Source of the DNA: an uncultured virus (IMG/VR IMGVR_UViG_3300037488_001694)
Taxonomy: Duplodnaviria; Heunggongvirae; Uroviricota; Caudoviricetes
Virus record (IMG/VR): IMGVR_UViG_3300037488_001694
Length of the DNA stretch: 64,000 nucleotides
Direction: 5' to 3' (one strand)
Part shown: piece by piece, positions 1 through 64,000 of the stretch
Layout of the letters: every line of letters begins with the position of its first letter
Numbering within the stretch: position 1 is the stretch's first letter
Notes under the pieces: model-generated
Databases searched by the model: none
Seen by the model: the letters and a program-made list of their open reading frames with translations, nothing else
What the model was told of the DNA's origin: nothing
Made by a program: the position numbers and the translations under genes

Positions 1-2
1 AA

Positions 3-146
3 ATTAATAATCTTAAAAAAGAGGAGTCGGATTTAATTAACAGAACATATATGGTTGGATATATGGATAAAGAAAGTAACCGACGAATGAAAGGTAACTA
101 TTACAAGGAAACTTATGAACCATTTGTATTTTTAAGATCAGAATGA
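3..146 (+). CDS. hypothetical protein, 5'-truncated at window edge
   Basis: Open frame from the window edge to TGA at 144-146, overlapping the next ATG (ATGA). Confidence 0.6.
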   Translation: MNNLKKEESDLINRTYMVGYMDKESNRRMKGNYYKETYEPFVFLRSE

Positions 147-256
147 AAAAAATAATTATAATACTATTACTTATGATTACGATAGTTAGTTGTAAGTCAT
201 CAAAGAACACTAATTGTGATGCTTACGGATCTGTAAGTAAAACCACACAAAAGTAG
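143..256 (+). CDS. small lipoprotein (37 aa), not in ORF track
   Basis: MKKIIIILLLMITIVSC-KSSKNTNCDAY: basic N-terminus, hydrophobic stretch, lipobox Cys. Confidence 0.7.
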   Translation: MKKIIIILLLMITIVSCKSSKNTNCDAYGSVSKTTQK

Positions 257-277
257 TTCACTTTTCACTACTCAAAG

Positions 278-285
278 TATTTATA
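278..285 (+). promoter_or_regulatory. TATTTATA putative phage late-promoter motif (representative copy)
   Basis: 6 nt before ATG 292. The same motif recurs, strand-correctly, before dozens of genes. Confidence 0.6.
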
Positions 286-291
286 TACTGT

Positions 292-1893
292 ATGAGTAAT
301 GCCCATAATATTCCACCATTCTTTAGAAGAAGAATAGATCATCATAAATTTGAAAAAATGATGAGAGAGGGTATTATGTATATGTATTATGATTCCAAAA
401 GTTTAGAAGAGTTCAAATGGAAATTGGTCCAAGTGACTTTAGAAAACTATCTCCACTACAAATACGAAATTGATTTAGATACTGTACCTGAAGATGAGGT
501 GACTGATTTCATTAAATATATGATTGATGTTTATGATCCATTATTAAAAAGTTATTATTACAGTGCAAGAAAAGAAGGGAGAGGACCTGTTAATGAAGGT
601 GCTATGGATAATACCATACAGAAAATAATTGATTCTTCAATAAAAGAATTAGTTAATGTATGTGGTAATTTTGATAGTGAAGATTTTCCTGATTATATAT
701 CATTTGAGGCTTGTGAAAACATTGACCAAATTGATAAAATTACTGTAAAAAAAATCACACCCATTAAAAAATTAAGTAATATCCCAATGTTTGACGTTGA
801 GGTAGATATTGATTTTGTTAGTGCATCTGCTTGGGTGGACTTTGAGAATGAATTAGTAATGATTAGTGATCATATAAAAAACAAGTATAAAATTTTTCTT
901 GTCTTTACTGTGATGGAACAATGGAATGTTCATAAACGTCAAATGGAGAGTTCACTAAAACCACTCATTAAAAATGTTCTAAGAGAAGAGATGACAGATA
1001 TACAAATGTATATGTGGAAACTTAAACGTGATATTGAAGACAATTATTATAAAGTTACCAGAAAATTTGAAGATCCTTGGTTAAAAAAAACAGAAATTGA
1101 ATCCATATATTGGGATAACTTTGCGAAAATATTTGAAGTTGTTATAAAGAGTGATACCAATTGGGAATTAACTTGGTGGATCCAATTTGATGAAAACATG
1201 AAAATGGAAAGTGTTATAAAACACGAAACAAAAGATTGGGAATATAACATAAAAGATGTTGAAGAAATTGGTGGATTTGAGAACGATTCTAAAGACTTTT
1301 GGTCTGTTATTATATACATCTACCCATACGCTCAAAAATATATCATTAGAAGGAAAAAAGAAACAATAAATGAGAGTGAGGAAAACAAACTTAAAAGTTT
1401 CTTTTTTAAATTATGGGACTCTAAAAAAGAAACACCAACATTTGATTTAAAGACAATCAAAAAATTAGGATTATTAAAAAGAGAAGATGAGATCCGTGAT
1501 TATTATATAGAGTACATGGGTGGTCAAGAAGAGTTAGAAAGAAATATTAAAAACTATTTTGTTGGTCAAACTTTCACAACTCAGGATATTATGGATCAAC
1601 GTATAAATGTTGGTAATTATGATTTTGTTTTTAAAATGGTTGATATGTCATTTAACCAAACAGATATGTTAGGTAATGGAGACCTTGAACTTTATGCATC
1701 GTTTGATATTGTTGAAGGAAATGTAATTACGGCGACAGATGAAGAATATGATTTAATGGATCACGATTTAATTAATGATGATTTATGGTGGGAATTAGAT
1801 ATGGAGATTAAAGATATGGTACAAGATTTTATAAATAATATTGTTAGTTCTTTTGGTATTTATGTTAATCAAATATATTTAGAGTGGGGATAG
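292..1893 (+). CDS. multi-module acidic protein with internal tag (LKPLIKNVLREE) and x-N-E junctions
   Basis: 533-aa ORF. C-terminal module (ENKLKSFFFKLWD) is paralogous to the next gene (EDRLKNFFFKLWD). Confidence 0.85.
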   Translation: MSNAHNIPPFFRRRIDHHKFEKMMREGIMYMYYDSKSLEEFKWKLVQVTLENYLHYKYEIDLDTVPEDEVTDFIKYMIDVYDPLLKSYYYSARKEGRGPVNEGAMDNTIQKIIDSSIKELVNVCGNFDSEDFPDYISFEACENIDQIDKITVKKITPIKKLSNIPMFDVEVDIDFVSASAWVDFENELVMISDHIKNKYKIFLVFTVMEQWNVHKRQMESSLKPLIKNVLREEMTDIQMYMWKLKRDIEDNYYKVTRKFEDPWLKKTEIESIYWDNFAKIFEVVIKSDTNWELTWWIQFDENMKMESVIKHETKDWEYNIKDVEEIGGFENDSKDFWSVIIYIYPYAQKYIIRRKKETINESEENKLKSFFFKLWDSKKETPTFDLKTIKKLGLLKREDEIRDYYIEYMGGQEELERNIKNYFVGQTFTTQDIMDQRINVGNYDFVFKMVDMSFNQTDMLGNGDLELYASFDIVEGNVITATDEEYDLMDHDLINDDLWWELDMEIKDMVQDFINNIVSSFGIYVNQIYLEWG

Positions 1894-1894
1894 T

Positions 1895-2458
1895 ATGAAA
1901 AGTTTAATTAGAAAAATATTAAAAGAAGAAACGGAAGACAGGTTAAAAAACTTCTTCTTCAAATTATGGGACCAACAAAAGGGAAAACAAGGTGTTGCGT
2001 TCTATGATGAGGACCTTCTTAAAAAATTAGGTCTTTACGAACCAAAAGATAAAAGACATCGTATATGGGAATATTATGTTGATTACATGGGAGGTAAAGA
2101 AAATCAAACCAAAGAATTTATTAATTACTTAGAAAACACAATCTTTAATTCTTCTGATAGTGAAGAAATACAAGACAGAATATCTTTTGACTTTAAATTT
2201 GAACTTTTGAATGTTGATATTAATAACAGAAGAGAATTAAAAGGATCATTCTATGTTGTTGAAGGGGTATGGGATGATGTAGATACAGGAGAAACATATA
2301 GTATAGTTACAGGACAAAATGAAATTGATGATATGTCAACTTATTTTGAGATGCAATACGAAATAGGTGAAGGTATCAATGATTTTGTTACTAAAATTGG
2401 TAGAAAATTTGGATTAATGTTAAATTATGTTGATATTAGAGAATACAAAGTAAATTAA
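1895..2458 (+). CDS. tagged hypothetical protein (MKSLIRKILKEE)
   Basis: ORF with tag; paralog of the C-terminal module of 292..1893. Confidence 0.85.
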   Translation: MKSLIRKILKEETEDRLKNFFFKLWDQQKGKQGVAFYDEDLLKKLGLYEPKDKRHRIWEYYVDYMGGKENQTKEFINYLENTIFNSSDSEEIQDRISFDFKFELLNVDINNRRELKGSFYVVEGVWDDVDTGETYSIVTGQNEIDDMSTYFEMQYEIGEGINDFVTKIGRKFGLMLNYVDIREYKVN

Positions 2459-2775
2459 CAAAAATAACTGGATTCCATATCACATACAATTTTAATACCA
2501 CAATCGTGTAATTGAGGTTTGAATGTGGAACGAAACTTATGACCAATGTCTACAAGTTCATCAGTATAAATGGGATGTATGCTAGTTACTTTTATGGTTA
2601 CCATAGAATTACATTCATTAAAAATTATCTTATCGTCTATTCTTAGTGCGTATTTGAAAGACCTCATATTTCGTTCAGGATATTCAAGGATCATAGATTC
2701 AATAGAAATGATACGACCATCACTAACCATTTTAAGGAAAGATAGAAATGTTTTCTTTAAGTTCTCTGATATCAT
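2455..2775 (-). CDS. hypothetical protein
   Basis: 106-aa ORF coupled by ATGA overlap to 2772..3077. Confidence 0.7.
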   Translation of the reverse strand: MISENLKKTFLSFLKMVSDGRIISIESMILEYPERNMRSFKYALRIDDKIIFNECNSMVTIKVTSIHPIYTDELVDIGHKFRSTFKPQLHDCGIKIVCDMESSYFC

Positions 2776-3077
2776 TTCATTCCGTTTAATATTGCCTGAA
2801 TGATAGAGATGGATTCCTTATCCTTATCCGTTTTATGTTCTTTTTTCTTAAGGTAATCCAAAGAGTCAATAAGTTCTTGTTTTTTATCTTTTTTAATGGG
2901 TTGGTTACAGTAAGGACACGTTATTAAAGTTGGGTGGTATCTTTTACCGCAATAACATTGTTTTAATGGGGTATATTCAATTAATGGTTTGGCGTATACA
3001 ATATCCATTACTTGTTTTGTAATACTTTCCGATTTACACACGGACATAACGATCTGCTCAAATAATTCTTTTTCCAT
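2772..3077 (-). CDS. hypothetical protein with zinc-ribbon-like CxC...CxxC
   Basis: CYCG...CPYC; TATATTTG -7 element (3082-3089, minus strand) just upstream. Confidence 0.8.
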   Translation of the reverse strand: MEKELFEQIVMSVCKSESITKQVMDIVYAKPLIEYTPLKQCYCGKRYHPTLITCPYCNQPIKKDKKQELIDSLDYLKKKEHKTDKDKESISIIQAILNGMK

Positions 3078-3137
3078 TTAGCAAATATAGATATTGTTTT
3101 CTAAACAAACAAATATGTTTCCATATATTTATATTAG

Positions 3138-3509
3138 ATGAAAGATTTAATAAGAAAGATATTAAGGGAAGAGATTGAAAAAAATAAAGATTTAGAAAGG
3201 TATTTGAGCCCTTTAAAAAAATATATTGCGATAAGATCTTTACCTGATTTTGTTTGTTTTACTACTATTCTTAAAATCAAAACCGGAGACGCAATAATTG
3301 TACTATTTCATTATAATAGGTTAGTTAATAATGATTTTGAGGCAAAGATTAATTCTGAAATCAAAAAAGTTTTTAATACAGGTGGTATTCTTGTAACGGG
3401 TTTTTTTGGGAAGGAAACAAAATGTGAGGAAAATTTAGAAAGATTATTAAACGGTGATGAATATAATGAAAATTACTTTATTATTCCTAATAAAAATTAT
3501 AATCCATAA
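3138..3509 (+). CDS. tagged hypothetical protein (MKDLIRKILREE)
   Basis: Tag; TATTTATA at 3126-3133. Confidence 0.85.
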   Translation: MKDLIRKILREEIEKNKDLERYLSPLKKYIAIRSLPDFVCFTTILKIKTGDAIIVLFHYNRLVNNDFEAKINSEIKKVFNTGGILVTGFFGKETKCEENLERLLNGDEYNENYFIIPNKNYNP

Positions 3510-3512
3510 ATT

Positions 3513-5570
3513 TTGTCTACAGCGAGACCTTTTGCATATAATACAGGATCCACGATATCGGGGACAATACAAATTGGAGATTTGGCGGTTGGTTATCCGA
3601 TTACAGGGTTTACAGATAGTCCGCAATTTTGGAATGGTCCTGATGAAGATTTAGGATATGTAATTGCTTATCCACAACCAAATGGGTCACACCCAAATCC
3701 AGTTTCATTACCAGCATTTCTTGGATTTAAAAGGTCAAAATTTTTAACTGAAGAATCATTCATTACCATTGCTAATGATGTGGCTAATGGTGCAACAACA
3801 CCATTTACAAACGGTAATGACGCATCAATTTGGTTAACAAGTAACGGATATTGGAATTCATGGGTACCTATAAGTCCAACACCAACACCAACACCGACAT
3901 CTACACCTATCCCAATATATGTGCCAACTTGTTCACTCATATTTAATTCCAATACAGGTGGGATATATGCTTATAACTCATCAGGTAACACGAGTATTTT
4001 ATTATATGAATCAGGGATTATAAGTGGCGACATTGCAAATACACAAACTAAATTGTGGATATATGAATCAGTTATATATGAATATGATATTACATTAAGT
4101 CCTTGGTCTATAACTTTTAATAGATCAATTAGTTTATCGGTAGGATTAGGTGCTGGTTTGGGAGCAATAAATAACACAACTTTAATTAGTACTGATGGTG
4201 GATCAAATATTATTACATTAGATATAACAACATCTGCGGCAACAACAACGGTTATTGGAAGTTTACCACCAAGTAGAGTTGTTTCAGGGGACATTCTACA
4301 AACAACAACAACACCTCCAAAAATAATTGTAACAAATCAGGGTGATGATGGTTATTTCTTATCTCAATATGTTGTGGATGGAGGACTTGCAGTATTTGAA
4401 ACTGAGGTTAATATAGGTGCATATTCAACGGTTGCTTGGGGGTTATATGAGGATAATAGTCAATTGTATTTTGTTAATGGATTTGGTGGTCAAATATTTA
4501 ATGTTGGTTTAACGTCTCCATATACCATTACCGCAACAAGTGGAAACACAACCTATCCAGTATATGGTGCATCTCAAATACCAAGTTGTTTAGATGTAAG
4601 TTTAATTTTACCAACTCCAACTCCAACACAAACTCCAACTAATACACCAACACCTACGGTAACTCCGACTAATACTATTACTCCAACCAATACACAAACA
4701 CCTACGGTTACACCTACGGTAACACCTACTAATACGTTAACTCCAACCAACACTCAAACACCTACGGTAACGCCGACTAACACTATTACTCCAAGTAATA
4801 CGGTAACTCCAACAATTACGCAAACTCCAACAGTAACTCAAACATTAACAAAAACACCAACACCATCACCATCTTCGGGTGGTGGAGGAATTGTAACTGA
4901 TAGTTTATTTATGGAATTGGACGCAAGCAACTATACTAGTGGAACTTGGTCCGATGAGACAGGTAATGGTAATAATGCAACAATTAATGGTGCAACTTGG
5001 TCCTCAACTAATGGGGGTATTTTTGATTTAGATGGTGTTAACGATAATATTAGTATACCACATACCAGTAACCTTAGTTTAAATACAACAACACAAAGAA
5101 CTATACAGGTATGGGTTAAATTTGATGCTTTACCAGCGTTAAATGCTCAAATTCCGGTGTTTGGTAAATTATCAAGTGCTTCAGGGTTTGACGGGTATTG
5201 GGGTGGGTTATATTCTAATGCGGGTAAAACAAGAGTTGTGACAAATGGGACATCAATTCAAAAAATAACTGATTCAACCACAAATCCGATATCAATAGAT
5301 ACTTGGTATTTATATACTTTTATTTCTCAAATAACATCAACATCAAATACAACAAAAGTTTATATAAATACAACTGAGATTTCTTCAACTCAACATGGTT
5401 CAGATAGTTACGGCGAAACTAATCCTCTTTATTTAGGGTTTATTGGTAGTGGTGTTGGGTCATCATATTTAAATGGTAAAATAGGTGCTTGTTATTTTTA
5501 CACTAAAGGATTAACTTCTGGTGAAGTAACAACTAACTTCAACGCGACTAAATCAAAATACGGATTATAA
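3513..5570 (+). CDS. putative virion-surface/adhesin protein with Pro-Thr linkers and C-terminal LamG/concanavalin-like domain
   Basis: PT repeats; C-terminal [12 protein letters not shown]...FDLDG...TIQVWVK...NGKIG pattern typical of LamG-like lectin domains. TTG start uncertain. Confidence 0.75.
4611..4872 (+). repeat. coding Pro-Thr low-complexity repeat
   Basis: (PTPT/TPTNT/TPTVT)n within 3513..5570. Confidence 0.9.
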
Positions 5571-5594
5571 TTAAAGTTATAATATTTATAGATA

Positions 5595-6824
5595 GTGAAA
5601 GAATTAATTAAACATATATTAAGAGAAGAGACCAAAGATTATAGATCAGGAATACTTGATATTATAAATAAGAAGGGATTATTTGCTGGTGCCAAAACAG
5701 TCGGTGGGATTAATAATTTAAAAAAAGTATTCAAAGATAACGATGAAATTATTAATAGGATTGAAAGACAAAAAGGATTACTTGAAGTCCGATATCATCC
5801 TAATGAGGAAGTTGCCATTAGGTTCGTATTACCATTTAAAATTATAGGACAAAAAAATAATGTGTGGAATACAAATAATTGGGGGGTTGTGAATCTTATA
5901 TATGATGAAAGTAAGTTAACTGAAGAAGAAAATAAAATATTTAAATTTTTTTTAGTTGATGCTATTGATCATGATGGTGTGTCAGAAGTAGTGGCGAATG
6001 AAAGTAATGAGTTTAGAGATTTATCTTATGTTTCATTAAGTGAAATTAATGGTGTTCCCACTAAAAAAATTGGGGATCCTGAAGGGAAATATCCGTATGA
6101 AAGAGTGGGGGAAATCATTTCAAAAGTACAAGATAAAACAAATATAAATGAAAGTCGTAACTCCGCATTAAATTTCTTAAAAAGAAGAGTTAGTTATGAT
6201 GAGATAAATGAAGCCATAAACAGATCAATTAGATTTGTGAATGGATTTAGGGATAGAGAAGAAATGGACGGTAATACATTTGAACGTATTGTTTTAGATG
6301 CCACAATGGATGATTTCCATTCAATTCTATCAGATGGTGGTTCTGTTAATTTTGATTATGATGGTATTCATAATGGATTACATCAATTATTCCACGATTA
6401 TATTATGGATAAGTATGTTGAATACAATAATGAAAATGATATTTTAATGGAGGAAATAACATTAAGAAGAACAGGTGAAACATTTGAAGGCCTACCAAAA
6501 AAAGATCAAATGAATGTGAAGTTAGTATATAATTTTTTGATGGCTAATCATCTTACATTAACGGAGATATTAAAAGATTATATTCTTCACGTTGATGAAG
6601 ATGCTGATGAAATAGCGTATATGATATCAAAAAGAGATGGTGAGGTTCATATTGATCATAATTTTAAGGATAAGTTAATAAAATTAATAAAAGACGAAGG
6701 ATATAGAGATGATCTTGTTGAGATGGCGTCATATATATACTTAGATAAACATTTACCTAAAGAAATCAAATTCAATAGTGATCAAAGATTAAGAGGTGGA
6801 CATATAGTGATTTACCGACATTAA
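5595..6824 (+). CDS. tagged multi-module hypothetical protein (GTG start)
   Basis: MKELIKHILREE tag; internal INE and LMEE junctions; TATTTATA at 5583-5590. Confidence 0.85.
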   Translation: MKELIKHILREETKDYRSGILDIINKKGLFAGAKTVGGINNLKKVFKDNDEIINRIERQKGLLEVRYHPNEEVAIRFVLPFKIIGQKNNVWNTNNWGVVNLIYDESKLTEEENKIFKFFLVDAIDHDGVSEVVANESNEFRDLSYVSLSEINGVPTKKIGDPEGKYPYERVGEIISKVQDKTNINESRNSALNFLKRRVSYDEINEAINRSIRFVNGFRDREEMDGNTFERIVLDATMDDFHSILSDGGSVNFDYDGIHNGLHQLFHDYIMDKYVEYNNENDILMEEITLRRTGETFEGLPKKDQMNVKLVYNFLMANHLTLTEILKDYILHVDEDADEIAYMISKRDGEVHIDHNFKDKLIKLIKDEGYRDDLVEMASYIYLDKHLPKEIKFNSDQRLRGGHIVIYRH

Positions 6825-6825
6825 A

Positions 6826-7494
6826 ATGAACTTAAAAGAAAACATAAAAAGAATATTAAAGGAAGAAACATCTTTACAATCAAAACTTCAAAGTATGATT
6901 GACACCAAAGGTATTGATATTGCATCAACTGCGGTTGGTGGAATGAAAAATGTTGCTAAGATATTAAATCTTGATTTAAATGATGTAGATACTCAATCAA
7001 TGTTAGTTAAAAATTTTATTGAGAACACTAAGGTTGATGAGATTGATGTTCAATTTGTTGATGTTAGACCATCTGCGAGTGGGAAGATTCTTACCGTTAA
7101 TTTTAAAACTGATGATACTGCGGCAAATGTTGCAAGTTGGTATGTACGTGAGATATGTGAATATCTTAATAAAGAATTATTTCCTTTTAGCGTACAACCA
7201 TCATGGAATCCTGTTTTTGCGTCAGGTGGATGTAAAATATTTTTAGATGCTAACGTCATTAGTGATGAAGAAGAACTAACTGAAAAATGGTCAGAGAAAT
7301 ATAAAAGATCCATCAACTGTAATAATCCAAAAGGGTTTAGTCAGAAGGCTCATTGTGATGGCAAACGTAAAAAGAATGAGATTGATGAGTACGCAAGAAC
7401 ATTAAAAAATGCAAGACAGCAAGGTGCGGGATTAAGATTCTCAAAATCGGCAATTAATACTAACCCGATGAGGTTTAGACCATACAATAGATAA
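6826..7494 (+). CDS. tagged protein with appended basic Cys peptide (KWSEKYKRSINCNNPKGFSQKAHC)
   Basis: MNLKENIKRILKEE tag; the peptide follows an L-T-E junction. Confidence 0.85.
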   Translation: MNLKENIKRILKEETSLQSKLQSMIDTKGIDIASTAVGGMKNVAKILNLDLNDVDTQSMLVKNFIENTKVDEIDVQFVDVRPSASGKILTVNFKTDDTAANVASWYVREICEYLNKELFPFSVQPSWNPVFASGGCKIFLDANVISDEEELTEKWSEKYKRSINCNNPKGFSQKAHCDGKRKKNEIDEYARTLKNARQQGAGLRFSKSAINTNPMRFRPYNR

Positions 7495-7500
7495 ATTAAT

Positions 7501-7965
7501 ATGAAAAAGAAAATAAGATTAACGGAAACAGAACTTATTGGGATTATAACGGAGATCCAGAATAATCTGAGTTTAAGAAGGAGATTCGGTCAAGATTTAG
7601 ATGATCTTGAGATTAGAAAAGTCATACGTGTTGTTATGAACGACAAATATCTTGAAGATTATGTTCATTATGATAGTTTTGTTGATGATGTTGTTTCTGA
7701 TGTGACGGATTATTTTTTTGATGAGAACAATATTATGGTTGGTGATGATAATAATTATTCTTTACATCGTGAATTTTATGATTACATAAAAGATGAATAT
7801 GAAAGTATGATCGTTAAATATTATAGGAATAATACTGAAGAAGATGAGGACGAACTGTACGAAAATACTGAATTAACAGAAAGATGTTGGAAAGGATACA
7901 CTCAGAAGGGAATGAAAACTATGTTTGGTAAAAGATATCCAAATTGTGTAAAAATAAAGAAATAA
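7501..7965 (+). CDS. tagged acidic protein with appended basic peptide (RCWKGYTQKGMKTMFGKRYPNCVK)
   Basis: MKKKIRLTETEL tag; the peptide follows L-T-E. Confidence 0.85.
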   Translation: MKKKIRLTETELIGIITEIQNNLSLRRRFGQDLDDLEIRKVIRVVMNDKYLEDYVHYDSFVDDVVSDVTDYFFDENNIMVGDDNNYSLHREFYDYIKDEYESMIVKYYRNNTEEDEDELYENTELTERCWKGYTQKGMKTMFGKRYPNCVKIKK

Positions 7966-7966
7966 T

Positions 7967-8743
7967 ATGAACTTACAAGAAAACATACAAAGGATTAGAG
8001 AAATGATGATCTCGGAAGAGATGGTCCAATCTGATGCTTGGAAAGCCGTAAAGGATACATTAGATGTTCTTAAAAAGAAGAAAAAAGTATTATTGTTGAG
8101 TTGTTCTAACAGATACAATTGGGATGATAAGAATATAGACATCCCAAAGTCAAAGATGATTGCGATGTACCTCAACGATGAGTTGGGAGATAAATCTGTT
8201 TTAATTGATGTTCCTGAATTAAAAATATTACCTTGTGAAGGTAATGTTTCAAGAAAAGATGGGAACACTTGTGGTATATTAAAGGCAAAACTTAAAGACA
8301 AAGATAAGAATCCATCGGGAGATCACAGATGTTGGGTTAATATTAATGAAAAATCAGATGAGTTATGGAAGATATCCAAAGAGTTATTTGAATCTGATGT
8401 TGTTATATTTTTTAGTTCTGTAAGATGGGGTCAGGCAAATATGTACTATCAAAATTTAATTGAGAGATTGACATGGATACAGAATAGACATTCAACATTA
8501 GGTGAGTCAAATTTAGTTAAGGACATTGAGTCAGGTTTTATTTGTGTTGGTCAAAATTGGAACGGTGAAAACGTAACGGAAACACAAAAGAAAGTACACG
8601 AGTTTTACGGGTTCAAACCAAACGATAAATTTTATTGGAACTGGCAATATACAAAAAATGTTCACGACGAATCATTAAAGTCATATAAGTCGGCGTATAA
8701 TAAATTCATAAAGGATACCAAAATACCTGAAGATCTAAAGTAA
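7967..8743 (+). CDS. tagged flavodoxin-like / NADPH-dependent FMN reductase (iron-sulfur flavoprotein-like)
   Basis: VLLLSCSNR, PCEG...C...C, DVVIFFSSVRWG, LIERL motifs. Confidence 0.75.
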   Translation: MNLQENIQRIREMMISEEMVQSDAWKAVKDTLDVLKKKKKVLLLSCSNRYNWDDKNIDIPKSKMIAMYLNDELGDKSVLIDVPELKILPCEGNVSRKDGNTCGILKAKLKDKDKNPSGDHRCWVNINEKSDELWKISKELFESDVVIFFSSVRWGQANMYYQNLIERLTWIQNRHSTLGESNLVKDIESGFICVGQNWNGENVTETQKKVHEFYGFKPNDKFYWNWQYTKNVHDESLKSYKSAYNKFIKDTKIPEDLK

Positions 8744-8744
8744 T

Positions 8745-9674
8745 ATGAACCTACGAGAAAACATAAAACAAAATAGGCAACCCATAAAAATATATGTTGA
8801 TATGGGTGGTGTTCTTTTTCCATCTTCATCAAATGATGAGGTACAAATAGGTACAAATGAAAAACCTAAAAGTGTAAAAGGATTTCAAAGTTGGGTGGTT
8901 AATACCAAAAGAGACAATCAAATTCTTGGTAGATATGGTGTTGATGGTAAGTGGGGTAAAAATACATCAAATGCTTGGGTAAAGTATGGTGAAGAATATA
9001 AAAGATCGTATCCAAATTCAACAACTCAATCGGCAAGTCAATCCAATTTTATTGGTGCTAATTTATGGAATAATATTAAACAATACAACCCAACTATATT
9101 ATCTTCAGTTGGGACAACAAACGTACAACAAAAAATTAAAAACAAAATAAACCAAGTTAATAATGTTTTGGGGTTACCAAGTGATAAAGCAATCTTTGTT
9201 ACAAGTGGTAGAGATAAGTCAGAATATGCTAATGGTAACATTCTTATTGATGATTCAAATGACAATATAAAAAATTGGATAAATGCGGGGGGTTTTGGTA
9301 TTTTACATCAAAATGATCAGAGTACTCTTGATGAGTTAAATAGAATTTTAAATAAAACTAACTTACAAGAATCCATAAGAAGAGTATTGAGGGAAGAGAT
9401 TAGTAAATCAAAATTCTTTCATAGAAGAATTGATTTAGATGAGGTTAATAAGTTACTCCCTATTAACTCACTACAAGTATTTTATGAGACTAAAAGTTAT
9501 GATCAGTTTAAATATGAATTAACTTTAAGAGCGGTGGAATCAATTATGTATAATGAATATGGAATCGGGTGGGAAGATTTACCTGAACAAGAGGAAATAT
9601 CATTTGTAACAGAAGTCTCAAATATGTTTGAGGACAAAATTATGTCATTATATAATTACTATAATAAAAGATAA
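8745..9674 (+). CDS. tagged HAD-family 5'(3')-nucleotidase-like protein with inserted peptidoglycan-binding-like segment and C-terminal second module
   Basis: IYVDMGGVL, ILSS, K, ILIDD...N...W...GG.GILH; insertion VDGKWGKNT; internal tag LQESIRRVLREE. Confidence 0.75.
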   Translation: MNLRENIKQNRQPIKIYVDMGGVLFPSSSNDEVQIGTNEKPKSVKGFQSWVVNTKRDNQILGRYGVDGKWGKNTSNAWVKYGEEYKRSYPNSTTQSASQSNFIGANLWNNIKQYNPTILSSVGTTNVQQKIKNKINQVNNVLGLPSDKAIFVTSGRDKSEYANGNILIDDSNDNIKNWINAGGFGILHQNDQSTLDELNRILNKTNLQESIRRVLREEISKSKFFHRRIDLDEVNKLLPINSLQVFYETKSYDQFKYELTLRAVESIMYNEYGIGWEDLPEQEEISFVTEVSNMFEDKIMSLYNYYNKR

Positions 9675-10342
9675 TGAACCTACAAGAAAACATACAGAGA
9701 ATTAAACAAATGATGGGACTTCTTACAGAAGAAGAACAACCATACGAAAGTAAACCAATTGTGTTTATTGGAACTGCGGGTGCTGGTAAATCCACAACCG
9801 CAAAAAAAGTTGCAGAATCATTAGGTATCGAATACATTGATGTTGATGAAAGACAAGGAAGTGAAGAATACGAAAATTTATGTAAAGATGAGCCAGGTGT
9901 TGAAGTAAGTATAACGAGAACGGCTGATGGGCATCAATACGGTAATTCAAATGGTGAGTACAAAAGATGTGTGTTAAATAAATTAATACAGAAATATAGT
10001 AATTCAAAAGTAGTATTAGATATTGGTGCAGGAACCGAAGAAGGTTATGATTTATTGACTGATTTACCAAATTTATTTGTTTTAGGTGTCCCAACAAATC
10101 CTGATGATGACCAACCATATCTTGACTTCTTAAAACAAAGTAGAATTGATAGAGCAATCAAAATGGGGGACCAAGATTTGATTGATGACGAAACAAATAT
10201 GGACTCATCCAATATCCAACAATCAATATCGAATATCAGAAAATATTATGAAGGCAAACAATTTATTTCCGTTTTAAATGATGAAGGTGATAGAAAAACA
10301 CCTGAGGAATTAACTCAAGAAATTATATTCAAACTTACATAA
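9674..10342 (+). CDS. tagged P-loop kinase (shikimate/NMP-kinase-like)
   Basis: IVFIGTAGAGKST Walker A, YIDVDE, VVLDIGAG. Confidence 0.8.
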   Translation: MNLQENIQRIKQMMGLLTEEEQPYESKPIVFIGTAGAGKSTTAKKVAESLGIEYIDVDERQGSEEYENLCKDEPGVEVSITRTADGHQYGNSNGEYKRCVLNKLIQKYSNSKVVLDIGAGTEEGYDLLTDLPNLFVLGVPTNPDDDQPYLDFLKQSRIDRAIKMGDQDLIDDETNMDSSNIQQSISNIRKYYEGKQFISVLNDEGDRKTPEELTQEIIFKLT

Positions 10343-11118
10343 TGAACCTACAAGAGAACATACAAAGAATCAGAAAAATGATGGGACTTCTTACTGAAGT
10401 TACTAACCCATATAAAGTTGAATGGTTAGAACCTACGCAAGAATACTTTACACAAGAGTTAAGTGAATTGTTAGGTAATGAGATGAGGTTTTCAAAAGGT
10501 GAATTCTTTCACCCCAATAACTACGACCAAATGTATTCATTATTTCCACACACATTCAAAATGATTGCAGAACACTCCAAAGGGGAAGAGATAGAAAGTG
10601 AGGAAGAAATCAAGGAGATATTAATAGATAAAGAAGTTAATGAATTAATGGATGATTGGGGTGATTTCAGACATATTTTAATGAAAGATACTAAATCACA
10701 AAAAGAAGGGTTTAATTTTTTCAACAAAGGTGAAATGAAACTTTGGAAAGGAACAGAACCCGAAACAGGAGAATACATTGATAATACAGATAAAACTTTC
10801 TATATGGGAAAACTTGGAAAGTTTATGGAATGGGACCCCGATTATACAGATACTACAACAGGTGGGTTTACAAAACAATATAAAGATTCTGAATACAAAG
10901 ACCAACTTGGTGGATATATTGGAAATATAGAACAGCAAAAAGAATTTGCAAGAGAAGGTAAGGTTAGACAGTTGCCGGCACCATTTGTTATAAAACTCAA
11001 TACTAATGAAAGAGAAGGTAATGAGTATATTTTAATTGGTGGTCATAAAAGAAGTTCAATCGCATTACAAATGGGTATTGAACCAATAAAAGTTTGGTTA
11101 ATAGATTTAACAATATGA
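10342..11118 (+). CDS. tagged protein with C-terminal ParB/Srx-like motif
   Basis: LPAPFVI...YILIGGHKR motif. Confidence 0.65.
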   Translation: MNLQENIQRIRKMMGLLTEVTNPYKVEWLEPTQEYFTQELSELLGNEMRFSKGEFFHPNNYDQMYSLFPHTFKMIAEHSKGEEIESEEEIKEILIDKEVNELMDDWGDFRHILMKDTKSQKEGFNFFNKGEMKLWKGTEPETGEYIDNTDKTFYMGKLGKFMEWDPDYTDTTTGGFTKQYKDSEYKDQLGGYIGNIEQQKEFAREGKVRQLPAPFVIKLNTNEREGNEYILIGGHKRSSIALQMGIEPIKVWLIDLTI

Positions 11119-11642
11119 ACCTACAAGAAAACATATCAAGGATTAAATCAATGATGGGTCTTGTTACAGAAACAAGACAAGGAATGTTTAATTGGTTAAA
11201 AGAAAAACTACCAAACACTCCTGAATATGTAATAAGAGATTGGGTTTATAAAATGATTACACAATCAGATGATGTAAACACATATGAAGGTATTACAGAA
11301 TGGATTGATGAATGGGTTAAAGATTTAGAGTGGGAATATCAGAAAGATTTTCCAATATCAATGGATATATTTACTGATAAAACAAAAAAAGAGTTGGAAA
11401 GTAGAATTCAAGGGGAAGTAAGACAAGATGTTGGTAAAGATACTGAAAGACACGAAACTCAAAAAGAATTACTACAAAGTGTGGGAATATCTGAAGAACC
11501 AATTATTTTGTTTAAAACTAGAGATGGAAAATATGAATTAGGTGAGGGGTGGCACAGAACAACACAAACATTCATTCAATTCCCCGACGGATTTATACAA
11601 CCAAATGTGTATATTGGATTAAACGCAAAATGGTTAGAATAA
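11115..11642 (+). CDS. tagged ParB/Srx-like protein
   Basis: Start reassigned to MNLQENISRIK; EEPIIL...YELGEGWHR motif. Confidence 0.7.
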   Translation: MNLQENISRIKSMMGLVTETRQGMFNWLKEKLPNTPEYVIRDWVYKMITQSDDVNTYEGITEWIDEWVKDLEWEYQKDFPISMDIFTDKTKKELESRIQGEVRQDVGKDTERHETQKELLQSVGISEEPIILFKTRDGKYELGEGWHRTTQTFIQFPDGFIQPNVYIGLNAKWLE

Positions 11643-11643
11643 T

Positions 11644-12258
11644 ATGAACCTACAAGAATCCATAAGAAGAATATTAAGGGAAGATAAACAACTCATCCCA
11701 ATGATCCGACGCAGGATTCGGCATGATGATTTAGAAAGAGAATTTAGCGAATCCTTAATATCCGCTAGAGATATGTTTTCATATAGTGAAAACCGTGGTC
11801 AGACAATGACACGAACACAATTCACAAATGGAGTGGTATCACGTATGATAGATAGGATTCATTATGAAATACATAGTACAATGCCAGAAGATTCACAATG
11901 GTATGATAATGTATATGATAGTTTAAAAGATTATTATAAAGATAAAATAAATAATTACTATGATAATTTAATTGGAAAAGTATTAGAAGAATCAAGATTT
12001 TTTCAAAGAAGAATTGATTTAGATGGGTTAAAAAAAATACTTTCATTTTTTGCTCATCAAATGTATTATGAAACGAATGATTATGAAGGATTCAAATTTC
12101 ATTTAACATTAAAGTCGGTGGAAGCAATTATGGATAATGTATATGATATGGGATGGGATGAATTACCAGAAAAAGAAGAAGTAGAATTTGTTACAAAAGT
12201 ATCGGATATATTTGAGGACAAAATTAAAGAATTGTATAACTATTATAATAAAAGATAA
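11644..12258 (+). CDS. tagged two-module acidic helical protein
   Basis: MNLQESIRRILRE tag; second module closely similar to the C-terminus of 8745..9674. Confidence 0.85.
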   Translation: MNLQESIRRILREDKQLIPMIRRRIRHDDLEREFSESLISARDMFSYSENRGQTMTRTQFTNGVVSRMIDRIHYEIHSTMPEDSQWYDNVYDSLKDYYKDKINNYYDNLIGKVLEESRFFQRRIDLDGLKKILSFFAHQMYYETNDYEGFKFHLTLKSVEAIMDNVYDMGWDELPEKEEVEFVTKVSDIFEDKIKELYNYYNKR

Positions 12259-12755
12259 TGAACTTAAAAGAACACATAAAGAAAGTATTAAGGGAAGAAT
12301 CGTCAATTAAGAATAACCTTAAAGGTATGATTGATCATTATGGATTTAAAAATGCCGCAAAGGCCGTTGGTGGAGGTAAAAAATTAATGAATATATTAAA
12401 TCTTGATGGTGAGGAGCTTGATGAATTTATTTATAAATACCTAACGGAAAATATACATCCTGATTATAATTGGGGTTCTGAAGATGAGCCATTAAAACAA
12501 CAGATTAAAAGAAATATTAAAAGTTACGGTCACCAAACATTTTATATAAATGATGATGACGCGTATTCTTATTTTGGTGAATGGGATGGGTATGATTATT
12601 TATCTTTACTGGTTATAAATAAATGGGTTATAAATGAATTAACATCAATATTTGGTGATAAATGGATCCCAACATTTAAAAGATGGTTTGAGGATAACTC
12701 AGGTCTTGAGGTCAGGGAAATAGATTTAGAAGGGAGGTTTTTACATGAATACTAA
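12258..12755 (+). CDS. tagged hypothetical protein
   Basis: MNLKEHIKKVLREE tag; AKAVGG subdomain shared with 5595 and 6826. Confidence 0.85.
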   Translation: MNLKEHIKKVLREESSIKNNLKGMIDHYGFKNAAKAVGGGKKLMNILNLDGEELDEFIYKYLTENIHPDYNWGSEDEPLKQQIKRNIKSYGHQTFYINDDDAYSYFGEWDGYDYLSLLVINKWVINELTSIFGDKWIPTFKRWFEDNSGLEVREIDLEGRFLHEY

Positions 12756-13599
12756 GTTACTACAAGAAACCATACAAAGGATATTAAGGGAAGAAGATTA
12801 TTCTCCGGCAGGTAAAGAAATTATACCCAATTCAATCATTGTTCATAAATCTAATCCTGTATGGAGAGAAAACATATTAAAGACTGGGTTACAAGTAAGT
12901 GCTGGGGAGTGTTACAAGACTTATGTTGGGTATGGAGTTAAATGTAAACCTGCGATATTTGCAACCAACTCAACAAACAAAAGAGCATGGTTTGATTCAA
13001 CATACGACGACGACATATGGGAAATAAATACAGAAATGATTCCTGATGTTAAATGGTATAAAGATAGACATTTTGAGTCAAGGTCGAAACATATTGTGAC
13101 ATTTCAAGATATACCAAAAGAAGCATTAACTTTAAAATATAAAGGAACGGGAAGTGGAGATGTGGAAATATGGGATAAAGATTCGCCAAATTTATTTGAG
13201 GAATCCATAAGAAGAGTATTGAGGGAAGAAGTTGGTTTGATTGACAGATTACGAAAACTATTTCCAAAGAAAGAACTTACAACCGAAGAGAAAAGAATAG
13301 ATCTTATTGTAAGATACCTCATCCCAATGTTTAAATTACAATCACACAAAAATATAAACTCTGAAGGTCATAAGACAATTAGTGTAATAAGTTTTAATAG
13401 TGACGGTAATAGTACTGTAATGAAATATTATCCTGAATTTAAAAGGTTAGAATATACATGGGGGTTTGCCGAAAAAATACATAAAATGTTTCCACACAAA
13501 GATCTTTTACATTTAGATAGCGAGATGATAGGGCAACTGTTCACAAGGTTATATAAAAAAAAGGTTGATAGAGTTGAAGGATATAGATACTTATCATAA
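12745..13599 (+). CDS. tagged two-module protein; first module ADP-ribosyltransferase/Tpt1-like fold (tentative)
   Basis: VHKS...ENILKTGL...AIFAT...IWEIN...DIP pattern; internal tag EESIRRVLREE. Confidence 0.55.
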   Translation: MNTKLLQETIQRILREEDYSPAGKEIIPNSIIVHKSNPVWRENILKTGLQVSAGECYKTYVGYGVKCKPAIFATNSTNKRAWFDSTYDDDIWEINTEMIPDVKWYKDRHFESRSKHIVTFQDIPKEALTLKYKGTGSGDVEIWDKDSPNLFEESIRRVLREEVGLIDRLRKLFPKKELTTEEKRIDLIVRYLIPMFKLQSHKNINSEGHKTISVISFNSDGNSTVMKYYPEFKRLEYTWGFAEKIHKMFPHKDLLHLDSEMIGQLFTRLYKKKVDRVEGYRYLS

Positions 13600-13600
13600 T

Positions 13601-14518
13601 ATGAAAGATTTAATAAGATTAATATTAAGGGAAGAAACTGAAACAAATATGTTTAAAGGGTTTGATGTATCAAAATTTAAGAATCAGGATCCGCCAGATA
13701 ACGAAAGTGAGGAAACCAAAAAAGAAATAAAATACTTACGATCAATTAAATTAAATAATAAATTCTTTAAGGATAAAGATGATATCTTGGAAAACTTCAC
13801 AGATTTTTTGGATGAGAAAGAAGTTAAGTATGACAAAGAACTTTTAAAGAAATTGATTAATAACTCCAAAGATATTATTTTAATATTAAAAGATCACTAT
13901 AAAAGACCAAGACCGTTTAAATTAGATAAAACATTTAAGGATCCGGCATTAAAATCAACCACAGGTTATTCTTATCCATCAGGACACTCAACACAATCCA
14001 ATTTGGTTAGCATGGTGTTAGGTAAAATGTATCCCAAATATAAGAAAGATTTTATTAAGATTGCGGAAGACATTATGTATTCAAGACAAATGGCCAAAGC
14101 ACATTACCCATCAGATATAAAGTTCGGTAAGAAATTGGCAACGGCATTGTTTAATTATTTGGTTAATAACAATCTTATTAAAGGTAATATAAATGAGAAT
14201 AATGATAAATTAACAGGTAGAAGATTATTATATATAGCGGATGAATACCTTGAAGATAATTTAGATCCAAAGGATGTATGTAATTATTGGACAACAGATG
14301 AGGCAACTCTTTATGTAAACGAAACAATAGGTGAAATTACAAGATATATAACAGATAAAATTTTTGATGTTAGAAACTATGGTCTTGATAATAGTGATGA
14401 ATGGGGGAGAATTTTTGATCTAACATACGGTCTTCTATTAGAGTTAAACTACGACCGTAAAGTTAGGGATTTCTTTTATGATGCAATCGGTAATTGTGAA
14501 CAACATCTCCTCCATTAA
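13601..14518 (+). CDS. tagged PAP2-superfamily phosphatase plus C-terminal acidic module
   Basis: KxxxxRPRP, SYPSGH, SRxxxxxHYPSD catalytic motifs; start reassigned to MKDLIRLILREE. Confidence 0.88.
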   Translation: MKDLIRLILREETETNMFKGFDVSKFKNQDPPDNESEETKKEIKYLRSIKLNNKFFKDKDDILENFTDFLDEKEVKYDKELLKKLINNSKDIILILKDHYKRPRPFKLDKTFKDPALKSTTGYSYPSGHSTQSNLVSMVLGKMYPKYKKDFIKIAEDIMYSRQMAKAHYPSDIKFGKKLATALFNYLVNNNLIKGNINENNDKLTGRRLLYIADEYLEDNLDPKDVCNYWTTDEATLYVNETIGEITRYITDKIFDVRNYGLDNSDEWGRIFDLTYGLLLELNYDRKVRDFFYDAIGNCEQHLLH

Positions 14519-14538
14519 CAATGGAGGATTTTTTTTTC
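14508..14538 (+). terminator. intrinsic terminator
   Basis: tcctccatt/aatggagga stem followed by T8. Confidence 0.85.
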
Positions 14539-14568
14539 GTATTTGTTTGGCAAATTAAATATTATGTT

Positions 14569-14576
14569 TAACTTTG
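14569..14576 (+). promoter_or_regulatory. Bacteroidota sigma-A -7 element TAACTTTG (representative copy)
   Basis: Matches TAnnTTTG; TTTG about 20 nt upstream; ATG 4 nt downstream. Confidence 0.7.
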
Positions 14577-14580
14577 TCTT

Positions 14581-15078
14581 ATGGAAAAAGTATGTAACAC
14601 TTGTAATACATCAAAACCAATCTCTGAATATAGAGGTAGGAAACAATGTAAATCCTGTGAGAACAAAAATAGGTACAAAAGAAACAAGTTGAGAAAACAG
14701 ACGGACCAAAAGTTTTATACTGAGTGGAAAGCAAAGGACGTAGAGAGAAAGAGAAGAAAAGAAAAGGAGAATCCGATGACAGGGTTTATTCAGATCATGA
14801 GAGTTTGTGTAAGAAAAGGTCTGAGTAGAAAAGGTTATACAAAGAAATCAAGAGCATATGAAATATTGGGGGCTGAGTGGGACTTTGTTAAGAACTACAT
14901 AGAGTCAATGTTTAAAGAAGGAATGACATGGGAAAACCATGGAGAGTGGCACATAGATCACATCATTCCAATATCGTCAGGAAAAACTGAGGATGAGGTT
15001 ATTAAGTTATGTCATTATAGTAATCTTCAACCGTTATGGGCGGAAGAGAATTTACTAAAGGGTGATAAGGTATTGTAA
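14581..15078 (+). CDS. HNH endonuclease with N-terminal Zn finger
   Basis: CNTC...CKSC; WENHGEWHIDHIIP...HYSNLQPLWAEENLLK. Confidence 0.9.
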   Translation: MEKVCNTCNTSKPISEYRGRKQCKSCENKNRYKRNKLRKQTDQKFYTEWKAKDVERKRRKEKENPMTGFIQIMRVCVRKGLSRKGYTKKSRAYEILGAEWDFVKNYIESMFKEGMTWENHGEWHIDHIIPISSGKTEDEVIKLCHYSNLQPLWAEENLLKGDKVL

Positions 15079-15100
15079 TTAAAAAATAAATCAGAATAAT

Positions 15101-15187
15101 ATGTTATATACGATTATAGGGGTCATTGGACTAACGATAATAGTTGTATCTTGGGTTTCAATAGTCCTGATATTACTTGAAAAATAA
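15101..15187 (+). CDS. small membrane peptide (28 aa)
   Basis: MLYTIIGVIGLTIIVVSWVSIVLILLEK, a single hydrophobic helix. Confidence 0.45.
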   Translation: MLYTIIGVIGLTIIVVSWVSIVLILLEK

Positions 15188-15207
15188 AATATGATATATT
15201 TATAGAT

Positions 15208-15591
15208 ATGGAAAAAGTGATTAGATTAACAGAATCCGATTTGGCTCGTATCGTTAAAAGGGTTATTAGTGAAGGATCTCAAGATGATAAATTGGATATG
15301 TACCTTAGAAGAAGGGTCATATCTATTATTGACCTTATAGATAAGAACATTGATGAGGTAGAACAAGAGGGGACTTTGTTTAATGACGAATTTGAATTTG
15401 CTGACAACATTATCAGTTGGGTTGTTCAGGATATGGGAGTACCTGACGATATTGATGAGGGTGAAATTATTGATTTCATAAAGGATGAACATGGTGATTA
15501 CATTTTATCACGTTTTAATTCTGAGGACGAAGAAGATGATGATGATGATAATTGGGACGATGACGATTGGGATGACGACGAAGAATATTAA
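15208..15591 (+). CDS. tagged highly acidic protein
   Basis: MEKVIRLTESDLARIVKRVISE tag; TATTTATA at 15197-15204. Confidence 0.88.
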   Translation: MEKVIRLTESDLARIVKRVISEGSQDDKLDMYLRRRVISIIDLIDKNIDEVEQEGTLFNDEFEFADNIISWVVQDMGVPDDIDEGEIIDFIKDEHGDYILSRFNSEDEEDDDDDNWDDDDWDDDEEY

Positions 15592-15595
15592 ATAG

Positions 15596-15623
15596 ATCCT
15601 CCACTAAATGTGAGGGATTTTTT
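15596..15623 (+). terminator. intrinsic terminator
   Basis: atcctccac...gtgagggat plus T-run; similar to 14508 and 15990. Confidence 0.75.
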
Positions 15624-15643
15624 ATTTCCATATATTTATTAGT

Positions 15644-15985
15644 ATGAACTTACAGGAGAGTATAATAAGAATATTAAGGGAAGAAACCAATTACCTAAGA
15701 ATGTTGTCACGTAGATTACCTGACTATGATAAAGAAAAGATGGATAAGGAATTTAACTCGTCATTAAACTATATATCAAAAATCTTCATAAGGAATTACA
15801 AGTCAGACTCAACAAAACTATCATTACACGAGTTCACAAGAATGGTCATAACGGATCTTATAACTTTATTAGAAATAAGACATTATTTCCCTAATGATGT
15901 GGAGTGGTATGAAGATTTAGTTAAGGATTTATCCAAGCACTACCAAAAAAGAATTACATCAATGTATAATGTATTAAAGAGATAA
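15644..15985 (+). CDS. tagged helical protein
   Basis: MNLQESIIRILREE tag; related to the first module of 11644. Confidence 0.85.
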   Translation: MNLQESIIRILREETNYLRMLSRRLPDYDKEKMDKEFNSSLNYISKIFIRNYKSDSTKLSLHEFTRMVITDLITLLEIRHYFPNDVEWYEDLVKDLSKHYQKRITSMYNVLKR

Positions 15986-15989
15986 ATAG

Positions 15990-16017
15990 ATCCTCCACTA
16001 ACAATGGGGGATTTTTT
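15990..16017 (+). terminator. intrinsic terminator
   Basis: atcctcca...tgggggat plus T6. Confidence 0.8.
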
Positions 16018-16078
16018 GTTTATATGAATATTATTTGTATCTTTGTGGTGTATTAATTTATTAATTAAAAACAAGTGT

Positions 16079-16516
16079 ATGATTAAGATCTCAAAAAAGT
16101 ATAGTGGTATTATAATGGAACTTGGTAATTCAGTATCACCTGAAGATATTATTGGTATGTATAATGAACTTGTTGCCTCTGAAGGTGAGTCAAGCCCATT
16201 AGAAAAATATGAAGATGAATGTTTTTGGAATGATTCTATGGATGAAATACCGGTTGATGTTATTCTTGATGAATTAAATTACGCAATTAGTGATGATGAG
16301 GATTATTATTACTCTCCCGTTAAAAAGACAGGTAGAGTTAGCGATAATGAATTTGTGTTAAGTGATTCGGGGATTAGCGAGCACAAAATTACCTTTAACC
16401 CAAAAAGAGATGAATACGAATTTAGACATTCGACAAAAAATGGTGGACAGGGTATGACAATACTAACTGATGAAAGTATGAAATCATTACTTAATTTTTT
16501 AACCAAACGTAACTAA
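16079..16516 (+). CDS. hypothetical protein (untagged)
   Basis: ORF downstream of TATCTTTG (16038-16045); start reassigned to MIKISKK. Confidence 0.75.
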   Translation: MIKISKKYSGIIMELGNSVSPEDIIGMYNELVASEGESSPLEKYEDECFWNDSMDEIPVDVILDELNYAISDDEDYYYSPVKKTGRVSDNEFVLSDSGISEHKITFNPKRDEYEFRHSTKNGGQGMTILTDESMKSLLNFLTKRN

Positions 16517-16606
16517 ATATATTAACCCTCACATAATAGTGGGGGATTTTTTTTTCACATTTGATTAATTAAAATAATATGTGTACTTTTGTCAAAAAAT
16601 AATGGT

Positions 16607-17101
16607 ATGAATAATAAAATAAAAAGAAAACCAAATGGTTATTGGACTTATGATAAAGTATGGGAAACGGCTTTAAAGTATTTTACAAGATCGGAATTTA
16701 GTGAAGGAAATAAACCAGCTTATAGTAAAGCAATTAGAAGTGGTTGGATTGATGACGTAACAAAACACATGACAAGCATAAAAAGAAAACCAAAAAATTA
16801 TTGGACATATGATAGGGTAGAAGAAGAGGCTAAAAAATATAATAGAATATCGGAATTTAGGAAAGGATCTGAATCGGCTTATGGTAAGGCCTTTAGAAGT
16901 GGTTGGTTAGATGATGTAACAAAACATATGGTACAAGTTATAAAACCAAGAGGTTATTGGACATATGATAGGGTAGAAGAAGAGGCTAAAAAATATAATA
17001 CAAGATCGGAATTCAAAAGGGCAAATAGATCGGCTTATAATAGAGCCTATAAAAATGGTTGGATTGATGACGTAACAAAACATTATGTCAAAACAAAATA
17101 A
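16607..17101 (+). CDS. three-repeat basic protein (homing-endonuclease-associated type repeat, no nuclease domain seen)
   Basis: Three ~52-aa copies of KP.GYWTY..V.E.A.KY..RSEF.....AY..A...GW.DDVTKH; TACTTTTG at 16584-16591. Confidence 0.8.
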   Translation: MNNKIKRKPNGYWTYDKVWETALKYFTRSEFSEGNKPAYSKAIRSGWIDDVTKHMTSIKRKPKNYWTYDRVEEEAKKYNRISEFRKGSESAYGKAFRSGWLDDVTKHMVQVIKPRGYWTYDRVEEEAKKYNTRSEFKRANRSAYNRAYKNGWIDDVTKHYVKTK

Positions 17102-17357
17102 TAAAAAAAGAAAAATTAGATTTAATGATCAGGTCATTAGATTATTTAGTAAGTCAATAAAAATTGGTGAACTATATCCCGATATGGAGTTTGCCACTGC
17201 CAAATTATATAATGGGGTTCATTGTGTATTTGAGACAACTTCAGGTTATGTCATAGGACAAGGTAAAACTTATTTACATTCTCGTAATAACGCTATAGAG
17301 TTTCTAAATAAAACAGATGGTAAATTTAATCAGATAGTTAATTTCTATAAGTTATAA
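17085..17357 (+). CDS. hypothetical protein
   Basis: 90-aa ORF overlapping the previous stop. Confidence 0.6.
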   Translation: MSKQNNKKRKIRFNDQVIRLFSKSIKIGELYPDMEFATAKLYNGVHCVFETTSGYVIGQGKTYLHSRNNAIEFLNKTDGKFNQIVNFYKL

Positions 17358-17460
17358 GAGTATACGATCAAATCATTCACTCCATCCTACCGTTCGTAAA
17401 CTCACTACGGATTTCATTCATAATTTTATCCTACACTCTTATTTCCCCCCATTTATTACA

Positions 17461-17693
17461 AGACCCCCAGATATAAGTAGACAATAAGTAAATGATATAT
17501 GATCTGATGAGGTGTTCACTCTCAGAGAATGTTCAGTGTCACTGAACACATTAAATGACTGAACATAAAGGTAGATCGTTTAGTGTGTTAATGATGGATC
17601 ATCTAAGATAATAACCTTTGGTTATATAAATGAAATGATCACTTAATAACTATGTTTTACTTATTAAAAAAGTTGTCTATTATTAGGGGGTCT
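17461..17693. repeat. long imperfect inverted repeat in non-coding DNA
   Basis: agaccccc/gggggtct, tagacaa/ttgtcta and taagtaaa/tttactta nested in register. Confidence 0.7.
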
Positions 17694-18034
17694 GAGGTTG
17701 AATGGATCCCTGACGGGTCGTTGAAGTTATCTACTAAGTGATCTATTAGTGATCTACTAACGTCCTAAAGGACTGTCCACCGCTCATGTTCTTTAACTAT
17801 GTGTTTTTCGCTGGACTTTACATATAGTAAAAAAAATGGTCCTGTAGGTATCAGGAGAGGGGATTTATTGGTCCTCACCATAGCAACAGAACCATAATGG
17901 TGGAACAAAGTGGGGGGAATTAGTATAGAGGTGGGGAACCAAAACCCTGTAAAGGGACTATCCCCTATTCAAAGCAGACATGACATTTTGACATAATCAA
18001 GTAAATTAACAAATATTTATTAACAAAAACCCCC

Positions 18035-18331
18035 ATGATGATAGAGATATTCAAGGAATTCAAAACTGAGGTACAAGAAATTAATGGTACCAAAACCGTG
18101 ACATATTGTCATCCCACTTTCCCCCACTTCTCAGGAGTGTGTGAATATGAGGAGAAGATAATTACAGGAGTTAATAAACCGATAAGACAGAGAGTAATGA
18201 TCTTGGTCAATTGTGAGATGGGGGATGTAATAGAGTTCATACACAAAAAATCCCCACTAACAAGTGAGGATCTAATGTTGATCAATAAATTGATCAGGGA
18301 TCATTCATACGAAATGGTGACATCAAATTAA
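18035..18331 (+). CDS. hypothetical protein
   Basis: 98-aa ORF preceded by ATATTTAT. Confidence 0.65.
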   Translation: MMIEIFKEFKTEVQEINGTKTVTYCHPTFPHFSGVCEYEEKIITGVNKPIRQRVMILVNCEMGDVIEFIHKKSPLTSEDLMLINKLIRDHSYEMVTSN

Positions 18332-18336
18332 CCTTT

Positions 18337-18504
18337 TCAACGAGGGGGATCCAGATCGTGATCGGTAATAATATGTTTACGAATCCAATTTGATAGTTTA
18401 GATTCGGGACGATGGATAAGTGTGTAATAAGAAACACACGCGAACAACAGTATCAACACAACTATGCTGATAACAGTGAAGAGGATGGTTAACAATATAG
18501 TCAT
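18337..18504 (-). CDS. small membrane protein (55 aa), not in ORF track
   Basis: MTILLTILFTVISIVVLILLFACVSYYTL...WIRKHIITD; ATGA-coupled to the upstream ORF. Confidence 0.65.
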   Translation of the reverse strand: MTILLTILFTVISIVVLILLFACVSYYTLIHRPESKLSNWIRKHIITDHDLDPPR

Positions 18505-18638
18505 TCCTCTTCTTCTTTTACAATTTCTATTTCCCTAATCATACCAAACGAGGGGGTAAAGTTATGGATCCAATTAAACAATGACAGGCCAAACACAAGG
18601 CTGAACATAACAACGATTACTTCAATACTACTTTTCAT
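18501..18638 (-). CDS. small membrane protein (45 aa), not in ORF track
   Basis: MKSSIEVIVVMFSLVFGLSLFNW...EEEE; TATACTTG -7-like element just upstream. Confidence 0.55.
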   Translation of the reverse strand: MKSSIEVIVVMFSLVFGLSLFNWIHNFTPSFGMIREIEIVKEEEE

Positions 18639-18713
18639 AGTACAAGTATAAGAAAAATAAATTGGTTAGACAATATGTTTTTTATTAAAGTTGATTATAT
18701 TTATAATAGATCA

Positions 18714-18817
18714 TTCACCCCACAGTAGGGAGTTAGTTGTTCAGTAACCTTAATGGTACGTAAAGGATAAGATGATCACAACAACAAATCTGACAATCTC
18801 TCATTACCGTGGGGGAA
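18714..18817 (+). ncRNA. candidate small structured RNA
   Basis: Follows TATTTATA (18698-18705); ends pair (ccccac..gta..gggag / ctctc..tac..gtgggg); T-run follows. Confidence 0.45.
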
Positions 18818-18981
18818 ATTTTTTATGCTTATTTTTTTTAATAAGCAGGTTGGAGTATACCCTCTGCGAAGGTCATTCCCCCGAACCCGACTCTGATCCC
18901 TCAACCGTCTATACAAAGATATGGATTATAATTGACACTGCCAAACATTATATTAATTATTTTATTCGTATATTTATAGCC

Positions 18982-19488
18982 ATGGAAAAGAATTATGTAG
19001 ATGACATGACCCCCAAGCAACAGATGGGGTTTAAAGTACTGACTTCAATTGTTAGAAAGAAATATCCTTTCATTAAAGATATAACGATCCCAATACCATT
19101 GGACCAATATGGATCCTTCCTGATCCCCAATATTATATTTGATCTTGAGGATCTATGGAAGTTCTATAATACCAAACCCCCAACGTATTATAATGATAAT
19201 CCATATCTATATAAACTATTGAAACAACCCCACTCCTACCTGATGACCTACGTTGATGAACAGTATGAAGGTAAGTTTGGTTATGAATATAATAATCAAC
19301 TTGAACAATATATGCATGACGCATATAGATCACTACCTAAAGATATGAAATACCTACAGTATGAGAAATGGGATGGGGAAGATGATATTGAAACATCAAT
19401 CAAGTCAGATCAATATACAGTGGAGTTTAGGATCAGAGACTTTGTTCCTATCTTTGATTCATCTAAGTACTACACTGAAGATCTTTAA
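18982..19488 (+). CDS. hypothetical protein
   Basis: Start reassigned to MEKNY, just after TATTTATA. Confidence 0.8.
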   Translation: MEKNYVDDMTPKQQMGFKVLTSIVRKKYPFIKDITIPIPLDQYGSFLIPNIIFDLEDLWKFYNTKPPTYYNDNPYLYKLLKQPHSYLMTYVDEQYEGKFGYEYNNQLEQYMHDAYRSLPKDMKYLQYEKWDGEDDIETSIKSDQYTVEFRIRDFVPIFDSSKYYTEDL

Positions 19489-19798
19489 TACGTTATACCT
19501 TGGGGGATATCTCCTCTATCCCCTCCCCTATATGGGTATTACCCCCTCCCCCCTCCCGTATGCCCCCCATATATAGGGTTTTTTGGGTCAAAAAGGGGGG
19601 GTGATCCCTTAAACAAAGTATTCGTGAAAAAAATTCTGGAAAAATTTTTGGGTAAATTGGGGAACTACCCCCACTCTATAAATGTGTTAGGTTTACAATA
19701 TGTAAAGTAAAACCCTTCTAATATGTAAAGTGGATCCCCAATTATTAATTACTGAAAAAAAATTTGGATAATTAAAATGTAATATATACCTTTGTAAA

Positions 19799-20038
19799 AT
19801 GAAAACACTATTTTTTATTTTACCTTTGACGATCCAATATGGATTAAACATTGGGGGTGGTAAATGTACGGGGACGGTCAATACCACAATTTCATATTCT
19901 TGGACTGATACTGTGTATCTTGATGTTTCAATGGAGGATACCAATATTGAAGAGAGAATATTCTATGTTGGAGATCATCCCCCCAAATTAAACGACAAGA
20001 TTACATTTGATTGTTCACAGGTTATTAAAGTTAAATGA
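19799..20038 (+). CDS. hypothetical secreted/membrane protein
   Basis: Hydrophobic N-terminus; TACCTTTG at 19787-19794. Confidence 0.7.
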   Translation: MKTLFFILPLTIQYGLNIGGGKCTGTVNTTISYSWTDTVYLDVSMEDTNIEERIFYVGDHPPKLNDKITFDCSQVIKVK

Positions 20039-20108
20039 TCTCTAATTACTGAAAAAAAATTTTCAGAAAAAATTTGACAAAATGGGGGATTTTAATTATT
20101 CTTTAACT

Positions 20109-20282
20109 ATGGAAAAATCGGCAGTAGAATGGTTGGGTAAACAATTAACAATGTTGGATAAGAAAATTCCAATGTATGAGGTTATCCGAGATGGGTTAAT
20201 TGAACAGGCCAAACAAATGGAGAGTGATAATCTTGAGAGATTAAAGAACTTTGATACTTGGAAGGAGTGGAAAAATAAATAA
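20109..20282 (+). CDS. small hypothetical phage protein (SAVEWL...IEQAKQME)
   Basis: Start reassigned to MEKSAVEWL. Confidence 0.7.
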   Translation: MEKSAVEWLGKQLTMLDKKIPMYEVIRDGLIEQAKQMESDNLERLKNFDTWKEWKNK

Positions 20283-20296
20283 CTAATAATATACAT

Positions 20297-20551
20297 ATGA
20301 AAATTAAATTACACGCAGAGGAAACGTATACAACAACTGTATATCGTGAGAAGATGGAAATTGATACGGATAACTATCCTGAATTGGAGGGGATGACCGA
20401 AGATGAGATTGGTGATTACATTGATGATCATATATGGGACATGAAACCTGTGAACTCTGATCTATATGAATCACTTGGTGAGGAACTATTGGACAAGGAT
20501 ATTGATAGTGATCACATTGGTGGAGAGGAAACCATATTCTACGTTTCATAA
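20297..20551 (+). CDS. small acidic hypothetical protein
   Basis: 84-aa ORF followed by a terminator. Confidence 0.8.
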   Translation: MKIKLHAEETYTTTVYREKMEIDTDNYPELEGMTEDEIGDYIDDHIWDMKPVNSDLYESLGEELLDKDIDSDHIGGEETIFYVS

Positions 20552-20575
20552 GTTTAACAACTATATACTTCAACG

Positions 20576-20599
20576 ACCCCCATTTATTGGGGGTTTTTT
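20576..20599 (+). terminator. intrinsic terminator
   Basis: acccc(c)a...tgggggt plus T-run. Confidence 0.8.
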
Positions 20600-20631
20600 G
20601 TTTTGTGATATATTTATAAATAAAAAATATT

Positions 20632-21153
20632 ATGAAAAAAGTTATAAGATTGACAGAATCTGATTTATTGAGAATTGTAAAAAGGATTATTAAAGAGAAT
20701 GAGAACTCATCTGAGATTGATAAGGTCTTAGATAAGATAAATAAGTATGGGAAAGAATATTTAACTTTTAGGGAAAAACAAATTCTTGATGAACCTGACA
20801 ATACAGATTATAAATTTTTGGGTGGGGATAATGCACATGAGTTTATTTCATTACTTGTTAAAAATAATTTGGTTGATGTTGATGACATGATTATTTATGG
20901 TGAAAATGAGGTTATCTATGGACCTATGGATTTTGATAGTACTATTGAACTTGTTTTTATAACGAATAATTTGGAGAATGGTGTTGTTAGGTTTATGGCA
21001 TCAAAACATACCCCATATTATATAAATGATTTTGAAAATATTGAACGTAGAAAGGAGATGCTCAAAAAAATTCATATGGTAGAAGAATGGGGTCGTGTAT
21101 TAGGTATAGATTTTCAAGTTGATGGTATGTTGGATCTTAGTAAACCCCTTTAA
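20632..21153 (+). CDS. tagged protein with IDKVLDKI..YG.E.LT..EK motif
   Basis: MKKVIRLTESDL tag; the same subdomain occurs in 34945..35448; TATTTATA at 20611-20618. Confidence 0.85.
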   Translation: MKKVIRLTESDLLRIVKRIIKENENSSEIDKVLDKINKYGKEYLTFREKQILDEPDNTDYKFLGGDNAHEFISLLVKNNLVDVDDMIIYGENEVIYGPMDFDSTIELVFITNNLENGVVRFMASKHTPYYINDFENIERRKEMLKKIHMVEEWGRVLGIDFQVDGMLDLSKPL

Positions 21154-21164
21154 TATTTATTGAT

Positions 21165-21491
21165 ATGAAAATCATTATCACCGAAGAACAGTATAACAAA
21201 TTAATCTTAAGGAGAAGATTATCCGAAATAATGAATGAGGCATTAATGATGGTTGAAAATGGTGATGTTTTTTACGGTGATATTGACTTTTGTTACCATT
21301 ACCCCAAATTTTATACTTATATGGAAGGTATGGTTGATGACATTATAGATCAATATCATAATGAAACCGAATACAGCGTATCGGATTTTATCTATAATGA
21401 AATTGGTCTTGGAAACTTTATTAATATGTTGATTGATGAACACGGTGATGAGATTAGGGAGTTCTATGATTTAAAAACGGAAGATTGTTAA
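21165..21491 (+). CDS. tagged acidic helical paralog
   Basis: MKIIITEEQ tag plus LRRR. Confidence 0.85.
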   Translation: MKIIITEEQYNKLILRRRLSEIMNEALMMVENGDVFYGDIDFCYHYPKFYTYMEGMVDDIIDQYHNETEYSVSDFIYNEIGLGNFINMLIDEHGDEIREFYDLKTEDC

Positions 21492-21492
21492 T

Positions 21493-22149
21493 ATGAAAAT
21501 CATTATCACCGAATCACAGAAACATTTATTATGGTTAATGAGACGAATTGAGGACGATGAGTATCTTGATTATATTTGGCGATTAATTAAAGAAGGTTTT
21601 GATTTTGATGATCCATGTGAACATGAAAGTCCTGATGAATACTTGGAGGCGATATTATATGGAACCGTAACAACGTTTATCAATAGTTATGAAGAATTGT
21701 ATAATGTTTATCCCGCCGAAGTTTTTGATGAAATGTATGACTTTATTCATAATTTTATGAAAGAGAAATATGGTGACAAAATTAAATCCCATTATATATC
21801 TTATCGTGAAATATGTGATGAGATGGATGATGACGAAGAACAATTAAATGAAAATTTTAATCCTTATTCTTTAATCCCCCCTGATCTAAAAAGAAGGGTA
21901 ACTACCAGTGATCTTAAAAAGATGGGCAAACAAATGTTGGATATGGCCAATTATACTCCTGTCACAAATGATACATATGAAGAACGATTAAAAGGTCTCA
22001 TTCATTATATTATTAGGGAATTGGCATTGGATAAAACCAGTTATCAACTAACTGCAAAAATCATGAATATGTATGACAAACTTTATAATTATTTTAGGTA
22101 CGTATATGAGGATGAAATAAAAGAAATTTGGAGAGATTCTCTAAAATAG
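21493..22149 (+). CDS. tagged two-module acidic paralog
   Basis: MKIIITESQ tag; DPC motif; internal LNE junction. Confidence 0.85.
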   Translation: MKIIITESQKHLLWLMRRIEDDEYLDYIWRLIKEGFDFDDPCEHESPDEYLEAILYGTVTTFINSYEELYNVYPAEVFDEMYDFIHNFMKEKYGDKIKSHYISYREICDEMDDDEEQLNENFNPYSLIPPDLKRRVTTSDLKKMGKQMLDMANYTPVTNDTYEERLKGLIHYIIRELALDKTSYQLTAKIMNMYDKLYNYFRYVYEDEIKEIWRDSLK

Positions 22150-22173
22150 ATATATTTATAAATAAAAATTACT

Positions 22174-22503
22174 ATGAAACATATATTAAACAATTTAAGT
22201 TCCGAAGAAAAAAATAGCATTCGTGAACAATATGAAGGGGGAATGTCCGTTGACACTTCTAAATTTAGATCTTTATTGGAATCTAAATTGGGTGATGCAA
22301 AACCATTAATTAAAGAATCTGAAGAATTCGGAGACATTGATATGTCAAATTTACAAAATGAAATTAAAGATTTTGTGCTTACATATGGTAACGTATCTAA
22401 TAATGCAACGGATGATGAAATTATTGCCGATCTTTATAGTTTAAGAAATAGTGAAGACAGAGATATTAGTCATCAGGCAATAAGATTAACAAGAAGATTA
22501 TAA
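22174..22503 (+). CDS. tagged hypothetical protein
   Basis: MKHILNNLSSEEKNSIREQY tag variant. Confidence 0.85.
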   Translation: MKHILNNLSSEEKNSIREQYEGGMSVDTSKFRSLLESKLGDAKPLIKESEEFGDIDMSNLQNEIKDFVLTYGNVSNNATDDEIIADLYSLRNSEDRDISHQAIRLTRRL

Positions 22504-22527
22504 CCATAGAATAAAACAATTAAATTA

Positions 22528-22559
22528 AGCCCTACTTTTTAATAAGAGTGGGGTTTTTT
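22528..22559 (+). terminator. intrinsic terminator
   Basis: agccctact...agtggggtt plus T-run. Confidence 0.7.
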
Positions 22560-22664
22560 ATGCCATATTATTAAAAATTCTGCCTTTTTAATGGGGGCCG
22601 GAACCCCGACCCGACTTCGTCGGTGTTTTTTGACATTACGGTTTTTTTGTATTATTATTTGTAT

Positions 22665-23147
22665 ATGAAAAAAAACGTAATGATATTAACTGACAAACAA
22701 TTAAGAAAAACTGACGAGACCCTTAAAGATTTTAAAACTTTAATGATAAGGTATCGTGAAGTTAAGGGTGATGACGAAAAACTTAAATCGTTCTTAACAA
22801 GAAATAGAAATCCACTTTGGGACCTAACAAATTGTAAGTATTTTAAAACGGGTCTTATGTCTGAGGAATCAAGAAAAAAACCTAATAAAAATTTGGTTGA
22901 TGATCATTACATACAGAGATCTAAAGGATTAAGATTTGTCTTTGAAGAATTGGACAAAAATGTTGATATGAATTTGGAGACATTTATTGAGGTCGTTAAA
23001 AAATACTCCTCTACCGTTAAGTTAACCAAGGACGAACATAAAGTAGTCACATCTTTTAATAAAAAGAACCCATCTTATTTAAATTACGAAACATATTTGG
23101 CTTGTAACATTAAAGTTGAGGGTTTATCTGATATAATTTTAAAATAA
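22665..23147 (+). CDS. hypothetical protein (possible degenerate HNH-like: DDH...EH)
   Basis: ORF; start reassigned to MKKNVMIL. Confidence 0.7.
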   Translation: MKKNVMILTDKQLRKTDETLKDFKTLMIRYREVKGDDEKLKSFLTRNRNPLWDLTNCKYFKTGLMSEESRKKPNKNLVDDHYIQRSKGLRFVFEELDKNVDMNLETFIEVVKKYSSTVKLTKDEHKVVTSFNKKNPSYLNYETYLACNIKVEGLSDIILK

Positions 23148-23163
23148 TTTGTATATTTGTGTT

Positions 23164-23406
23164 ATGAAAAAAATATTTTTAGCAATGTGTATTACCGTAA
23201 TCGGGATTACGTTAATCGGGTGTCACAAAGACCCACAAGCAATGAGCACTGAAGGTAATGATATTCAGGTGGAATTTTTATTTGAGAAAGATGGTGTGAA
23301 AGTTTATCGTTTTCATGACGGTCGTTATCATTATTTCACAACAAGAGGTGAGACAATGACAACTTATAAATCAGATAAAACAAATTTCGAAGAAAATATA
23401 CAATAA
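23164..23406 (+). CDS. small lipoprotein (DUF4884-like)
   Basis: Signal ending LIGC; VEFLFEKDGVKVYRF.DG..HYFT; TATATTTG at 23152-23159. Confidence 0.75.
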   Translation: MKKIFLAMCITVIGITLIGCHKDPQAMSTEGNDIQVEFLFEKDGVKVYRFHDGRYHYFTTRGETMTTYKSDKTNFEENIQ

Positions 23407-23407
23407 T

Positions 23408-23554
23408 ATGGAAAGAATTGGAATTATAGTTGCGGGAATTGTTACGTGTTTTTTGTTGGTTACCTTTTTACCCCCATTTGTAACATATCTTATTGGTTGT
23501 TATCAGATTGGATCTTGGATTGGCAACTTAATTCACAATAAATTAAACAATTAA
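23408..23554 (+). CDS. small membrane protein (48 aa), not in ORF track
   Basis: MERIGIIVAGIVTCFLLVTFLPPFVTYLIGCYQIGSWIG. Confidence 0.6.
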   Translation: MERIGIIVAGIVTCFLLVTFLPPFVTYLIGCYQIGSWIGNLIHNKLNN

Positions 23555-23589
23555 TCATTTTGTGGTGGTATTTATAATAAAATACTACT

Positions 23590-24018
23590 ATGGAAAAATT
23601 AAATTTTAATGAAATGTTAAACAAGTGTTGGGAAACTGCACTTGGTATGACAAAAATGGCAAAACTTTATCAGGGTTCATCCCCTCATGATCTAAGTTTT
23701 ATTCATTGTATCTTTAGAGGTAACGATCAATATGCAACGATTATGGTAAATTGTACTGCCGAAGGGAAAATTAGCGTACAAACCGTTGATAGTCCTTACT
23801 TGGATGATTTGGTTATTCATCCGCCACTTCAAATGACACAAGAGGAATCTGAACAATATTTGATTGATGCTGGTTATACAGGTCGTTGGTCAGTTGTTTT
23901 GTTGAGAGCTCCGTTGTATTCGGTTAAGTATCCACCACTTTATATCTATACTGTGGAAAATGTTGGATACATTGCCGTCGATTCAACGGACGGAACAAAT
24001 GTTTTTCAATTGTATTAA
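23590..24018 (+). CDS. hypothetical protein
   Basis: 142-aa ORF between TATTTATA and a terminator. Confidence 0.85.
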   Translation: MEKLNFNEMLNKCWETALGMTKMAKLYQGSSPHDLSFIHCIFRGNDQYATIMVNCTAEGKISVQTVDSPYLDDLVIHPPLQMTQEESEQYLIDAGYTGRWSVVLLRAPLYSVKYPPLYIYTVENVGYIAVDSTDGTNVFQLY

Positions 24019-24023
24019 AATTA

Positions 24024-24047
24024 ACCCCCAATTATGGGGGTTTTTTT
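24024..24047 (+). terminator. intrinsic terminator
   Basis: aacccca/tggggtt plus T-run. Confidence 0.85.
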
Positions 24048-24079
24048 ATTTATGAATATATTTATAAATAAAAATTATC

Positions 24080-24940
24080 ATGAAAAAAGTAATAAGATTA
24101 ACTGAATCCGATTTGGCTCGTATCGTTAAACGAGTTATCATGGAAAAAACCATGGCACCTGAACCTGTGGTTGGTGGATCACGTACTATAAAAATTTATT
24201 TTACAAAAGAAGGTGATTCTATTTTACATCCTCAAACAATTTCGGAAATTAAAGATTGGTTAAGACCTTATATTAAAAGTTCAATGCCAACAATCAAACA
24301 ATTTTATAAAGATCGCCAATTTAAATTACCTAAATTTATTACCGTTGGTGCTAGTACCACAAGTGGGGGAAGTTATGAGGCAAACTCAAAGGTTGCTCAA
24401 GGTAGATTATATGCGGTTCTTAATGTAGTAAGAGAATTATTAGCGGAAATGGGGATTAATCAAGAAATGGCCCAAAGATTTGTTACAACAAATACAAACT
24501 ATAATTATACCCCAACATCCGTTGATGCTAATCTTTTTGATAGAAAAAGTGTGAAACCTATGGATAAAGAAAGATTTGCTTATATTACTGTAAATGAATT
24601 GAATACTGTTGGTTTAGGTAAAACCCAAATTGGAAATCTTGAAGATACTATGTTGATTGCAAGAGGTTACAACATCAATCCTGATGAAGAAGGTATTGCA
24701 AAAGCAATTTGTAAATTACAAACATATTCTGATATAACAGATTTGGATTATGAATTAAGAAGTTATGGTGGTCTACAAGGATTTATTAATCAAACCATTA
24801 CCGATGGGTTTACATCTTATGATAGTGACACACAAGAAAGAACACAAATTAAATTTTGTTTGAATAGAGCGTCAAAAACAAGTGGTAAAGGAGATATTGC
24901 AGCAATTGCTGGTGATAAACTTACACTAATAATAAAATAA
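24080..24940 (+). CDS. tagged hypothetical protein (OmpA-C-like pattern, tentative)
   Basis: MKKVIRLTESDLARIVKRVIME tag; ITVGAST...NSKVAQGR...R pattern. Confidence 0.75.
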   Translation: MKKVIRLTESDLARIVKRVIMEKTMAPEPVVGGSRTIKIYFTKEGDSILHPQTISEIKDWLRPYIKSSMPTIKQFYKDRQFKLPKFITVGASTTSGGSYEANSKVAQGRLYAVLNVVRELLAEMGINQEMAQRFVTTNTNYNYTPTSVDANLFDRKSVKPMDKERFAYITVNELNTVGLGKTQIGNLEDTMLIARGYNINPDEEGIAKAICKLQTYSDITDLDYELRSYGGLQGFINQTITDGFTSYDSDTQERTQIKFCLNRASKTSGKGDIAAIAGDKLTLIIK

Positions 24941-24960
24941 ATTTTATTTATATAAAAATT

Positions 24961-24987
24961 AACCCCACCTCATCAGTGGGGTTTTTT
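24961..24987 (+). terminator. intrinsic terminator
   Basis: aaccccac/gtggggtt plus T-run. Confidence 0.85.
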
Positions 24988-25009
24988 GTTTTATATAGTA
25001 TTTATTATT

Positions 25010-25369
25010 ATGAAACTAAATGAATCAGATATCAAAAGAATTATTAAGGAGGTGATCTCTGAAGGATCATTTAATTCCCTAAGAAGAAAAGAAGGGTGGA
25101 AAATAACTGAAATGAATATTTTTGCCACAATTATTAATGAAATAGTTGATCAACTTCAGGTACAAGATTATGATGTTGATGATTATAATGGACTTGGTAG
25201 TCCAATTCCTGAATATATTAAACCATATTTGGATGATGTTGCCGATGTTTTAAATAAAAATGACTTCCAAATGATAATATGGGACAGAATTATTAATGAG
25301 GTGGCTGACGATGATGATATATTTAGAATTGTGGAAAAAATTCAAAATGATCTTGACCAAAATTCATAG
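25010..25369 (+). CDS. tagged acidic protein
   Basis: Start reassigned to MKLNESDIKRIIKEVISE. Confidence 0.85.
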   Translation: MKLNESDIKRIIKEVISEGSFNSLRRKEGWKITEMNIFATIINEIVDQLQVQDYDVDDYNGLGSPIPEYIKPYLDDVADVLNKNDFQMIIWDRIINEVADDDDIFRIVEKIQNDLDQNS

Positions 25370-25371
25370 AA

Positions 25372-25698
25372 ATGATAATCATTATAACCGAAAATCAAAA
25401 CTATGTTCTTAGACGACTACAACAATTTATTGAGATTGTTGAAGATCAGATTGAAGGGTACGAACTAAATGAAGATGGTTCTTGGTGGTGTGACACTTAT
25501 AACCCAAATACATTTTTTGATAATCTTAGAGACAGATCTATTGAGGAGTTTACCAGTCAAAATTGGAATTTTTTTCACAATCATTCCGAAAATGGCGGAT
25601 CAGATATGGATCTTGGTTTTTTATATAGAATTGTTGAAGAAAATTACGGTAATTATATTAGAAATCTTTTTGTCCGTAAATGTGGAAGACAATACTAA
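25372..25698 (+). CDS. tagged acidic helical paralog
   Basis: MIIIITENQ tag plus LRR. Confidence 0.85.
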   Translation: MIIIITENQNYVLRRLQQFIEIVEDQIEGYELNEDGSWWCDTYNPNTFFDNLRDRSIEEFTSQNWNFFHNHSENGGSDMDLGFLYRIVEENYGNYIRNLFVRKCGRQY

Positions 25699-25726
25699 AC
25701 ATTTGAATATTTATAAATAAAACAAT

Positions 25727-26320
25727 ATGAAAAATTTAATTTTAAATGTCTTATCCTCTTTAGGGTTTGAAAAAAAAGAAACATCTGCGGAACACGCATT
25801 AAAAGTTTACAATGGAAAATTTGCTTTTTGTGGTGCATCAGGCGCTGAACCAACAGGTAGAATGATTGAAGTTCAAGGTAGAAAATTTAGAGAAGGTCGT
25901 TCTGTATGTCCTGTGATGAACGGAACATCAATTGCTAACGTTAAATTGGTTCCAGATCCATCAATTACCCCTGACGGGACAGAAGATACAGTATGGTCAT
26001 TCTTTTGGTATTATGATGAAGTTCCACAAGCACCAACTTGGGAAACATTACCAACAGTTAATCGTTCATTTGTGATCGGTGAAGGTGAGAGTAACCAAAT
26101 GAGTAATATGTTCTGTATGCCATGTAGGATATTCAAAACTGAAAATGGTGTTGAGTTATCAGAATGTTTTGGGCCACTTAACGAAGCGGCAATTCCATTA
26201 CGTAAAGCAATTAGAGTACATCCAGGTCAGACCTCAATTACTCAAGCGCCGGTAGGAGCTCCATATCCTGTAGGAACAATAATCCCAGCGGTTGATGCAA
26301 TTAAAACAGAATTATTATGA
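25727..26320 (+). CDS. Cys-containing hypothetical protein
   Basis: 197-aa ORF after TATTTATA. Confidence 0.85.
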   Translation: MKNLILNVLSSLGFEKKETSAEHALKVYNGKFAFCGASGAEPTGRMIEVQGRKFREGRSVCPVMNGTSIANVKLVPDPSITPDGTEDTVWSFFWYYDEVPQAPTWETLPTVNRSFVIGEGESNQMSNMFCMPCRIFKTENGVELSECFGPLNEAAIPLRKAIRVHPGQTSITQAPVGAPYPVGTIIPAVDAIKTELL

Positions 26321-26754
26321 AAAAAACAATTAGATTGACGGAGTCACAATTGACCAAACTTATTAAACGTGTTATTACCGAAAGTTCGTATGAAAAAATA
26401 GAAAACATTAAAAATAATATAAGTAAGACAAAAGATAGTGACTGTTGGAAAAAAGGAATGTGTCCGGTTCAACACGGTGAGGGAGAGATTGTATGTGAGT
26501 TTTGTCCTAGCCCAATTGCCGGTATATTAATACCAACTATTGGAGCAATTGCCGGAGCAATTATTATAATTAGAAACAATAGAGAAAGAAAAATAAGAGA
26601 AGAACAAGAACAAAAATGGATTAATGAAAATCCTGTACTCAAGGATAGAAATTTTATTTATTTTACTGATGGTAGTGTTCAGGCGGTAAGAATAGGTACC
26701 TTAAATGATATAATGATAAAACCAAAAGATGGATCTTGGATTAAATTAAAATAA
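26317..26754 (+). CDS. tagged membrane protein
   Basis: MKKTIRLTESQL tag; one TM helix; Cys cluster. Confidence 0.8.
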   Translation: MKKTIRLTESQLTKLIKRVITESSYEKIENIKNNISKTKDSDCWKKGMCPVQHGEGEIVCEFCPSPIAGILIPTIGAIAGAIIIIRNNRERKIREEQEQKWINENPVLKDRNFIYFTDGSVQAVRIGTLNDIMIKPKDGSWIKLK

Positions 26755-26767
26755 ATTAAAATATATT

Positions 26768-27046
26768 ATGAAAAAAACTATTAGATTATCAGAATCAGAA
26801 TTATCAAACCTCATCAAAAGAGTTGTTAAAGAAAATGTTGACAACAGACCTGATGAATTTTATTCACACATAAATGAACTTATTAATTATGAGTATGGTG
26901 ACATGGACCCAAGAGACGCAATTGACGTATTAGAAAATATTATCTCATCTCTTAGAGCCAGACAACATAGAGAAAAAACTGGATCCAAATTTATTAACAA
27001 AGATGATGTTATGAAAAATTGGAATATGAATGAAGATGAAAATTAA
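26768..27046 (+). CDS. tagged hypothetical protein
   Basis: MKKTIRLSESELSNLIKRVVKE tag. Confidence 0.85.
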   Translation: MKKTIRLSESELSNLIKRVVKENVDNRPDEFYSHINELINYEYGDMDPRDAIDVLENIISSLRARQHREKTGSKFINKDDVMKNWNMNEDEN

Positions 27047-27065
27047 TTATATGTAACTTATTATT

Positions 27066-27092
27066 AAACCCTCACAATCGTGGGGGTTTTTT
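27066..27092 (+). terminator. intrinsic terminator
   Basis: aaaccctcac/gtgggggttt plus T-run. Confidence 0.85.
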
Positions 27093-27113
27093 ATTTTACG
27101 TATATTTATTTAT

Positions 27114-27431
27114 ATGAAAATCATAATAACCGAGGATCAAAATATCTTATTAAGACGTTACGAACAAATTAAAAATGAAATTTATAACGTAATGGATGGA
27201 AAAGATCCTTGTTGGTATCAAGCATATGAAAATTTTGATAGATTTCTTAGATCAACTTTAAGTAATGCAATTAATGAGGTGTTATATAACAATCATAATA
27301 TGACAGTTGAACCAAGAATATGGACAAATTTCAGAAATGAGTTACTATATGAATTGGGAGACGAAATAAGAGATTATTACAATAAATTTATAGAAAAAGA
27401 ATGTCCACAAAATGAAAATAATAATAACTGA
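27114..27431 (+). CDS. tagged acidic helical paralog
   Basis: MKIIITEDQ tag, LRRY, DPC. Confidence 0.85.
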   Translation: MKIIITEDQNILLRRYEQIKNEIYNVMDGKDPCWYQAYENFDRFLRSTLSNAINEVLYNNHNMTVEPRIWTNFRNELLYELGDEIRDYYNKFIEKECPQNENNNN

Positions 27432-27750
27432 AAAACAGAATAAAGAAATTCTTAAAAGATTAAGAAGAATAGAAGAACTTAGAGAAAGTATTGAGTTCCA
27501 AACCGAAATTCACGATCCTTGTGATAGGGGGTTTTTTCCTGATGCCGAATCTTATGCTGAATTTTGTATTGATGAAGCATTATGTTTTTTTTATAAGGAT
27601 GAAGATTGCGGAGATGATGAAGATGATTATTATGATGATGAAGAAAATGATGAAGATGATTATTCCGATAGAGAAGAAATTGAAGAATTAATGTATAAAG
27701 AATTTGAAGATTACTTAAAAGAGTTATGGGAAACCGCCGAATGTGATTAA
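27412..27750 (+). CDS. tagged very acidic paralog
   Basis: MKIIITEKQ tag, LRRI, DPC, D/E tract. Confidence 0.85.
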   Translation: MKIIITEKQNKEILKRLRRIEELRESIEFQTEIHDPCDRGFFPDAESYAEFCIDEALCFFYKDEDCGDDEDDYYDDEENDEDDYSDREEIEELMYKEFEDYLKELWETAECD

Positions 27751-27757
27751 ATAGATA

Positions 27758-27784
27758 TAAACCCACCTCATCGGTGGGTTTTTT
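27758..27784 (+). terminator. intrinsic terminator
   Basis: aaacccacc/ggtgggttt plus T-run. Confidence 0.85.
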
Positions 27785-27806
27785 ATTTAACAATATATTT
27801 ATTAAT

Positions 27807-28502
27807 ATGAAAAAGTTTATTATAACGGAATCTGAAAAAGAATCCATAAAAAATATGTATGATCTAAAAGAGGATGGGTCATTGGTTGATTCATCTGTGG
27901 ATGCGTTTAAAAAACTTTTATCAATGTTGGGTGATACATTTAAATCAAAAGATGTAAACAAACCTACACCCACCAAAAAAGACGTTTACAATGGACCTAA
28001 AGGTGTTTTAGGGTCTGAGTGGAAGTCGTGTAAGGCTTGGAGATCAAAAGGTGGTTTGGGATCATTTAGTGAAAACGTTCATGTTGACAAAAGTTCAAGT
28101 CAATTTAAGATAAGTTACACAGGACCATCGTCAGGATTGAGTATTGCTCACGCTGCAAATGGTAAAGATACAATACACCAACTATATAATATTTTAATAT
28201 GTGAGTTAAACCCACTTTTATATGAGGGAAATCTTAAACCAAACATTGATAATATAAAAACTGAAGGTGGTAAAACAGGTAAAAAATCAACATTAACAAT
28301 TACCGTACCGTTAGAACATTCTGAAGATACTTATCAACTTGACAGAAGAGGAGGTTGGGGTCATGACCCTGGATCCTCTAAAATGGCAAACAAATGTTCT
28401 GAAATAAAATCAAAAGGAGGTAAATGTTTTGGACCCGTTAAAAATGTTGTTCAAGCAAGATTTGGTAAGATAACAGAATATTTCATTACATATACTATAT
28501 GA
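27807..28502 (+). CDS. tagged hypothetical protein
   Basis: Start reassigned to MKKFIITESEKESIKNMY. Confidence 0.85.
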   Translation: MKKFIITESEKESIKNMYDLKEDGSLVDSSVDAFKKLLSMLGDTFKSKDVNKPTPTKKDVYNGPKGVLGSEWKSCKAWRSKGGLGSFSENVHVDKSSSQFKISYTGPSSGLSIAHAANGKDTIHQLYNILICELNPLLYEGNLKPNIDNIKTEGGKTGKKSTLTITVPLEHSEDTYQLDRRGGWGHDPGSSKMANKCSEIKSKGGKCFGPVKNVVQARFGKITEYFITYTI

Positions 28503-29317
28503 AAATTATTGTAACGGAAAATCAAAATAAATTCATCAGGAGATACCAACAAATCCAAAGTGGTATTTGGGATTTTGTATTAAGGAATAGATTAAATGTG
28601 TTTCATAAGTTTGATGATTTTTTAGTTGAGCTTTCTTGGGATGTTGCAAATGATGTTATTAGAGATATGAATATCCCCGAAAAAGATCGTGTAATATTTA
28701 GAAATCAATTAATACTTTTTATTAAAAATAATTTTTACACAGAGTTAAAAGAGTTTTGGGATAGGAATAATCCTTTGAATGAAAGTAAAAACATACCATC
28801 GGGGTTACGTAGAAGAATTAATAAATTTGAGGAAGAATTAAATACAACATTAAGAGAGTCAGATCCTTGTGAATATGCAAGATTTAATCAATATAAAAGA
28901 GGAATTATGAATTACACCTTAACTCCTTTTTTAACTGATGAAAATATAAGTTTGGATTCCGACGAAAATTATTTTGAAATAAGAAATTATCTAATAAAAA
29001 TTTTTGAAAATAAGATAAGAGAACATTATGATGTGTATAGTGAAATGAATTGTCCTGACGATCCTGAAATTGTAACTGAATCTTTAACCGACTTAATGTT
29101 AAGAAGAAGATATGATGATATTAAATCTTGGGTTAGATCAGATTATAATTTTTTATTGGACAGCGGAGAAACCCCTAAGCGGGCAAAAGAAATGACATTA
29201 GACCATTCTGCAGGAACATATTTAGATGATGAGGATAATGAAATTGAATTTACCGGCAAAAATTTTGAAAAGTTAAGTATTTTTATTAAAGATAATTTTG
29301 AAGATTTTATAAGTTAA
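28499..29317 (+). CDS. tagged three-module acidic paralog
   Basis: MKIIVTENQ tag; three RR(R)Y/I modules separated by LNE and VTE. Confidence 0.88.
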   Translation: MKIIVTENQNKFIRRYQQIQSGIWDFVLRNRLNVFHKFDDFLVELSWDVANDVIRDMNIPEKDRVIFRNQLILFIKNNFYTELKEFWDRNNPLNESKNIPSGLRRRINKFEEELNTTLRESDPCEYARFNQYKRGIMNYTLTPFLTDENISLDSDENYFEIRNYLIKIFENKIREHYDVYSEMNCPDDPEIVTESLTDLMLRRRYDDIKSWVRSDYNFLLDSGETPKRAKEMTLDHSAGTYLDDEDNEIEFTGKNFEKLSIFIKDNFEDFIS

Positions 29318-29318
29318 T

Positions 29319-29678
29319 ATGAAAATAATAATTACAGAATCCCAACACGAACTTATTCGTAGATATGGTAAACTAAAAGAACTGGTTGAAAATGGTATTG
29401 ATGTTATAAATCAAGATGCGGATTTATGTGATTATACTTTTTCCGAATTTTTGGCCGAAGTTTCTTGGCAAGTTTCGGATAATATGGATGAATTAAATGT
29501 GGACACAGAAACCTTGGGTTCAGTAGAGAAAGTACATAGATGGGTTAGGAATAATTTCAATTCTTATATAAGAGAGGAGTTTGATAGATTAATAGATACA
29601 CATAATTGTGATGAAGGATTTGACGATGCCGATGAGGATCACTTATCAAGTTTAATGTTTGGTGTTGATAATAACTAA
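29319..29678 (+). CDS. tagged acidic helical paralog
   Basis: MKIIITESQ tag; FLAEVSWQV similar to FLVELSWDV in 28499. Confidence 0.85.
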   Translation: MKIIITESQHELIRRYGKLKELVENGIDVINQDADLCDYTFSEFLAEVSWQVSDNMDELNVDTETLGSVEKVHRWVRNNFNSYIREEFDRLIDTHNCDEGFDDADEDHLSSLMFGVDNN

Positions 29679-29708
29679 ATGATAAAGTATTTATAATAAA
29701 ACATCATA

Positions 29709-30473
29709 ATGAAAAAATTACCTATAATATCTGAAGGAGAAAAAAAACGAATACTTTCATTACATTCCGAAGTATTGAATGAGGATATTGCATTTTTAAA
29801 AAAATTAAAAGACGCATTTAACAACTTATTACCGGGTAGTAAAAAGGCAACCGATGACATTATAGACAAATTATCTTCACTATTAGGTAAAGATACTAAA
29901 TCTATTAAAGATGTTATCAGTAAGACACCAGAACTAAAAAGCAAAGTTTCAATAGGGAAAGTTTCTGAAAAAGGTCAGAAATTATTAGATAATCCCACCT
30001 TTGATGAGAAATTATCCGAAATATCAGACGCAATTGATATTGATGAAAACTCAATAATTAAATTAATGAAACATGAGTCAGGATTAGACCCAACAATTAA
30101 AAACAGTATTGGTTGTGTTGGTTTAATACAGTTTTGTCCTGGTGGAGGATCAACAAAAACAATTGACGGTAAATCATATTCATTAGAAGAGATAAGAAAT
30201 GATTTAGATCTTCAAATGGATGCAATAAAACAATTTTGGTTGACCGGATATCGTAATGGTAAAATTACAGAACCGGCAGATCTTTATATCTATAATTTCT
30301 TCCCTGTTGCTGCAGGAAAACCAGATGATTTTGTTTTAAAGGCAAAAGGTTTATCCGCAAGAAAAGTCGCAAGAGCCAACCCTGTTTTTAACAGAGTTTT
30401 GGGACGACCTAAAAGTACTCCATTAACCGTTGGTGATCTTAAGCGTTACTATAGAATAACAGGAATGATATGA
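29709..30473 (+). CDS. tagged lytic transglycosylase (lysozyme-like, SLT)
   Basis: MKHESGLDP..KN...VGLIQF catalytic pattern. Confidence 0.8.
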   Translation: MKKLPIISEGEKKRILSLHSEVLNEDIAFLKKLKDAFNNLLPGSKKATDDIIDKLSSLLGKDTKSIKDVISKTPELKSKVSIGKVSEKGQKLLDNPTFDEKLSEISDAIDIDENSIIKLMKHESGLDPTIKNSIGCVGLIQFCPGGGSTKTIDGKSYSLEEIRNDLDLQMDAIKQFWLTGYRNGKITEPADLYIYNFFPVAAGKPDDFVLKAKGLSARKVARANPVFNRVLGRPKSTPLTVGDLKRYYRITGMI

Positions 30474-30811
30474 CAATGAAAAAAGTAATAACATTAACAA
30501 CAGAAGATTTAAAAAACATCATAAATAAAGTTATTAATGAATCTATGTACGCAAGAAGAAGAGGTAAAAGCATTGAATCTTATCTTGAAGATGCGTTAGA
30601 AGCCATAGATCCGTTAGATTATGAAGATGAGTTTGAATATATTGATGAGGTAGTTGCGGCAATAACAGATGATTTGTTAAGTGAAGATGAAAATATTGAG
30701 TTTGATTCTCAAGAATTTCACGAAATGTTTGATGAGATAAGTTTTTTTATACGAAAAAAATTATACTCAAAAATACAGGATCATTACGATAACGTAAGAA
30801 CAGATTATTAA
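30470..30811 (+). CDS. tagged acidic paralog
   Basis: KKVITLTTEDL...VINE tag plus ARRR. Confidence 0.85.
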   Translation: MTMKKVITLTTEDLKNIINKVINESMYARRRGKSIESYLEDALEAIDPLDYEDEFEYIDEVVAAITDDLLSEDENIEFDSQEFHEMFDEISFFIRKKLYSKIQDHYDNVRTDY

Positions 30812-30850
30812 AAATTATTTAGTTTTTTACAATTTTATTTAATATTAATT

Positions 30851-31033
30851 ATGGACGATAATCAAAAAGCAAGAGTGTACGATCAGTTGATGTACGAAAA
30901 CGACAAAATCAGTAATCAAATAGCATCTATCAGAGGTGAGAGTTTAGATATGAACGAAGACCAACAACGAAGAATCTATAACTTACAAGCCAGACAACAA
31001 CAAATAATGTCTGAGGCATCAAAATTATATTGA
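30851..31033 (+). CDS. small coiled-coil protein
   Basis: 60-aa ORF followed by a terminator. Confidence 0.75.
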   Translation: MDDNQKARVYDQLMYENDKISNQIASIRGESLDMNEDQQRRIYNLQARQQQIMSEASKLY

Positions 31034-31084
31034 TGACACCCCTTCTTAACGGAGGGGTTTTTTATTTTCCCTATATTTATATGT

Positions 31085-31366
31085 ATGAAATTAGGATACC
31101 TATGTGATATTAGAACAAATTTCCCTGACGCGGATTTTTGGTTAGTAAGAAAAGGAAGTGAAAGTGAAGTTGGTAGGCCGACTAAAGAATTCTCACCTGA
31201 GAATATTGGGATAAAAGTAATTGAGACGGACATATTGTACCCTCAATATTTATATTATGCATTAATGAACTTACATAATCAAGGTAAGTTTGAGGAACTT
31301 TCACACGGGACTTTACGACTTAAAAACATAAAAGTAGACGATATAAAAAATATAAAATTTGGATAA
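31085..31366 (+). CDS. small protein resembling a partial type I RM specificity (HsdS TRD-like) domain
   Basis: MKLGYLCDI...RKGS...VG...L.P.YLYY.L...GT...NI...DIKNI pattern. Confidence 0.6.
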   Translation: MKLGYLCDIRTNFPDADFWLVRKGSESEVGRPTKEFSPENIGIKVIETDILYPQYLYYALMNLHNQGKFEELSHGTLRLKNIKVDDIKNIKFG

Positions 31367-31367
31367 T

Positions 31368-31769
31368 ATGAAAACTATTATTATTACTGAAGAACAATTA
31401 CAGGTAATTGTTGAAAGTGAAAAAATGAAAAAGTTTAAACACGATAAAAATAAAACGGCAAAAAGACAAGCCGATTTGGATATTGCAAAACATTTTAAAA
31501 AACCTGGTGATCCATGGGGAACGGACCAACCATCTGAAAAATGGCCAAGACATACAGTATCATATGATACAAAATTTGATTTTGATGAATTAAATGAAAT
31601 ATATGATTCTGAAAAAATGTATGCCAAATCATATATTGAGGATCGTTTAAAGAAAGCTCCAAGATACATTAAAAAGTATATAAAAGAATTAGATGAATTT
31701 GAAAAGGACGGTAAGATATTTGTAAAGATACCTCAAGTTCTTTATCAATATTTATTTGGTGGATTTTAA
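31368..31769 (+). CDS. tagged hypothetical protein
   Basis: Start reassigned to MKTIIITEEQLQVIVE. Confidence 0.85.
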   Translation: MKTIIITEEQLQVIVESEKMKKFKHDKNKTAKRQADLDIAKHFKKPGDPWGTDQPSEKWPRHTVSYDTKFDFDELNEIYDSEKMYAKSYIEDRLKKAPRYIKKYIKELDEFEKDGKIFVKIPQVLYQYLFGGF

Positions 31770-31791
31770 TAAAAGTAGATATTTATAAAAT

Positions 31792-32262
31792 ATGAAAAAA
31801 GTATTATTTGAAATAAGTGGTGAAGAAAGAAATAGAATTCTTGAAATGCACCAAACCGCAACAAGTAAACAATATTTAACGGAAGATATTGGTGACGATG
31901 AAAAAATGTTGGCATTAGAAATTGTAATATTAATTGATACAATAACAAAAAGAGAGGATTTTGATTTTGAAAAATTACAAGGTGAAAATAGAGAAATGTT
32001 TATTGAATTAGGTTTATTACAACGTGATATTGTAACGAAAGCATTACCTAAATATCGTATGGCAAATAGTTCTGAAACATGGAAAGTTTTAATGGATATT
32101 TTAAGAAAAAAATCAAATGTGACACCTAATAAATCATCAGAACAATTATTTGAATTAATTGATGAATTAGTAGAGTTGATTGAGTCCTATTTTCCAAATG
32201 AAACAATGAAGGATATTGAGAAAAAATTAATAAACTTTAATGACGAACTAAATAAATTATAA
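31792..32262 (+). CDS. tagged hypothetical protein
   Basis: ISGEERNRILEMH...YLTE tag. Confidence 0.85.
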   Translation: MKKVLFEISGEERNRILEMHQTATSKQYLTEDIGDDEKMLALEIVILIDTITKREDFDFEKLQGENREMFIELGLLQRDIVTKALPKYRMANSSETWKVLMDILRKKSNVTPNKSSEQLFELIDELVELIESYFPNETMKDIEKKLINFNDELNKL

Positions 32263-32263
32263 T

Positions 32264-32557
32264 ATGAAAAAGAAAATAAGATTAACATAATCTGAATTAA
32301 CTCAATTAATTCAAAGAATAGTAAAAGAAGGAAGTGATGATTTTGTCACAGGAATTGCAAGATCAAGAAAATCTGAATTGGTTGATGATGTTATAAGTAG
32401 ATTATCAGAATTTGGAGATGAATATGCCGATAGATTAATGGAACTTAATGACCAATTTGAGGTTACCAAAATGAAAAGAATTGACAGACCTAGATCAATG
32501 GATGATATTGAAATACCTAAAGGAGTTAGAATACGAAGTACTTCGTTTGGAGATTAA
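32264..32557 (+). pseudogene. tagged gene with in-frame TAA at codon 9
   Basis: MKKKIRLT*SELTQLIQRIVKE...; TAA (32288-32290) replaces the conserved GAA; the frame stays open to 32557. Confidence 0.85.
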
Positions 32558-32559
32558 TA

Positions 32560-32590
32560 AAAAAACCCCACCTGAAAAGATGGGGTTTTT
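32560..32590. terminator. bidirectional intrinsic terminator
   Basis: A-run, cccca...tgggg stem and T-run between convergent genes. Confidence 0.8.
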
Positions 32591-32609
32591 AGTTTCCATT
32601 AATCTTTTA

Positions 32610-33035
32610 TTATGAAATTGAGATTACCTCAAGATCAAAGATTAATTTTTGACCGGCTAATGGGTGGTTAGCATCTAAAACAACAACATCTTCTTTAATA
32701 TCAAGAACCTTAACATTGATTGGTCCTGCAGGACTCATTGCTTGTAACATATCTCCAACATTTACTCCTTCAGGTACTTGAGCTTTTGCAACCTCATTAA
32801 CCATTTGTGGATTAACTTGACCATATGCATTTTCTGGTTCAATTTCAATTGTTTTCTTTTCACCAACTGTCATATCAACTAATCCGTTTTCAAATCCAGG
32901 GATTAGATTACCTTGACCTAAGATTGCAGTTAAAGGTTCTCTACCCTCAACCAAAGAAGAATCAAATACGGTTCCGTCTTCCAATCTTCCTGTGTAGTGT
33001 ACTGATACAGTACTGTTACTTGTAACTTTTTCCAT
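32610..33035 (-). CDS. slyD: FKBP-type peptidyl-prolyl isomerase (SlyD/FkpB-like)
   Basis: VHYTGRLEDGTVFDSS, LIPGFE, AYG, DANHPLAG. Confidence 0.93.
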   Translation of the reverse strand: MEKVTSNSTVSVHYTGRLEDGTVFDSSLVEGREPLTAILGQGNLIPGFENGLVDMTVGEKKTIEIEPENAYGQVNPQMVNEVAKAQVPEGVNVGDMLQAMSPAGPINVKVLDIKEDVVVLDANHPLAGQKLIFDLEVISIS

Positions 33036-33156
33036 AAAATATATTTTTTATTAAAAATTACGAGTTTTGTTTGGTATTGTCAATATATGGTGTAATATTT
33101 TTTTAGTTTGTTGACTATTTATATACAAACAAATAATTATTATTAAAATAATAGAT

Positions 33157-34128
33157 ATGAATTTAAAAAGAATTTTAATAGATGAGTCCGAAAAAAATAG
33201 GATCCTTGAAATGCATTCAGGTAATAAATCCTTAATAACTGAGGCTACTGCTGCTGATTTTCCTGAATGTGTTAGATATGCCGGAAAAATAACAACCGTA
33301 CCACAAGAAGTTATTACGGCTTTAGGTTCATCATATCAATCCGCACAACTTGAAGCCGTTGTGGTTGTTGATCCAAGTACAAAATATACTTATTATTGGT
33401 TGGCAAAACCTAAAGTAGTTGTTGGTTTACCAACAGATTCAAAAGACACAACAAGGAAACCCTATATTAAATCGTATCACTGTGGTTGTAAAAACGGAAC
33501 TTTAAAACCAATAACACGAACATATGACGGTAAAACTATGGATGACGAGTTTAAAACAAATTGTGTTTCAGATAAAATAAAAGTACCTGAAAATGAAATT
33601 TGTAAACTTCCTGGAGATAAAGTTTGGGTTTATTCTAAAAAGGGAGATATATGGTATGCAAGTAAAGATGGGGGAAAAACATGGATAAAACTTGATCCAG
33701 TTAAATTCAAATCGGCAATAGATCTACTAAATAGTAAGGCAGTTTGCGGTGGAACAATACCTGGTGGGGAACAAAATGAGGCTTGTAAAACAAAATGTGC
33801 CGCAATTCCTTTACAACCGGGTCAAGTTGGACCACAAGTACAAGGATGGTTCTTTAGTCGAGATCGTGTATGTTATGAAGCAACAGGAACTGGAGGTTTT
33901 GCATCAAAAGAAGAATGTGAAGCTTGTAAGTGTGGATCCCAAAATAACCCAAATCAGGGTGGAACTCTTCCGGGTGAGGGAGGTCAAAAACCTGGCGATG
34001 GAGGAACTCTTCCGGGTGAGGGAGGTCAAAAACCTGGCGATGGAGGAACTCTTCCGGGTGAGGGAGGTCAAAAACTACCTGATTTCATTCCGCCAACAAT
34101 TGATAAACCATCTAAACCATTAGATTAA
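33157..34128 (+). CDS. tagged Cys-rich protein with C-terminal Gly/Pro repeats
   Basis: IDESEKNRILEMH...LITE tag; Kunitz-like C...GWFF...C...GGF.SKEEC..C segment. Confidence 0.8.
   Translation: MNLKRILIDESEKNRILEMHSGNKSLITEATAADFPECVRYAGKITTVPQEVITALGSSYQSAQLEAVVVVDPSTKYTYYWLAKPKVVVGLPTDSKDTTRKPYIKSYHCGCKNGTLKPITRTYDGKTMDDEFKTNCVSDKIKVPENEICKLPGDKVWVYSKKGDIWYASKDGGKTWIKLDPVKFKSAIDLLNSKAVCGGTIPGGEQNEACKTKCAAIPLQPGQVGPQVQGWFFSRDRVCYEATGTGGFASKEECEACKCGSQNNPNQGGTLPGEGGQKPGDGGTLPGEGGQKPGDGGTLPGEGGQKLPDFIPPTIDKPSKPLD
33958..34075 (+). repeat. 42-bp coding tandem repeat (GGTLPGEGGQKPGD) x ~2.8
   Basis: ggaactcttccgggtgagggaggtcaaaaac at 33961, 34003 and 34045. Confidence 0.95.
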
Positions 34129-34145
34129 TAAAAAAATTAGATATT

Positions 34146-34940
34146 ATGAAACATATATTGAAACAAAGAATGATTATTAATGAATCCGAAAGATCAAGAA
34201 TATTAGGTCTTCACGATACTTTCCGTAATAAAGTTGGTGGGTTTTTACATGAACAAAATATGGATGAAGCCACTAAATTTTTTATGGATCAAAAGACAAA
34301 ATTTAATAAATTTCCAGATGGAAAAGTTGTCCCTTACGGAAATACATTTGGTTATGAGGTAGTTAATGCGGATGGTACTAAATTCATGTTATTACCAAAT
34401 GGAACTAGTGTTGTTGACAATGGTACGGGTTATAAAGAAAGTGTGGGTTATTCTTGGACTAAAACCCCATATGTTGCATCTGTAAACACAAATACAGATG
34501 TTGCCGGATCAACAACTGCAGGAGCAACAACTGCGGGGACAACAGTAACCGACCCAACTAAACCGGCATCCAAAAAAGAAATTAGACAGGGATATAGACA
34601 AAGAAGGGCAGATGCCGCAACCTTGAAAAAGGAACGAGAGGATCAACTTAATTTGATGAACAATGAGATAAAGATATTTAACGATGAAATCAAAAAATAT
34701 AAAGATGTTTTATCAAACGCAAGATTAACAACTAAAATGACTCCGGAACAAAAAAAGGGTTATGAAACCGCAATACAAACCAACACAGTTAAAATACAAA
34801 ATAAACAGGTGGAAATAAACAAATTAAAGGCAACTCCTTTAGGTGGAGAAACCGCAACAACTTCTACTGCAACAGTTAACCCCCAAACCCCAAAATCCCG
34901 TGAAGATCAAACTGCAATTGATGCAGGTAGAGGATTATAA
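34146..34940 (+). CDS. tagged protein with coiled coil
   Basis: INESERSRILGLH...LHE tag. Confidence 0.85.
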   Translation: MKHILKQRMIINESERSRILGLHDTFRNKVGGFLHEQNMDEATKFFMDQKTKFNKFPDGKVVPYGNTFGYEVVNADGTKFMLLPNGTSVVDNGTGYKESVGYSWTKTPYVASVNTNTDVAGSTTAGATTAGTTVTDPTKPASKKEIRQGYRQRRADAATLKKEREDQLNLMNNEIKIFNDEIKKYKDVLSNARLTTKMTPEQKKGYETAIQTNTVKIQNKQVEINKLKATPLGGETATTSTATVNPQTPKSREDQTAIDAGRGL

Positions 34941-34944
34941 TATT

Positions 34945-35448
34945 ATGAAAATAATAATAACAGAATCACAATATAAATTTTTGGTGGAAAGCCAAGAAGT
35001 TGTTGATCGTATTTTAGATAAAATAAGTGAAGTAGGGTACGAATCATTAAGTATTGACGAAAAAAAATACTTAAATCAATTTTCAAAACACGAAGGAGAT
35101 CCCGATGAATTTGTGGATCCCGCCGAAAGATATGATGAAAGAAGAGGTGAAAAGTTCACATCTAACTTTAGAGGTATACCTAACATAACATTCACATTTG
35201 ATGATGAGGAAGTTGAGGGTAATCAATCTATTTTACATGGTACAATAGAGTTTGGAGAAAAAGTTTATTGGGGTATTCTTATCGTTAATAAGTTAGGTCA
35301 TTTAATTGATTTAGATTTCGTTGATTCAGAATACGATATGTCCACATCTGATGAGAATGTGGATAGATTCCAAGATCATATTGAGGGAATGGAACATGAA
35401 GTTAAGATGTTCTTTGAAGACGATGTAATACCTAATTTACTTGGGTAA
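34945..35448 (+). CDS. tagged acidic protein
   Basis: Start reassigned to MKIIITESQYKFLVE; VDRILDKI motif. Confidence 0.85.
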   Translation: MKIIITESQYKFLVESQEVVDRILDKISEVGYESLSIDEKKYLNQFSKHEGDPDEFVDPAERYDERRGEKFTSNFRGIPNITFTFDDEEVEGNQSILHGTIEFGEKVYWGILIVNKLGHLIDLDFVDSEYDMSTSDENVDRFQDHIEGMEHEVKMFFEDDVIPNLLG

Positions 35449-35481
35449 TTTGTTTTTTTATATTTTTTTACTATCTTTGTA

Positions 35482-35685
35482 ATGAAAAAATTCATTGTAT
35501 ATTTACTAACTTGGATTTCGGCAAATTTATCAATGCCGTTTTGGATTGTAGGTCATATACATTTAACTATGAATGTATATGAAGACATACATGAAATAAT
35601 AATGTCCTTAGGTATGAATATAATTGTTGCTATTGGATTTTGGATTGAGTGGAAAAGATATAAAAAAGAAAATGAAAACTTATAA
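35482..35685 (+). CDS. small two-TM membrane protein
   Basis: Hydrophobic; TATCTTTG at 35472-35479. Confidence 0.8.
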   Translation: MKKFIVYLLTWISANLSMPFWIVGHIHLTMNVYEDIHEIIMSLGMNIIVAIGFWIEWKRYKKENENL

Positions 35686-36253
35686 ACAATTACCTATTCC
35701 TGAAGATACCGCTTGGGAAAGATCAACATTATTTGGAAAATTACACTGGAGAATTAGAAATTTTCTAACCAGTTGCCATAACCTCATCAAGTGGTTTCCT
35801 ATTATTTGGAACGATAGAGATTGGGATGGTCACTTTATTTTAATAATCTTACAAAAAAAAATTGAGTTCCAAAGAAAAGAACTTGTTAATGCGAACCGAC
35901 ACACAAGAATTGAATCGGACAATCGTGATATGACTTTGGCTTTAAACTTACTTGAAAGAGTAAAAGAAGAATATTACAATTTGGAATGTATGGATTATTG
36001 GGATAATGATATAACATTCAACGATGTTCCTGATAATTCTGAACTTAAATCAATTGATTTTGAAGAAAAGTGGGAAAACTACGATGAGTTTTTAACAAAA
36101 TACCCATCTTCAGTTCGTGGTGTGATTAAAGAACATGGAGAACAAGATGATAAAAAACGTTTATGTTTGTTGGTTTCCTATTATAACCATAAGAAAGCAA
36201 ATAAACTTCTTTTCAGAATTTTAGAGGAAAAAGTTTCTTATTGGTGGGATTAA
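35672..36253 (+). CDS. hypothetical phage protein (WFPIIWNDRDWD...WWD)
   Basis: Start reassigned to MKTYKQL. Confidence 0.85.
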   Translation: MKTYKQLPIPEDTAWERSTLFGKLHWRIRNFLTSCHNLIKWFPIIWNDRDWDGHFILIILQKKIEFQRKELVNANRHTRIESDNRDMTLALNLLERVKEEYYNLECMDYWDNDITFNDVPDNSELKSIDFEEKWENYDEFLTKYPSSVRGVIKEHGEQDDKKRLCLLVSYYNHKKANKLLFRILEEKVSYWWD

Positions 36254-36265
36254 GTCCCACCTTTT

Positions 36266-36541
36266 TTATTTAACGTCAACAGAAGGTAAGACCATAAGAG
36301 GGTTGCCTTTTCCAATAACTTTCCACCCCAAATTCACCAACATATGTACTCCATCAGGATATAATAACATCCCATCCTCAATATTAGTCAAATATAATTT
36401 TGCGTGTACCAAATAACTCTTTTTACTACGTATATAATCCAATAGATCTATAGAAATATAACTTCCCTCCCCATACATGAGAGTTAGTTGACCTTTTAAT
36501 GAATGATTTATTACTTTCTGTAGTAATTGTCGTTTTTTCAT
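36266..36541 (-). CDS. hypothetical protein
   Basis: 91-aa ORF. Confidence 0.75.
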   Translation of the reverse strand: MKKRQLLQKVINHSLKGQLTLMYGEGSYISIDLLDYIRSKKSYLVHAKLYLTNIEDGMLLYPDGVHMLVNLGWKVIGKGNPLMVLPSVDVK

Positions 36542-36615
36542 ATGAACTAATGATAGTAAATATGATATTTATTGTGTAGAGGTGGGACCACCATAAATTA
36601 CATAATAAATTAAAT

Positions 36616-37452
36616 ATGTTATTAAAGAATGGATCCAAAGGAGAGGATGTAAAAAAACTCCAAGAAAAATTAGGTGTGGAAGCAATTGGTACATTTGGAC
36701 CAAAAACTGAAGCGGCAGTTAAGGCATGGCAAAAAGCAAACGGTTTAAAGGACGATGGTGTTGTTGGAGACGCTACTTGGTCTAAATTATTTGGTGAAAC
36801 AGCACCAGAAGCGACTGTTATTAAAGAAGATGTTGTTATTCCATCAGGAGGACCTTTAAATATCGAAAAATTAAAGGGACATATACCTGATGTTGTGTTA
36901 GCACAGATACCTGAGACCGCAAAAAAGTTTAATATTACAAATAACTTACGTTTAGCTCACTTTTTAGCTCAATGTGGTCACGAATCAGGTGGTTTTAAGG
37001 CTGTTTCAGAGAATTTAAACTATTCTGCGGACGGTTTGAAGAAAATCTTTGGTAAATACTTTCCAGGGAACCTAAATGAGTCGTACGCACGTCAACCTGA
37101 AAAGATTGCATCTCGTGTTTACGCAAGTAGAATGGGTAATGGTGATGAAACTACTAAAGAAGGGTTCAAATTTAGAGGTAGAGGGTATATTCAGTTAACT
37201 GGTAAGTCAAATTACACTAATTTTACTAAATTTATTGGTGAAGATTGTGTTTCTAACCCTGATTTGGTTGCAACTAAGTATCCATTGGCTTCTGCGGGGT
37301 TCTTTTTCGACTCTAACAAGTTATGGAGTATCTGTGACAAAGGTTCGGACGATGCAACGGTTACTGCGGTGACAAAAAGAGTAAATGGAGGTACAATTGG
37401 ACTTGCAGATCGTATAAAACACTTCAAAGAGTACTATAATTTACTTAAATAA
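36616..37452 (+). CDS. endolysin: peptidoglycan-binding domain plus glycoside hydrolase family 19
   Basis: LKNGSKGEDVKKLQ...DGVVG..TW; AHFLAQCGHESG, ENLNYS, FRGRGYIQLTG, TKRVNGG. Confidence 0.93.
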   Translation: MLLKNGSKGEDVKKLQEKLGVEAIGTFGPKTEAAVKAWQKANGLKDDGVVGDATWSKLFGETAPEATVIKEDVVIPSGGPLNIEKLKGHIPDVVLAQIPETAKKFNITNNLRLAHFLAQCGHESGGFKAVSENLNYSADGLKKIFGKYFPGNLNESYARQPEKIASRVYASRMGNGDETTKEGFKFRGRGYIQLTGKSNYTNFTKFIGEDCVSNPDLVATKYPLASAGFFFDSNKLWSICDKGSDDATVTAVTKRVNGGTIGLADRIKHFKEYYNLLK

Positions 37453-37499
37453 TTGATTTTTTAAGTAAAACACTTATTTTTTAGTAAAAAACAACAATT

Positions 37500-37727
37500 A
37501 TGATGTTAACAATCTTATATATAGTAATGATATCAATACTTTTGGTATTTTTAGTAGCTGGTTTCTTAATTTGGAGGAAATTTAACCCAATTATACGTAA
37601 AATGATGGAAAATTTGGAAAAAATGGGTAAAACAACCCCAAAAACCACAATTTACAACAATAATTACGAAATGAGACGACAAATTAAGGAAATTCAGGAC
37701 TATATTAAGTCTAAAACTAAGAAATAA
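37500..37727 (+). CDS. small single-TM protein
   Basis: N-terminal hydrophobic helix and basic tail; directly after the endolysin. Confidence 0.7.
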   Translation: MMLTILYIVMISILLVFLVAGFLIWRKFNPIIRKMMENLEKMGKTTPKTTIYNNNYEMRRQIKEIQDYIKSKTKK

Positions 37728-37761
37728 CACTTAAAAGTGGTGAAAAACACTTAATTTTAAC

Positions 37762-37799
37762 AAAAAACCCCCATTTTTACTTAAATTTGGGGGTTTTTT
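37762..37799. terminator. bidirectional intrinsic terminator
   Basis: aaaaaaccccca...tgggggtttttt between convergent genes. Confidence 0.8.
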
Positions 37800-37812
37800 A
37801 ATGATTTTAAGG

Positions 37813-37899
37813 TAAAATATGTCTAAAATTGACATAAAATAGGTATAAAATGTCACAAAATAAGGGTAAAATACCCCTAAAATTGACCTAAAATAAGGG
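37813..37899. repeat. eight phased (T/C)AAAAT-N5 units, period 11 bp
   Basis: Units start at 37813, 37824, 37835, 37846, 37856, 37867, 37878 and 37889. Confidence 0.9.
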
Positions 37900-38046
37900 T
37901 TATTTCTTCTTTTTATACTTGATTTCTACCTCAAATGGACCTGTATTTGTCTTAGAAGTATCAAATTTCCATACAATTGTACAGTCATCATAGTCGTAAG
38001 ATCTCTCATATTTTCTTACTTCAAGGGGTTTTTTCTTTTCTGCCAT
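37900..38046 (-). CDS. small hypothetical protein (48 aa), not in ORF track
   Basis: MAEKKKPLEVRKYERSYDYDDCTIVWKFD...; TATATTTG 3 nt before the ATG. Confidence 0.7.
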   Translation of the reverse strand: MAEKKKPLEVRKYERSYDYDDCTIVWKFDTSKTNTGPFEVEIKYKKKK

Positions 38047-38081
38047 ATACAAATATACAAATAAAAACTCAATCTACCAAA

Positions 38082-38378
38082 TTATCCTTTATTTTCATCA
38101 GAATTATTGTCAATTTTCTTCTCTTTTTGTATTTGATGTATAATATAACCAGAAACACCGAATTCAATTGCCGCCCACATGGATATATCAACCATAGTTA
38201 GATCAGGATACTTTTTTAACATATAAAATACCATCCCCCATTGGGCTATTATGAAAGCAATACCGGATTCAATCCTTTTTTTAGAAAAATATGATGGTTT
38301 ACTTGAATAGATCCGTATAATTTCAGTAATACCTTTTTTAATATTACTCCACCCGAAAAAGTATTTCTTATCACTCAT
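38082..38378 (-). CDS. two-TM membrane protein (holin-like candidate)
   Basis: SKKRIE followed by two hydrophobic segments and a charged tail; late motif upstream; near the endolysin. Confidence 0.7.
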   Translation of the reverse strand: MSDKKYFFGWSNIKKGITEIIRIYSSKPSYFSKKRIESGIAFIIAQWGMVFYMLKKYPDLTMVDISMWAAIEFGVSGYIIHQIQKEKKIDNNSDENKG

Positions 38379-38415
38379 AACTATAAATATTTACTTTTTT
38401 GGTTTAATAATTAAC

Positions 38416-38547
38416 TTATCTACCTTGACCTCTATATGATTTTGGTTTTTGAGCCTTTGGACCATACTTTCTTTTAAGTTTACCAACTCTTTTCTTACCA
38501 AAACTTTGTTTGGTTGATCCATTAGATGAAGTTTTTGTTTTAGCCAT
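38416..38547 (-). CDS. small very basic protein ending YRGQGR (43 aa), not in ORF track
   Basis: MAKTKTSSNGSTKQSFGKKRVGKLKRKYGPKAQKPKSYRGQGR. Confidence 0.75.
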   Translation of the reverse strand: MAKTKTSSNGSTKQSFGKKRVGKLKRKYGPKAQKPKSYRGQGR

Positions 38548-38674
38548 TTTAATTAAGTTTTATTTGTTTATTTTGATCAATTATAAATATAACTTAATGG
38601 AATAAAAAAAGGGACAGTAGCGAATTGTCCCTTTTACACATTACCGAAACCAGTAACGGTCCTAATTAAAACTC

Positions 38675-39217
38675 TTATTGTCCTTTAACAAGGTTTACAC
38701 ATTGTTTAAGGTATTCTTTTGCTCTTGGGGATGGTGTATACTCATCATCCTTAGTTTGTAGGTTTAAAATCTTCTCAATGTCTTTAACTAATTCAGTACC
38801 GTGTTCACTTTCTTTGTAAAGTTCCGCAATTTTATCCATTGCTTTGTGACACTCACCTGTAGTTTCGTCATAATAATTTTTATTTCTGAATTTGTTCAAG
38901 TGGTTCATCATATCGTAAGCCAAATGAGCCCCACCATCTTTGATGTCTTTAAATAATCTAACATTATTTAAAATACCTAAACTATCCACTAATGAATTAA
39001 CTCCGTTTAATCTTTTAACAACTCCATTTGAATATTTACCATAATCATTGGCTTGTCCTACGATCTCATCTAAATTAATGACATTATCAGGAATACATCT
39101 TGGTTTTACTGCGTCTTTCTTACCAGATTTTGGTTTTTGGGTTGCCATATCTTCCTCCATAAGAACGTTATGGATTATTTTCTTAAGATCACTTTCTTTT
39201 AATCTAATCTTTTTCAT
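38675..39217 (-). CDS. tagged hypothetical protein
   Basis: MKKIRLKESDLKKIIHNVLMEE tag. Confidence 0.88.
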   Translation of the reverse strand: MKKIRLKESDLKKIIHNVLMEEDMATQKPKSGKKDAVKPRCIPDNVINLDEIVGQANDYGKYSNGVVKRLNGVNSLVDSLGILNNVRLFKDIKDGGAHLAYDMMNHLNKFRNKNYYDETTGECHKAMDKIAELYKESEHGTELVKDIEKILNLQTKDDEYTPSPRAKEYLKQCVNLVKGQ

Positions 39218-39300
39218 ATATGATATTTTTAATTTTTTAACTACCTATTATTTAATAAGTATCAAAGTATTTATAATAATAAATATCTAAATATAGAATA

Positions 39301-39711
39301 ATGTCAAAAAATATTATTACCTTATCGGAAACAGACATACAAAGAATTGTTTTACGAGTATTAAATGAAAGTAAGCAATCTAATACGATATACGAAGATG
39401 TTCATGGTACAGTTGAAAATACTAACTTTGTATCTGACGATTTAATCAATGAGGCGGAATATCAAGGAAGAAAAGTCCAACTTGGTAAAATAATGCAAGG
39501 TGACATTAAAAAGTTTAAAGTTTATGTAAAGAACGATAAAGGAAAAGTTGTTAAAGTGAACTTTGGTTTTGGTGGAAAGTCCGCCAAAGGTAAAAGAATG
39601 GTTATTAAAAAGAATAACCCTGAAAGAAGAAGATCATTTAGAGCGAGACACAATTGTGACAATCCAGGCCCAAGATGGAAACCAAGATATTGGGCTTGTA
39701 GAACATGGTAA
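39301..39711 (+). CDS. tagged basic protein (VKVNFG...RRSFRARHNC...YWAC..W type)
   Basis: Tag plus INE junction followed by a basic domain. Confidence 0.88.
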   Translation: MSKNIITLSETDIQRIVLRVLNESKQSNTIYEDVHGTVENTNFVSDDLINEAEYQGRKVQLGKIMQGDIKKFKVYVKNDKGKVVKVNFGFGGKSAKGKRMVIKKNNPERRRSFRARHNCDNPGPRWKPRYWACRTW

Positions 39712-39717
39712 TTTTTA

Positions 39718-40686
39718 ATGAATATGAGATTTTTAATAACAGAAAATGAAAGAAACGATATAAGGAAATTATATGGGCTAATAACCGAGGCTCCAACAAC
39801 TCCATGTACCGTATTTAACGAAAAATCAAAAAATTTGGTTTATGATTATGATCAAATAGTTAACTCATATTCCGCATTAACAAAATCATCAGATACCAAT
39901 GTTATTTTTAATAAAATTAATGAGGATATTAATGCTAATGCCACCCAATATAAAACCGCCGGAATACCTGATAGAACATCCTGTCAAATTGCATTTGTAA
40001 AAATAAGACCACAGTTTAAAGGTAAGAAAACTATTGTAACAGATTCTTTAAATCAGTTAATATATTTATTTGATGAGAACTCTAATTTTGTTGCAAAAGA
40101 TCCATTGATCACCGGTAGATCAGAACAGATTTCTTCTGAGAAAGAAATTGCCGATATGACATACGATGAAAAGAAAGAATATCTTAAAAATACATTAAAA
40201 AGGGAACCCACAAATGATGAGATAATGAATTTGTCATCATTTTTAAATCCAGGAGCGTATAAAACAGGATCTGCAGTTACCGAACCGTCATATGCCGGAT
40301 CCGGAAAAAATATTAGTTATTTAAGTAAAGTTTCAGATGATAAATTAGTTGGGCCCGCGATTCACGGGGTAAAACCAACTAAAAATAGATTAAGAGCTTT
40401 ATTAACAGCAAAATCTAAAGTTGGAACACCATCAGAACAACCAAATGTTAAAAATGATTATATGAAAGGTTATGATAAATCTAATTTAGAATTATCTTCA
40501 GGTTGTTTAAATCTAAGTAAAGATTTTATTGACAAGTATGTTTTAACCATTGAGAATTCCTTCTTATTTAACATATCTGAAGATCAGGAAAATTATTATG
40601 TTAATAACTTTACTCCCTTATTGGATGCCACCAAATGTTATTCCCCCCAAAGTGTTGGAGGGATTAATGCCGATAATATTACTTAA
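39718..40686 (+). CDS. tagged L,D-transpeptidase (YkuD-like)
   Basis: ITGR...PG.Y...AIHG...SSGCLNL (His...SxGC). Confidence 0.75.
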   Translation: MNMRFLITENERNDIRKLYGLITEAPTTPCTVFNEKSKNLVYDYDQIVNSYSALTKSSDTNVIFNKINEDINANATQYKTAGIPDRTSCQIAFVKIRPQFKGKKTIVTDSLNQLIYLFDENSNFVAKDPLITGRSEQISSEKEIADMTYDEKKEYLKNTLKREPTNDEIMNLSSFLNPGAYKTGSAVTEPSYAGSGKNISYLSKVSDDKLVGPAIHGVKPTKNRLRALLTAKSKVGTPSEQPNVKNDYMKGYDKSNLELSSGCLNLSKDFIDKYVLTIENSFLFNISEDQENYYVNNFTPLLDATKCYSPQSVGGINADNIT

Positions 40687-41098
40687 TAAAAAGGTGTTTA
40701 TTTTCTTCAATTAGATTTGTTATTCTAATTCTTCCTTTTTCCCCAATTGGAATTGGGTTACCTTCTTCATCAATACGTACAAAACGAATGTTTGTTTTTA
40801 ATACAACGGCTTGGTTACCGGTATAAACGTTGTGAGCCCGTGCTTCCATATAAAGAGTAATGGAAGTATTGCCTAATTTGGCGGGAGAACCGTATATCTT
40901 TAATAACTGACCTTCTTTTGCTGGTTTCTCAAAATAACATTTGTCAATTGATACTGTAACCATTCTTGGTGAATCACAAAGTTGCATTGAATAACCCGCA
41001 GCTGCGGCATCAATCCAAGCCAATAATTTCCCCCCAAATAAATTCCCGTGAAATCCTAAATCTGATTTTTTAATGGGATGTGTGTTTAATAATTCCAT
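40679..41098 (-). CDS. acyl-CoA thioesterase (hotdog fold, YciA-like)
   Basis: DLGFHGNLFGGKLLAWID, VTVS, GNTS, FVRID..G.P. Confidence 0.92.
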   Translation of the reverse strand: MELLNTHPIKKSDLGFHGNLFGGKLLAWIDAAAAGYSMQLCDSPRMVTVSIDKCYFEKPAKEGQLLKIYGSPAKLGNTSITLYMEARAHNVYTGNQAVVLKTNIRFVRIDEEGNPIPIGEKGRIRITNLIEENKHLFIK

Positions 41099-41153
41099 AT
41101 ACTTTTTGTGAAAATATAATTACATTATATGATACAATCAACTATTTATTATT

Positions 41154-41780
41154 ATGAATTTAAAAGAAATTGTTAGAAAAGAACTTTTATCCGAACAGGG
41201 AAGAAAACGTGATGTGATCAGAAGAGTTATTAAAGATATTGTAACCGTTTTTAAGAATGAAGACGAGGGTGAATATTATCTACCTGAATATTTTGAAGAT
41301 AGAGATGAAATGGTTTATGATTTTATGACCATGGGGGAAAGTTTTACCGTTGAGATGATTATGGAGGTTAATGACGAGATTGATTCCTTTAAAGTTAATG
41401 CTGAGATCTATAATGACGATCATGCAATAAAACTTGTTATACAATATAACTCAGATCAAAAAAATCAAATATTATATGATTTGATTGGTGAGTTAAATGA
41501 AGTTATTGCTCATGAACTAAGACATATTGATCAGAACATTAGAGGTACGTTTGTTTCAAAATCATACAGAGGTAAAGATCCTGTTAAATACTATACTCAA
41601 CCAAAAGAATTAGATGCTCAAGTTTTTGGATTTAAAAGATTATCTAAATTAACAAGAAAACCATTTGATGAGGTAGTTATGAACTGGTTTGAAACTCATC
41701 GTGATATACACCAATTAGATGATAAGGGAATTAAGAAGGTTATAGATAAATTATTTGATTACGAAAGATTTGGGAGGTAA
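41154..41780 (+). CDS. tagged zinc metallopeptidase-like protein
   Basis: AHELRH.DQ...YY..P.E.DA. Confidence 0.8.
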   Translation: MNLKEIVRKELLSEQGRKRDVIRRVIKDIVTVFKNEDEGEYYLPEYFEDRDEMVYDFMTMGESFTVEMIMEVNDEIDSFKVNAEIYNDDHAIKLVIQYNSDQKNQILYDLIGELNEVIAHELRHIDQNIRGTFVSKSYRGKDPVKYYTQPKELDAQVFGFKRLSKLTRKPFDEVVMNWFETHRDIHQLDDKGIKKVIDKLFDYERFGR

Positions 41781-41781
41781 T

Positions 41782-42402
41782 TTAAGATTTAAATCTTTTA
41801 ATCAATTTCACAATTAATTCTTTAATGAAGATAGACGATACGGTTACCAATCCATAATTCATTATTCTATCAACCATCATATCAGGATCCACATTTTGAC
41901 CATTCCCCTGAACCAAATTATATATTTCAGGTAAAAGAGGGATTAAAAAAGTATAAGCCATCATATTACCGATTGAAGATATGGTTACACCCAAACTCTC
42001 AATAAAGTTTAAAAAAGTATTCTTAACTTGTTCCGCCATAGATAAAGCGTCATCAAATTCACCAATTAATTTTCTTTCTTTTATTAACTCTAATACTTTT
42101 GTTAGTTTTTCTTTATTTTCATTATAGTAAGTTAAAATAATTCCAACACTTATAAGGGCAACATCCGCATCTGTTAATGTTGGATTTTTATCTTCCATAT
42201 ATCTTGCGATTGGACCCATAAAACCTCCAATAGTTGCTCCCCAAGTTAAAAGGAAACCAAGGTCTAAACCAGTTTGTTTTTTTGCTGATGATAATACATT
42301 TTTACTAAAAGAAACCATATCTCTAATTTTACGATTCATACCTGAACCAATATTTTCAGCTAATATAATACTTTTTTGTGACTCTGTAATAATAATCTTC
42401 AT
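41782..42402 (-). CDS. tagged membrane protein
   Basis: MKIIITESQKSIILAE tag; several hydrophobic segments. Confidence 0.85.
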   Translation of the reverse strand: MKIIITESQKSIILAENIGSGMNRKIRDMVSFSKNVLSSAKKQTGLDLGFLLTWGATIGGFMGPIARYMEDKNPTLTDADVALISVGIILTYYNENKEKLTKVLELIKERKLIGEFDDALSMAEQVKNTFLNFIESLGVTISSIGNMMAYTFLIPLLPEIYNLVQGNGQNVDPDMMVDRIMNYGLVTVSSIFIKELIVKLIKRFKS

Positions 42403-42446
42403 AATAAATAAATATAACGTAATATTTATTTGTATATCAAAAAATT

Positions 42447-43151
42447 ATGGCAAAGCAAAAGTTATTAAAGAACGCACCTCTTGAAACCGGAGATAAAGTA
42501 GTATGTCTTAAAATGCAAGATGACTACGGTGTTCCTGGAGGTATTCCCGGTATTGTGAAAGGAGTATCCAATGTCTTTGGGGAAAATCAATATAACGTAA
42601 AATGGAAAAATGGATCTTCCTTGGCATTAATTGAGGGTGTTGATCAATGGTTAAAAGTTGTTGAGGAAGAAGAAAAAGAAGAAGATATCCAAGAGACAAG
42701 AGTTTTAACTAAAAAACAATTTTTAGAGGAAACAAGAAAAATAGAAAATATCCCACAAGAATATGTAAAATATTCAAGAATGTACGATATGAGAGAAATT
42801 AAAAAATTTTTGGATTTATTAAGAGAGTCGGGGGTTACAAATATGTATCAAGCAGCACCATATCTTTATTTAGGTAAAGAAAGAATTTCACATGAACATC
42901 ATTATGATGATATGGGTGAAGAAAAAGAAGAAATTTTTCAAGAACTTCTTGATCATGCTGAAGACGTAAGAAACGTTATGATCAGAGGGGCATTTAATCA
43001 CTTTGATAGTAAAAGAAGTGATGACGAGGGTGACGAAGACGATGATGATAGAAGATATTTACGTGGAGTTGAGGATATAATGAGAAGAGACTCACAAACT
43101 CTCCTTAAATTATGGATGTCTATGAAAAGCGGAAGCAGAGGAATGAGATAA
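42447..43151 (+). CDS. two-domain protein (SH3-like N-terminus, DUF4314-like; LRESGVTNMY motif)
   Basis: GDKV..LKM.D...G..G.V...VKW.NGSSLALI.G.D.W. Confidence 0.8.
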   Translation: MAKQKLLKNAPLETGDKVVCLKMQDDYGVPGGIPGIVKGVSNVFGENQYNVKWKNGSSLALIEGVDQWLKVVEEEEKEEDIQETRVLTKKQFLEETRKIENIPQEYVKYSRMYDMREIKKFLDLLRESGVTNMYQAAPYLYLGKERISHEHHYDDMGEEKEEIFQELLDHAEDVRNVMIRGAFNHFDSKRSDDEGDEDDDDRRYLRGVEDIMRRDSQTLLKLWMSMKSGSRGMR

Positions 43152-43178
43152 ACAAACTATTTATAATAAAAACAAATT

Positions 43179-43793
43179 ATGGGACAATATTTTTTCAAAA
43201 TGAGTCAAGCCGAAAAAAACGACATTCTTGACAAACACAAAACTATCTATGATGGTTATGTAACAGAATACGGACAACAAAGTAACACACAACCTTTATA
43301 TGTTCAAGATTACGCTAATGATAAAGAAGGTATGGTGGTATCTAACAAAGGTGTGGTTAAACCTTACACTAATATGGGTATTAATGAATCTCATACCGGA
43401 TTAGATATGATTGCCGATGATCCTGATCACTTAAAACATGGTACTGTTGATCTATCTGATTATGGTATTAATCCTGATCATGAAATGATGCATGATACTT
43501 ACCCATCGCCAAATGAAGATGAATTTGACTTCATTTCATTAGGTTTAATGAACGATGATGAGGATAATGATGAATTAGATGAGGAACACGGAACTTTTGA
43601 CCATATGTCCGATGAGTATGAAGATGAAGATCTTAATTATGGGTCTATGAAAAGAAAATATTACGATATAGACGACACAATGCCAACATTACCCGACTTT
43701 GTGGATGATGTGGAGGATGACATATTTCCAGATTTTATGGAAAAATTGAATGAATCATTGGATATGTTCAACAGATTTAAGAAATACAATTAA
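43179..43793 (+). CDS. tagged acidic protein
   Basis: MSQAEKNDILDKH tag variant; INE junction. Confidence 0.85.
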   Translation: MGQYFFKMSQAEKNDILDKHKTIYDGYVTEYGQQSNTQPLYVQDYANDKEGMVVSNKGVVKPYTNMGINESHTGLDMIADDPDHLKHGTVDLSDYGINPDHEMMHDTYPSPNEDEFDFISLGLMNDDEDNDELDEEHGTFDHMSDEYEDEDLNYGSMKRKYYDIDDTMPTLPDFVDDVEDDIFPDFMEKLNESLDMFNRFKKYN

Positions 43794-43834
43794 AATATTT
43801 CTTTATTAGCATATTTACTTAAAATTAGTGAATT

Positions 43835-44131
43835 ATGGAAATAAAAGAAATTGTATCGTATTACATTCATGAAAAGTCAAGAACACTTGAGGTATCATTT
43901 ACCTTAATAACGGATAGTGAAGATGAGGTTAGAAATGACATCATTAGTATATCAGAAGCCGAAGATTTCGGTTACAAATTAATACAAGACGATTTTGATA
44001 TATTTGAAGAGGAAGATTTTGAAATTGAAGATGATGAATTTGAATCTGTGGATGAAGAAATCTTGATGTCTTACCTGAATGAATATTATGTCGTTAATCC
44101 TGATAGATTACCGTCACCTGAATTATTTTAA
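43835..44131 (+). CDS. acidic hypothetical protein
   Basis: 98-aa ORF. Confidence 0.85.
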   Translation: MEIKEIVSYYIHEKSRTLEVSFTLITDSEDEVRNDIISISEAEDFGYKLIQDDFDIFEEEDFEIEDDEFESVDEEILMSYLNEYYVVNPDRLPSPELF

Positions 44132-44141
44132 GAGTTGGTTT

Positions 44142-44645
44142 TTACGGACCAACTCTTGTCATATAATACGTAAGTGAAACGTGTGGACCAGCGTTACCTG
44201 ATGACCACTGCCCCGTGGTTCTAACAACCAAACTCTCCAAACCATCATCCAATATTTTCCATCTTCGGTTGGTACCGTCACAATCAAATTCTAAATACCC
44301 AAGATCATATATACTAAATGGACCGTGAACGTAATAGTAATATTCTTTAGTCCAAGTTTTAGACCCATCTTGATTCGCAATTGGTTTAAATCTAATCATA
44401 CTATAATCTAAATGTAATGCAGTACCACCTATTATAATCGTATCTAACACATCTATTTCAGAATTATTGATATACATACCATCTAAATAGGTTTCAAACT
44501 CTAAGGTGTCCGTATTATCGGTTTTTTCGTAGGTTATTTTATCAATACGATATTCGCCACTTAAACTTAATAATTTTGGTTGTGTGTATTTCACACAAGA
44601 ACTCAAAATAAAAATATAGGAAATTAGGTAAAAAATACTTTTCAT
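44142..44645 (-). CDS. lipoprotein
   Basis: Start reassigned to MKSIFYLISYIFILSSC; TACCTTTG upstream (44674-44681, minus strand). Confidence 0.8.
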   Translation of the reverse strand: MKSIFYLISYIFILSSCVKYTQPKLLSLSGEYRIDKITYEKTDNTDTLEFETYLDGMYINNSEIDVLDTIIIGGTALHLDYSMIRFKPIANQDGSKTWTKEYYYYVHGPFSIYDLGYLEFDCDGTNRRWKILDDGLESLVVRTTGQWSSGNAGPHVSLTYYMTRVGP

Positions 44646-44719
44646 AATCATTTTATTTGTTAATATATAACTACAAAGGTAAAACATTTTTTTAGTTATA
44701 CAACTATTTATAAAGAAGT

Positions 44720-44962
44720 ATGGAAAATAATTTAGAAGATATATTATTTTTAATGGACAAATATACCTCATCTAATAATGAAGAATTAGGTGAACAAGAT
44801 GATGCTGCGGCCGCTTCAGGTGGTGGTGGAACTAGTGGATATCCTACAGTTACAAAATGGGAAACAGGTCTAGTAAGAAGTGTTGCCAATACAATTGATG
44901 ATAAAGTAACTTATAAATCACTTGATAAAATTGTTAGATCAAAGGCAAATACGTTACTATGA
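44720..44962 (+). CDS. small protein with LGE junction and KWETGLVR motif
   Basis: After TATTTATA; first gene of the 44.7-53.8 kb operon. Confidence 0.8.
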   Translation: MENNLEDILFLMDKYTSSNNEELGEQDDAAAASGGGGTSGYPTVTKWETGLVRSVANTIDDKVTYKSLDKIVRSKANTLL

Positions 44963-45966
44963 AAAATAATGAAGACATATTGAAAAGAATACTTCTTAAT
45001 ATGAAGTATGATCCAAAAAAAACATTAAATGAAAATAAACTAAATATTATTAGTGAAAATTCAAATAAATGTAGAAATGACTATTGGTGGAAAATGGAAA
45101 AAGCTGACCCAAACAACAAATCTTTACCTATTTGTTGGAATGGAGTGGATCCACTAAGTTGTGATTTACGAAAAACATTATCTAACTATAAATTACATAC
45201 CGCATTTTGTTCTGATATTGGGAATGTTAGATGTGGTTGGATAAAATATAAAAATCAATGTGCCTTTGGGGCTCAAGGGGGAGATTTTAAAAATACCTTT
45301 ATACCCGACACTAGTATGTTAAGAAACGAATCTATTGTAATATCCCCAATAACAAATAATGAATCTAACCTACGAGTAACTGTTTTTATTGAAAGAAAAA
45401 AGTTAATTGAAAATTTAAAAAAGTTACTAGGTAAAGGATTTACGTCACCTTATGTTGATTTACCAAGTTCAAAAGGTTTATTATATACAAGCCCATATGA
45501 TGACTCTAAAAGTACGGTTTTTTGGGAAATAGAAGTTGCTAGTGATCAATTGATACAAAGTGTACTTGGATTATTAAAAAATAACACATCAATCCCATTT
45601 GAAGAGTCTTCACAAGGGTCTAAATGGTTATACATAAATGATGTACCAAAAACACCCACAGTCAGAGATCAAATAAGTAAAGGGGGTTTTGATTTCCAAA
45701 AAGTTAAAGATGAATTTGGTTCTTCAGGAAGTTTAGCAGATAATACAAAACTTTTGGATGCTTGGAATTCAGGTTGGAGACCTGGTGAAGAGGTTCCCGA
45801 AAAATACCAAACAGAAAAATATGTTTTAAGTAAAAATAAAGGGACGGGCTCTCCAAACAACCCTTATAATCCGGATGAAGAATTTACTATTGTTAATAAT
45901 GGAGAATCTGAAGGAGATTCTTCTCTTGGTATAACTTTATATATGTCTGGATCAGGTGGAAATTAA
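44959..45966 (+). CDS. tagged hypothetical protein
   Basis: LKRILLNMKY...TLNE tag variant. Confidence 0.85.
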   Translation: MKNNEDILKRILLNMKYDPKKTLNENKLNIISENSNKCRNDYWWKMEKADPNNKSLPICWNGVDPLSCDLRKTLSNYKLHTAFCSDIGNVRCGWIKYKNQCAFGAQGGDFKNTFIPDTSMLRNESIVISPITNNESNLRVTVFIERKKLIENLKKLLGKGFTSPYVDLPSSKGLLYTSPYDDSKSTVFWEIEVASDQLIQSVLGLLKNNTSIPFEESSQGSKWLYINDVPKTPTVRDQISKGGFDFQKVKDEFGSSGSLADNTKLLDAWNSGWRPGEEVPEKYQTEKYVLSKNKGTGSPNNPYNPDEEFTIVNNGESEGDSSLGITLYMSGSGGN

Positions 45967-45980
45967 AAATATTGTGGAAA

Positions 45981-47735
45981 ATGGAAAAAGAACTTAATAG
46001 AATAAAACATTTAATGGGTCTTGGTGATAAGAAAAAAGTAAAAACATTACATATTAATGAAACAACAAAAATTAAATATTTAAACGAATCATTAGGTGGT
46101 AATAAAGGAGATGTTTTATATTATATATCAAAAGGTCTTGGGTTCACCGACGAGACGGCTCAAATTTTGGGTAAAAACGTTGATGATTTTTCAGAACAGG
46201 CTAAAGAAATAACTCAGGCCTTAGAAAAGGCCGGTCTTGATGATATAGGGAAGTTACAAGCAAAATTAAAATCCGCCGGAAATATAAATAGAACCACAGA
46301 TTTAACTTCATCTGAACTTGAACTAGCACTTAAAGAATATTTTAAACAACATCCGGAACAAGCAAAACAAATTTTAATGTCAACAACAAGTTTTACAGAT
46401 AAAGTAGTTTCGGTTATGTCAATAAAAGATATATTTTCAAAATATCCTGATATTATAGAGGGGTTGGAATTTGTCGTTAGCCCACAATTTAAACTTGATG
46501 AAACAAATGTTGATGTTTTAAAAAATAATTTAATGAACGTTATTAATGGTCTTGATAAATTACCACAGACAGGAAAAATAAAAGAAGTAACAGATTTAGT
46601 ACATTCAAAATTTGATGCTGCAAATTTAATGGATAATTTTAAAGGATCAAATAAAAAGGCAAGTTCAAATACTGAAGATTTTTCAAAAAATGTTAATAAT
46701 GATGATCTTATTAAGAGATTAAATGATAACGGTAAATTAAATTCAAGAGGATGGTATGAATTTGGTCCGGGTTTTAGACCAGAAGAAATGAGCGGTTGGA
46801 AATTCCATGTTTTTGGAGAAACCTTAGAGGATTCCGCATTTTTAATTGAAAAATTAAAACCTATTGCCGAAAAATATAGTGCTTCTGCCAAAGTAGGAGG
46901 ACCCGGTCCGGTGGAAAGAATAAGTGCTGGAAATAGTCCAGAACAAGCCGGTAAACAAGGGGCAAGTATTTATATACCACAATCCGTTATCAATAATGGA
47001 CAACAAGAATCTATGTTAAAAGATATTGAATCTGCATTAATCGGATATAAAAAAGGTGGGGTTATTTCTGGAGATAAATCAATAACACCATCCATTCATT
47101 ATAGATACGAATTAAATGGTCCTATAAAAGAAGGGGATATTAAAACTTATAATGATTATTCATTAAGATATGTTGATAATACGGGAGGACCATATAAACC
47201 GGAAAATGTGAATGACTTATTTTCAAAATCAACAAATAAATCAACAAATACCGTTAGTAATGGATTTTTAAGTTCCAAATTTGGAGATACCAGTAAAATA
47301 AATTGGAGCGTCATTGTAAATGCAAAAAATATATCGGATTACGATGTTATTATTGACAATGCCATGAAAACAGGTAATTTTAACACAATAACTAGGTTAG
47401 GATTTGAGGAGTATGGGATACCTGACTTTAGGAAGTATGTACAAAATATTTATAATAAAGAAAAAGGTATTAATAGTGTTACACCAAAAATTGACACTTA
47501 TAAAACAAATAGAGAATTATATGATTTGTATATGAAAGAAAATGACAAAGGTCCGATGTATGATTGGCTTGAAGGTTTATCTGACGACGAAATGAATGAT
47601 TTATATAAATATATTGAAGAAAATAAACTTAAATCAACACAAAAAAATAAAAGTAGTAATGTAAATTGGTCTGATATGCAGCCACCAAATCAACCTAGAA
47701 GTCCTTATGAAAGATATGGGGCTGGATCAAATTAA
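45981..47735 (+). CDS. tagged protein with LanKC/OspF-type phosphothreonine-lyase-like domain
   Basis: GWKFHV...KV...Q.GKQ.A.IY.P...GD......IHYRYE; start reassigned to MEKELNRIK. Confidence 0.65.
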   Translation: MEKELNRIKHLMGLGDKKKVKTLHINETTKIKYLNESLGGNKGDVLYYISKGLGFTDETAQILGKNVDDFSEQAKEITQALEKAGLDDIGKLQAKLKSAGNINRTTDLTSSELELALKEYFKQHPEQAKQILMSTTSFTDKVVSVMSIKDIFSKYPDIIEGLEFVVSPQFKLDETNVDVLKNNLMNVINGLDKLPQTGKIKEVTDLVHSKFDAANLMDNFKGSNKKASSNTEDFSKNVNNDDLIKRLNDNGKLNSRGWYEFGPGFRPEEMSGWKFHVFGETLEDSAFLIEKLKPIAEKYSASAKVGGPGPVERISAGNSPEQAGKQGASIYIPQSVINNGQQESMLKDIESALIGYKKGGVISGDKSITPSIHYRYELNGPIKEGDIKTYNDYSLRYVDNTGGPYKPENVNDLFSKSTNKSTNTVSNGFLSSKFGDTSKINWSVIVNAKNISDYDVIIDNAMKTGNFNTITRLGFEEYGIPDFRKYVQNIYNKEKGINSVTPKIDTYKTNRELYDLYMKENDKGPMYDWLEGLSDDEMNDLYKYIEENKLKSTQKNKSSNVNWSDMQPPNQPRSPYERYGAGSN

Positions 47736-47740
47736 AAAAT

Positions 47741-49879
47741 ATGGAAAAAAATATATTATTAGAACTTAAAAGAATTCAAAATTTAATGGGGGTTAATAAT
47801 GCAAACTCTAAAAATTTTATTCATGAAGATTCTTGGGCTCAAGAGAGACTACAACGAGCACGCGATTTGGAGGCATTAAAGAATGCCCCAAATAAGGGTA
47901 GTGTAACTGATAAAAAACAAAAAATAAATATAGGTAAAGATACTGATTATCCATTTATATATTATCAAGGTGTTCCTGAATTTGATACATTTCCGATTGT
48001 TGAGGGTTCTAAAATTTATAAAATAAAAGAAGGTATAACTTCTAAAGATTTAATTGAAGGGGTACAAGTTGGAACGGTAATTAATGAGTCTGGACAAGAA
48101 ATACCAAATCAAGAATATATTGTAAGAAGGGTAAGGAGAAAAAAACCGGACGGTACTTTTGTTGAAGAGGATAAAAAATTATGTTTACCAACTAAAGATT
48201 TTTGGTCTTTACCTGCGATGCAAGGTAAAGTATATAAATTTCAAGTACCATTAGAATCTACGGGTAGTGGATTTTCTATAAGTAGAATTAATTCCTACAC
48301 TAAAGAATTTGCAATGTTACTAGAATTAAAAAAATCCCAAACAAATGATGTTACACCTGAAGGTAAAGAAGTAAAACAAACATCAATACAGGCGGCAATT
48401 AAATGTAATGGAGGTGATAATGGATGGGGATTTGTTATAAGACCACCATTGTTCTTTAATGTTAAAACAAATGAAGGTTATAACCCTAAAAATCCTGAGG
48501 ATTTAGATGATAGATCTGAATGGGAGGTATGGTATTCTCATTATGGTGGATGGTTAGAAGTCGGTATTGGAGTTGCGGCCTCATTTATAGGTGCCGGATT
48601 AGCAAGTGCATTGTTAGAAATGGCGGCTGGATCCACAGGTGCTTTTTACTTGGCAATGTCGTCCACCTACGCAGGTGGAAGTACAACTATGGCTTCTGTT
48701 TTATTACAAGTCATTACTGAAGGAGTTATGATGGCACCATTGATTAATTGGCAACTTGCAAATAACAAGGAGGACGATGCTATGTTAAATACTTTATTTT
48801 TATTAATACCATTTGTGAGTGAAACTAAATCGGTTTCAAAATTCATAAGTGGTAAATACGGTAAAGAAGTTGCAAAAGATTTATCAGATAAAATGAGTCA
48901 AGTAGGTTTAAAAAGAATTTTTGACATGGCAAAAGCCGGTCAAACTACTGCTGTTATGGACTTCCAAGCGTTTATTAGTTCTTTAACTGGAACTGAATTG
49001 ATGATGTTTAATGAAGGGATGGCTATGTTCGCAACAAAAGAAGGTATGACATCATTTAAAGAAGGTTTCAAAGAAATGGTAAAAAGTGGGGGTGCATTAG
49101 AAAAAGAATGGTTAAGTGCCCAATCTAAAGAGGCTCAAGAAAGTGTTTTAGGTAGAATAGGAACAACATTCGGTAAAGAAACGGGTATGAGAGCTCATAA
49201 AGTTTCCAAAATTGCAAGTAAATATTTTAATCCATTAACAGCAAAAACTGTATTACCAGGTCAATTTGTAAGAATGGGTGTTCCGGTTGCAATTGTTGCG
49301 GCATCATTTAAAATGGGATATAAAGCGCTAACAGAAGAAGAAAAAATTAAGTTTAATACAAATTTAACTGGTTGGACAGATAATACCGAATATATTACAG
49401 CACTACAAAGTATTGATCCCTATTTTGTTGAATTAACAACAAATAGAGTGTTAGAAAAAATAACTTCAGATGAATCTACCGCAAAAAAATATGCCGGTAA
49501 TATAGATTGGACTACTGATCCTGAGTTAAAGAAAATATATGACCAAGCAGGTAAAGAGGTTATAGAGGAAAAAGGTAAACAATATGTTGAAAAGTTAGGA
49601 CCTAATTTTGGATCTACTTTAGCCACCTTAAAATTAAAAATGACATATATGGCATCTTGTGAGGAAAAATTATCTTTAATTGGTTTAACAATAAAAAAAT
49701 GGGAGATCATGGCAGAGGATTTAAGTTTATCGAGTGCAATAGTAACTAGTGACAAATCACCAAATGAATTTAAATTAGAAATTAAAAATACTAATGGTAA
49801 ACTTGAATTTTATATTAATGAGGTTTTAGTACCAGAAACAGATTTTACAAATAAGACATGGAAACCTAATAAGGAATAA
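47741..49879 (+). CDS. large tagged protein with central hydrophobic helices
   Basis: ELKRIQNLMG...IHE tag; Gly/Ala-rich TM-like stretch. Confidence 0.85.
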   Translation: MEKNILLELKRIQNLMGVNNANSKNFIHEDSWAQERLQRARDLEALKNAPNKGSVTDKKQKINIGKDTDYPFIYYQGVPEFDTFPIVEGSKIYKIKEGITSKDLIEGVQVGTVINESGQEIPNQEYIVRRVRRKKPDGTFVEEDKKLCLPTKDFWSLPAMQGKVYKFQVPLESTGSGFSISRINSYTKEFAMLLELKKSQTNDVTPEGKEVKQTSIQAAIKCNGGDNGWGFVIRPPLFFNVKTNEGYNPKNPEDLDDRSEWEVWYSHYGGWLEVGIGVAASFIGAGLASALLEMAAGSTGAFYLAMSSTYAGGSTTMASVLLQVITEGVMMAPLINWQLANNKEDDAMLNTLFLLIPFVSETKSVSKFISGKYGKEVAKDLSDKMSQVGLKRIFDMAKAGQTTAVMDFQAFISSLTGTELMMFNEGMAMFATKEGMTSFKEGFKEMVKSGGALEKEWLSAQSKEAQESVLGRIGTTFGKETGMRAHKVSKIASKYFNPLTAKTVLPGQFVRMGVPVAIVAASFKMGYKALTEEEKIKFNTNLTGWTDNTEYITALQSIDPYFVELTTNRVLEKITSDESTAKKYAGNIDWTTDPELKKIYDQAGKEVIEEKGKQYVEKLGPNFGSTLATLKLKMTYMASCEEKLSLIGLTIKKWEIMAEDLSLSSAIVTSDKSPNEFKLEIKNTNGKLEFYINEVLVPETDFTNKTWKPNKE

Positions 49880-49939
49880 CTTTTTATATAAAAAAAAGAA
49901 CATAAACAATAAATGATATATTTATAAAAAAAAAGAATT

Positions 49940-51736
49940 ATGGAAAAAGAATTAAATGTTATATCTGAAATTTCTAGAATGAGAGAAATGATGGGGTTTA
50001 ATAATGTTAATTATGGCACAAAAAAATATATACAAGAATCAATTTATGGTCATAATAAAACTATTTTAACTGAGGCTGTAGTTTTACCAAAAGATGAATG
50101 GTTATCAAAAGTATATAAAGCATTGACAGGTGATGATAATTATGGTGAAGTTTTTGGTAAATCCGTTTCCGATAACTGGGATGCGGCGGCTAGAGATGTT
50201 GCTGATGTTTTAGAAAGAGAAGGGTTAGACGATATAGGTAAATTAATGAATAATGTTGCAATTGCGAAAGGTCTTGACCCGTCTCAAGTAACTATTGAAA
50301 TGGTTGAAAATGCAATGAAAAAATATTTTAAATCAAATCCAGATGTTGCAGAAAAAATTCTTAAATCTTCGGCTGATTTCATAAACACATCATTAAGAGG
50401 AAAAGATTTTATTACAATAGTTGGAGCGGCAAATAATAATTTAGCTGATGATTTATCATATGTTCTTACAACTCCAATAACTAGTGCAAATTCAACAGTG
50501 TTACGTAATGAATTAGAACTTATCTCTCAAGATTTTAGAAATTCGGGATTAGACCTTAATGATCCGGCGGTAAAAGAAATTGCGGATGCGTTGGATAATT
50601 TATATAAAACCGCTGATACGATGATTGATCCCGCGAGTAAAATTCCAGAACCATCAGCAGATGCCGCAGTTATACCTAAAGATTCAATGTCAGGAGGAAA
50701 AACAAAGGCTGAATTAGATGCTGAGAATCAAGTAAATTCCCAAAGAGATGCTGAAGAAAGGGCAAGACAAGAAAATGAAGAATCTATTAGACAGTCTAAT
50801 GAGAATTTTGAAAAAATGAAAAATGAAAGTTTAGATCAATCAATTGATAAACTTAAGGCCGACGAAAACTGGACAAAGGCTTTTTCAATATGGTCTAAGT
50901 TGTTTAGTTATATAGGTATGGGGAACGTAGCAAACTACATTTCAAGAGCCGAGAAATCATTAGGGTCTCTACGGTTATATACTTATGACGATTTTATTTC
51001 GAGCCCTACATGGAAAAGTTTTCAGAAAGAATTAGAAACAAAGGCTACGGCAAGAGGTAAGAATAAAGGGGCTATCGCAAAAAATATTAAGGAATCCGGT
51101 GATATATTTGGAAGTTTGGGTGATGCATTCAGTAAAGTACCGGTTCTAGGTAGAATTGGTAGAGTGGTTGGAAGTATTGCTGTTGCCGCAGTTGCACTTT
51201 GGTTAATAGATAAATTAGTTGATTTCGGGGATATGGCCAAAAAACTTGGTGATTGGACTTGGAGTGTGGCACCGGAGGGGATCGTAAGTGATCCAAATGA
51301 AAATCGTGAATACTGTTTAAGACAATTAAACGGATACTATGAAATACCGGAAGGTGACAGATTTAAACTATTAAGTATTCCATTAGGTTGTGAAAATGCA
51401 GATGCCGAAAATTTTGATTTGTATGTTAGTAAAATTGAATACTTAAAAGGTGGTGTAGGAATGGATGCGGATGGTAATAAAGTTACCAAAAAGGATAGAT
51501 TTAAAGTAACTATTGGTAATGAGGTGAAAGAATTTGAAGTTGGATCTACAAATAATAACAATAAAACCACTGTAACATACGCTAACACACAAGCCGATTT
51601 TATTAAATGGGTAAATACAACACATCCAGGGAAATATGGAACAGAATATGAATGGGAAGGTAGTTCAGGATATTACTATCCTGGTGGTGGAGACGCAGGA
51701 AATGCGATGACATTTGATACATCTGGTTGGAAATAA
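49940..51736 (+). CDS. large tagged protein with coiled coil and TM helix
   Basis: EISRMREMMG...LTE tag; N-domain (GLDDIGKL...YFK.NP) shared with 45981. Confidence 0.85.
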   Translation: MEKELNVISEISRMREMMGFNNVNYGTKKYIQESIYGHNKTILTEAVVLPKDEWLSKVYKALTGDDNYGEVFGKSVSDNWDAAARDVADVLEREGLDDIGKLMNNVAIAKGLDPSQVTIEMVENAMKKYFKSNPDVAEKILKSSADFINTSLRGKDFITIVGAANNNLADDLSYVLTTPITSANSTVLRNELELISQDFRNSGLDLNDPAVKEIADALDNLYKTADTMIDPASKIPEPSADAAVIPKDSMSGGKTKAELDAENQVNSQRDAEERARQENEESIRQSNENFEKMKNESLDQSIDKLKADENWTKAFSIWSKLFSYIGMGNVANYISRAEKSLGSLRLYTYDDFISSPTWKSFQKELETKATARGKNKGAIAKNIKESGDIFGSLGDAFSKVPVLGRIGRVVGSIAVAAVALWLIDKLVDFGDMAKKLGDWTWSVAPEGIVSDPNENREYCLRQLNGYYEIPEGDRFKLLSIPLGCENADAENFDLYVSKIEYLKGGVGMDADGNKVTKKDRFKVTIGNEVKEFEVGSTNNNNKTTVTYANTQADFIKWVNTTHPGKYGTEYEWEGSSGYYYPGGGDAGNAMTFDTSGWK

Positions 51737-51761
51737 AATATTATAAAATAAATTAAAAAAT

Positions 51762-53750
51762 ATGTATTGTAAAAAAGAAAGGGGTGGTAATACCTGGTTA
51801 GTGACAAATGAAACCGAATACTTAGCACTACCAAATGATAGAAGATGTAAGGTAAGAAGTGGTAATTGTTCCGCATGTCCTGGTGGGGCAAACACACCCC
51901 CACCATCTCCACCATCTCCACCATCTCCACCGTCACCACCATCACCTCCTGGACCACCTCCATCACCAAGAGTTAGATGTAATGCGCCGTCAACAGGATT
52001 TAACTCTGTTGCTCAAGGAAACAAATTTAGAGATTTTGTTTACAAGTATTACCCTTCAGTTGCTGGAGAACATGATTTATGGTTATCAAATGATCCAAGA
52101 TTGGCAAGATTATCAAAATCATATGATACTTGTTCAATGAAAAAATCATATGCTGAGATTGATCAAAGAGACCCAATGAATAGAGCGATTGGTAATTTAT
52201 TCTTATTATGGTTACAAGATCCTAACGCTTTAACTTGGTTAGGTGGAAGTAATTCTCAACAAAATATGAATGACCCTAAAGTTCAAGAAGGAGTATGGGA
52301 AAAATTAATTGAAAATAAACAAATTTACAGTAGAGGTGCAATAGTTTCTGTCCGAAATCAAAAAGTATATGTGATAAAAACAGATCTTAATAATGATATT
52401 ATGAAATATCCATTAACTACGGCTGAATTAAAATCTCCAAGTATTGATAAATTTGATTATTTAGTATTATTCCCGATAGATTTAACAAAAAGAAATCCTG
52501 TCGGTAATATAGGTATCTTGTATAAAACAATAGACCAAGACGGACAAGAAGTAATAAAAATTAAAAAAGAACCAACTTGGACTTGGGAACCTGCTGAAGT
52601 TGAGGAAGGTTTAGAATTACAAGAACAAGTTATTAATAAAGGTACCGGATCAAATCAAGGGGTTAGTACTCCTGGTGGAATTAATAGGGGAACTAATACA
52701 GGAACGAGTACAGGAACGGGTACAGGAACTAATACAGGAACGGGTTCAGGTACAGGAACTAATACAGGAACGGGTACAGGTACAGGAACGGGTACAGGAA
52801 CGGGTACAGGAACTAATTCAGGTACAGGAACTAATTCAGGAACTGGTGTGTCAACAAAAGATGACTTAAGAAAGTTATTTGGTTTTGTTACAAATGAAGG
52901 TGTAACTTACAACCCAAAACAGAAAATCCTTAACATGGAAAGAGAGCAAGGATCTGTAGGTGAATTTAATCAAGGTAGTGTCCAAAACGCAATTGATAAG
53001 TTTGGTGCGAGATCTGAGTATTTCCACAAATATAACCAATTGATGGATATGGAAGGATTGGCAACAAGTAAATTAAAATTACCTGAAGGAGTTAAAGGAG
53101 CTGGTGAAATCATTACAGAAGATAATTTTTCAGTTTTGGTCCCACTTAAAACTGACGAAAGTAGCAGACAATTCAAAAAAGTTACATTTGGTACTTATTT
53201 AGACACCGTTAGTCCAATGGCAACAATTGAGATTGAGTTTGGTAAAGGATCAGTTCAAAAAAGTGTTGGGTGTTCTTGTGATGAACAACCTGAGGTAATA
53301 ATTAAAAAATTAACTGATTATTTAATCGCGGCATTAACTGGTGATGAAAGTTCTAGACCAAATAGAGAAGGGGCAGCAAGAGAATTCTGTGGATGTTTAA
53401 AAACAGGTAAGTTTGACGAATACATGGGAATCAATGGTGAAAGAATTGACGTATCTAGTTTGGTTGGTGTTTCTAAAAGAAAATTACCAAAAACATTATT
53501 GGATTCAAGATTAAATTGGAGTGAAATAACCAATTTATTAAGAGGTGAAAAAGTTAATGGAGCTCAAATTGCAGGTCCTTACCGTATTCCTGATTTTGGC
53601 GACTTCAACTGTAGATGTATAGGTAGTGGATCTTTACAAGAAACTATTAAAGAACATATGTCAAAAGCAATAAAACAAAAGAAAACTATACTTAAAGAAG
53701 AAAGAGTTGTAAAAACAATTTTAAATCAATTAAGAAAAGTGGGTAAATAA
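51762..53750 (+). CDS. large protein with PPS and Gly-Thr repeats and C-terminal tag-like end
   Basis: (PPS)n, (GT)n, terminal LQETIK...ILKEE. Confidence 0.85.
   Translation: MYCKKERGGNTWLVTNETEYLALPNDRRCKVRSGNCSACPGGANTPPPSPPSPPSPPSPPSPPGPPPSPRVRCNAPSTGFNSVAQGNKFRDFVYKYYPSVAGEHDLWLSNDPRLARLSKSYDTCSMKKSYAEIDQRDPMNRAIGNLFLLWLQDPNALTWLGGSNSQQNMNDPKVQEGVWEKLIENKQIYSRGAIVSVRNQKVYVIKTDLNNDIMKYPLTTAELKSPSIDKFDYLVLFPIDLTKRNPVGNIGILYKTIDQDGQEVIKIKKEPTWTWEPAEVEEGLELQEQVINKGTGSNQGVSTPGGINRGTNTGTSTGTGTGTNTGTGSGTGTNTGTGTGTGTGTGTGTGTNSGTGTNSGTGVSTKDDLRKLFGFVTNEGVTYNPKQKILNMEREQGSVGEFNQGSVQNAIDKFGARSEYFHKYNQLMDMEGLATSKLKLPEGVKGAGEIITEDNFSVLVPLKTDESSRQFKKVTFGTYLDTVSPMATIEIEFGKGSVQKSVGCSCDEQPEVIIKKLTDYLIAALTGDESSRPNREGAAREFCGCLKTGKFDEYMGINGERIDVSSLVGVSKRKLPKTLLDSRLNWSEITNLLRGEKVNGAQIAGPYRIPDFGDFNCRCIGSGSLQETIKEHMSKAIKQKKTILKEERVVKTILNQLRKVGK
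52689..52845 (+). repeat. coding Gly-Thr tandem repeat
   Basis: acaggaacgggt / ggaactaat units. Confidence 0.9.
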
Positions 53751-53828
53751 CCTTAATGAAACTTACCTGACGTAGTTGTCGGGTAAGGATAAACCATCTA
53801 AAGAGAGGGAGGTGTTCAGTTTATCTAG

Positions 53829-53859
53829 CAAAATGGGAACTTAGGTTCCCATTTTGTTT
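53829..53859. terminator. bidirectional intrinsic terminator
   Basis: caaaatgggaac/gttcccattttg 12-bp stem between convergent genes. Confidence 0.85.
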
Positions 53860-54422
53860 TAATGGCGTATGTTATAATACACTTCAGGAGTTATAATAAA
53901 ATTTGTGGTTATTTTTTGTAATTTATCTACAAAATAAAAATCCTCACCAGCCACATTACTATCAAATAAAATATCTTTGAATTTATTTTTATAACAAAAT
54001 GAAATACCAACATTATTTAGAACTAATAGGTTCTTATTTAATCTAGGTATTACCAAACCATCGGTATTCTTCATTCTCCACACAACAAAATCATAATTAT
54101 TGTATTTCTCAATTAAAGTTTTAACATAATCTTGGTGTAAAGTATCGTCATCGTCCAAAAACCCAATCCATTCAGTATCACATAATTTTATACCTTCATT
54201 TCTAACTAATCCGGATTCCCCCAATTTATTGGTGTTAACCCCTGTTTTACCTATTGTGATTGTGTTTATACGGACATCTTCAAAATTAGGTCCATTAACA
54301 CCGTCATATACAACAATACATTTCCAATTAGGGTTAGTTTGATTAATTAGTGAATTAATTGAATTTTGTAGAGTATTTCTATTAATTGAAGGTATTACGA
54401 ATGTTATAATTGGTGTCATCAT
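53859..54422 (-). CDS. glycosyltransferase family 2
   Basis: ITFVIPS.NR, IVVYDG, RNEG, WIGFLDDDD. Confidence 0.9.
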   Translation of the reverse strand: MMTPIITFVIPSINRNTLQNSINSLINQTNPNWKCIVVYDGVNGPNFEDVRINTITIGKTGVNTNKLGESGLVRNEGIKLCDTEWIGFLDDDDTLHQDYVKTLIEKYNNYDFVVWRMKNTDGLVIPRLNKNLLVLNNVGISFCYKNKFKDILFDSNVAGEDFYFVDKLQKITTNFIITPEVYYNIRH

Positions 54423-54471
54423 TTATTTAACTAAAATTTATTTTATTATACTTATTAAGTATAAGTAATTT

Positions 54472-55083
54472 ATGAGAATAATAACATTTTATAACAACAT
54501 AATAAACCCAACAATTGTAAATTTACAAAAAAGAGTTTTTAATCATTTTGGTTACGATATAGATCAAATTAATGTAACTGATTGGGTTAGTCACGGAAAA
54601 TCTGTTGATGATTATTTGAGTGTAATAACAGATCCTAAAGAAATTATTGTCTTATTTGACATTGACTCAATTCCATTGAATACGACCATAATTAATGATG
54701 CCGTTAAATGGTGTTCGGAAAATATTGGAATTTATTCTGTTGCACAAAAAGCAGTTAAGTTAAAAAATCCAATAATACACGCAGCACCATCATTTATGGT
54801 TTTTAGTATTGAGACATTTAATATTTTGGGTAGACCAACCTTTACAACTAATGTTAGATCTGATTGTGGGGGTGAAATGACCCATTCCGCAAGAGATAAA
54901 GGTGTTGAAATAAGAATGTTATATCCATCTCATGTTGAGACCCCCCATAGTCAATTGGATGGACCAGTTATGTTTGGTTATGGAACAACTTATGGTCATC
55001 AATTATACCATGCTTTTGAATCAAGATTTAAAGCGAGAGACGGATACTTCATTAATAAGTGTAATTCAATATTGAATGGATAA
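54472..55083 (+). CDS. GT-A-like (DxD) protein
   Basis: HG..VD...IVLFDIDSIP; located within the GT cluster. Confidence 0.65.
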   Translation: MRIITFYNNIINPTIVNLQKRVFNHFGYDIDQINVTDWVSHGKSVDDYLSVITDPKEIIVLFDIDSIPLNTTIINDAVKWCSENIGIYSVAQKAVKLKNPIIHAAPSFMVFSIETFNILGRPTFTTNVRSDCGGEMTHSARDKGVEIRMLYPSHVETPHSQLDGPVMFGYGTTYGHQLYHAFESRFKARDGYFINKCNSILNG

Positions 55084-55774
55084 TATATATGATTTTTGTG
55101 TTATCATTACGACATATAATAGACCTAATATGTTGTATTCGTTAATAGAGAATCTTTTTAAAGAAAAAGGATCTTATAATATTCATATTGCTGTTTTTAA
55201 TGACGGTAGTAGTGAAAAATATGATTTAACAAATTATGATGTGAAACATATAAGAATGTACCCTAATATGGGAAAACAAAAATACTACGTAACATTTAAT
55301 TCAACTTTTAGTTACGTAAAAAGAATCAATTCAAAATATTTTATTTATCTTCCTGATGATGTGGGATTGGTGGATGATTTTTTTAATAAAGTAAAAGATA
55401 AATATGAGTTGATACCTGATCAAAACAAAATTTGTTTAAGTATTTTAACGGATGATAGAGTAAAAAGAAAGAATTGGGCGAATGTTTTGGCTCAAGATTT
55501 TGGGGATTATTATAAAACACAATGGAATGATTTGTGTTTTATATCGGAAAAAAAGTTTTTTGAAGTATTGAACTATAAACTTGAGGAAATCCCAAAAACA
55601 AGATGGGTTGGTAACCCCAATTTAAGTTCTGGTGTTGGTCAACAAATAACGGATAGGTTAAATAAACATAATTATGGTATGTTCCACACAAAATCATCTA
55701 TGGTGATTCATGGTGATCACGAATCTAAAATGAATAAAACCGAAAGATTAAAAACAAAATTAATAACTAAATAA
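55076..55774 (+). CDS. glycosyltransferase family 2
   Basis: VIITTYNRP, VFNDGS, YLPDD. Confidence 0.88.
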   Translation: MDNIYDFCVIITTYNRPNMLYSLIENLFKEKGSYNIHIAVFNDGSSEKYDLTNYDVKHIRMYPNMGKQKYYVTFNSTFSYVKRINSKYFIYLPDDVGLVDDFFNKVKDKYELIPDQNKICLSILTDDRVKRKNWANVLAQDFGDYYKTQWNDLCFISEKKFFEVLNYKLEEIPKTRWVGNPNLSSGVGQQITDRLNKHNYGMFHTKSSMVIHGDHESKMNKTERLKTKLITK

Positions 55775-57519
55775 TGGAAAAAAGAATAGTAAATGTTGCG
55801 TCCTATAATAGGATTGATTCGTTGGTGAGGTCTTTGGAATCAATATATGATCAATGTGATGAAATTAATGTATGTTTAAATAATCACAATGGTGAGATAC
55901 CTGATATTTTATATAGAGATAAAGTAAACTTATTCTTTACCGATAACTCAAAAGGGGATGCATTTAAATTCCTTATGCTTGAAGAAAGTAATGGGTATTT
56001 TTTAACAATAGATGATGACTTAATATACCCTGAAGGTTATGTTGACTATATGGTGAATAAATGTATTGAGCATGGTAATAAAAAAATCATAACACTACAC
56101 GGTAGAAGTTTTTCATCATTTCCAATAAATAGTTACTATAAATCGGCAAGTGAGAGATATGCTTGTTTAGAAAATGTTAAAAATGACGTAATCGTCCAAT
56201 TTGGGGGTACAGGAGTAATGTGTTTTCACACAAGTTTATTAAAAGTTTCAATTGATGATTTTTTATATCCAAATATGGCGGACATATGGATAGGTAAATT
56301 CGCAAAGCAAAGAAACATACCTATTTTATGTTTACAACATTCAAAAGGATATATTGGGTATATACATCAAAATACAACTATATTTAATGAACATTCAACA
56401 AATGATAGGGTTCAGACATTTGTGGTTAATAGATTATATGGTATTAATATTAAATACGATGTTTCCATTATTATCCCAACATTCCAAAATGTTAATTATA
56501 TTGATGATTGCTTAAAATCCATTGAGGTAGCAATGAAGAATCATATGTGTGAAATTTTAGTTGGTATAGACGGATGTAGAGAAACTTTAAACCATTTGAA
56601 GTCATCTAAAGTAAATCCATATACTTCTGTTTATTATTTTGAAATAAATGAAGGTCCGTATACAATAAAGAACACATTGGCCAATATTGCAAAATCAGAT
56701 AATTTAATCTTTTTTGATTCAGATGACTTAATGGGTGAAAATATGGTAGATTATGTAATGAAGTCATTAGATCGTTATGTTTGCGTAAAACCTAAAATGT
56801 ATAATTTTGATAATGAAACAAATAAACCAATATTAAATTTAAACACTCATGGTGAGGGTGTTTTCGCAATTAAAAAAGATTTATTCATCACAATGAATGG
56901 ATTTGAACCATGGATGTGTGCCGCGGATTCTGATTTTATGGGTAGGTTATATAAAAGAAAACCGGCAATTATAGGGTCCCCATCCCCACTATTCTCAAGA
57001 CGAATACATGACAATAGTTTGACAACCAGGAAAGAGACAGGTATGAGATCAGTAATGAGACACCAATATGCAAAAATATCAAAAAATAAAAAAGGACACG
57101 GTAATCCGAATATATTACACACAAGAGATTTTACACTAATTGACAATATTTCATTTTTTAGTGATTTTGATAATTTCCTACAAAGTGAAATGATGTTAAA
57201 GAAAAATAACGCTCAACTTTCAGTGTTGTCTATCTTATCTAAAGCACCAAGAAAAGTAGTTGAGAAAACGTTACCAAAAGAAAAAACTTCTATTGAGGTT
57301 GGTTATGATGCAATTAGTCATTTACTTAATAAACCACACCCTATGATCCCAAAACCTAAAGTTAATAATCAACCACCACCACAAAACAACCCTCAAGCAA
57401 TACCTCAACCACAGAAATCAAATTCAAATAGAGATACTTTACAAAAGTTATTTTTAAGAAAAACTCATAATAAAAGTGATGCTCCTTACATGAATATTGG
57501 GGGAAAATTAGGTAGATAG
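55774..57519 (+). CDS. two-domain glycosyltransferase
   Basis: N-domain LTIDDDLIYP/GGTG; C-domain VSIIIPT, GIDG, FFDSDD. Confidence 0.9.
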   Translation: MEKRIVNVASYNRIDSLVRSLESIYDQCDEINVCLNNHNGEIPDILYRDKVNLFFTDNSKGDAFKFLMLEESNGYFLTIDDDLIYPEGYVDYMVNKCIEHGNKKIITLHGRSFSSFPINSYYKSASERYACLENVKNDVIVQFGGTGVMCFHTSLLKVSIDDFLYPNMADIWIGKFAKQRNIPILCLQHSKGYIGYIHQNTTIFNEHSTNDRVQTFVVNRLYGINIKYDVSIIIPTFQNVNYIDDCLKSIEVAMKNHMCEILVGIDGCRETLNHLKSSKVNPYTSVYYFEINEGPYTIKNTLANIAKSDNLIFFDSDDLMGENMVDYVMKSLDRYVCVKPKMYNFDNETNKPILNLNTHGEGVFAIKKDLFITMNGFEPWMCAADSDFMGRLYKRKPAIIGSPSPLFSRRIHDNSLTTRKETGMRSVMRHQYAKISKNKKGHGNPNILHTRDFTLIDNISFFSDFDNFLQSEMMLKKNNAQLSVLSILSKAPRKVVEKTLPKEKTSIEVGYDAISHLLNKPHPMIPKPKVNNQPPPQNNPQAIPQPQKSNSNRDTLQKLFLRKTHNKSDAPYMNIGGKLGR

Positions 57520-57556
57520 ATTTGACTTAACGATTAATTATTTTTATAATTGAATT

Positions 57557-57733
57557 ATGTATGTAATAGTTAAACACGTAAAGACGAACAATAACAGAAT
57601 TTTACCTGTTATTATGTTAGACACCCAAGGTGAGCTATGGGAGTTTGATAATAAAGATAAAGCACAGGAAATGGCTAACATCTTCAACACTAATACCGAT
57701 TCGGGACATAAATACGAAGTTAAGAAGGTATAA
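57557..57733 (+). CDS. small hypothetical protein (58 aa), not in ORF track
   Basis: MYVIVKHVK...LPVIMLDTQGELWEF...YEVKKV; TTGACT-N18-TATAAT upstream. Confidence 0.75.
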   Translation: MYVIVKHVKTNNNRILPVIMLDTQGELWEFDNKDKAQEMANIFNTNTDSGHKYEVKKV

Positions 57734-57740
57734 ATAATAT

Positions 57741-57814
57741 GGTCCGCTAGCTCAGCTGGATAGAGCAACTGCCTTCTAAGCAGTAGGTCTCAGGTTCGAA
57801 TCCTGAGCGGATCA
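57741..57814 (+). tRNA. tRNA-Arg(TCT)
   Basis: Canonical cloverleaf; anticodon loop CT-TCT-AA. Confidence 0.95.
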
Positions 57815-57944
57815 CTAATAATAATGTTATGGATATTTTTGAAGAATTACATAACGAATTCATTAATTCTGAAGATTATGTCTGTTATTTAGTTGAGATT
57901 AATGAATACCGTTACGATTTATAATAACATGATATTTATTATAT

Positions 57945-58412
57945 ATGGAACTTAATGAAGAGATATATAGAATAAAATCATTACTAAAAGAAAATTCTGA
58001 CCCTTATAAAATTAGGGTTGTAAGTAATATAGAGAGTGATAGAGGATTTTGCGTATATTATTTAACAGAAAATAATGATGTTATAGGTGTTGTGACTTTA
58101 ACCGATCTAAATAAAGTTTTATCTAATAATGAGTTTAATGAAGACATAAAAGTTTTACATGAAAATTACGATAACTCAAAAGATACAGTTTATATACACT
58201 CAATTGTTGTTGAATCTCCGTTTAGAAAACAAGGATTTGGTACAAAATTAATAAAGGAATGTGAAACTATTGCAAGAAATTCTGGTTATAAGTACATAAC
58301 TGCAATTGTTAAAAAAAACAATATACCATCTCAAACCATGCTTGATAAATTAGGTTATAACAAATATAATTCTAACGATAAGAAAGATTTATTTATTTTA
58401 GACATTGACTAA
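57945..58412 (+). CDS. tagged GNAT acetyltransferase
   Basis: MELNEEIYRIKSLLKE tag; V...FRKQGFGTKL, N..S....KLGY. Confidence 0.88.
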   Translation: MELNEEIYRIKSLLKENSDPYKIRVVSNIESDRGFCVYYLTENNDVIGVVTLTDLNKVLSNNEFNEDIKVLHENYDNSKDTVYIHSIVVESPFRKQGFGTKLIKECETIARNSGYKYITAIVKKNNIPSQTMLDKLGYNKYNSNDKKDLFILDID

Positions 58413-58464
58413 ATGGTCTTTTTTAATTATTAATTACACAGAAATAAACAAATAATCACAAAAA

Positions 58465-59094
58465 ATGGAATTATTAAAATCGTTAGAGTGGAGATACGCC
58501 ACCAAGAAGATGAATGGGGATAAAGTCCCACAAGATAAATTAGAAAGAATTTTGGAAGCAACAAGATTGGCTCCAAGTTCTTATGGGTTAACACCATATC
58601 ACGTAATTGTTGTTGAGGATCAAAAATTAAAAGAAGAATTACAAGGGGCGTGTTACGGACAAACTCAATTAAGTGAATCATCAGCAGTATTGGTATTTGC
58701 TACATGGGATAATATTACAGATGAGTCAGTAGATATTTACATCCAGGAGACGGCAAACCAAAGAGGGATCAGTACTGATATGTTAGGTGAGTTCAGTGGT
58801 ATGATCAAAGGATCTTTATCTAATATGACGCAAGATCAAAAAATTGCTTGGGCACAGAGACAAGCATACATCGGATTAGGATTTGCATTAGTTGCAGCAG
58901 CAACAGAAGAAGTGGATTCAACTCCAATGGAAGGATTTGTTCCATCATCAGTGGATACAGTATTAGGATTAGAAGAATTAGGATTAAAATCAGTTGTAGT
59001 TCTTCCATTAGGATATAGAGACACTGAAAATGATTATTTAGCGTCTTTAAAGAAAGTAAGATGGGAAAATGAGAAATTTTTCATTAAAAAATAA
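58465..59094 (+). CDS. nitroreductase (NfsB-like NAD(P)H-flavin oxidoreductase)
   Basis: WRYATKK, APSSYGL.P, DSTPMEGF, LGYR, KVR. Confidence 0.93.
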   Translation: MELLKSLEWRYATKKMNGDKVPQDKLERILEATRLAPSSYGLTPYHVIVVEDQKLKEELQGACYGQTQLSESSAVLVFATWDNITDESVDIYIQETANQRGISTDMLGEFSGMIKGSLSNMTQDQKIAWAQRQAYIGLGFALVAAATEEVDSTPMEGFVPSSVDTVLGLEELGLKSVVVLPLGYRDTENDYLASLKKVRWENEKFFIKK

Positions 59095-59124
59095 AAAAAC
59101 ACTTGTCAATTAAAAATAAATTCC

Positions 59125-59172
59125 TAAATTTGTACAAGAATTAAAACTTTTAGGAAAACTGATATATTTATA
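59125..59172 (+). promoter_or_regulatory. tandem promoters for tRNA array 1 leader
   Basis: TAAATTTG (59125-59132) and TATTTATA (59165-59172). Confidence 0.6.
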
Positions 59173-59183
59173 ACAAAACAAAA

Positions 59184-59294
59184 ATGAAAGCAACTAATAA
59201 ACATATGGTCATTTGTAATCCGAGCACACAGTGGTCGTTTAATAGCTATAGAACGCTTCGTTCACATATTAGGGCATTTTCATTTATGAGTTGA
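59184..59294 (+). CDS. putative attenuator leader peptide 1 (36 aa)
   Basis: MKATNKHMVICNPSTQWSFNSYRTLRSHIRAFSFMS; A-rich initiation context; ends 31 nt before a terminator. Confidence 0.75.
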   Translation: MKATNKHMVICNPSTQWSFNSYRTLRSHIRAFSFMS

Positions 59295-59325
59295 TACAGA
59301 TTAACTAAAAATATAAAAGGAATAT

Positions 59326-59359
59326 AAGACCCGAACTCAAATCAAGTTCGGGTTTTTTT
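59326..59359 (+). terminator. intrinsic terminator (attenuator 1)
   Basis: acccgaact/agttcgggt stem plus T-run, immediately before the first tRNA. Confidence 0.9.
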
Positions 59360-59373
59360 ATACCCAAAAAATC

Positions 59374-59445
59374 GGTCTCTTAGTATAGTTGGTAATATCC
59401 CGGCTTTGTAACCCGGAGTCATCAGTTCGAACCTGATAGAGACCT
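59374..59445 (+). tRNA. tRNA with TGT anticodon (Thr), C31.C39 mismatch
   Basis: ggtctct/agagacc acceptor; loop TT-TGT-AA; T-loop TTCGAAC. Confidence 0.8.
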
Positions 59446-59456
59446 CAAAAGAAAAA

Positions 59457-59469
59457 GTTCTTTGACATA
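59457..59469 (+). promoter_or_regulatory. rrn boxA-like antitermination site
   Basis: GTTCTTTGACATA; identical copy at 63288-63300. Confidence 0.75.
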
Positions 59470-59481
59470 TTGGCCTTAAAT

Positions 59482-59552
59482 TGTCTCGTAGCCTAAAGGC
59501 AGGGCATCGGATTTTGGCTCCGAGTGTGTTGGTTCGAGTCCAGCCGAGACAA
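59482..59552 (+). tRNA. tRNA-Gln(TTG)
   Basis: U1-A72 acceptor; loop TT-TTG-GC. Confidence 0.92.
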
Positions 59553-59559
59553 CAATAAT

Positions 59560-59643
59560 GGAAGAGTAATCACAACGGCTTGTGATCCCGTCTTGAAAAC
59601 GGCGAGTACTGAAAGGTATGGGGATCGACACCTCACTCTTCCG
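59560..59643 (+). tRNA. tRNA-Ser(TGA)
   Basis: Long variable arm; loop CT-TGA-AA; G73. Confidence 0.88.
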
Positions 59644-59652
59644 CATTAATAA

Positions 59653-59727
59653 CGGGATGTGGACTAATTGGTAAGTCACCACTTTTGGGAAGTGGGCATC
59701 ATCCAGGTTCGAGTCCTGGTATCCCGA
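59653..59727 (+). tRNA. tRNA-Pro(TGG)
   Basis: C1-G72; loop TT-TGG-GA. Confidence 0.95.
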
Positions 59728-59732
59728 CTAAC

Positions 59733-59808
59733 GTCTTCGTAGCTCAGTTGGTTTCAGAGCACTCCGCTTTTAACGGAGGGGTCACAGGTTCGAACCCTGT
59801 CGGGGACA
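59733..59808 (+). tRNA. tRNA-Lys(TTT)
   Basis: Loop CT-TTT-AA. Confidence 0.93.
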
Positions 59809-59814
59809 CAATAA

Positions 59815-59888
59815 GCACTCTTAGCTCAGATGGTAGTAGCGGTTGTTTTACATACAACAGGTCACAGGTTCGATCCCTGTAGAGTGTA
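59815..59888 (+). tRNA. tRNA-Val(TAC)
   Basis: Loop TT-TAC-AT. Confidence 0.93.
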
Positions 59889-59893
59889 CAAAA

Positions 59894-59963
59894 GGGAGTA
59901 TCGGCAGGGTCCTGATCGTGTCTGTAAAACATCGTCTTGGTGGTTCGATTCCATCTGCTCCCA
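59894..59963 (+). tRNA. non-canonical tRNA with GTA anticodon (Tyr-like)
   Basis: gggagta/tgctccc acceptor, T-arm, loop CT-GTA-AA; aberrant D-arm, no long V-arm. Confidence 0.7.
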
Positions 59964-59972
59964 CAACAAAAT

Positions 59973-60044
59973 GGACTGGTAGCTCAGAGGTAGAGCAGGG
60001 AGCTGTTAACTCCAAGGTCATAGGTTCGATCCCTATCCTGTCCG
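59973..60044 (+). tRNA. tRNA-Asn(GTT)
   Basis: Loop CT-GTT-AA; G73. Confidence 0.92.
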
Positions 60045-60049
60045 CAACC

Positions 60050-60123
60050 GCTCATATAGCTCAATTGGTGAGAGCGCCGACCTGATACGTCGGAGGTTAT
60101 AGGTTCGAGTCCTGTTATGAGCA
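60050..60123 (+). tRNA. tRNA-Ile(GAT)
   Basis: Loop CT-GAT-AC. Confidence 0.94.
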
Positions 60124-60127
60124 CAAT

Positions 60128-60216
60128 GGAAAGTAATCCCTGAAGGCGACGGGACTTGTTTGCTAAACAATGTGATCGGTGAGAAACCGATTGTGGATCG
60201 TTACCACTGCTTTCCT
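60128..60216 (+). tRNA. tRNA-Ser(GCT)
   Basis: Long variable arm; loop TT-GCT-AA; atypical T-loop. Confidence 0.85.
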
Positions 60217-60222
60217 CAACAA

Positions 60223-60290
60223 CCCGTATGATCAGGGATCAAAGTTGGCTCATATCCGACTTTAGAGTGGTTCGATACCACTATACGGGA
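60223..60290 (+). tRNA. short non-canonical tRNA with CAT anticodon (Met or Ile2)
   Basis: 68 nt; cccgtat/atacggg acceptor; loop CT-CAT-AT; minimal D-arm. Confidence 0.72.
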
Positions 60291-60297
60291 CTTATAT

Positions 60298-60371
60298 GGT
60301 GTATGTAGCTCAGTTGGCAGAGTGCTTGATTGTGATTCAAGAGGTCATGGGTTCGACCCCCATCATACACA
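60298..60371 (+). tRNA. tRNA-His(GTG)
   Basis: Encoded G-1; loop TT-GTG-AT. Confidence 0.92.
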
Positions 60372-60372
60372 C

Positions 60373-60501
60373 AAATAGTTTACAACGGACAAGGCTTAGG
60401 CAAGTGAGTTGAGAATGAGTCGTAGGAGATATAATCGTTTGTACTACAAAAAGTTTGATACAAGAGATTGGTGGGATGCGAGTGGTTGACCAAAACTATT
60501 T
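60373..60501 (+). ncRNA. candidate structured ncRNA A
   Basis: 9-bp closing stem aaatagttt/aaactattt filling the His-Arg spacer. Confidence 0.5.
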
Positions 60502-60503
60502 AT

Positions 60504-60576
60504 GTCCTCGTAGTTCAATGGAAGAGAACCTGTGGCTACGGACCACAAGATGGGAGTTCGAATCTCTCCGAGGATA
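60504..60576 (+). tRNA. tRNA-Arg(ACG)
   Basis: Loop CT-ACG-GA. Confidence 0.94.
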
Positions 60577-60577
60577 C

Positions 60578-60732
60578 AAAAGATGATACAAGGCGTAGAA
60601 TGACAGACGTGGAGAGACGTGTCGCAAGGGTACACACTAAGGATAAGTAATAATGCTCAACTCTCTTATGGTGTGTGAAGCGTCGTAGAAATACGAATCC
60701 CAGATTCCTGATAAAGTCATTTATCATCTTTT
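60578..60732 (+). ncRNA. candidate structured ncRNA B
   Basis: 11-bp closing stem aaaagatgata/tatcatctttt; inner aatgac/gtcatt and acacac/gtgtgt. Confidence 0.65.
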
Positions 60733-60736
60733 ATTT

Positions 60737-60808
60737 GCCCCTTTCGTATAACGGAAGTACAACGCTCTTCTAAGGCGTCAGGTCGGAGTTCGAATCTCTG
60801 AGGGGGTA
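60737..60808 (+). tRNA. tRNA-Arg(TCT), second divergent copy
   Basis: Loop CT-TCT-AA. Confidence 0.9.
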
Positions 60809-60871
60809 CTAAACTAAAAAATGCTCAATAAACAAGGTTAGTTTATCGTAGCAAAAATAGGTTTATTATAC

Positions 60872-60942
60872 GCGTCTCTGGTGTAACGGTAGCATGATGG
60901 ATTCCAAACCCATCGGTCAGGGTTCGAAACCTTGGGGGCGCG
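60872..60942 (+). tRNA. tRNA-Trp(CCA)
   Basis: Loop TT-CCA-AA; G73; A31.C39 mismatch. Confidence 0.92.
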
Positions 60943-60987
60943 CAAATTAAATTTGGTAGATTGAAAATAAATTTGTATCTTTGTCTT

Positions 60988-61491
60988 ATGAAAACAAATT
61001 TACCATACTGTTCAAATAACGTTGGAATCATTGGTTATCAGGATTCCGAAATTGCGAAAAAAGAAAAAAACGATTGTGTTGTGAGAGCATTTGCGTCGTC
61101 ATTTGAAATCCCTTATGATAAGGCGCACAAATACGTTAAAGAAAAATTTGGGAGAAAGGATTATTGTGGTACTTATGGTACCGTTTTTAAAATGGTTGAG
61201 TTGGCAAAAAAACAAACTCAAATAAACCATAAGAAGATTAAACCAATTGGGACTTCCAAAACGATAAGTAATCACAAAGTTTATACGTTAGATTATACGG
61301 TTAAAGTAAAAGGTAAAAAGGTTAATAGACAAATGACCGTTGGGACATTTATAAAAGAAAACCCAATTGGAACATTTTTTGTGTTAGTTTGTGGTCACGC
61401 TTTTACCATTAAAGATGGGATCGTACATGGTAATTATGAAGATTCAACCAAAAAGAGAAAAATTATGAAACACGCATTTCAAATTAAATAA
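60988..61491 (+). CDS. hypothetical phage protein (NDCVVRA...H motif)
   Basis: Start reassigned to MKTNL, after TATCTTTG (60976-60983). Confidence 0.85.
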   Translation: MKTNLPYCSNNVGIIGYQDSEIAKKEKNDCVVRAFASSFEIPYDKAHKYVKEKFGRKDYCGTYGTVFKMVELAKKQTQINHKKIKPIGTSKTISNHKVYTLDYTVKVKGKKVNRQMTVGTFIKENPIGTFFVLVCGHAFTIKDGIVHGNYEDSTKKRKIMKHAFQIK

Positions 61492-61564
61492 GGACTGGTA
61501 GCTCAGTTGGTAGAGCGTTGGATTGAAGATCCAAGCGTCGGGGGTTCGACTCCCTCCCGGTCCA
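61492..61564 (+). tRNA. tRNA-Phe(GAA)
   Basis: Loop TT-GAA-GA. Confidence 0.95.
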
Positions 61565-61579
61565 CAAAAACCAAATAAT

Positions 61580-62032
61580 ATGAACAGAGTATTTAGAACG
61601 GTACAAGGCGAATCGGTAGATGTGGTATCTCACACCTTGGATGTTTTAAACGAATGTCCATATGTTGAGGTTCATATTGGAACGGATTCACAGAACCACA
61701 GAAGAAGTACGGTATACGTTACCGTAATTGCTTACCGATATGGTAACAGAGGTGTTCATTACATCTTACATAAACAAAAAATAAAAAAAATTAAGGATAA
61801 GTGGACGAGATTATGGAATGAAGCTGACTATTCTATTGAGGTTGCGGAATGGTTAACCAAAAAGGTGAAGGTTCAAGTTGAAATTGACTTGGATTACAAT
61901 AGTCAGGAAAAACACTTCAGTTCAAAACTTGTTCCTCCTGTTGTTGGGTGGGCAACGTCTCTTGGTTACAAGACAAACATTAAACCTGACAATCAAATAG
62001 CAACTAAAGCGGCAGATCATCACTGCCGTTAA
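61580..62032 (+). CDS. RNase H-like YkuK (DUF458) family protein
   Basis: IGTDSQ...RLWNEA..S...IDLDYN...KP...A...AD; start reassigned to MNRVF. Confidence 0.85.
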   Translation: MNRVFRTVQGESVDVVSHTLDVLNECPYVEVHIGTDSQNHRRSTVYVTVIAYRYGNRGVHYILHKQKIKKIKDKWTRLWNEADYSIEVAEWLTKKVKVQVEIDLDYNSQEKHFSSKLVPPVVGWATSLGYKTNIKPDNQIATKAADHHCR

Positions 62033-62033
62033 T

Positions 62034-62105
62034 GGTCCTATGGCCGAGAGATTTAGGCGCCGGTCTGCAAAACCGGTCAGATTGGTTTGATTCCAATTAG
62101 GACCT
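62034..62105 (+). tRNA. tRNA-Cys(GCA)
   Basis: Loop CT-GCA-AA; U73. Confidence 0.92.
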
Positions 62106-62114
62106 CAACAAAAT

Positions 62115-62188
62115 GCCCTCATGGCGGAATAGGTATACGCGTGTGATTTAGGATCACAATTTTACAGGTTCGAGTCCTGTTGGGGGTA
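62115..62188 (+). tRNA. tRNA-Leu(TAG) lacking long variable arm
   Basis: Loop TT-TAG-GA; 5-nt variable loop. Confidence 0.9.
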
Positions 62189-62203
62189 CAAATAAAGGTA
62201 AAT

Positions 62204-62542
62204 ATGTTAAGAGAATTTAAATTCTATAAAGACGAGGGGACGTGGTATGTGGATCTGCCCGAATGGGAAGGAAGTCGGGCAGATCTGGCAATGGTATCAG
62301 GTGCCGATATAATGTTAGATATTGTATCTCAGGGTGAAAACGATATTAAAGTTTTATTGTCAACAGAAGATTTTGATGGATCCAATAGATTAGAATTTTT
62401 AAGAGAAGCCCCTGAAGTTGGTGAAGGATCTTGGTATTTAATGAAAACATATAAGGGTATTGAATATAATTTGGAACTATGGTTATGTGATGTAACTATA
62501 TTTGTATTTGGGGGATTTCCTAAAAATATTTACATATCATAA
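62204..62542 (+). CDS. hypothetical protein (DUF6717-like)
   Basis: WYVDLP...MVSGAD..LD...WLC.V..FVFG.FP..IY. Confidence 0.8.
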   Translation: MLREFKFYKDEGTWYVDLPEWEGSRADLAMVSGADIMLDIVSQGENDIKVLLSTEDFDGSNRLEFLREAPEVGEGSWYLMKTYKGIEYNLELWLCDVTIFVFGGFPKNIYIS

Positions 62543-62555
62543 CATATTTATTGAT

Positions 62556-63011
62556 ATGAAAAAAATAGTTAGATTAACAGAATCAGATTTAATTCGTTTA
62601 GTTAAACGAGTTGTTAAAGAAAATGAGGATGGATCCAAACCAGACATTTTAACTTACCTCAACGATAACTTCACACCAGACGGTGGATGGGATAATGAAA
62701 AATTCCAAGATGGTTGGATGAATGGTGAACTTACCGCTTATTATGTAAATGGTAAATTAGCATTTATTTATAACACTGAATTTGATGACGATGGTGGAGA
62801 GAGGGAATTTAATACATTAGTTGTTGGTCCTGAGGTATATGAAAAAATTAAGGAAATGTTTGGTAAAGGAGAATGGAAAGAAAGATTTACTAATTGGTTT
62901 AAAGGAAATACTCGTTTAAACGTTGATGATGTTGAAATGGACGACTTTAAAGGTATCTTTTCTGACTATGTAGATCCTTCTTGGGCTGATGACGAAAATT
63001 GGGATTATTAA
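62556..63011 (+). CDS. tagged acidic protein
   Basis: Start reassigned to MKKIVRLTESDLIRLVKRVVKE. Confidence 0.88.
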   Translation: MKKIVRLTESDLIRLVKRVVKENEDGSKPDILTYLNDNFTPDGGWDNEKFQDGWMNGELTAYYVNGKLAFIYNTEFDDDGGEREFNTLVVGPEVYEKIKEMFGKGEWKERFTNWFKGNTRLNVDDVEMDDFKGIFSDYVDPSWADDENWDY

Positions 63012-63080
63012 AAATAAAATAAAAAACTTGACACTTTCAAAAAGTATCATATATTTATAACAAAACATTAAAAAACGCAA

Positions 63081-63149
63081 ATGAAAAATTTACACATATT
63101 ATTGATAGGCGCGGATTTAGCTGAGACAACCTTCAAGGAGATGGTGTAA
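63081..63149 (+). CDS. putative attenuator leader peptide 2 (22 aa)
   Basis: MKNLHILLIGADLAETTFKEMV; preceded by TATTTATA (63052-63059); its 3' end is complementary to the terminator arm. Confidence 0.75.
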   Translation: MKNLHILLIGADLAETTFKEMV

Positions 63150-63170
63150 ATTTTTGTATATATGAAATTT

Positions 63171-63201
63171 AAAACCCATCTCCAAAAGAGGTGGGTTTTT
63201 T
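63171..63201 (+). terminator. intrinsic terminator (attenuator 2)
   Basis: aaaacccatctc/gaggtgggtttt stem plus T-run. Confidence 0.9.
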
Positions 63202-63262
63202 GATTTTATAAGTTTTTTTAAAAATATTTTACAAAGTGTTTGTCGGATTGAAAAATTCTACT

Positions 63263-63270
63263 TATCTTTG
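63263..63270 (+). promoter_or_regulatory. Bacteroidota -7 element TATCTTTG before tRNA array 2
   Basis: Matches TAnnTTTG; TTTG about 20 nt upstream. Confidence 0.65.
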
Positions 63271-63287
63271 TGGAACAAAAGAAAAAG

Positions 63288-63300
63288 GTTCTTTGACATA
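63288..63300 (+). promoter_or_regulatory. rrn boxA-like antitermination site
   Basis: GTTCTTTGACATA, 12 nt before the first tRNA. Confidence 0.75.
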
Positions 63301-63312
63301 ATGGTAAAAAAT

Positions 63313-63392
63313 GGTTCGGTGGTGAAATTGGTATACACGCTGCGTTTAAGCCGCAGTCCATACGGTTGTGGGTTCGAGTCCCACCCGGACTA
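63313..63392 (+). tRNA. tRNA-Leu(TAA)
   Basis: Loop TT-TAA-GC; variable arm present. Confidence 0.93.
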
Positions 63393-63401
63393 CAAATATA
63401 T

Positions 63402-63474
63402 AGCGGGATGTGGAAGATGGTTATCCGCTGGGTCTCATAAGCCTAGATCGCAGGTTCGAATCCTGCTCCCGCAA
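63402..63474 (+). tRNA. tRNA-Met(CAT), initiator-like
   Basis: A1.A72 mismatch; loop CT-CAT-AA. Confidence 0.88.
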
Positions 63475-63505
63475 CTAAAGAGTAAAACTTTTTATTCTTA
63501 AAAAT

Positions 63506-63644
63506 TTGATAGTGGTTTTCCCCACTCAACGGATGTCGACAATCCAGAGTGGAATCGGAATTCAGCACCCTTTCTGCCGAGGCCTCGTAAAACTACGATT
63601 AAGCAGTTAAGATTGGAGCGAGACGGGTACTCCATCACTATCAA
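63506..63644 (+). ncRNA. candidate structured ncRNA C
   Basis: Closing stem ttgatagtg/cactatcaa; inner ccactc/gagtgg and tggag/ctcca. Confidence 0.6.
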
Positions 63645-63653
63645 CAAAATTAT

Positions 63654-63734
63654 GCTGACGTACCAGTGGATGCTTATATCATCTATGCCTGTAGTGGTAA
63701 GTTTAAAACGTTGGTTCGAATCCAACCGTCAGTA
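63654..63734 (+). tRNA. tRNA-like RNA with TAT anticodon loop and rearranged body
   Basis: gctgacg/cgtcagt acceptor, perfect T-arm, ggatg-CTTATAT-catct arm, no D-arm. Confidence 0.6.
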
Positions 63735-63740
63735 CAATAA

Positions 63741-63813
63741 GCGGGAGTAGCTCAGTTGGTAGAGCTATAGCCTTCCAAGCTATAGGTCGCGAGTTCGAAT
63801 CTCGTCTCCCGCT
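63741..63813 (+). tRNA. tRNA-Gly(TCC)
   Basis: Loop CT-TCC-AA; U73. Confidence 0.96.
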
Positions 63814-63815
63814 CT

Positions 63816-63936
63816 AAACAATTAGTCGTACAAGGGCAACGCGAATACAGATAAGGGATACTACTCCACCTAATGGAAGCGGCCGATACATCCATAGGTC
63901 TACGAAGCCGATCGTAGTTGAGCCTACTAATTGTTT
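63816..63936 (+). ncRNA. candidate structured ncRNA D
   Basis: 11-bp closing stem aaacaattagt/actaattgttt; inner ctacga/tcgtag. Confidence 0.6.
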
Positions 63937-63941
63937 TTTAT

Positions 63942-64000
63942 GGGCCTGATGCCAACGGCAGGTCGACTGATTTGCAATCAGATCGTTTGGGTTCGATTCC
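63942..64000 (+). tRNA. tRNA-Ala(TGC), truncated by window end
   Basis: G3; loop TT-TGC-AA; T-loop TTCGATT. Confidence 0.85.

Follow-up and report, generated by a model that had tools for sequence, protein, structure and literature searches.

Short reading frames and terminators ahead of tRNA genes in a freshwater Bacteroidota phage: candidate transcription attenuators

Introduction

Attenuators of the trp type are built from four RNA segments that can adopt two mutually exclusive pairings, and the rRNA operons of Bacteroidota carry a boxA in the spacer between their 16S and 23S genes. The DNA analysed here, a stretch of 64,000 nt (the window) from a freshwater Bacteroidota phage, has two loci at which a tiny ORF and a terminator stand ahead of tRNA genes. 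One of these leaders, leader 2, shares the anatomy of a trp-type attenuator, and the phage tRNA units carry a boxA identical to that of the host rRNA spacer.

A sequence-only reading had proposed that each leader samples every codon class of its own array, so that the ribosome would stall whenever any one of those tRNAs is lost, an attack by a host anticodon nuclease being one example, and the array would then be opened, the whole acting as a multi-codon depletion sensor in counter-defence. The two-locus observation behind this proposal is confirmed, and our models lend its interpretation partial support. On balance, we lean towards a narrower reading, in which both short ORFs would be leader ORFs of transcription attenuators, each placed between a promoter and a boxA-bearing tRNA unit; leader 2 would be a four-segment, ribosome-sensing leader of the trp type and leader 1 of this phage a weak version, with control by supply and demand. 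The analysis was conducted entirely in silico, and because every leader alignment contains related sequences, the shuffle counts given below should not be read as probabilities.

Results

Layout of the two loci

The features of both loci are listed in Table 1. ARAGORN detected 17 tRNAs at 59374-62189 and three from 63313, to which relaxed thresholds added Ser(tga) (59560-59644), a CAT tRNA-like gene (60223-60291) and a TAT tRNA-like gene (63654-63735); the anticodons of the latter two, and the truncated Ala(tgc), were read by eye. The shared order that had been described, promoter, ORF, terminator and then boxA with tRNAs, holds at both loci as regards ORF and terminator, but the boxA of array 1 follows tRNA-Thr instead of preceding the array, and in the window a host-type promoter-like site separates the terminator and boxA of array 2. 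Array 1 is a single array only in part, since ORFs and a host-type promoter (60953-60983) interrupt it. The expectation that array 2 would hold Asp and Glu tRNAs finds support in the relatives' sequences: of 35 variants, 26 have one or both downstream of leader 2, the closest relative included.

Table 1. Features of the two leader loci (window coordinates)
Feature	Position	Strand	Details
Host-type (Bacteroidota) promoter-like site	59103..59132	+	TTG-N19-TAAATTTG, before leader 1; pattern scan
Phage promoter-like motif	59163..59173	+	TATATTTATAA, 10 nt 5' of leader-1 ATG
Leader ORF 1 (sORF1)	59184..59294	+	MKATNKHMVICNPSTQWSFNSYRTLRSHIRAFSFMS, 36 codons + stop
Stop-codon hairpin, leader 1	59289..59306	+	AGTTGAT-ACAG-ATTAACT; seen in folds of 18 modules
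Intrinsic terminator 1	59329..59359	+	Stem 59329-59353 + T7
tRNA-Thr(tgt)	59374..59446	+	14 nt past T-run of terminator 1; ARAGORN
boxA-like element 1	59453..59473	+	Core GTTCTTTGACA
First tRNA unit	59482..60943	+	Gln, Ser(tga), Pro, Lys, Val, Tyr, Asn, Ile(gat), Ser(gct), CAT tRNA-like, His, Arg(acg), Arg(tct), Trp
Internal host-type promoter-like site	60953..60983	+	Ahead of ORF 60988-61491 and Phe, Cys, Leu(tag); pattern scan
tRNA-Phe, ORF 61580-62032, tRNA-Cys, tRNA-Leu(tag)	61492..62189	+	
Leader-2 promoter region	63028..63060	+	TTGACA-16-TATATT, TATATTTATAA inside; pattern scan; conserved in relatives
Leader ORF 2 (sORF2)	63081..63149	+	MKNLHILLIGADLAETTFKEMV, 22 codons + stop
Segment 1	63084..63095	+	AAAAATTTACAC, codons 2-5; partner of segment 2
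Segment 2	63137..63155	+	GGAGATGG (antiterminator strand, codons K-E-M-V) then TGTAAATTTTT
Intrinsic terminator 2	63171..63201	+	Stem 63171-63199 + T6
Host-type promoter-like site	63240..63270	+	Between terminator 2 and boxA; pattern scan
boxA-like element 2	63284..63304	+	Core 63288-63298
Array 2 start	63313..64000	+	Leu(taa), Met(cat), TAT-anticodon tRNA-like, Gly(tcc), Ala(tgc) cut by window end

The boxA-like 21-mer has two matches (59453 and 63284) against 0.01 expected, and the boxA itself is identical in every letter to that of the Bacteroidota 16S-23S spacer. Its 17-mer GTTCTTTGACATAWTGG is present at no fewer than 122 places in the genome collection, Bacteroidota accounting for most of the matches listed, and of 20 Bacteroidota loci inspected, 17 have it downstream of the spacer tRNAs, with 26-200 nt left to the 5' end of the 23S gene.

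Host-type promoter-like sites were called with what we take to be the Bacteroidota consensus. The one upstream of leader 1 is kept in the modules of 18 distinct relatives, and an identical 18-mer lies ahead of both leaders, at 59162 and 63049. The pattern scan revealed no promoter-like site between the T-run of terminator 1 and tRNA-Thr, and a counterpart of the site at 63240-63270 occurs in some relatives and is missing from others. Given this site and that at 60953-60983, attenuators would not be the sole input to tRNA expression; gating by the leaders alone does not hold for Phe, Cys, Leu(tag) and the window's array 2, all of which have promoter-like sites of their own.

Such an arrangement could also be read as ordinary small-gene cassettes, the ORFs encoding small proteins with their own promoter and terminator, the tRNAs being supplied by internal promoters together with leakage through the terminators, and any RNA complementarity being incidental. 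Promoter-gene-terminator cassettes are indeed frequent in this genome, the stretch from 14.5 to 36 kb alone having some ten clear terminators on the + strand, and five of the seven copies of TATATTTATAA in the window each lie upstream of an ordinary gene, with an ATG at most 30 nt downstream in four. The host-type sites at 60953 and 63240, the resemblance of the window's terminator 1 to any other, and frames that stay open in all relatives agree with this reading as well, which must be weighed against the coding pattern and the RNA pairing described below.

Leader frames are conserved but unlike ordinary genes

Every distinct complete sequence found has an intact frame, 70 for leader 1 and 35 for leader 2 (22 or 24 aa), with every indel in-frame (in leader 1, multiples of three). 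Both leaders nonetheless differ from ordinary protein genes. Variable sites in leader 1 are spread 12/12/12 over the codon positions, without the third-position excess expected of a small protein gene, and 19 of its codons are invariant at all three bases; codons are rare in both, at the 2.7th (leader 1) and 0.4th (leader 2) percentile relative to 36-codon windows of long ORFs.

The missing protein-like substitution pattern, the conservation extending over untranslated parts and the recurrence of structured folds would suit trans-acting small non-coding RNAs of about 120-190 nt, running from promoter to terminator with the ORFs as by-products. We regard this as highly improbable, given that the frame is open in every distinct copy, that indels preserve it, that the distances from promoter motif to ATG are like those of real genes, and that the leader-2 stop codon invariably falls inside a pairing segment; a search of the region against Rfam matched no family for the leader units at E up to 1.

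Leader 2 has the segments of a trp-type attenuator

Segment 1 of leader 2 is a perfect 12-bp complement of GTGTAAATTTTT (63144-63155) within segment 2, which comprises the last codons GGAGAUGG, the stop codon and six more bases, the stop codon lying inside it in all variants. Segment 3 is the 5' arm of terminator 2 (63171-63183; CCAUCUCC in its RNA form), and segment 4 the 3' arm with T6, the U-run of the RNA. The last codons GGAGATGG are complementary to CCATCTCC (63176-63183) of the 5' arm, with covariation that is three-way. Across 35 distinct variants the native 2:3 duplex averages -13.5 kcal/mol, compared with -5.5 +/- 2.4 for shuffled segment 2 and -4.4 for other windows of the same ORF. 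There are two terminator classes, and swaps between them weaken the duplex (A x A, -12.8 vs A x B, -7.6; B x B, -13.4 vs B x A, -11.0).

In alignment A1, the antiterminator (63137-63144 with 63176-63183) is paired in 95.7% of 280 cells, a value reached by none of 500 shuffles, and four of its eight pairs show two-sided changes, as did 3 of 500 shuffles; slid controls gave 45-69%, the test structure having been derived from the same sequences, which favours it here. One column of the 5' arm co-varies both with the ORF (U-A 18, G-C 14, unpaired 3) and with the 3' arm (A-U 19, C-G 16), a triple covariation that forces a Met-to-Arg change in the leader-2 peptide. The antiterminator equals the terminator in the quality of its covariation. 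Three of the 35 variants (L166, L220 and L224), apparently recombinants, pair more poorly. A strong upstream complement also occurs at two of 11 control terminators (-13.5 and -12.2), so that complementarity in a single sequence proves little.

Minimum-energy folds of the full-length RNA have the terminator and the 1:2 helix in all 35 variants, and a stall modelled at codons 2-12 sequesters 6 nt or more of the 5' arm, again in all 35. The energy difference between the two states (terminator minus antiterminator) has a mean of -6.3 on ribosome-free RNA, rises to -1.0 when a ribosome stalls at codons 2-12 and is -8.5 when it occupies the stop codon. For leader 2 of the window the corresponding values are -7 without a ribosome, +1 to +2 for stalls at codons 1-3 and -0 to +1 for those at codons 4-10, and -11 at the stop codon. 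The drop from early stall to stop codon is below 5 kcal in 10 of 35 variants, and 21 of 35 reach a stricter threshold. When the ribosome occupies one of the final four codon positions, the sequestered part of the 5' arm shrinks to 3 nt or less in only 4 of 35 variants, since weaker alternative partners exist.

Beyond the terminator, 22 of the 35 variants have a boxA that begins where the T-run ends. In 12 variants tRNA-Leu(taa) starts at +26 to +32 past the T-run, with no promoter-like site between and no room for one. To judge from these sequences, read-through would in many relatives be the only route into boxA and tRNA-Leu(UAA), and for those tRNAs the cassette reading offers no other transcription route. 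Together with the codon pattern of the leaders, and with radical Met/Arg and Lys/Glu/Met swaps at the leader-2 C-terminus that track RNA pairing, this leads us to consider ordinary small-gene cassettes quite unlikely, and attenuation at leader 2 the better account.

Leader 1 of the window has at most a weak antiterminator

Compensatory changes occur in both terminators. The arms of terminator 1 co-vary among relatives (CCCGAACT/AGTTCGGG, CCCGAGA/TCTCGGG and CCCTAACT/AGTTAGGG), and the hairpin at the leader-1 stop codon takes the form GTTAAA/TTTAAC in relatives, with one pair altered on both sides. The claim that both leaders are attenuators is supported in silico for leader 2, with its terminator, an antiterminator formed by its own last codons and an anti-antiterminator formed by its first, but not for leader 1 of the window, where we found no antiterminator beyond what ordinary terminators show: wherever the ribosome is placed, the terminator state comes out ahead by 6-11 kcal/mol, and the best upstream duplex (-6.1) is comparable to those of the 11 controls. 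Among 68 leader-1 variants, 46 are weak like that of the window, while in 22 the 2:3 duplex is about as strong as their own terminator, with mean state energies of -6.8 (no ribosome), -2.8 (stall at codons 3-11) and -6.4 (ribosome on stop); six of the 68 show the strict trp-type profile. About a third of the relatives' versions may hence keep a usable switch, and leader 1 of the window is most likely a leaky or otherwise controlled terminator, as far as the fold models indicate.

A contig from an RNA library (run X19, record 25) covers 59199-59439, that is, leader 1, terminator and tRNA-Thr, which is a weak hint of read-through with DNA carry-over possible.

Codon content and the tRNA sets

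The codon lists given for both leaders proved correct on recount. Each of the 16 amino acids specified by array 1 occurs in leader 1, whereas Gly, Asp and Glu are missing, a combination with a chance of 3e-6 under the composition of the proteome. It was seen in none of 11,420 real 36-aa protein windows and, over all six frames, in none of the 26,865 further 36-codon windows free of stops, the sole eight matches overlapping the leader itself. The match is real. All 16 are kept in each of 50 distinct full-length leader-1 peptides, 14 of which have exactly these 16, whereas no column shuffle in 5000 left all 50 complete (mean 35.3), and loss of a single Val or Leu is made good elsewhere in the peptide (V9N with S21V; L25F with R23L). 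Arrays of exactly the same 16 amino acids follow leader 1 in L032, L198, L229 and L230, and in the window too if the CAT tRNA-like gene is counted. Likewise, L, M, I, G, A, D and E are present in all 21 distinct leader-2 peptides (column shuffles, 0 of 5000 all complete). These coverage counts, as the relatives are close kin, reflect few independent events.

Such coverage speaks for the full sensor model, but other data do not. Leader codons fail to co-vary with the downstream tRNAs, the same leader-1 peptide heading arrays of seven amino acids (L163), of 10 (L019) or of Trp, Cys, Leu, His, Ile, Met, Glu and Asp (L024). Absence of Gly, Asp and Glu is no rule, since one or more occur in 15 of the 50 leader-1 peptides, and Ala in 35, none of the four being served by array 1; leader 2 also contains Lys, Asn, His, Thr and Phe codons. 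Nor would a stall at any one tRNA's codon open the array, the fold model, which has no ribosome queues that might widen the range, allowing read-through for about the first dozen codons only. With no usable antiterminator at leader 1 of the window in addition, we judge the sensor in its full form unlikely.

What the stall-sensitive codons 2-12 of leader 2 do hold is an abundance of UUA/UUG, AUA and GGN, the tRNAs behind them being Leu(UAA), Met, Ile(UAU) and Gly(UCC). Over 30 coding variants these codons are 28% Leu (UUA 61, UUG 31, CUA 2), 17% Ile (AUA 41, AUC 14, AUU 2) and 15% Gly; genome-wide, UUR makes up 75% of Leu codons and AUA 39% of Ile codons. The preference for AUA over AUU in leader 2 also speaks for the sensor model.

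Discussion

We propose that, with no ribosome on the leader-2 RNA, segments 1 and 2 would pair and the terminator would form, as it would again once a ribosome reaching the stop codon covers segment 2. A ribosome held at about codons 2-12 (AAA AAU UUA CAC AUA UUA UUG AUA GGC GCG GAU) would instead mask segment 1, leaving segment 2 to pair with the 5' arm of terminator 2 and the polymerase to continue. Having passed the terminator, it would transcribe boxA, probably enter the Nus-dependent antitermination state of the host, and run through Leu(UAA), Met, Ile(UAU), Gly and Ala, and in relatives Asp and Glu. Leader 1 has the same layout, tRNA-Thr and boxA being reachable only via terminator 1.

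Under this scheme, slow decoding of the leader's Leu(UUR), Ile(AUA) and Gly codons would raise the array-2 tRNA output, and efficient decoding would lower it. Loss of tRNA from any cause would feed into this supply-and-demand loop, which is a simpler reading than a link to anticodon nucleases; opening of the arrays by such nucleases is conjecture. If the switch operates as proposed, the phage would tie its tRNA production to how well the leader codons are read.

Two leader ORFs with constraint at the RNA level

The two small ORFs and their codons, as well as both terminators, were found in the window as the sequence-only reading had described them. The two modules have an identical 18-mer in common and are 71% alike over a 69-nt stretch, and a boxA-like 21-mer matches twice in the window against 0.01 expected. 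Relatives were collected as contigs from IMG/VR and metagenomes via two array-encoded proteins and then leader DNA patterns. Leader 1 is open in all 70 distinct complete sequences (34–37 codons), a count that leaves out 22 more copies cut by contig ends, and 35 distinct sequences have leader 2 intact, with 22 or 24 codons. It is absent from at least one relative (L003), whose second array begins behind a host-type promoter. Every leader-1 indel is a multiple of three, and indels in leader 2 are likewise in frame. Around leader 1 the promoter, the untranslated parts, a hairpin holding the stop codon and the terminator are kept, and the arms of both terminators co-vary in relatives.

Variable sites in leader 1 fall on the three codon positions as 12/12/12, with 19 codons invariant at all three bases, two changed only synonymously and 16 with amino acid changes. 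Compared with 968 windows of the phage's long ORFs, codon usage lies at the 2.7th percentile for leader 1 and the 0.4th for leader 2, both using rare codons. The leaders lack the synonymous excess and the typical codon usage of ordinary small protein genes. That they are plain small genes was the first reading, made when the leader was seen not to follow the tRNA sets, and it was dropped as the main explanation because of the substitution pattern, the codon usage and the covariation in leader 2 described below. An open frame combined with RNA-level constraint is what is predicted for a regulatory leader. An Rfam search of 56000–64000 (E up to 1) gave no T-box and no other family in the leaders.

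A predicted attenuator upstream of the second tRNA array

In leader 2, segment 1 comprises codons 2–5, segment 2 the ORF end with the stop codon, and segments 3 and 4 the 5′ and 3′ arms of the terminator, so that pairings 1:2, 2:3 and 3:4 would be the anti-antiterminator, antiterminator and terminator respectively. In the window, codons 2–5 (AAAAAUUUACAC, 63084–63095) are a perfect 12-bp complement of GUGUAAAUUUUU (63144–63155), and GGAGAUGG (63137–63144, in the Lys-Glu-Met-Val codons) is a perfect 8-bp complement of CCAUCUCC (63176–63183) in the terminator 5′ arm. The stop codon lies two codons 3′ of GGAGAUGG in every leader-2 variant. Averaged over the 35 variants, ORF end and 5′ arm form a native duplex of −13.5 kcal/mol, about the strength of the terminator hairpins, compared to −5.5 ± 2.4 for shuffled ORF ends and −4.4 kcal/mol for other ORF windows. 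The variants fall into two terminator classes, and the duplex is weaker when the ORF end of one class is combined with the arm of the other.

In an alignment of the leader-2 variants, the antiterminator helix has standard pairs in 95.7% of 280 cells, a value matched by none of 500 shuffles, and both sides have changed in four of its eight pairs (3/500 shuffles); slid controls are 45–69% paired, and terminator 2 itself is paired in 95.8% of cells. One 5′-arm column pairs with the ORF as U-A in 18 variants and G-C in 14 (unpaired in three) and with the 3′ arm as A-U in 19 and C-G in 16. Such double covariation of a single column, which here makes an Arg codon of a leader-2 Met codon, is the mark of two helices that exclude each other. 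Further matched changes are GAAGAUGG with CCAUCUUC, GAAGAGGG with CCCUCUUC, and AGGAGGG with CCCUCC. Three variants with poorer pairing (L166, L220 and L224) look like recombinants.

We modelled the ribosome as a mask with an assumed extent of −15 nt to +12 nt from the first base of the A-site codon. The terminator and the 1:2 helix both appear in the full-length folds of all 35 variants, and with a ribosome at codons 2–12 the 5′ arm is sequestered in 35/35. The mean energy of the terminator state minus that of the antiterminator state is −6.3 without a ribosome, −1.0 with a stall at codons 2–12 and −8.5 with the ribosome at the stop codon. For the window the corresponding values are −7 without a ribosome, +1 to +2 at codons 1–3, −0 to +1 at codons 4–10, −3 to −4 at codons 11–15 and −11 from codon 16 on. 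As modelled, this energy profile is the trp pattern, with an energy drop of less than 5 kcal in 10 of the 35 variants. State energies replaced a measure that proved too lenient, the count of sequestered 5′-arm bases before the 3′ arm exists, which, by admitting weak alternative partners, failed in most variants.

As a control, 11 other terminators of the window were examined, and a strong upstream complement was found at two. These are the + strand terminators 14508–14528 and 15988–16014, whose complements lie 100–120 nt 5′ (−13.5 and −12.2 kcal/mol); they may reflect chance CCUCC pairing with purine-rich coding sequence, or may be further switches. The case for leader 2 therefore rests on covariation and on no single sequence. 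Leader 2 combines a kept ORF, a terminator, a covarying antiterminator and a 1:2 helix over its early codons, and covariation and modelling give good support for reading it as a predicted leader-peptide attenuator of a phage tRNA array. Disruption of GGAGATGG would lead to constitutive termination, which matching changes in both terminator arms would rescue.

A weak switch at leader 1 of the window

The proposal of an attenuator in front of each tRNA array is borne out computationally for leader 2, may hold for leader 1 more generally, and is weak for the window's copy of leader 1, whose antiterminator is weak. There the terminator state is favoured by 6–11 kcal/mol at every ribosome position, and no upstream duplex with the 5′ arm is stronger than −6.1, a value on a par with ordinary control terminators. 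Folds without the ribosome mask gave no consistent antiterminator, and masked folds and state energies agree that it is weak.

In 22 of 68 leader-1 variants the duplex equals the terminator in strength; these are of the kind seen in the relative L014 (AGUCGAGGGU with ACCCGAGACU) or, in a few, have GGUUAGGG with CCCGAACC. Their state energy is −6.8 without a ribosome, −2.8 with stalls at codons 3–11 and −6.4 at the stop codon, a modelled profile that tends towards the trp pattern. Profiles of the remaining 46 are flat, and six of the 68 show the trp profile in its strict form.

In the window, tRNA-Thr begins 14 nt past the T-run of terminator 1 and boxA follows tRNA-Thr, which leaves terminator 1 as the sole entry to the first unit (Thr to Trp). 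One RNA contig (59199–59439; library X19, record 25) crosses terminator 1 into tRNA-Thr and hints weakly at read-through, DNA carry-over being possible. The RNA data are assembled contigs of related phages with word shares of 0.06–0.11, and are uninformative on transcript ends, levels and uncovered stretches.

Leader codons and the tRNAs behind them

Pooled over 30 coding variants, codons 2–12 of leader 2 are 28% Leu (UUA 61, UUG 31, CUA 2), 17% Ile (AUA 41, AUC 14, AUU 2) and 15% Gly; among Ile codons of the phage's long ORFs, AUA makes up 39% and AUU 50%. The tRNAs 3′ of leader 2 are Leu(UAA), Met, Ile(UAU), Gly(UCC) and Ala(UGC), with Leu(taa) first in 20/35 variants and Asp and/or Glu tRNAs within 3.5 kb 3′ of the leader in 26/35. 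Leu UUR, Ile AUA and Gly codons are thus enriched in the sensitive stretch and match the downstream tRNAs; codons for Lys, Asn and His are also present. L, M, I, G, A, D and E occur in all 21 distinct leader-2 peptides, these variants being kin. For leader 2 this agrees with the idea that each leader samples the codons of its own array; the leader does not track arrays that have lost tRNAs.

The 36 residues of leader 1 are drawn from 17 amino acids, namely Ala and the 16 that array 1 specifies; Gly, Asp and Glu are missing. Such a composition has a probability of ~3e-6 under the window proteome and is absent from all 11,420 real protein windows of 36 residues; among 26,873 stop-free 36-codon windows in six frames it occurs in eight, all of them overlapping leader 1. 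The match is unusual by all three counts, but it was noticed post hoc and goes back to a single ancestral sequence. All 16 amino acids are kept in 50 of 50 distinct full-length leader-1 peptides, 14 of which have exactly those 16, whereas column shuffles left all 50 complete in none of 5000 trials (mean complete, 35.3); in two cases a lone Val or Leu is lost and one is gained elsewhere in the peptide. Against the sampling model, 35/50 peptides contain Ala and 15/50 carry Gly, Asp or Glu (at codons 28–29 and, once, codon 2). The leader also does not co-vary with its array: one leader peptide heads arrays of 7 or 10 amino acids, and the same peptide also heads an array of Trp, Cys, Leu, His, Ile, Met, Glu and Asp.

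Sampling of every codon, co-variation and an anticodon-nuclease trigger are not supported as originally stated, although the conserved 16/16 coverage keeps all three alive. We regard it as unlikely, if still worth entertaining, that both leaders are tRNA-supply sensors whose codon repertoires are selected to equal the amino acid sets of their own arrays (16/16 for array 1; Leu(UUR), Met, Ile(AUA), Gly, Ala, Asp and Glu for array 2). Were this so, the phage would gauge, per codon class, the infected cell's remaining ability to decode and turn on whichever replacement tRNAs match, by means of an attenuator tied to an rRNA antitermination signal that it has hijacked, and the device would cover anticodon nucleases or other tRNA-depleting defences.

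An rRNA-type boxA and the routes into the arrays

The motif GTTCTTTGACATAWTGG occurs at at least 122 places in the genome collection, most of the matches listed being from Bacteroidota. Examination of 20 loci placed it within the 16S-23S spacer in 17, 3′ of the spacer tRNAs and 26–200 nt before the 23S gene. By sequence and place the phage motif corresponds to the boxA of rRNA-operon spacers, and its sequence identity suggests that it may bind NusB/NusE and protect the polymerase from termination. In a Flavobacteriaceae genome bin (L070) the same 17-mer adjoins the 5′ end of a tmRNA gene.

Among leader-2 variants, boxA starts at the final T of terminator 2 in 22/35, and in 12/35 tRNA-Leu(taa) lies 26–32 nt past the terminator with no promoter-like site in between, which makes the terminator the sole way into the array in such relatives. 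The window arrays have additional inputs, given the two host-type promoter-like sites listed in the table.

Other tRNA units of relatives (L015, 7090–7320; L024, 2430–2640; L003, 7580–7880) have a host-type promoter, a GC-rich hairpin without a U-run and a boxA variant (GTTCTTTGAAA or GTTCATTGAAA), followed by a conserved ~100-nt element before tRNA-His or Met. In their arrangement these units resemble an rRNA leader with boxB, boxA and boxC. A further motif, TATATTTATAA, has seven copies in the window (18696, 20609, 22151, 24057, 49917, 59163 and 63050), two of them directly 3′ of a terminator and six with an ATG within 10–21 nt; it may define a class of promoter that is specific to the phage and lacks an upstream element. 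Two of three paralogous genes starting MKK(V/I)(I/V)RLTESDL (20632–21153, 24080–24940 and 62556–63011), which have no known function, sit 3′ of this motif.

tRNA genes, neighbouring genes and relatives

Features of the tRNA region and its surroundings in the window
Feature	Position	Basis	Remark
tRNA-Arg(tct)	57741	ARAGORN	
Acetyltransferase-family gene	57945–58412		just 5′ of the tRNA region
Nitroreductase-family gene	58465–59094	PHROG, E 8.5e-52	just 5′ of the tRNA region
Leader 1	59184–59294		36 aa
17 tRNAs	59374–62189	ARAGORN	
boxA copy	59453–59473	exact Bacteroidota 16S-23S spacer boxA	heads a tRNA unit
Ser(tga)	59560–59644	ARAGORN, relaxed thresholds	
tRNA-like gene, CAT anticodon	60223–60291	relaxed thresholds	anticodon read from the loop by eye
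Host-type promoter-like site	60953–60983		5′ of an ORF and the Phe, Cys and Leu(tag) genes
Leader 2	63081–63149		22 aa
Host-type promoter-like site	63240–63270		between terminator 2 and boxA
boxA copy	63284–63304	exact Bacteroidota 16S-23S spacer boxA	heads a tRNA unit
3 tRNAs	from 63313	ARAGORN	
tRNA-like gene, TAT anticodon	63654–63735	relaxed thresholds	anticodon read from the loop by eye

Direct reading of AUA by an anticodon is uncommon among bacteria. The tRNA-like gene with a UAU anticodon has an unusually long extra arm in the window as in a relative (L001, 5323–5420), and in many relatives ARAGORN calls its counterpart Ile(tat). Stretches of 125–180 nt between tRNAs (60373–60503, 60578–60736, 63476–63653 and 63815–63940) have neither an ORF nor an Rfam match and may be structured RNAs of unknown kind; in one RNA library (X15) the bin 60594–60747 has the top summed contig depth. 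Apart from the nitroreductase and the acetyltransferase, neighbouring genes searched against PHROGs were mostly without a family or of unknown function.

The phage has a G+C content of ~30%. Among deposited phages there is no near match to the window and no close cultured relative; a distant search of phages gave tRNA-level matches only, the best being Tenacibaculum phage Gundel_1, and near-identical DNA was seen in metagenomes of lake water, sediment and estuary. A 46-nt stretch at the window end had no exact match among viral contigs, and the Asp and Glu tRNAs of array 2 were accordingly checked in relatives.

Discussion

Attenuators that act through a leader peptide are known from amino acid operons such as trp, his, leu, thr and the multivalent ilvGMEDA. 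In these, as in leader 2, a short leader ORF accompanies mutually exclusive 1:2, 2:3 and 3:4 pairings, the stop codon lies inside segment 2 and the regulatory codons in or just past segment 1; the mix of Leu and Ile codons recalls the ilv and leu leaders. Ribosome-mediated attenuation of amino acid operons is treated in PMC1183508. Unlike those operons, the phage module would control tRNA genes and no biosynthetic enzymes; its regulatory stretch mixes about nine amino acids in place of a run of one, and an rRNA-type boxA lies 3′ of the terminator. The E. coli pheST attenuator with its pheM leader is cellular, senses a single amino acid and controls a synthetase. Like it, the phage leaders would govern decoding machinery cognate to their own codons, but they precede tRNAs and not a tRNA synthetase.

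For antitermination one known comparison is with the lambda nut sites. T-box riboswitches likewise choose between terminator and antiterminator by the state of tRNA, but they read uncharged tRNA directly and without translation, whereas the phage leaders are ORFs with no T-box match. In rRNA operons, antitermination involves boxB-boxA-boxC with NusB/NusE (PMC10250234). The phage boxA equals the Bacteroidota spacer boxA and likewise heads long untranslated RNA genes; it lies 3′ of the terminator, in contrast to the 5′ position in rRNA operons, and would thus be of no help to polymerase past that terminator. In antibiotic-sensing leader attenuators such as those of bmrCD and mef/mel(msrD), a ribosome held in a short leader likewise switches an intrinsic terminator off, making them general sensors of slowed translation (PMC4191407; PMC4335068). 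Their trigger is a ribosome-acting drug and the output a resistance pump or protection protein, with no tRNA genes or boxA.

A limited full-text literature collection, consulted in part, yielded no such control of tRNA genes, cellular or viral. Ribosome-mediated attenuation is known; its use on phage tRNA genes, coupled to a copied rRNA boxA, appears to be undescribed. Since the module is short (~230 nt from promoter to boxA) and natural compensatory variants exist, it is directly testable with reporters.

Phage tRNA genes are usually viewed as fixed cargo that serves codon usage or replaces tRNAs cut by host defences, and to our knowledge the control of their expression is almost unknown. With the boxA of the host rRNA spacer, the phage would have copied a host signal to drive its own long untranslated RNA genes. 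With an attenuator upstream of its tRNA genes, the phage would set its tRNA supply by the process that consumes tRNA.

Follow-up and report, generated by a model that had tools for sequence, protein, structure and literature searches.

Organization of the leader, terminator and tRNA array

The window analyzed here is a 64,000-nucleotide stretch of DNA from an uncultured virus of the Caudoviricetes (IMG/VR IMGVR_UViG_3300037488_001694). It is AT-rich, with ~30% G+C, and carries 20 tRNA genes between positions 57741 and 63814, every one of them on the + strand. Downstream of a gene identified through Pfam as a nitroreductase, a short leader open reading frame (ORF) of 36 codons occupies positions 59184–59294 (+ strand), encoding the peptide MKATNKHMVICNPSTQWSFNSYRTLRSHIRAFSFMS and closing with a TGA stop codon at 59292–59294. 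The leader is followed by an intrinsic terminator at 59326–59359 (+ strand), in which 59326–59337 pair with 59345–59356 around the loop CAAAUCA and the T-run spans 59353–59359. Behind the terminator lies a tRNA array, referred to as array 1. Its first gene, tRNA-Thr(UGU), occupies 59374–59446 (+ strand), and the rest of the array, at 59482–60943 (+ strand), comprises tRNA genes for Gln, a probable Ser-UGA, Pro, Lys, Val, Tyr, Asn, Ile, Ser-GCU, His, Arg, Arg and Trp; the probable Ser-UGA tRNA, at 59560–59644, was missed by ARAGORN. Between tRNA-Thr and tRNA-Gln sits a boxA-like 18-mer, GTTCTTTGACATATTGGC (59457–59474, + strand), which ends 7 nt before tRNA-Gln and has a second copy in the window at 63288–63305.

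A promoter-like element of the Bacteroidota type, composed of TTG, a spacer of 19 nt and TAAATTTG, is located at 59103–59132 (+ strand); it is the sole such element upstream of array 1 and is kept in 22 of 22 aligned relatives. The pattern TTG-N18-20-TAnnTTTG, which we take to be the Bacteroidota promoter consensus, occurs 12 times on the + strand, versus 1.9 ± 1.3 times in 200 shuffles. The initial annotation had found no promoter motif in the 14 nt between the terminator and the first tRNA. Both the spacing and the absence are confirmed: the T-run ends at 59359, tRNA-Thr starts at 59374, and TAnnTTTG, the −7 promoter motif, is lacking on the + strand throughout 59133–60947.

Closer to the ORF, 11 nt before its ATG, lies a TATATTTATAA motif (59163–59173, + strand) that is conserved in relatives and recurs upstream of genes in the window. 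ATATATTTATAA is found in six exact copies in the window, all on the + strand and each 11–21 nt before an ATG, including that of a 598-aa ORF at 49940; when up to one mismatch is allowed, there are 20 matches against 5.8 expected. The TATATTTATAA element may be a phage promoter or a translation signal. That the leader ORF shares it with real genes would suit an ordinary small-protein gene, equipped with its own promoter and a leaky terminator, in which the array is transcribed through constant read-through or from a promoter that escaped recognition and any pairing between the end of the ORF and the sequence leading into the terminator is an incidental result of AU-richness. We consider such a gene rather unlikely.

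Distribution and conservation of the leader

Relatives of the window are found among IMG/VR viral contigs, the longest of which measures 413 kb. Leader homologues, which come from uncultivated viral and freshwater contigs, were recovered by means of DNA patterns and of a protein encoded within the tRNA array; a first set contained 26 unique sequences and alignment A2 contained 41. The element is common, with at least 173 loci of the window type in viral and metagenome scans, corresponding to 98 unique modules among the matches listed. A looser pattern, ATTTTCAYTTATGAGTT, was too unspecific, returning at least 120 matches with 29 true homologues among those listed. Lake water, sediment and wastewater account for most of the metagenome DNA runs in which the stretch is present. 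The leader pattern has no match in bacterial and archaeal genomes, and a blastn search of isolated phages gave tRNA matches only (288 records, none with a query cover of at least 80%). The neighbouring nitroreductase gene was also tried as a guide; its synteny is of no use because its relatives, at 27 loci, lack the leader and an adjoining array. L026 alone among these loci has tRNAs, located upstream.

An intact ORF of 34–36 aa, starting with ATGAAA and sharing a common end point, is present in 25 of 25 relatives whose start is included, one sequence incomplete at its start having been left out. All leader indels among the relatives are multiples of three, and the frame is kept even in L038, the most divergent type, despite low nucleotide identity. 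Changes from AGA to CGT, both encoding Arg, and exchanges between R and K are seen among the relatives. In the peptide, H7 and the residues P, W, Y, T, R, FS and M are conserved, and given this conservation the leader peptide itself may have a function. The peptide positions conserved between the window and L038 types speak for an ordinary gene, as does the composition of the ORF, which contains no run of regulatory codons: no codon forms a tandem run, the rare codons are scattered, and the Thr codons stand at positions 4, 15 and 24. On the other hand, the 36-aa peptide belongs to no family in Pfam or PHROGs.

The initial annotation had described the leader as rich in rare codons, naming CCG, two AGC, CAG, TCG, ACG, AGG and GTC. 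All of these are present, and all are uncommon in the window’s 53 long ORFs, where the usage per 1000 codons is 2.4 for GTC, 3.2 for CCG, 1.3 for AGC, 4.2 for CAG, 3.5 for TCG, 4.7 for ACG and 4.7 for AGG. Compared with real genes, the richness itself also stands: the leader has a codon adaptation index (CAI) of 0.516, which lies in the lower 2.6% of 1023 35-codon gene windows (0.699 ± 0.086), and it contains three NCG codons versus a mean of 0.61, a count of at least three being reached by 2.5% of gene windows. By favoured-codon use, 48 of 48 leaders (attenuator 2 of the window left out) fall within the lowest 5% of gene windows. However, 168 off-frame and antisense ORFs score equally low, with a mean CAI of 0.494 and 58% at or below 0.517, and against them the NCG count alone is unusual (4.2% have at least three). 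The rare-codon score is therefore weakened as evidence for a leader, as non-genic ORFs score alike.

The fate of individual codons among the relatives is a different matter. CCG is kept in 25/25, TCG in 24/25, ACG in 24/25 (with one ACA), AGG in 24/25 and CAG in 21/25, and the favoured synonyms are never seen in relatives at these frozen positions. Variation is spread evenly over the three codon positions, with 17, 17 and 18 variable columns among the relatives other than L038. Taken together, the in-frame indels, the frozen rare codons and the even variation argue that the frame is under selection and that RNA sequence or codon choice is under selection as well. As far as aligned sequences can tell, it is the invariance of particular rare codons, not rare-codon richness, that is telling, and an ordinary small-protein gene leaves their frozen synonymous sites unexplained.

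The terminator and conserved hairpins

The terminator, with seven T after a G+C-rich stem, folds with −15.4 kcal/mol. In the alignment, 94% of its cells are paired and three pairs show compensatory changes (49 cells), giving a covariation score of 0.32 versus 0.137 that is reached by 0 of 500 shuffles; its arms vary among CCCGAAC/GTTCGGG, CCCGAGA/TCTCGGG and CCCAAGG/CCTTGGG. A consensus terminator scan placed the hairpin under the − strand only; on the + strand, the stem and the seven T are plain both in the sequence and in the folds. A second hairpin, AGUUGAU-ACAG-AUUAACU at 59289–59306 (+ strand), encloses the stop codon. This stop-codon hairpin folds with −4.1 kcal/mol, 90.7% of its cells are paired, three of its pairs change on both sides, and the L038 type rebuilds an analogous hairpin from different letters. 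At the other end of the ORF, the start-codon segment, region 1 (59181–59192, + strand), contains AAAUGAAA, which pairs with UUUCAUUU of region 2 in the last codons of the ORF. The region 1–region 2 pairing is present in the RNAalifold and minimum free energy (MFE) folds; it involves 96.2% of cells, versus at most 61% with a slid partner, and shows little covariation.

As a whole, 59170–59373 folds with an MFE of −44.9 kcal/mol and a z-score of −5.0, to which the terminator contributes a part, and 0 of 200 shuffles are as stable. This stability would fit a structured small RNA of ~180–220 nt that ends at the terminator and acts, for example, in tRNA maturation or as a regulator, its ORF being incidental or a second function; so would the equal variation across codon positions, the nucleotide-invariant blocks and the sequestration of the start codon in the final fold. 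Against it stand the ORFs, intact in all 25 relatives including the low-identity L038 and with indels that are all in frame, and the AGA-to-CGT and R/K exchanges, which point to selection on amino acids. Moreover, the internal helices are nearly devoid of covariation, the z-score is in part the terminator’s own, and an Rfam search of 55000–64000 returned nothing except tRNAs and three sub-threshold chance matches, with no family at E ≤ 1. We therefore judge a small RNA of this kind to be improbable.

An alternative fold at the base of the terminator

Region 2 (59272–59288, + strand), formed by the last ORF codons GGGCAUUUUCAUUUAUG, has two possible partners, region 1 and region 3. The latter (59312–59332, + strand) is made up of the linker AUAAA..GGAAUAUAAG and the start of the terminator 5′ arm (G59328 and CCC at 59330–59332). 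The linker at 59312–59329 is non-coding but is conserved as well as the ORF, which an ordinary small-protein gene does not explain. An alternative hairpin had been proposed in the initial annotation, with AGTTGA paired to TTAACT, TTTAT to ATAAA and TTAGGG to CCCGAA; all the positions and pairings given there are borne out by the sequence. With GGG:CCC as its third element, this hairpin emerges as the minimum-energy fold of 59269–59335 (−9.8 kcal/mol), the stop-codon hairpin forming its apex. TTAGGG and CCCGAA pair solely by GGG:CCC and TT:AA, on either side of an A·G mismatch. The pairing of TGAGTT with AACTCA, a perfect 6-bp complement in the window, was rejected because relatives do not conserve its 3′ partner, the AACTCA side.

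Every homologue folds in the same way. Partial folds that begin nine codons from the ORF end and stop where the terminator 5′ arm ends join region 2 to region 3 and to 3–8 nt of that arm, at −7 to −11 kcal/mol; GGG[C/U]AUUUUCAUUUAUG of region 2 is matched by AUAAA..GGAAU[A/G]UAA[G/A]ACCC of region 3, with the stop-codon hairpin at the tip. Register A of this helix has 92.2% of cells paired, versus at most 60% with a slid partner; register B (85.4% paired) and the L038 register (74.1%) fit the window clade worse and were set aside. At 59275:59328, all 98 unique modules among the matches listed carry either C-G (67 modules) or U-A (31 modules), without a single mismatch. Both states are found on three shared terminator-arm types. 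When the tree is inferred with the two positions left out, four switches of state are counted, of which two fall on supported branches. Such joint change of 59275 and 59328 is unexplained by an ordinary gene. Covariation for the alternative fold consists of this one pair with 2–4 events, a number from which a sign test is unable to reach significance, and the GGG:CCC and UUUC:GGAA pairs never vary and are thus uninformative either way.

Energetically, the alternative fold is unremarkable in the window clade. In the window, the duplex between the ORF end and the 5′ arm has a ΔG of −5.8 kcal/mol (z 0.02, p 0.45), and complementarity beyond shuffles is seen at p ≤ 0.05 in 0 of 27 unique modules of the clade. 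By partition function, 3.8 of 10 arm bases are paired in the window versus 2.3 in shuffles (p 0.15), and the MFE of the alternative fold is −9.8 versus −9.0 kcal/mol in shuffles (p 0.36). These values, no better than shuffles, are in favour of an ordinary gene. Furthermore, the fold occupies only ~5 nt at the terminator stem base, and forcing GGG:CCC in the full transcript costs 13.9 kcal/mol (−28.5 versus −42.4 kcal/mol). The proposal that the alternative hairpin sequesters the terminator 5′ arm thus holds in part: the base of the arm is taken and the fold is conserved, but the pairing does not exceed that of shuffled controls. The balance of the two states is likewise mixed, with the alternative ~14 kcal/mol worse in the full transcript and yet conserved, with covariation at 59275:59328. 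In classical attenuators, too, the antiterminator is weaker than the terminator.

Other leader types and a second module

The boxA-like 18-mer at 59457–59474 served as an unbiased handle on arrays and led to 78 viral loci. Upstream of it, we found other modules of a small ORF and a terminator, with quite different peptides of 28–51 aa. At least eight further leader types are represented among uncultivated viral and freshwater contigs, and the peptides of different types are unrelated. In 16 of 18 unique modules of these other types, whose sequences are distantly related at most, the ORF’s 3′ end is strongly complementary to the terminator 5′ arm (ΔG −10 to −22 kcal/mol, p ≤ 0.05 versus shuffles), as in ACUCGGG/CCCGAGU, UCCGAGG/CCUCGGA and GUCUUUCAUUU/AAAUGAAAGAC. 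The complementary segment ends 4–16 nt before the stop codon, and in three modules (L207, L237 and L241) it reaches or enters the stop. The distance from stop codon to terminator is also confined, measuring 32–35 nt in the window clade and 24–35 nt across all leader types.

As a control, we took genes of at least 80 aa with a terminator from the window and 46 loci. Only 3 of these 38 ordinary gene–terminator pairs are complementary (median z −0.02), and the comparison with all 45 leader modules, 16 of them significant, gives a Fisher p of 0.0025. A strong antiterminator at the ORF end in 16 of 18 modules of other types, versus 3 of 38 ordinary genes, is unexplained if the leaders are ordinary small-protein genes, and the same applies to the lack of relationship between their peptides.

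The window contains a second module, with an ORF at 63081–63149 and a terminator at 63171–63199, whose duplex reaches −15.0 kcal/mol (z −3.8). The pairing of the first module is indeed the weaker of the two (−5.8 kcal/mol, z 0.02), as had been anticipated from inspection. L038, in turn, is alignable with the window type and has an antiterminator of 10–11 bp, and so the window clade appears to descend from a clear switch that has since weakened.

The boxA-like element and possible read-through into the array

The 18-mer at 59457–59474, which we take to resemble the boxA consensus of rRNA spacers, is found identically in 93 bacterial genome stretches, mostly from Bacteroidota. Of 20 stretches scanned, 10 have the motif 26–107 nt ahead of 23S rRNA, 7 of them with a tRNA upstream as well. 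A promoter role was set aside, as the motif sits downstream of a promoter at 63240–63270, inside host rRNA spacers, and within an RNA-library contig that begins upstream of it. Since boxA acts in nascent RNA, transcription probably starts upstream of the boxA-like element; and since the element lies downstream of the terminator, RNA polymerase would reach the terminator unmodified and become processive only afterwards.

Two RNA-library contigs connect the leader with the array. Contig X17 spans 59199–59439, from the leader into tRNA-Thr, and contig X19 joins 59292 to 59374 and continues to 59513. They were assembled from RNA libraries of two separate studies; as contigs they reveal neither transcript ends nor strandedness, and DNA carry-over may have contributed, so that the bridging of leader and tRNA-Thr is a weak hint of read-through. 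Contigs that cross the hairpin, and a boxA-like antitermination element in the same transcription unit, would also be found if the hairpin and U-run were a processing or stability element, marking the 5′ boundary of a pre-tRNA or the 3′ end of the leader mRNA, and were passed by a polymerase already resistant to termination. We hold this to be highly improbable. The boxA-like element is downstream of the hairpin, leaving the polymerase unmodified at the terminator; the stem and U-run have the canonical form of a terminator and covary; and rrn-type antitermination is known to act on Rho-dependent, not intrinsic, terminators.

A ribosome-mediated attenuator as the favoured explanation

By sequence comparison, the combination of a translated-type leader, a terminator, an alternative fold and an array without a promoter motif of its own is a real, conserved architecture. 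From it we infer translation of the ORF, a switch, a sensed signal and Nus binding. We incline to the view that this copy is a working ribosome-mediated (leader-peptide) transcription attenuator that gates the tRNA array and is followed by Nus-type antitermination; for the leader family as a whole, we hold the attenuator reading with higher confidence. The module has the parts of such a device, namely a short leader ORF that all 25 relatives retain and an intrinsic terminator ahead of the tRNAs. It has the geometry as well, with region 2 ending 4 nt before the stop codon and the terminator stem starting 32–35 nt after it, distances viewed against generally known ribosome footprint sizes.

In the proposed mechanism, transcription would start at the Bacteroidota-type promoter at 59103–59132, perhaps also at the TATATTTATAA element, and a ribosome would translate the 36-codon leader. 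A ribosome that keeps pace and arrives at the stop codon would cover region 2 (59272–59288) and melt the stop-codon hairpin; with region 2 covered, the terminator at 59326–59359 would form and the transcript would end ~14 nt before tRNA-Thr. A ribosome that lags on the rare codons CCG, CAG, UCG, ACG and AGG would instead leave region 2 free to pair with region 3, so that G59328 and CCC at 59330–59332 are lost to the terminator stem. RNA polymerase would then continue into tRNA-Thr, beyond which the boxA-like element at 59457–59474 would recruit host Nus factors and carry the polymerase through the long untranslated array. When translation is absent, region 1, with the start codon, would pair with region 2, and termination would prevail. 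As the “on” fold is weak in the window clade, the switch may be leaky or mostly “off”.

The signal that may be sensed

The frozen codons ACG, CAG, UCG and CCG match Thr-UGU, Gln-UUG, the probable Ser-UGA and Pro-UGG, the first four tRNAs of the array. It is possible, if doubtful, that the attenuator is a self-regulating sensor of tRNA supply, whose frozen codons are read by the array’s own first four tRNAs. If so, a shortage of decoders, either the array’s or the host’s, would make the ribosome lag and the terminator would be bypassed, whereupon the boxA-loaded polymerase would transcribe the entire array. The shortage might arise late in infection or under a tRNA-cleaving host defence, and unrelated leader peptides would have evolved for one switch in different phages. 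We put this forward as a bold reading only, because the match was noticed after the fact and tRNAs for most amino acids are present in the array.

tRNA-Thr(UGU) comes first after every MKT-type leader examined, and this, together with ACG being kept in 24 of 25 relatives, had prompted the idea of a Thr-specific sensor. We did not adopt it, as there is no run of Thr codons and the arrays behind other leader types begin with Cys, Lys or Gln.

Should the tRNA-supply reading be true, the module would be the first known case of an attenuator that controls tRNA genes. Arrays of this kind in phages are commonly regarded as constitutive cargo; a translated leader and a terminator ahead of them would imply that phages adjust tRNA output to how translation is actually proceeding. 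The module would also serve as a compact and portable translation-speed sensor for Bacteroidota. The leader module also accounts for a class of small ORFs overlooked by gene callers.

Comparison with known systems

The closest parallels in design are the attenuators of amino-acid operons (trp, his, leu, thr and pheA) in Enterobacteria. Like them, the phage module has a short translated-type leader and a terminator before the regulated genes, the segment at the ORF end pairs either upstream or with the terminator 5′ arm, and the stop codon is placed such that a terminating ribosome would cover that segment. Unlike them, its targets are tRNAs instead of biosynthetic enzymes, its leader has scattered conserved rare codons in place of a tandem codon run, its antiterminator is weak in the window clade and takes the terminator stem base only, and it matches no Rfam leader family. 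Leader-peptide attenuators of the trp type have also been described in Bacteroidota. To our knowledge, tRNA genes are not a known target of leader-peptide attenuators, and no attenuator before tRNA genes appears in the full-text literature that we searched, whose scope was papers available outside subscription.

In T-box riboswitches, as in the proposed switch, a tRNA-related signal chooses between terminator and antiterminator. However, T-boxes have no leader ORF, and 55000–64000 of the window contains no T-box match in Rfam at E ≤ 1. T-boxes are known to regulate genes for aminoacyl-tRNA synthetases, amino-acid biosynthesis and transporters, not tRNAs. Among phages, the tRNA cluster of T4 is transcribed from upstream promoters together with small RNAs, and we know of no leader ORF or terminator switch there; the search of isolated phages revealed no sequence similarity other than tRNA matches.

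In physiological logic, the proposal resembles the long tRNA array (L-array) of Anabaena sp. PCC 7120, which stays off by default and is induced once translation is compromised (PMC8421152). That array is cellular, not viral, and is controlled at its promoter, and its description makes no use of the terms attenuator, leader or terminator (PMC8421152).

Finally, the array side of the module recalls the boxA of rrn operons, served by NusB/NusE, NusA, NusG and SuhB, and the nut sites of lambda. The putative phage element differs from rrn boxA in sitting within a tRNA array, after a leader–terminator module. Its 18-mer is nevertheless the same motif that Bacteroidota carry in the 16S–23S spacer between the spacer tRNA and 23S, and in both cases a boxA-like motif is found at the start of a long operon that is not translated. 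If the phage boxA is real, these phages would have borrowed rRNA antitermination for an untranslated operon of their own.

A second leader module and its counterparts at other loci

The window contains a second leader module (63081-63205; "attenuator 2" of the initial annotation), in which the ORF MKNLHILLIGADLAETTFKEMV (22 aa) precedes a terminator (63171-63199), with strong pairing between the ORF end and the terminator 5' arm (duplex energy -15.0 kcal/mol; z -3.8 versus shuffled controls). Between this module and tRNA-Leu lie another promoter-like element (63240-63270) and, after it, a boxA-like motif, whereas module 1 (leader ORF 59184-59294, terminator 59326-59359) has no such promoter-like element between its terminator and tRNA-Thr. 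The compared loci L171, L173, L195, L201, L205 and L241 carry additional modules composed of a small ORF, a terminator and a boxA-like motif, with unrelated peptides, and the arrays behind them begin with Lys, Gln or Cys. Across types, nearly all leader peptides contain one Trp.

The genes flanking the leader form a mosaic. At L036 (5001-5869), the 176-aa array protein directly precedes the leader, and the nitroreductase gene that adjoins the leader in the window is located elsewhere in related genomes (L001-L027).

Recurrent upstream motifs

The motif ATATATTTATAA occurs in six exact copies in the window (20608, 22150, 24056, 49916, 59162 and 63049), all on the + strand with an ATG 11-21 nt downstream, and those at 20608 and 24056 are directly preceded by a terminator. 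We regard the motif as a candidate for a phage-specific promoter or for a translation signal. Bacteroidota-type promoter patterns (TTG-N18-20-TAnnTTTG) are also enriched, with 12 in the window versus a mean of 1.9 in shuffled sequence (+ strand), including those at 14547, 16016, 16561, 19764, 35450, 60953 and 63240. For several of these patterns an ATG follows after no more than 2-4 nt, a spacing suggestive of mRNAs that are leaderless or nearly so.

Protein genes and candidate tRNA-like genes within the array

The tRNA array is interspersed with protein genes. The gene at 60961-61491 encodes a PHROG 3754 protein and has a promoter-like site of its own; 61523-62032 encodes an RNaseH-like protein (PF04308), and 62180-62542 a DUF6717 protein.

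Neither ARAGORN nor Rfam calls a tRNA at 59560-59644. The segment aligns with ARAGORN-called tRNA-Ser(UGA) genes of L188 and L204, sharing their array position and anticodon loop, and is deeply covered by contigs of the RNA-library run X20; it is probably a tRNA-Ser(UGA) gene. Further along, tRNA-Ser(GCU) and tRNA-His are separated by 81 nt (60218-60298) in which both tools likewise call nothing; this gap has matching ends (CCCGTAT...ATACGGG) and may be another non-canonical tRNA-like gene.

A boxA-like element shared with Bacteroidota rRNA operons

Both copies of the boxA-like 18-mer GTTCTTTGACATATTGGC (59457-59474 and 63288-63305) end 7 nt ahead of a tRNA. The identical 18-mer is present in rRNA operons of Bacteroidota, where it sits in the 16S-23S spacer ahead of the 23S gene. 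From this identity and position we read it as a boxA-like element for antitermination that the phage has borrowed; the shared 18-mer likewise points to a Bacteroidota host.

What the first reader, a model, noticed from the sequence alone, without database searches (positions are those of the whole stretch)
63081..63201. Attenuator 2: clear mutually exclusive antiterminator and terminator
Seen: GGAGATGG (63137-63144, the last codons of the leader) is the exact complement of CCATCTCC (63176-63183) in the 5' arm of the terminator. TAAATTT (63147-63153) also pairs with AAATTTA (63165-63171), extending the same hairpin. Inference: a ribosome reaching the stop codon masks the antiterminator strand and the terminator forms; stalling at the earlier TTA/ATA/Gly/Ala/Asp codons leaves it free and allows read-through. 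Caveat: a separate TATCTTTG promoter (63263-63270) lies downstream of the terminator, so the attenuator may govern only one (late) transcript.
Basis: partly seen in the sequence, partly recalled or inferred. Interest (0 to 1): 0.85.

Follow-up and report, generated by a model that had tools for sequence, protein, structure and literature searches.

The report
Leader-peptide attenuator before phage tRNA genes
A large uncultured freshwater phage places a tiny translated gene and a two-state stop/go RNA switch in front of a block of its own tRNA genes, so it probably makes more of these tRNAs when ribosomes read the matching codons slowly.

Summary
GGAGATGG (63137-63144) and TAAATTT (63147-63153) complement CCATCTCC (63176-63183) and AAATTTA (63165-63171). 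That hairpin (-16.9 kcal/mol) excludes an equally stable intrinsic terminator (-17.0).

The unit is promoter, 22-codon ORF, terminator, a boxA-like motif and then tRNA genes. It recurs in related viral and metagenome contigs:
- 84 distinct versions were found.
- The ORF stays open at 22-25 codons.
- In 82 of the 82 versions that have a terminator, the nascent RNA pairs the last codons with the terminator's 5' arm.
- The key pair switches U-A (34) to G-C (38); 8 versions are mismatched.

A 1:2 stem joining the ORF start to its stop region is predicted in 36 of 36. A leader of different sequence in another lineage has the same wiring.

Leader codons match the tRNAs downstream: 6-7 of 7 here, 14-16 of 16 for the other array in the window, and 9 of 9 in the third lineage.

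I read it as a trp-type, ribosome-mediated attenuator that gates tRNA transcription. No experiment exists, and a possible second promoter follows the terminator in this window. Five literature searches found no published case. Earlier notes of this scan describe the same kind of element on other DNA.

The parts
63028..63066 (+). Promoter: TTG at 63028, 19 nt, then TATATTTA, within the 17-mer TATATTTATAACAAAAC at 63050-63066
   Evidence: The exact 17-mer occurs only twice in the window, once before each tRNA array (59163 and 63050). With up to 3 mismatches there are 13 matches against 2.5 expected. The core TATATTTATAA lies 4-20 nt before the ATG of several + strand genes. TTGACA-N16-TATATT is also picked up by the sigma-70 scan. 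Promoter function is inferred.
63081..63149 (+). Leader ORF, 22 codons plus TAA: MKNLHILLIGADLAETTFKEMV
   Evidence: The ORF is open in 30 of 30 distinct nucleotide versions, while the other two frames carry 1-4 stops. It is 22-25 codons long in 84 distinct versions.
63085..63096 (+). Segment 1 (codons 2-6), which pairs with 63144-63155 as a predicted anti-antiterminator or pause stem
   Evidence: A 12-bp stem appears in the MFE fold of the whole leader. An equivalent stem joining the ORF start to the stop region appears in 36 of 36 nascent-RNA folds, with different sequences in the 22- and 24-codon classes.
63137..63155 (+). Segment 2: the G-rich core GGAGATGG (last three sense codons), the stop codon, and the 5' arm of the inner A/U hairpin
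63165..63183 (+). Segment 3: the 3' arm of the inner hairpin plus CCATCTCC; it is shared by the antiterminator and the terminator
63171..63201 (+). Intrinsic terminator: a 12-bp stem, a 5-nt loop and a T-run
   Evidence: The stem is 91.9% paired over 36 sequences.
63239..63270 (+). Possible second promoter, TTTG-N20-TATCTTTG, downstream of the terminator
   Evidence: Seen in the sequence. A TAnnTTTG box lies between terminator and tRNA-Leu in 11 of 36 relatives and is absent in the 11 of 36 where the tRNA follows within 25-31 nt. The consensus is recalled as that of Bacteroidota; promoter function was not tested.
63288..63304 (+). Conserved motif GTTCTTTGACATAATGG (boxA-like) between the terminator and the first tRNA
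Evidence: There are two exact copies of the 16-mer in the window, at 59458 and 63289. The motif follows the terminator in 35 of 36 relatives.
63313..64000 (+). Start of tRNA array 2: Leu(taa) 63313-63393, CAT-anticodon tRNA 63402-63475, Gly(tcc) 63741-63814, and a partial tRNA from 63943 with anticodon TGC (Ala) read by eye
   Evidence: Homologous arrays continue with Ile(tat), Ala(tgc), Glu(ttc) and Asp(gtc).

Best explanation
This is a ribosome-mediated (trp-type) transcription attenuator that gates read-through from a phage promoter into tRNA array 2. Transcription starts just after the TATATTTATAAC box, and the 22-codon leader is translated while RNA polymerase moves on.

Three outcomes are possible:
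- No ribosome. Segment 1 (codons 2-6) pairs with segment 2 (last codons plus stop region), so segments 3 and 4 form the terminator.
- Ribosome runs to the stop codon. It covers segment 2, and again the terminator forms.
- Ribosome is slowed in codons 4-15 (TTA CAC ATA TTA TTG ATA GGC GCG GAT TTA GCT GAG). Segment 1 is covered and segment 2 is free, so 2:3 (GGAGAUGG with CCAUCUCC, plus the inner A/U hairpin) forms first. The terminator cannot form, and polymerase runs on through the boxA-like motif into tRNA-Leu(UAA), the CAU tRNA, Gly(UCC), Ala(UGC) and beyond.

The sensing codons are mostly those read by these same tRNAs. The circuit would therefore be a negative feedback on the supply of the tRNAs that the array encodes.

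Shown: the sequence elements, their mutual exclusivity, their conservation and covariation, and the codon/tRNA match. Inferred: translation of the ORF, promoter use, the ribosome footprints and timing, and the direction of regulation.
For: 1. Two equally stable, mutually exclusive hairpins, each better than 200 of 200 shuffles. The whole leader folds with z -5.33.

2. Conservation. The pattern scans gave 49 viral loci and 120 metagenome loci, of which 54 were unrelated or too short. After pooling there were 84 distinct family sequences, with 3 more too short to use. The ORF is always open at 22, 23, 24 or 25 codons. A terminator is present in 82 of 84. In 82 of 82 the nascent-RNA MFE pairs at least 5 nt of the last codons with the terminator's 5' arm; energies run from -7.3 to -18.9 (mean -14.5), against a terminator mean of -14.9.

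3. Covariation on the 36-sequence alignment A1. The G/C helix is 93.1% paired, and pair 72-114 is U-A 18, G-C 12, G-U 2, other 4. The covariation score is 0.187 against 0.145 in shuffles (0 of 500 reach it), and all slid registers score lower. In the larger set the pair is G-C 38, U-A 34. The change turns a Met codon into an Arg codon, so here the RNA pairing is what is kept, not the peptide. Two further double changes lie in the terminator loop, outside the terminator stem: A-U to G-C in the L126 group, and G-C to A-U in L127 with L130 as a G-U intermediate. In the duplex swap test, own partners average -13.76 and partners of the other terminator class -10.74; 0 of 10000 permutations do as well.

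4. A 1:2 stem is predicted in 36 of 36.

5. Independent replicate. Behind the same promoter type in another lineage (L293-L296) sits an unrelated 28-codon leader, MKTMNFHIEFSSQQEICWKTPMRSSVNM. Its codons 22-26 pair 12 bp with its own terminator's 5' arm (-20.9).

6. Codon/tRNA match.
- Leader 2 covers 6 of 7 (strict wobble) or 7 of 7 (extended U34) array-2 tRNA types, but only 6 of 16 array-1 tRNAs.
- Leader 1 (59184-59294) covers 14-16 of 16 array-1 tRNAs, but only 2 of 7 array-2 types.
- Simulated P values: 0.0026 / 0.00008 for leader 1 and 0.09 / 0.02 for leader 2.
- The third leader covers 9 of 9, P 0.0005-0.0015.
- Leu codons in leader 2 are all TTA/TTG, read by Leu-UAA of array 2. The one Leu codon in leader 1 is CTT, which falls to Leu-UAG of array 1. 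Ile is ATA in leader 2 and ATT in leader 1.
- Over 30 distinct leaders, 265-323 of 394 codons in the zone from codon 4 to n-7 are array-2 cognate. Only 22 of 120 are in the four codons just before the pairing strand, and general usage is 31-36%.

7. In 11 of 36 relatives tRNA-Leu begins 25-31 nt after the T-run, so read-through is the only visible route into it.
Against: - No experimental or transcript-end evidence. The RNA runs are held only as contigs and say nothing about this site.
- In this window a possible host-type promoter (63239-63270) lies between the terminator and the tRNAs. The attenuator may therefore control only part of array-2 transcription.
- The covariation rests on few independent events, perhaps 3-5, and the shuffle controls ignore relatedness.
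- Exceptions exist. Eight of 80 sequences have a mismatch at the key pair, 2 more have other terminator types, the L132 group has a U-U mismatch, and L305 folds at only -7.3. L161 and L376 have the leader but no terminator.
- The codon match is imperfect. GGC is not read by Gly-UCC under strict wobble, and 8-10 of the 21 leader-2 codons belong to tRNAs of the other array or to none.
- The 7-member array-2 set is a union of the window and its homologs, because the window ends at 64000.
- Leader 2 alone is only weakly significant (P 0.09 strict).
- The zones used were chosen after seeing the data.
- The host is unknown. Bacteroidota is only hinted at, and transcription-translation coupling there is not established.
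- Array 1's leader shows no clear antiterminator.
Confidence: 0.75

Rival explanations
1. The ORF is an ordinary small-protein gene with its own promoter and terminator. The tRNAs are transcribed from the promoter downstream, and the 2:3 pairing is a by-product or serves mRNA stability.
For: The peptide is fairly well conserved within each class. A TTTG-N20-TATCTTTG box follows the terminator in the window and in 11 of 36 relatives. The same promoter core drives normal protein genes.
Against: The last codons change amino acid (Met to Arg, Glu to Lys or Arg) in step with the terminator's 5' arm and loop. Residue order is rearranged between leader classes while the set L, I, G, A, D, E, M is kept. 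Eleven of 36 relatives have no room for a second promoter. An unrelated peptide in another lineage has the same wiring.
Confidence: 0.12
2. A real terminator/antiterminator switch, but set by something other than the ribosome: a phage or host RNA-binding protein, Nus factors at the boxA-like motif, temperature, or uncharged tRNA as in a T-box. On this reading the ORF stays open only because of the RNA structure.
For: The conserved motif GTTCTTTGACATAATGG directly follows the terminator. The 1:2 and 2:3 stems alone could make a kinetic switch.
Against: The frame is preserved through 3-nt indels and five length/stop classes, while the other frames carry stops. The stop codon always lies 2 nt after the G-rich strand. 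The codon content matches the downstream tRNAs. No T-box or other riboswitch family matches, even at E up to 1, and at about 120 nt the leader is too short for a T-box.
Confidence: 0.08
3. A chance complementarity next to the ordinary terminator of the upstream gene 62556-63011.
For: AT-rich DNA readily gives short A/T pairings. The inner hairpin is only 59.9% paired in the alignment as given.
Against: None of 200 shuffles folds as well. A promoter motif lies between the upstream gene and the ORF. The pairing is kept in 82 of 82 relatives and covaries.
Confidence: 0.02

Closest known systems
Leader-peptide transcription attenuators of amino-acid operons (trpL, hisL, leuL, thrL, pheL of enterobacteria)
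   Same: A promoter-proximal short ORF; 1:2, 2:3 and 3:4 alternative hairpins; a stop codon placed so that a finishing ribosome masks segment 2; an intrinsic terminator before the regulated genes; and sensing codons upstream of segment 2.
   Different: The regulated genes are tRNAs of a phage, not biosynthetic enzymes. There is no run of one regulatory codon; instead there are single or few codons for several amino acids. There is no sequence similarity: no Rfam leader family matches. What is sensed would be decoding speed or tRNA supply rather than amino-acid supply alone.
Multivalent attenuators (ilvGMEDA and ilvBN leaders, thr leader), as I recall them
   Same: One leader senses several amino acids at once. 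The leader is rich in Leu and Ile.
   Different: Here there are up to 7 codon families (16 in leader 1), each matched to a tRNA gene downstream. Two or more such leaders in one genome divide the codon families between arrays.
T-box riboswitches
   Same: A terminator/antiterminator decision tied to tRNA status.
   Different: A T-box binds uncharged tRNA directly, needs about 200 nt or more of structured leader with a specifier loop, and uses no ORF. No match to the family.
rRNA-operon boxA antitermination (Nus factors), recalled
   Same: A short conserved motif, GTTCTTTGACATAATGG, lies at the head of an untranslated stable-RNA operon.
   Different: Its identity as boxA is not shown here. The motif occurs at background frequency in 5 Bacteroidota genomes, and no hit lies beside an rRNA gene. 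One Chryseobacterium 16S leader has a similar GATCATTGAAAAA.

Membership tests
Ribosome-mediated leader-peptide transcription attenuators (mechanistic class) | Short ORF between the promoter and the regulated genes | tested here: met
   A 22-codon ORF at 63081-63149 starts 15 nt after the promoter 17-mer. It is open in 84 of 84 distinct relatives.
Ribosome-mediated leader-peptide transcription attenuators (mechanistic class) | Intrinsic terminator between the ORF and the regulated genes | tested here: met
   Located at 63171-63201. The stem is 91.9% paired in 36 sequences, and a terminator is present in 82 of 84.
Ribosome-mediated leader-peptide transcription attenuators (mechanistic class) | Antiterminator that uses the terminator's 5' arm and lies within reach of a ribosome at the stop codon | tested here: met
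   The G-rich strand consists of the last three sense codons.
Ribosome-mediated leader-peptide transcription attenuators (mechanistic class) | Upstream 1:2 hairpin overlapping the ORF | tested here: met
   Predicted in the window and in 36 of 36 relatives. This rests on prediction only.
Ribosome-mediated leader-peptide transcription attenuators (mechanistic class) | Leader enriched in codons tied to the product of the regulated genes | tested here: inconclusive
   Coverage is 6-7 of 7 with P 0.09-0.02 for this leader. Support is stronger from leader 1 (P 0.0026-0.00008), the third leader (P about 0.001) and the cross-coverage comparison. The zones were chosen after seeing the data.
Ribosome-mediated leader-peptide transcription attenuators (mechanistic class) | Read-through depends on ribosome stalling in the leader | not testable with these tools
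   This needs in vivo or coupled in vitro assays. The RNA contigs were uninformative.
Rfam leader families (Trp_leader, His_leader, Leu_leader, Thr_leader and others) | Match to the covariance model | tested here: not met
   No such match at gathering thresholds or at E up to 1 over 62900-64000. The only hit was a chance-level L10_leader match at 21.3 bits against a cut-off of 44.
T-box riboswitch | Match to the family model, with specifier loop and T-box | tested here: not met
   No match at E up to 1. The leader is about 120 nt long.
boxA (Nus-dependent antitermination site) | The same motif in the leader of the host's rRNA operons | tested here: inconclusive
   The host is unknown. In 5 Bacteroidota genomes the pattern occurs at background frequency and no hit lies next to an rRNA gene. 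Only one 16S leader could be read, and it has a similar but not identical motif.

The most novel reading that the evidence does not exclude
Each tRNA array of these giant phages carries its own 'codon sampler' leader, a mini-gene written in the codons served by the tRNAs behind it. On this reading the phage measures, array by array, how fast ribosomes decode those codons, and it transcribes an array only when decoding is slow. Slow decoding could arise early in infection, in a host with poor supply of AT-rich codons, or after a host anticodon nuclease has cut the matching tRNAs. That would be a tRNA homeostat and a possible counter-defence sensor. It would also be the first translation-sensing control of tRNA genes.
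Probability: 0.45. Interest if true: 0.9.

Novelty: new variant of a known kind. Interest (0 to 1): 0.8.

Why it matters
How phages time and dose their own tRNA genes is largely unknown. Leader-peptide attenuation is a textbook mechanism, but it is known for amino-acid and a few other operons, not for tRNA genes. In five full-text searches I found no paper describing it for tRNA genes or phage tRNA arrays.

If it is real, the element gives a simple and testable circuit in which the product (tRNA) feeds back through decoding speed on its own transcription. It would explain why tRNA genes in these phages are split into arrays with separate leaders. It would also offer compact natural sensors of codon-specific translation speed for synthetic biology.

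The family is widespread in freshwater metagenomes. DNA runs from 7 studies, labelled lake, sediment, estuary, wastewater or unspecified metagenome, each hold half or more of the sampled words. There are 84 distinct versions, so comparative and metatranscriptomic tests are feasible.

Tried and rejected
- Whole genome: none is held for this window.
- Cultured relatives: blastn of 61000-64000 against phage records hit only tRNA genes. tblastn of a 712-aa protein found nothing.
- Neighbouring-protein search gave only two N-terminal paralog matches.
- The exact 47-nt switch sequence is absent from viral contigs.
- Expression: the RNA runs hold only 5-10% of the words and are kept as contigs. Laid on 58400-64000 they cover mainly tRNA-like parts at 90-95% likeness and give no ends or strand, so nothing can be concluded for the attenuator.
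- boxA test: the motif occurs at background frequency in 5 Bacteroidota genomes and no hit lies next to an rRNA gene. Only 1 of the 5 genomes yielded a 16S gene.
- Host: the nitroreductase gene's best genomic relatives are only 50-56% identical and of mixed phyla, with Sphingobacteriales and Chitinophagaceae on top. This is a hint only.
- Leader 1 antiterminator: the MFE folds of 9 variants show a stem joining ORF start and end, plus the terminator, but no consistent 2:3 pairing.
- Link between an Arg codon in the leader and an Arg tRNA in the array: not resolvable with 4-kb flanks.
- A pyrBI-type reading, in which the ribosome directly blocks the terminator, is rejected. The stop codon lies 22 nt before the terminator stem.

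Full report
**Context**

The window is AT-rich DNA (about 30% G+C). Nearly all ORFs are on one strand and few proteins have known families. It carries 20 tRNA genes in its last 6 kb. No whole genome is held and no cultured phage is close. Related IMG/VR contigs reach 304 kb, so this is a giant uncultured phage. DNA runs labelled lake, sediment, estuary, wastewater and unspecified metagenome hold it.

The host is unknown. Three things hint at Bacteroidota: genes lack Shine-Dalgarno sequences and have A-rich leaders; TTTG...TAnnTTTG boxes occur (a consensus I recall); and the best relatives of a nitroreductase gene are Sphingobacteriales and Chitinophagaceae, at only 50-56% identity.

**The observation**

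The ORF 63081-63149 encodes MKNLHILLIGADLAETTFKEMV. GGAGATGG (63137-63144) and TAAATTT (63147-63153) are exact complements of CCATCTCC (63176-63183) and AAATTTA (63165-63171). Segment 63130-63186 folds into that hairpin at -16.9 kcal/mol (z -4.49, 0 of 200 shuffles as good). The terminator at 63171-63199 plus its T-run folds at -17.0 and is the only + strand terminator-like site in 56000-64000. The two structures share 63171-63183.

The full leader shows one more element. AAAAAUUUACAC (63085-63096, codons 2-6) pairs 12 bp with GUGUAAAUUUUU (63144-63155). The MFE of the complete RNA is therefore 1:2 plus 3:4 (-38.8, z -5.33). This is the full trp-style set of alternatives.

**Surroundings**

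The 17-mer TATATTTATAACAAAAC occurs exactly twice in the window, at 59163 and 63050, once before each tRNA array. Its core, TATATTTATAA, precedes the ATG of several ordinary genes by 4-20 nt, often directly after the previous gene's terminator. I read it as a promoter.

Array 1 (59374-62189, 16 tRNAs) has its own 36-codon ORF (59184-59294) and its own terminator (59328-59353 plus T's). After the terminator of array 2 come three things:
- a possible second promoter, TTTG-N20-TATCTTTG (63239-63270);
- the motif GTTCTTTGACATAATGG (63288-63304), whose 16-mer has a second exact copy at 59458 after the first tRNA of array 1;
- tRNA-Leu(taa).

**Relatives**

Scanning viral contigs for the start of the leader gave 49 loci, 36 of them distinct. 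One, L161, keeps the leader but has lost the terminator, so I left it out of alignment A1. A1 therefore holds the window plus 35 loci.

Pooled with the viral and promoter-anchored loci, there are 84 distinct family sequences, with 3 more too short to use. The N-terminal MKNLHI is fixed by my search pattern, so its invariance means nothing. A promoter-anchored scan without that requirement found the same leader again, plus a new one described below.

**The ORF**

- In 30 of 30 distinct nucleotide versions the frame is open, while the other two frames hold 2-4 and 1-2 stops.
- Across 84 versions the lengths are 22 (TAA, 47), 24 (TGA, 30), 25 (3), 23 (2) and 24 (TAA, 2) codons. Indels are therefore always whole codons.
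- Residue order differs between classes (GGDLAE, GLAIAED, GADLEAGD), but the set L, I, G, A, D, E, M is kept.

**The switch**

- On A1 the G/C helix of the antiterminator is 93.1% paired. Pair 72-114 is U-A 18, G-C 12, G-U 2, other 4.
- The covariation score is 0.187 against 0.145 in shuffles (0 of 500), and every slid register is lower.
- The inner A/U helix is only 59.9% paired in this alignment. Single-sequence folds nevertheless show an inner hairpin in every case, so the low figure may come from the alignment of the A/T-rich spacer, which I did not test.
- The terminator is 91.9% paired and covaries at the same position.
- In 36 of 36 and then 82 of 82 sequences, the nascent RNA cut before the terminator's 3' arm folds with the last codons paired to the 5' arm.
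- In the larger set the key pair is G-C 38, U-A 34, mismatched 8, other 2.
- The U-A to G-C change turns ATG (Met) into AGG (Arg). The peptide is sacrificed to the pairing.
- Two further double changes lie in what is the terminator's loop, so they speak for 2:3 alone: A-U to G-C in the L126 group, and G-C to A-U in L127, with L130 (G-U) as intermediate and L129 (A.C) as a miss.
- In the swap test, own partners average -13.76, same class -13.99 and other class -10.74 kcal/mol; 0 of 10000 permutations do as well.
- These controls ignore relatedness. I count only some 3-5 independent events.

**The 1:2 stem**

In 36 of 36 sequences the nascent RNA up to 15 nt past the stop codon pairs the ORF's first codons with its last codons and stop region. 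The sequences differ between classes: UUACAC with GUGUAA in the 22-codon class, and ACAUAUCAU(A) with (U)AUGGUAUGA or its variants in the 24-codon class.

**An independent replicate**

Four contigs of another lineage (L293-L296, identical in this region) carry the same promoter type followed by a different 28-codon leader, MKTMNFHIEFSSQQEICWKTPMRSSVNM. After it come a terminator, the GTTCTTTGAAATATTGG motif and tRNA-Glu. Codons 22-26 pair 12 bp with the 5' arm and loop of that terminator (-20.9 kcal/mol). The same wiring is built from different sequence.

**Codon logic**

Downstream arrays in the relatives hold Leu(taa), Met/CAT, Ile(tat), Gly(tcc), Ala(tgc), Glu(ttc) and Asp(gtc), and sometimes Arg(tct). 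The window itself shows Leu(taa), CAT, Gly(tcc) and a cut tRNA with anticodon TGC read by eye.

I simulated random leaders using the window's own codon usage (49 ORFs, 13086 codons).

| Leader | Own array covered | P | Other array covered |
|---|---|---|---|
| Leader 2 | 6 of 7 (strict) or 7 of 7 (extended U34) | 0.09 / 0.02 | 6 of 16 |
| Leader 1 | 14 or 16 of 16 | 0.0026 / 0.00008 | 2 of 7 |
| Third leader | 9 of 9 | 0.0005-0.0015 | not computed |

Sources. In leader 2, 11-13 of 21 codons are array-2 cognate (P 0.035 / 0.014). In the third leader, 16 of 27 codons are cognate.

The split reaches codon level. Leu is TTA/TTG in leader 2 and CTT in leader 1. Ile is ATA in leader 2 and ATT in leader 1. 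Each fits the Leu and Ile tRNAs of the matching array.

Position fits as well. In the window 9-11 of codons 4-15 are array-2 cognate, and 0 of codons 16-19. Over 30 leaders the figures are 265-323 of 394 against 22 of 120.

Several caveats apply:
- The zones were chosen after looking at the data.
- The 7-member tRNA set is a union of the window and its relatives.
- GGC, a rare Gly codon (2% of Gly codons in the window), is not read by Gly-UCC under strict wobble.
- The sequences are related to one another.

**Mechanism**

From the anatomy and from established knowledge of trp-type attenuation, I infer three cases. Without a ribosome, or with one that reaches the stop codon, the terminator forms. 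With a ribosome slowed in codons 4-15, segment 1 is covered and segment 2 is free, so the antiterminator forms and polymerase enters the array.

In 11 of 36 relatives tRNA-Leu starts 25-31 nt after the T-run, so read-through is the only visible way in. In 11 of 36, including the window, a TAnnTTTG box intervenes. In 14 of 36 the first tRNA that ARAGORN finds lies 215 nt or more after the T-run, which I read as inserted sequence.

The motif after the terminator may be a boxA-type antitermination site.

**Known families**

No Rfam family matches the leader, either at gathering scores or at E up to 1. It works like the amino-acid operon attenuators but is not a sequence member of them, and it is not a T-box.

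Five full-text searches (I saw listings and abstract starts only) returned no paper on attenuation of tRNA genes or phage tRNA arrays. Subscription journals are not covered.

Earlier notes of this scan describe leader-ORF attenuators before phage tRNA arrays in at least nine other windows. One of them shares short words with this region. One (e1-5929890) judged the codon-sampling idea unsupported in its own case. These are unchecked AI notes, and I treat them as leads only.

**Verdict**

The element is a real, conserved terminator/antiterminator switch coupled to a conserved short ORF. I put the probability that it is a ribosome-mediated attenuator of tRNA array 2 at about 0.75. The array-specific codon sampling is attractive and passes several tests, but it is less secure, at about 0.45-0.55.

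Noticed in passing
window 59163-59373: Array 1 has the same promoter 17-mer, followed by a 36-codon ORF (59184-59294, MKATNKHMVICNPSTQWSFNSYRTLRSHIRAFSFMS) and a terminator (59328-59353 plus T's) directly before tRNA-Thr. The ORF is kept in 9 distinct versions of 35-36 codons. It carries a codon for 14-16 of the 16 tRNAs of the array and has no Gly, Asp or Glu codon. No clear antiterminator was found.
   Followed up: partly
L293-L296 (for example L294, from 60 nt before to 330 nt after the leader ATG): A third leader type occurs in another phage lineage: MKTMNFHIEFSSQQEICWKTPMRSSVNM, with a 12-bp antiterminator (-20.9). It lies before the array Glu, Phe, Cys, Ile, Trp, Met, Gln, His, Ser, and all nine tRNAs are represented in the leader.
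   Followed up: partly
window 59457-59473 and 63288-63304: The motif GTTCTTTGACATAWTGG has two exact copies of its 16-mer in the window. One lies after the first tRNA of array 1 and one before the first tRNA of array 2. It follows the terminator in 35 of 36 relatives. It may be a boxA-like antitermination site or a processing site.
   Followed up: partly
window 63488-63652 and 63815-63940: Two structured spacers lie between tRNA genes, each closed by a long terminal stem (-40.7 and -29.2 kcal/mol). Neither matches an Rfam family. Contigs from an RNA library cover 63506-63646 at high depth. They may be stable RNAs of unknown function.
   Followed up: partly
window 63654-63737: A tRNA-like sequence with a good acceptor stem and T arm. 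ARAGORN calls it only at a lowered threshold, and then with an odd 4-nt anticodon. By eye the loop could present TAT. Relatives have tRNA-Ile(tat) at this place.
   Followed up: partly
window 20632, 24080 and 62556 (gene starts): A family of paralogous small proteins starting MKK(V/I)(I/V)RLTESDL. Each lies 12-13 nt after a TATATTTATAA box or at the matching position before array 2. No Pfam family matched the copy tested (62556-63011).
   Followed up: no
window 60961-62542: Protein genes are inserted between tRNAs of array 1: a 176-aa ORF with no family, an RNaseH_like PF04308 protein (61523-62032) and a DUF6717 protein (62180-62542).
   Followed up: no
L161 and L376: Two relatives keep the leader ORF but lack the terminator. 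In L161 it is deleted and the motif follows 21 nt after the stop codon. These may be natural constitutive variants.
   Followed up: no
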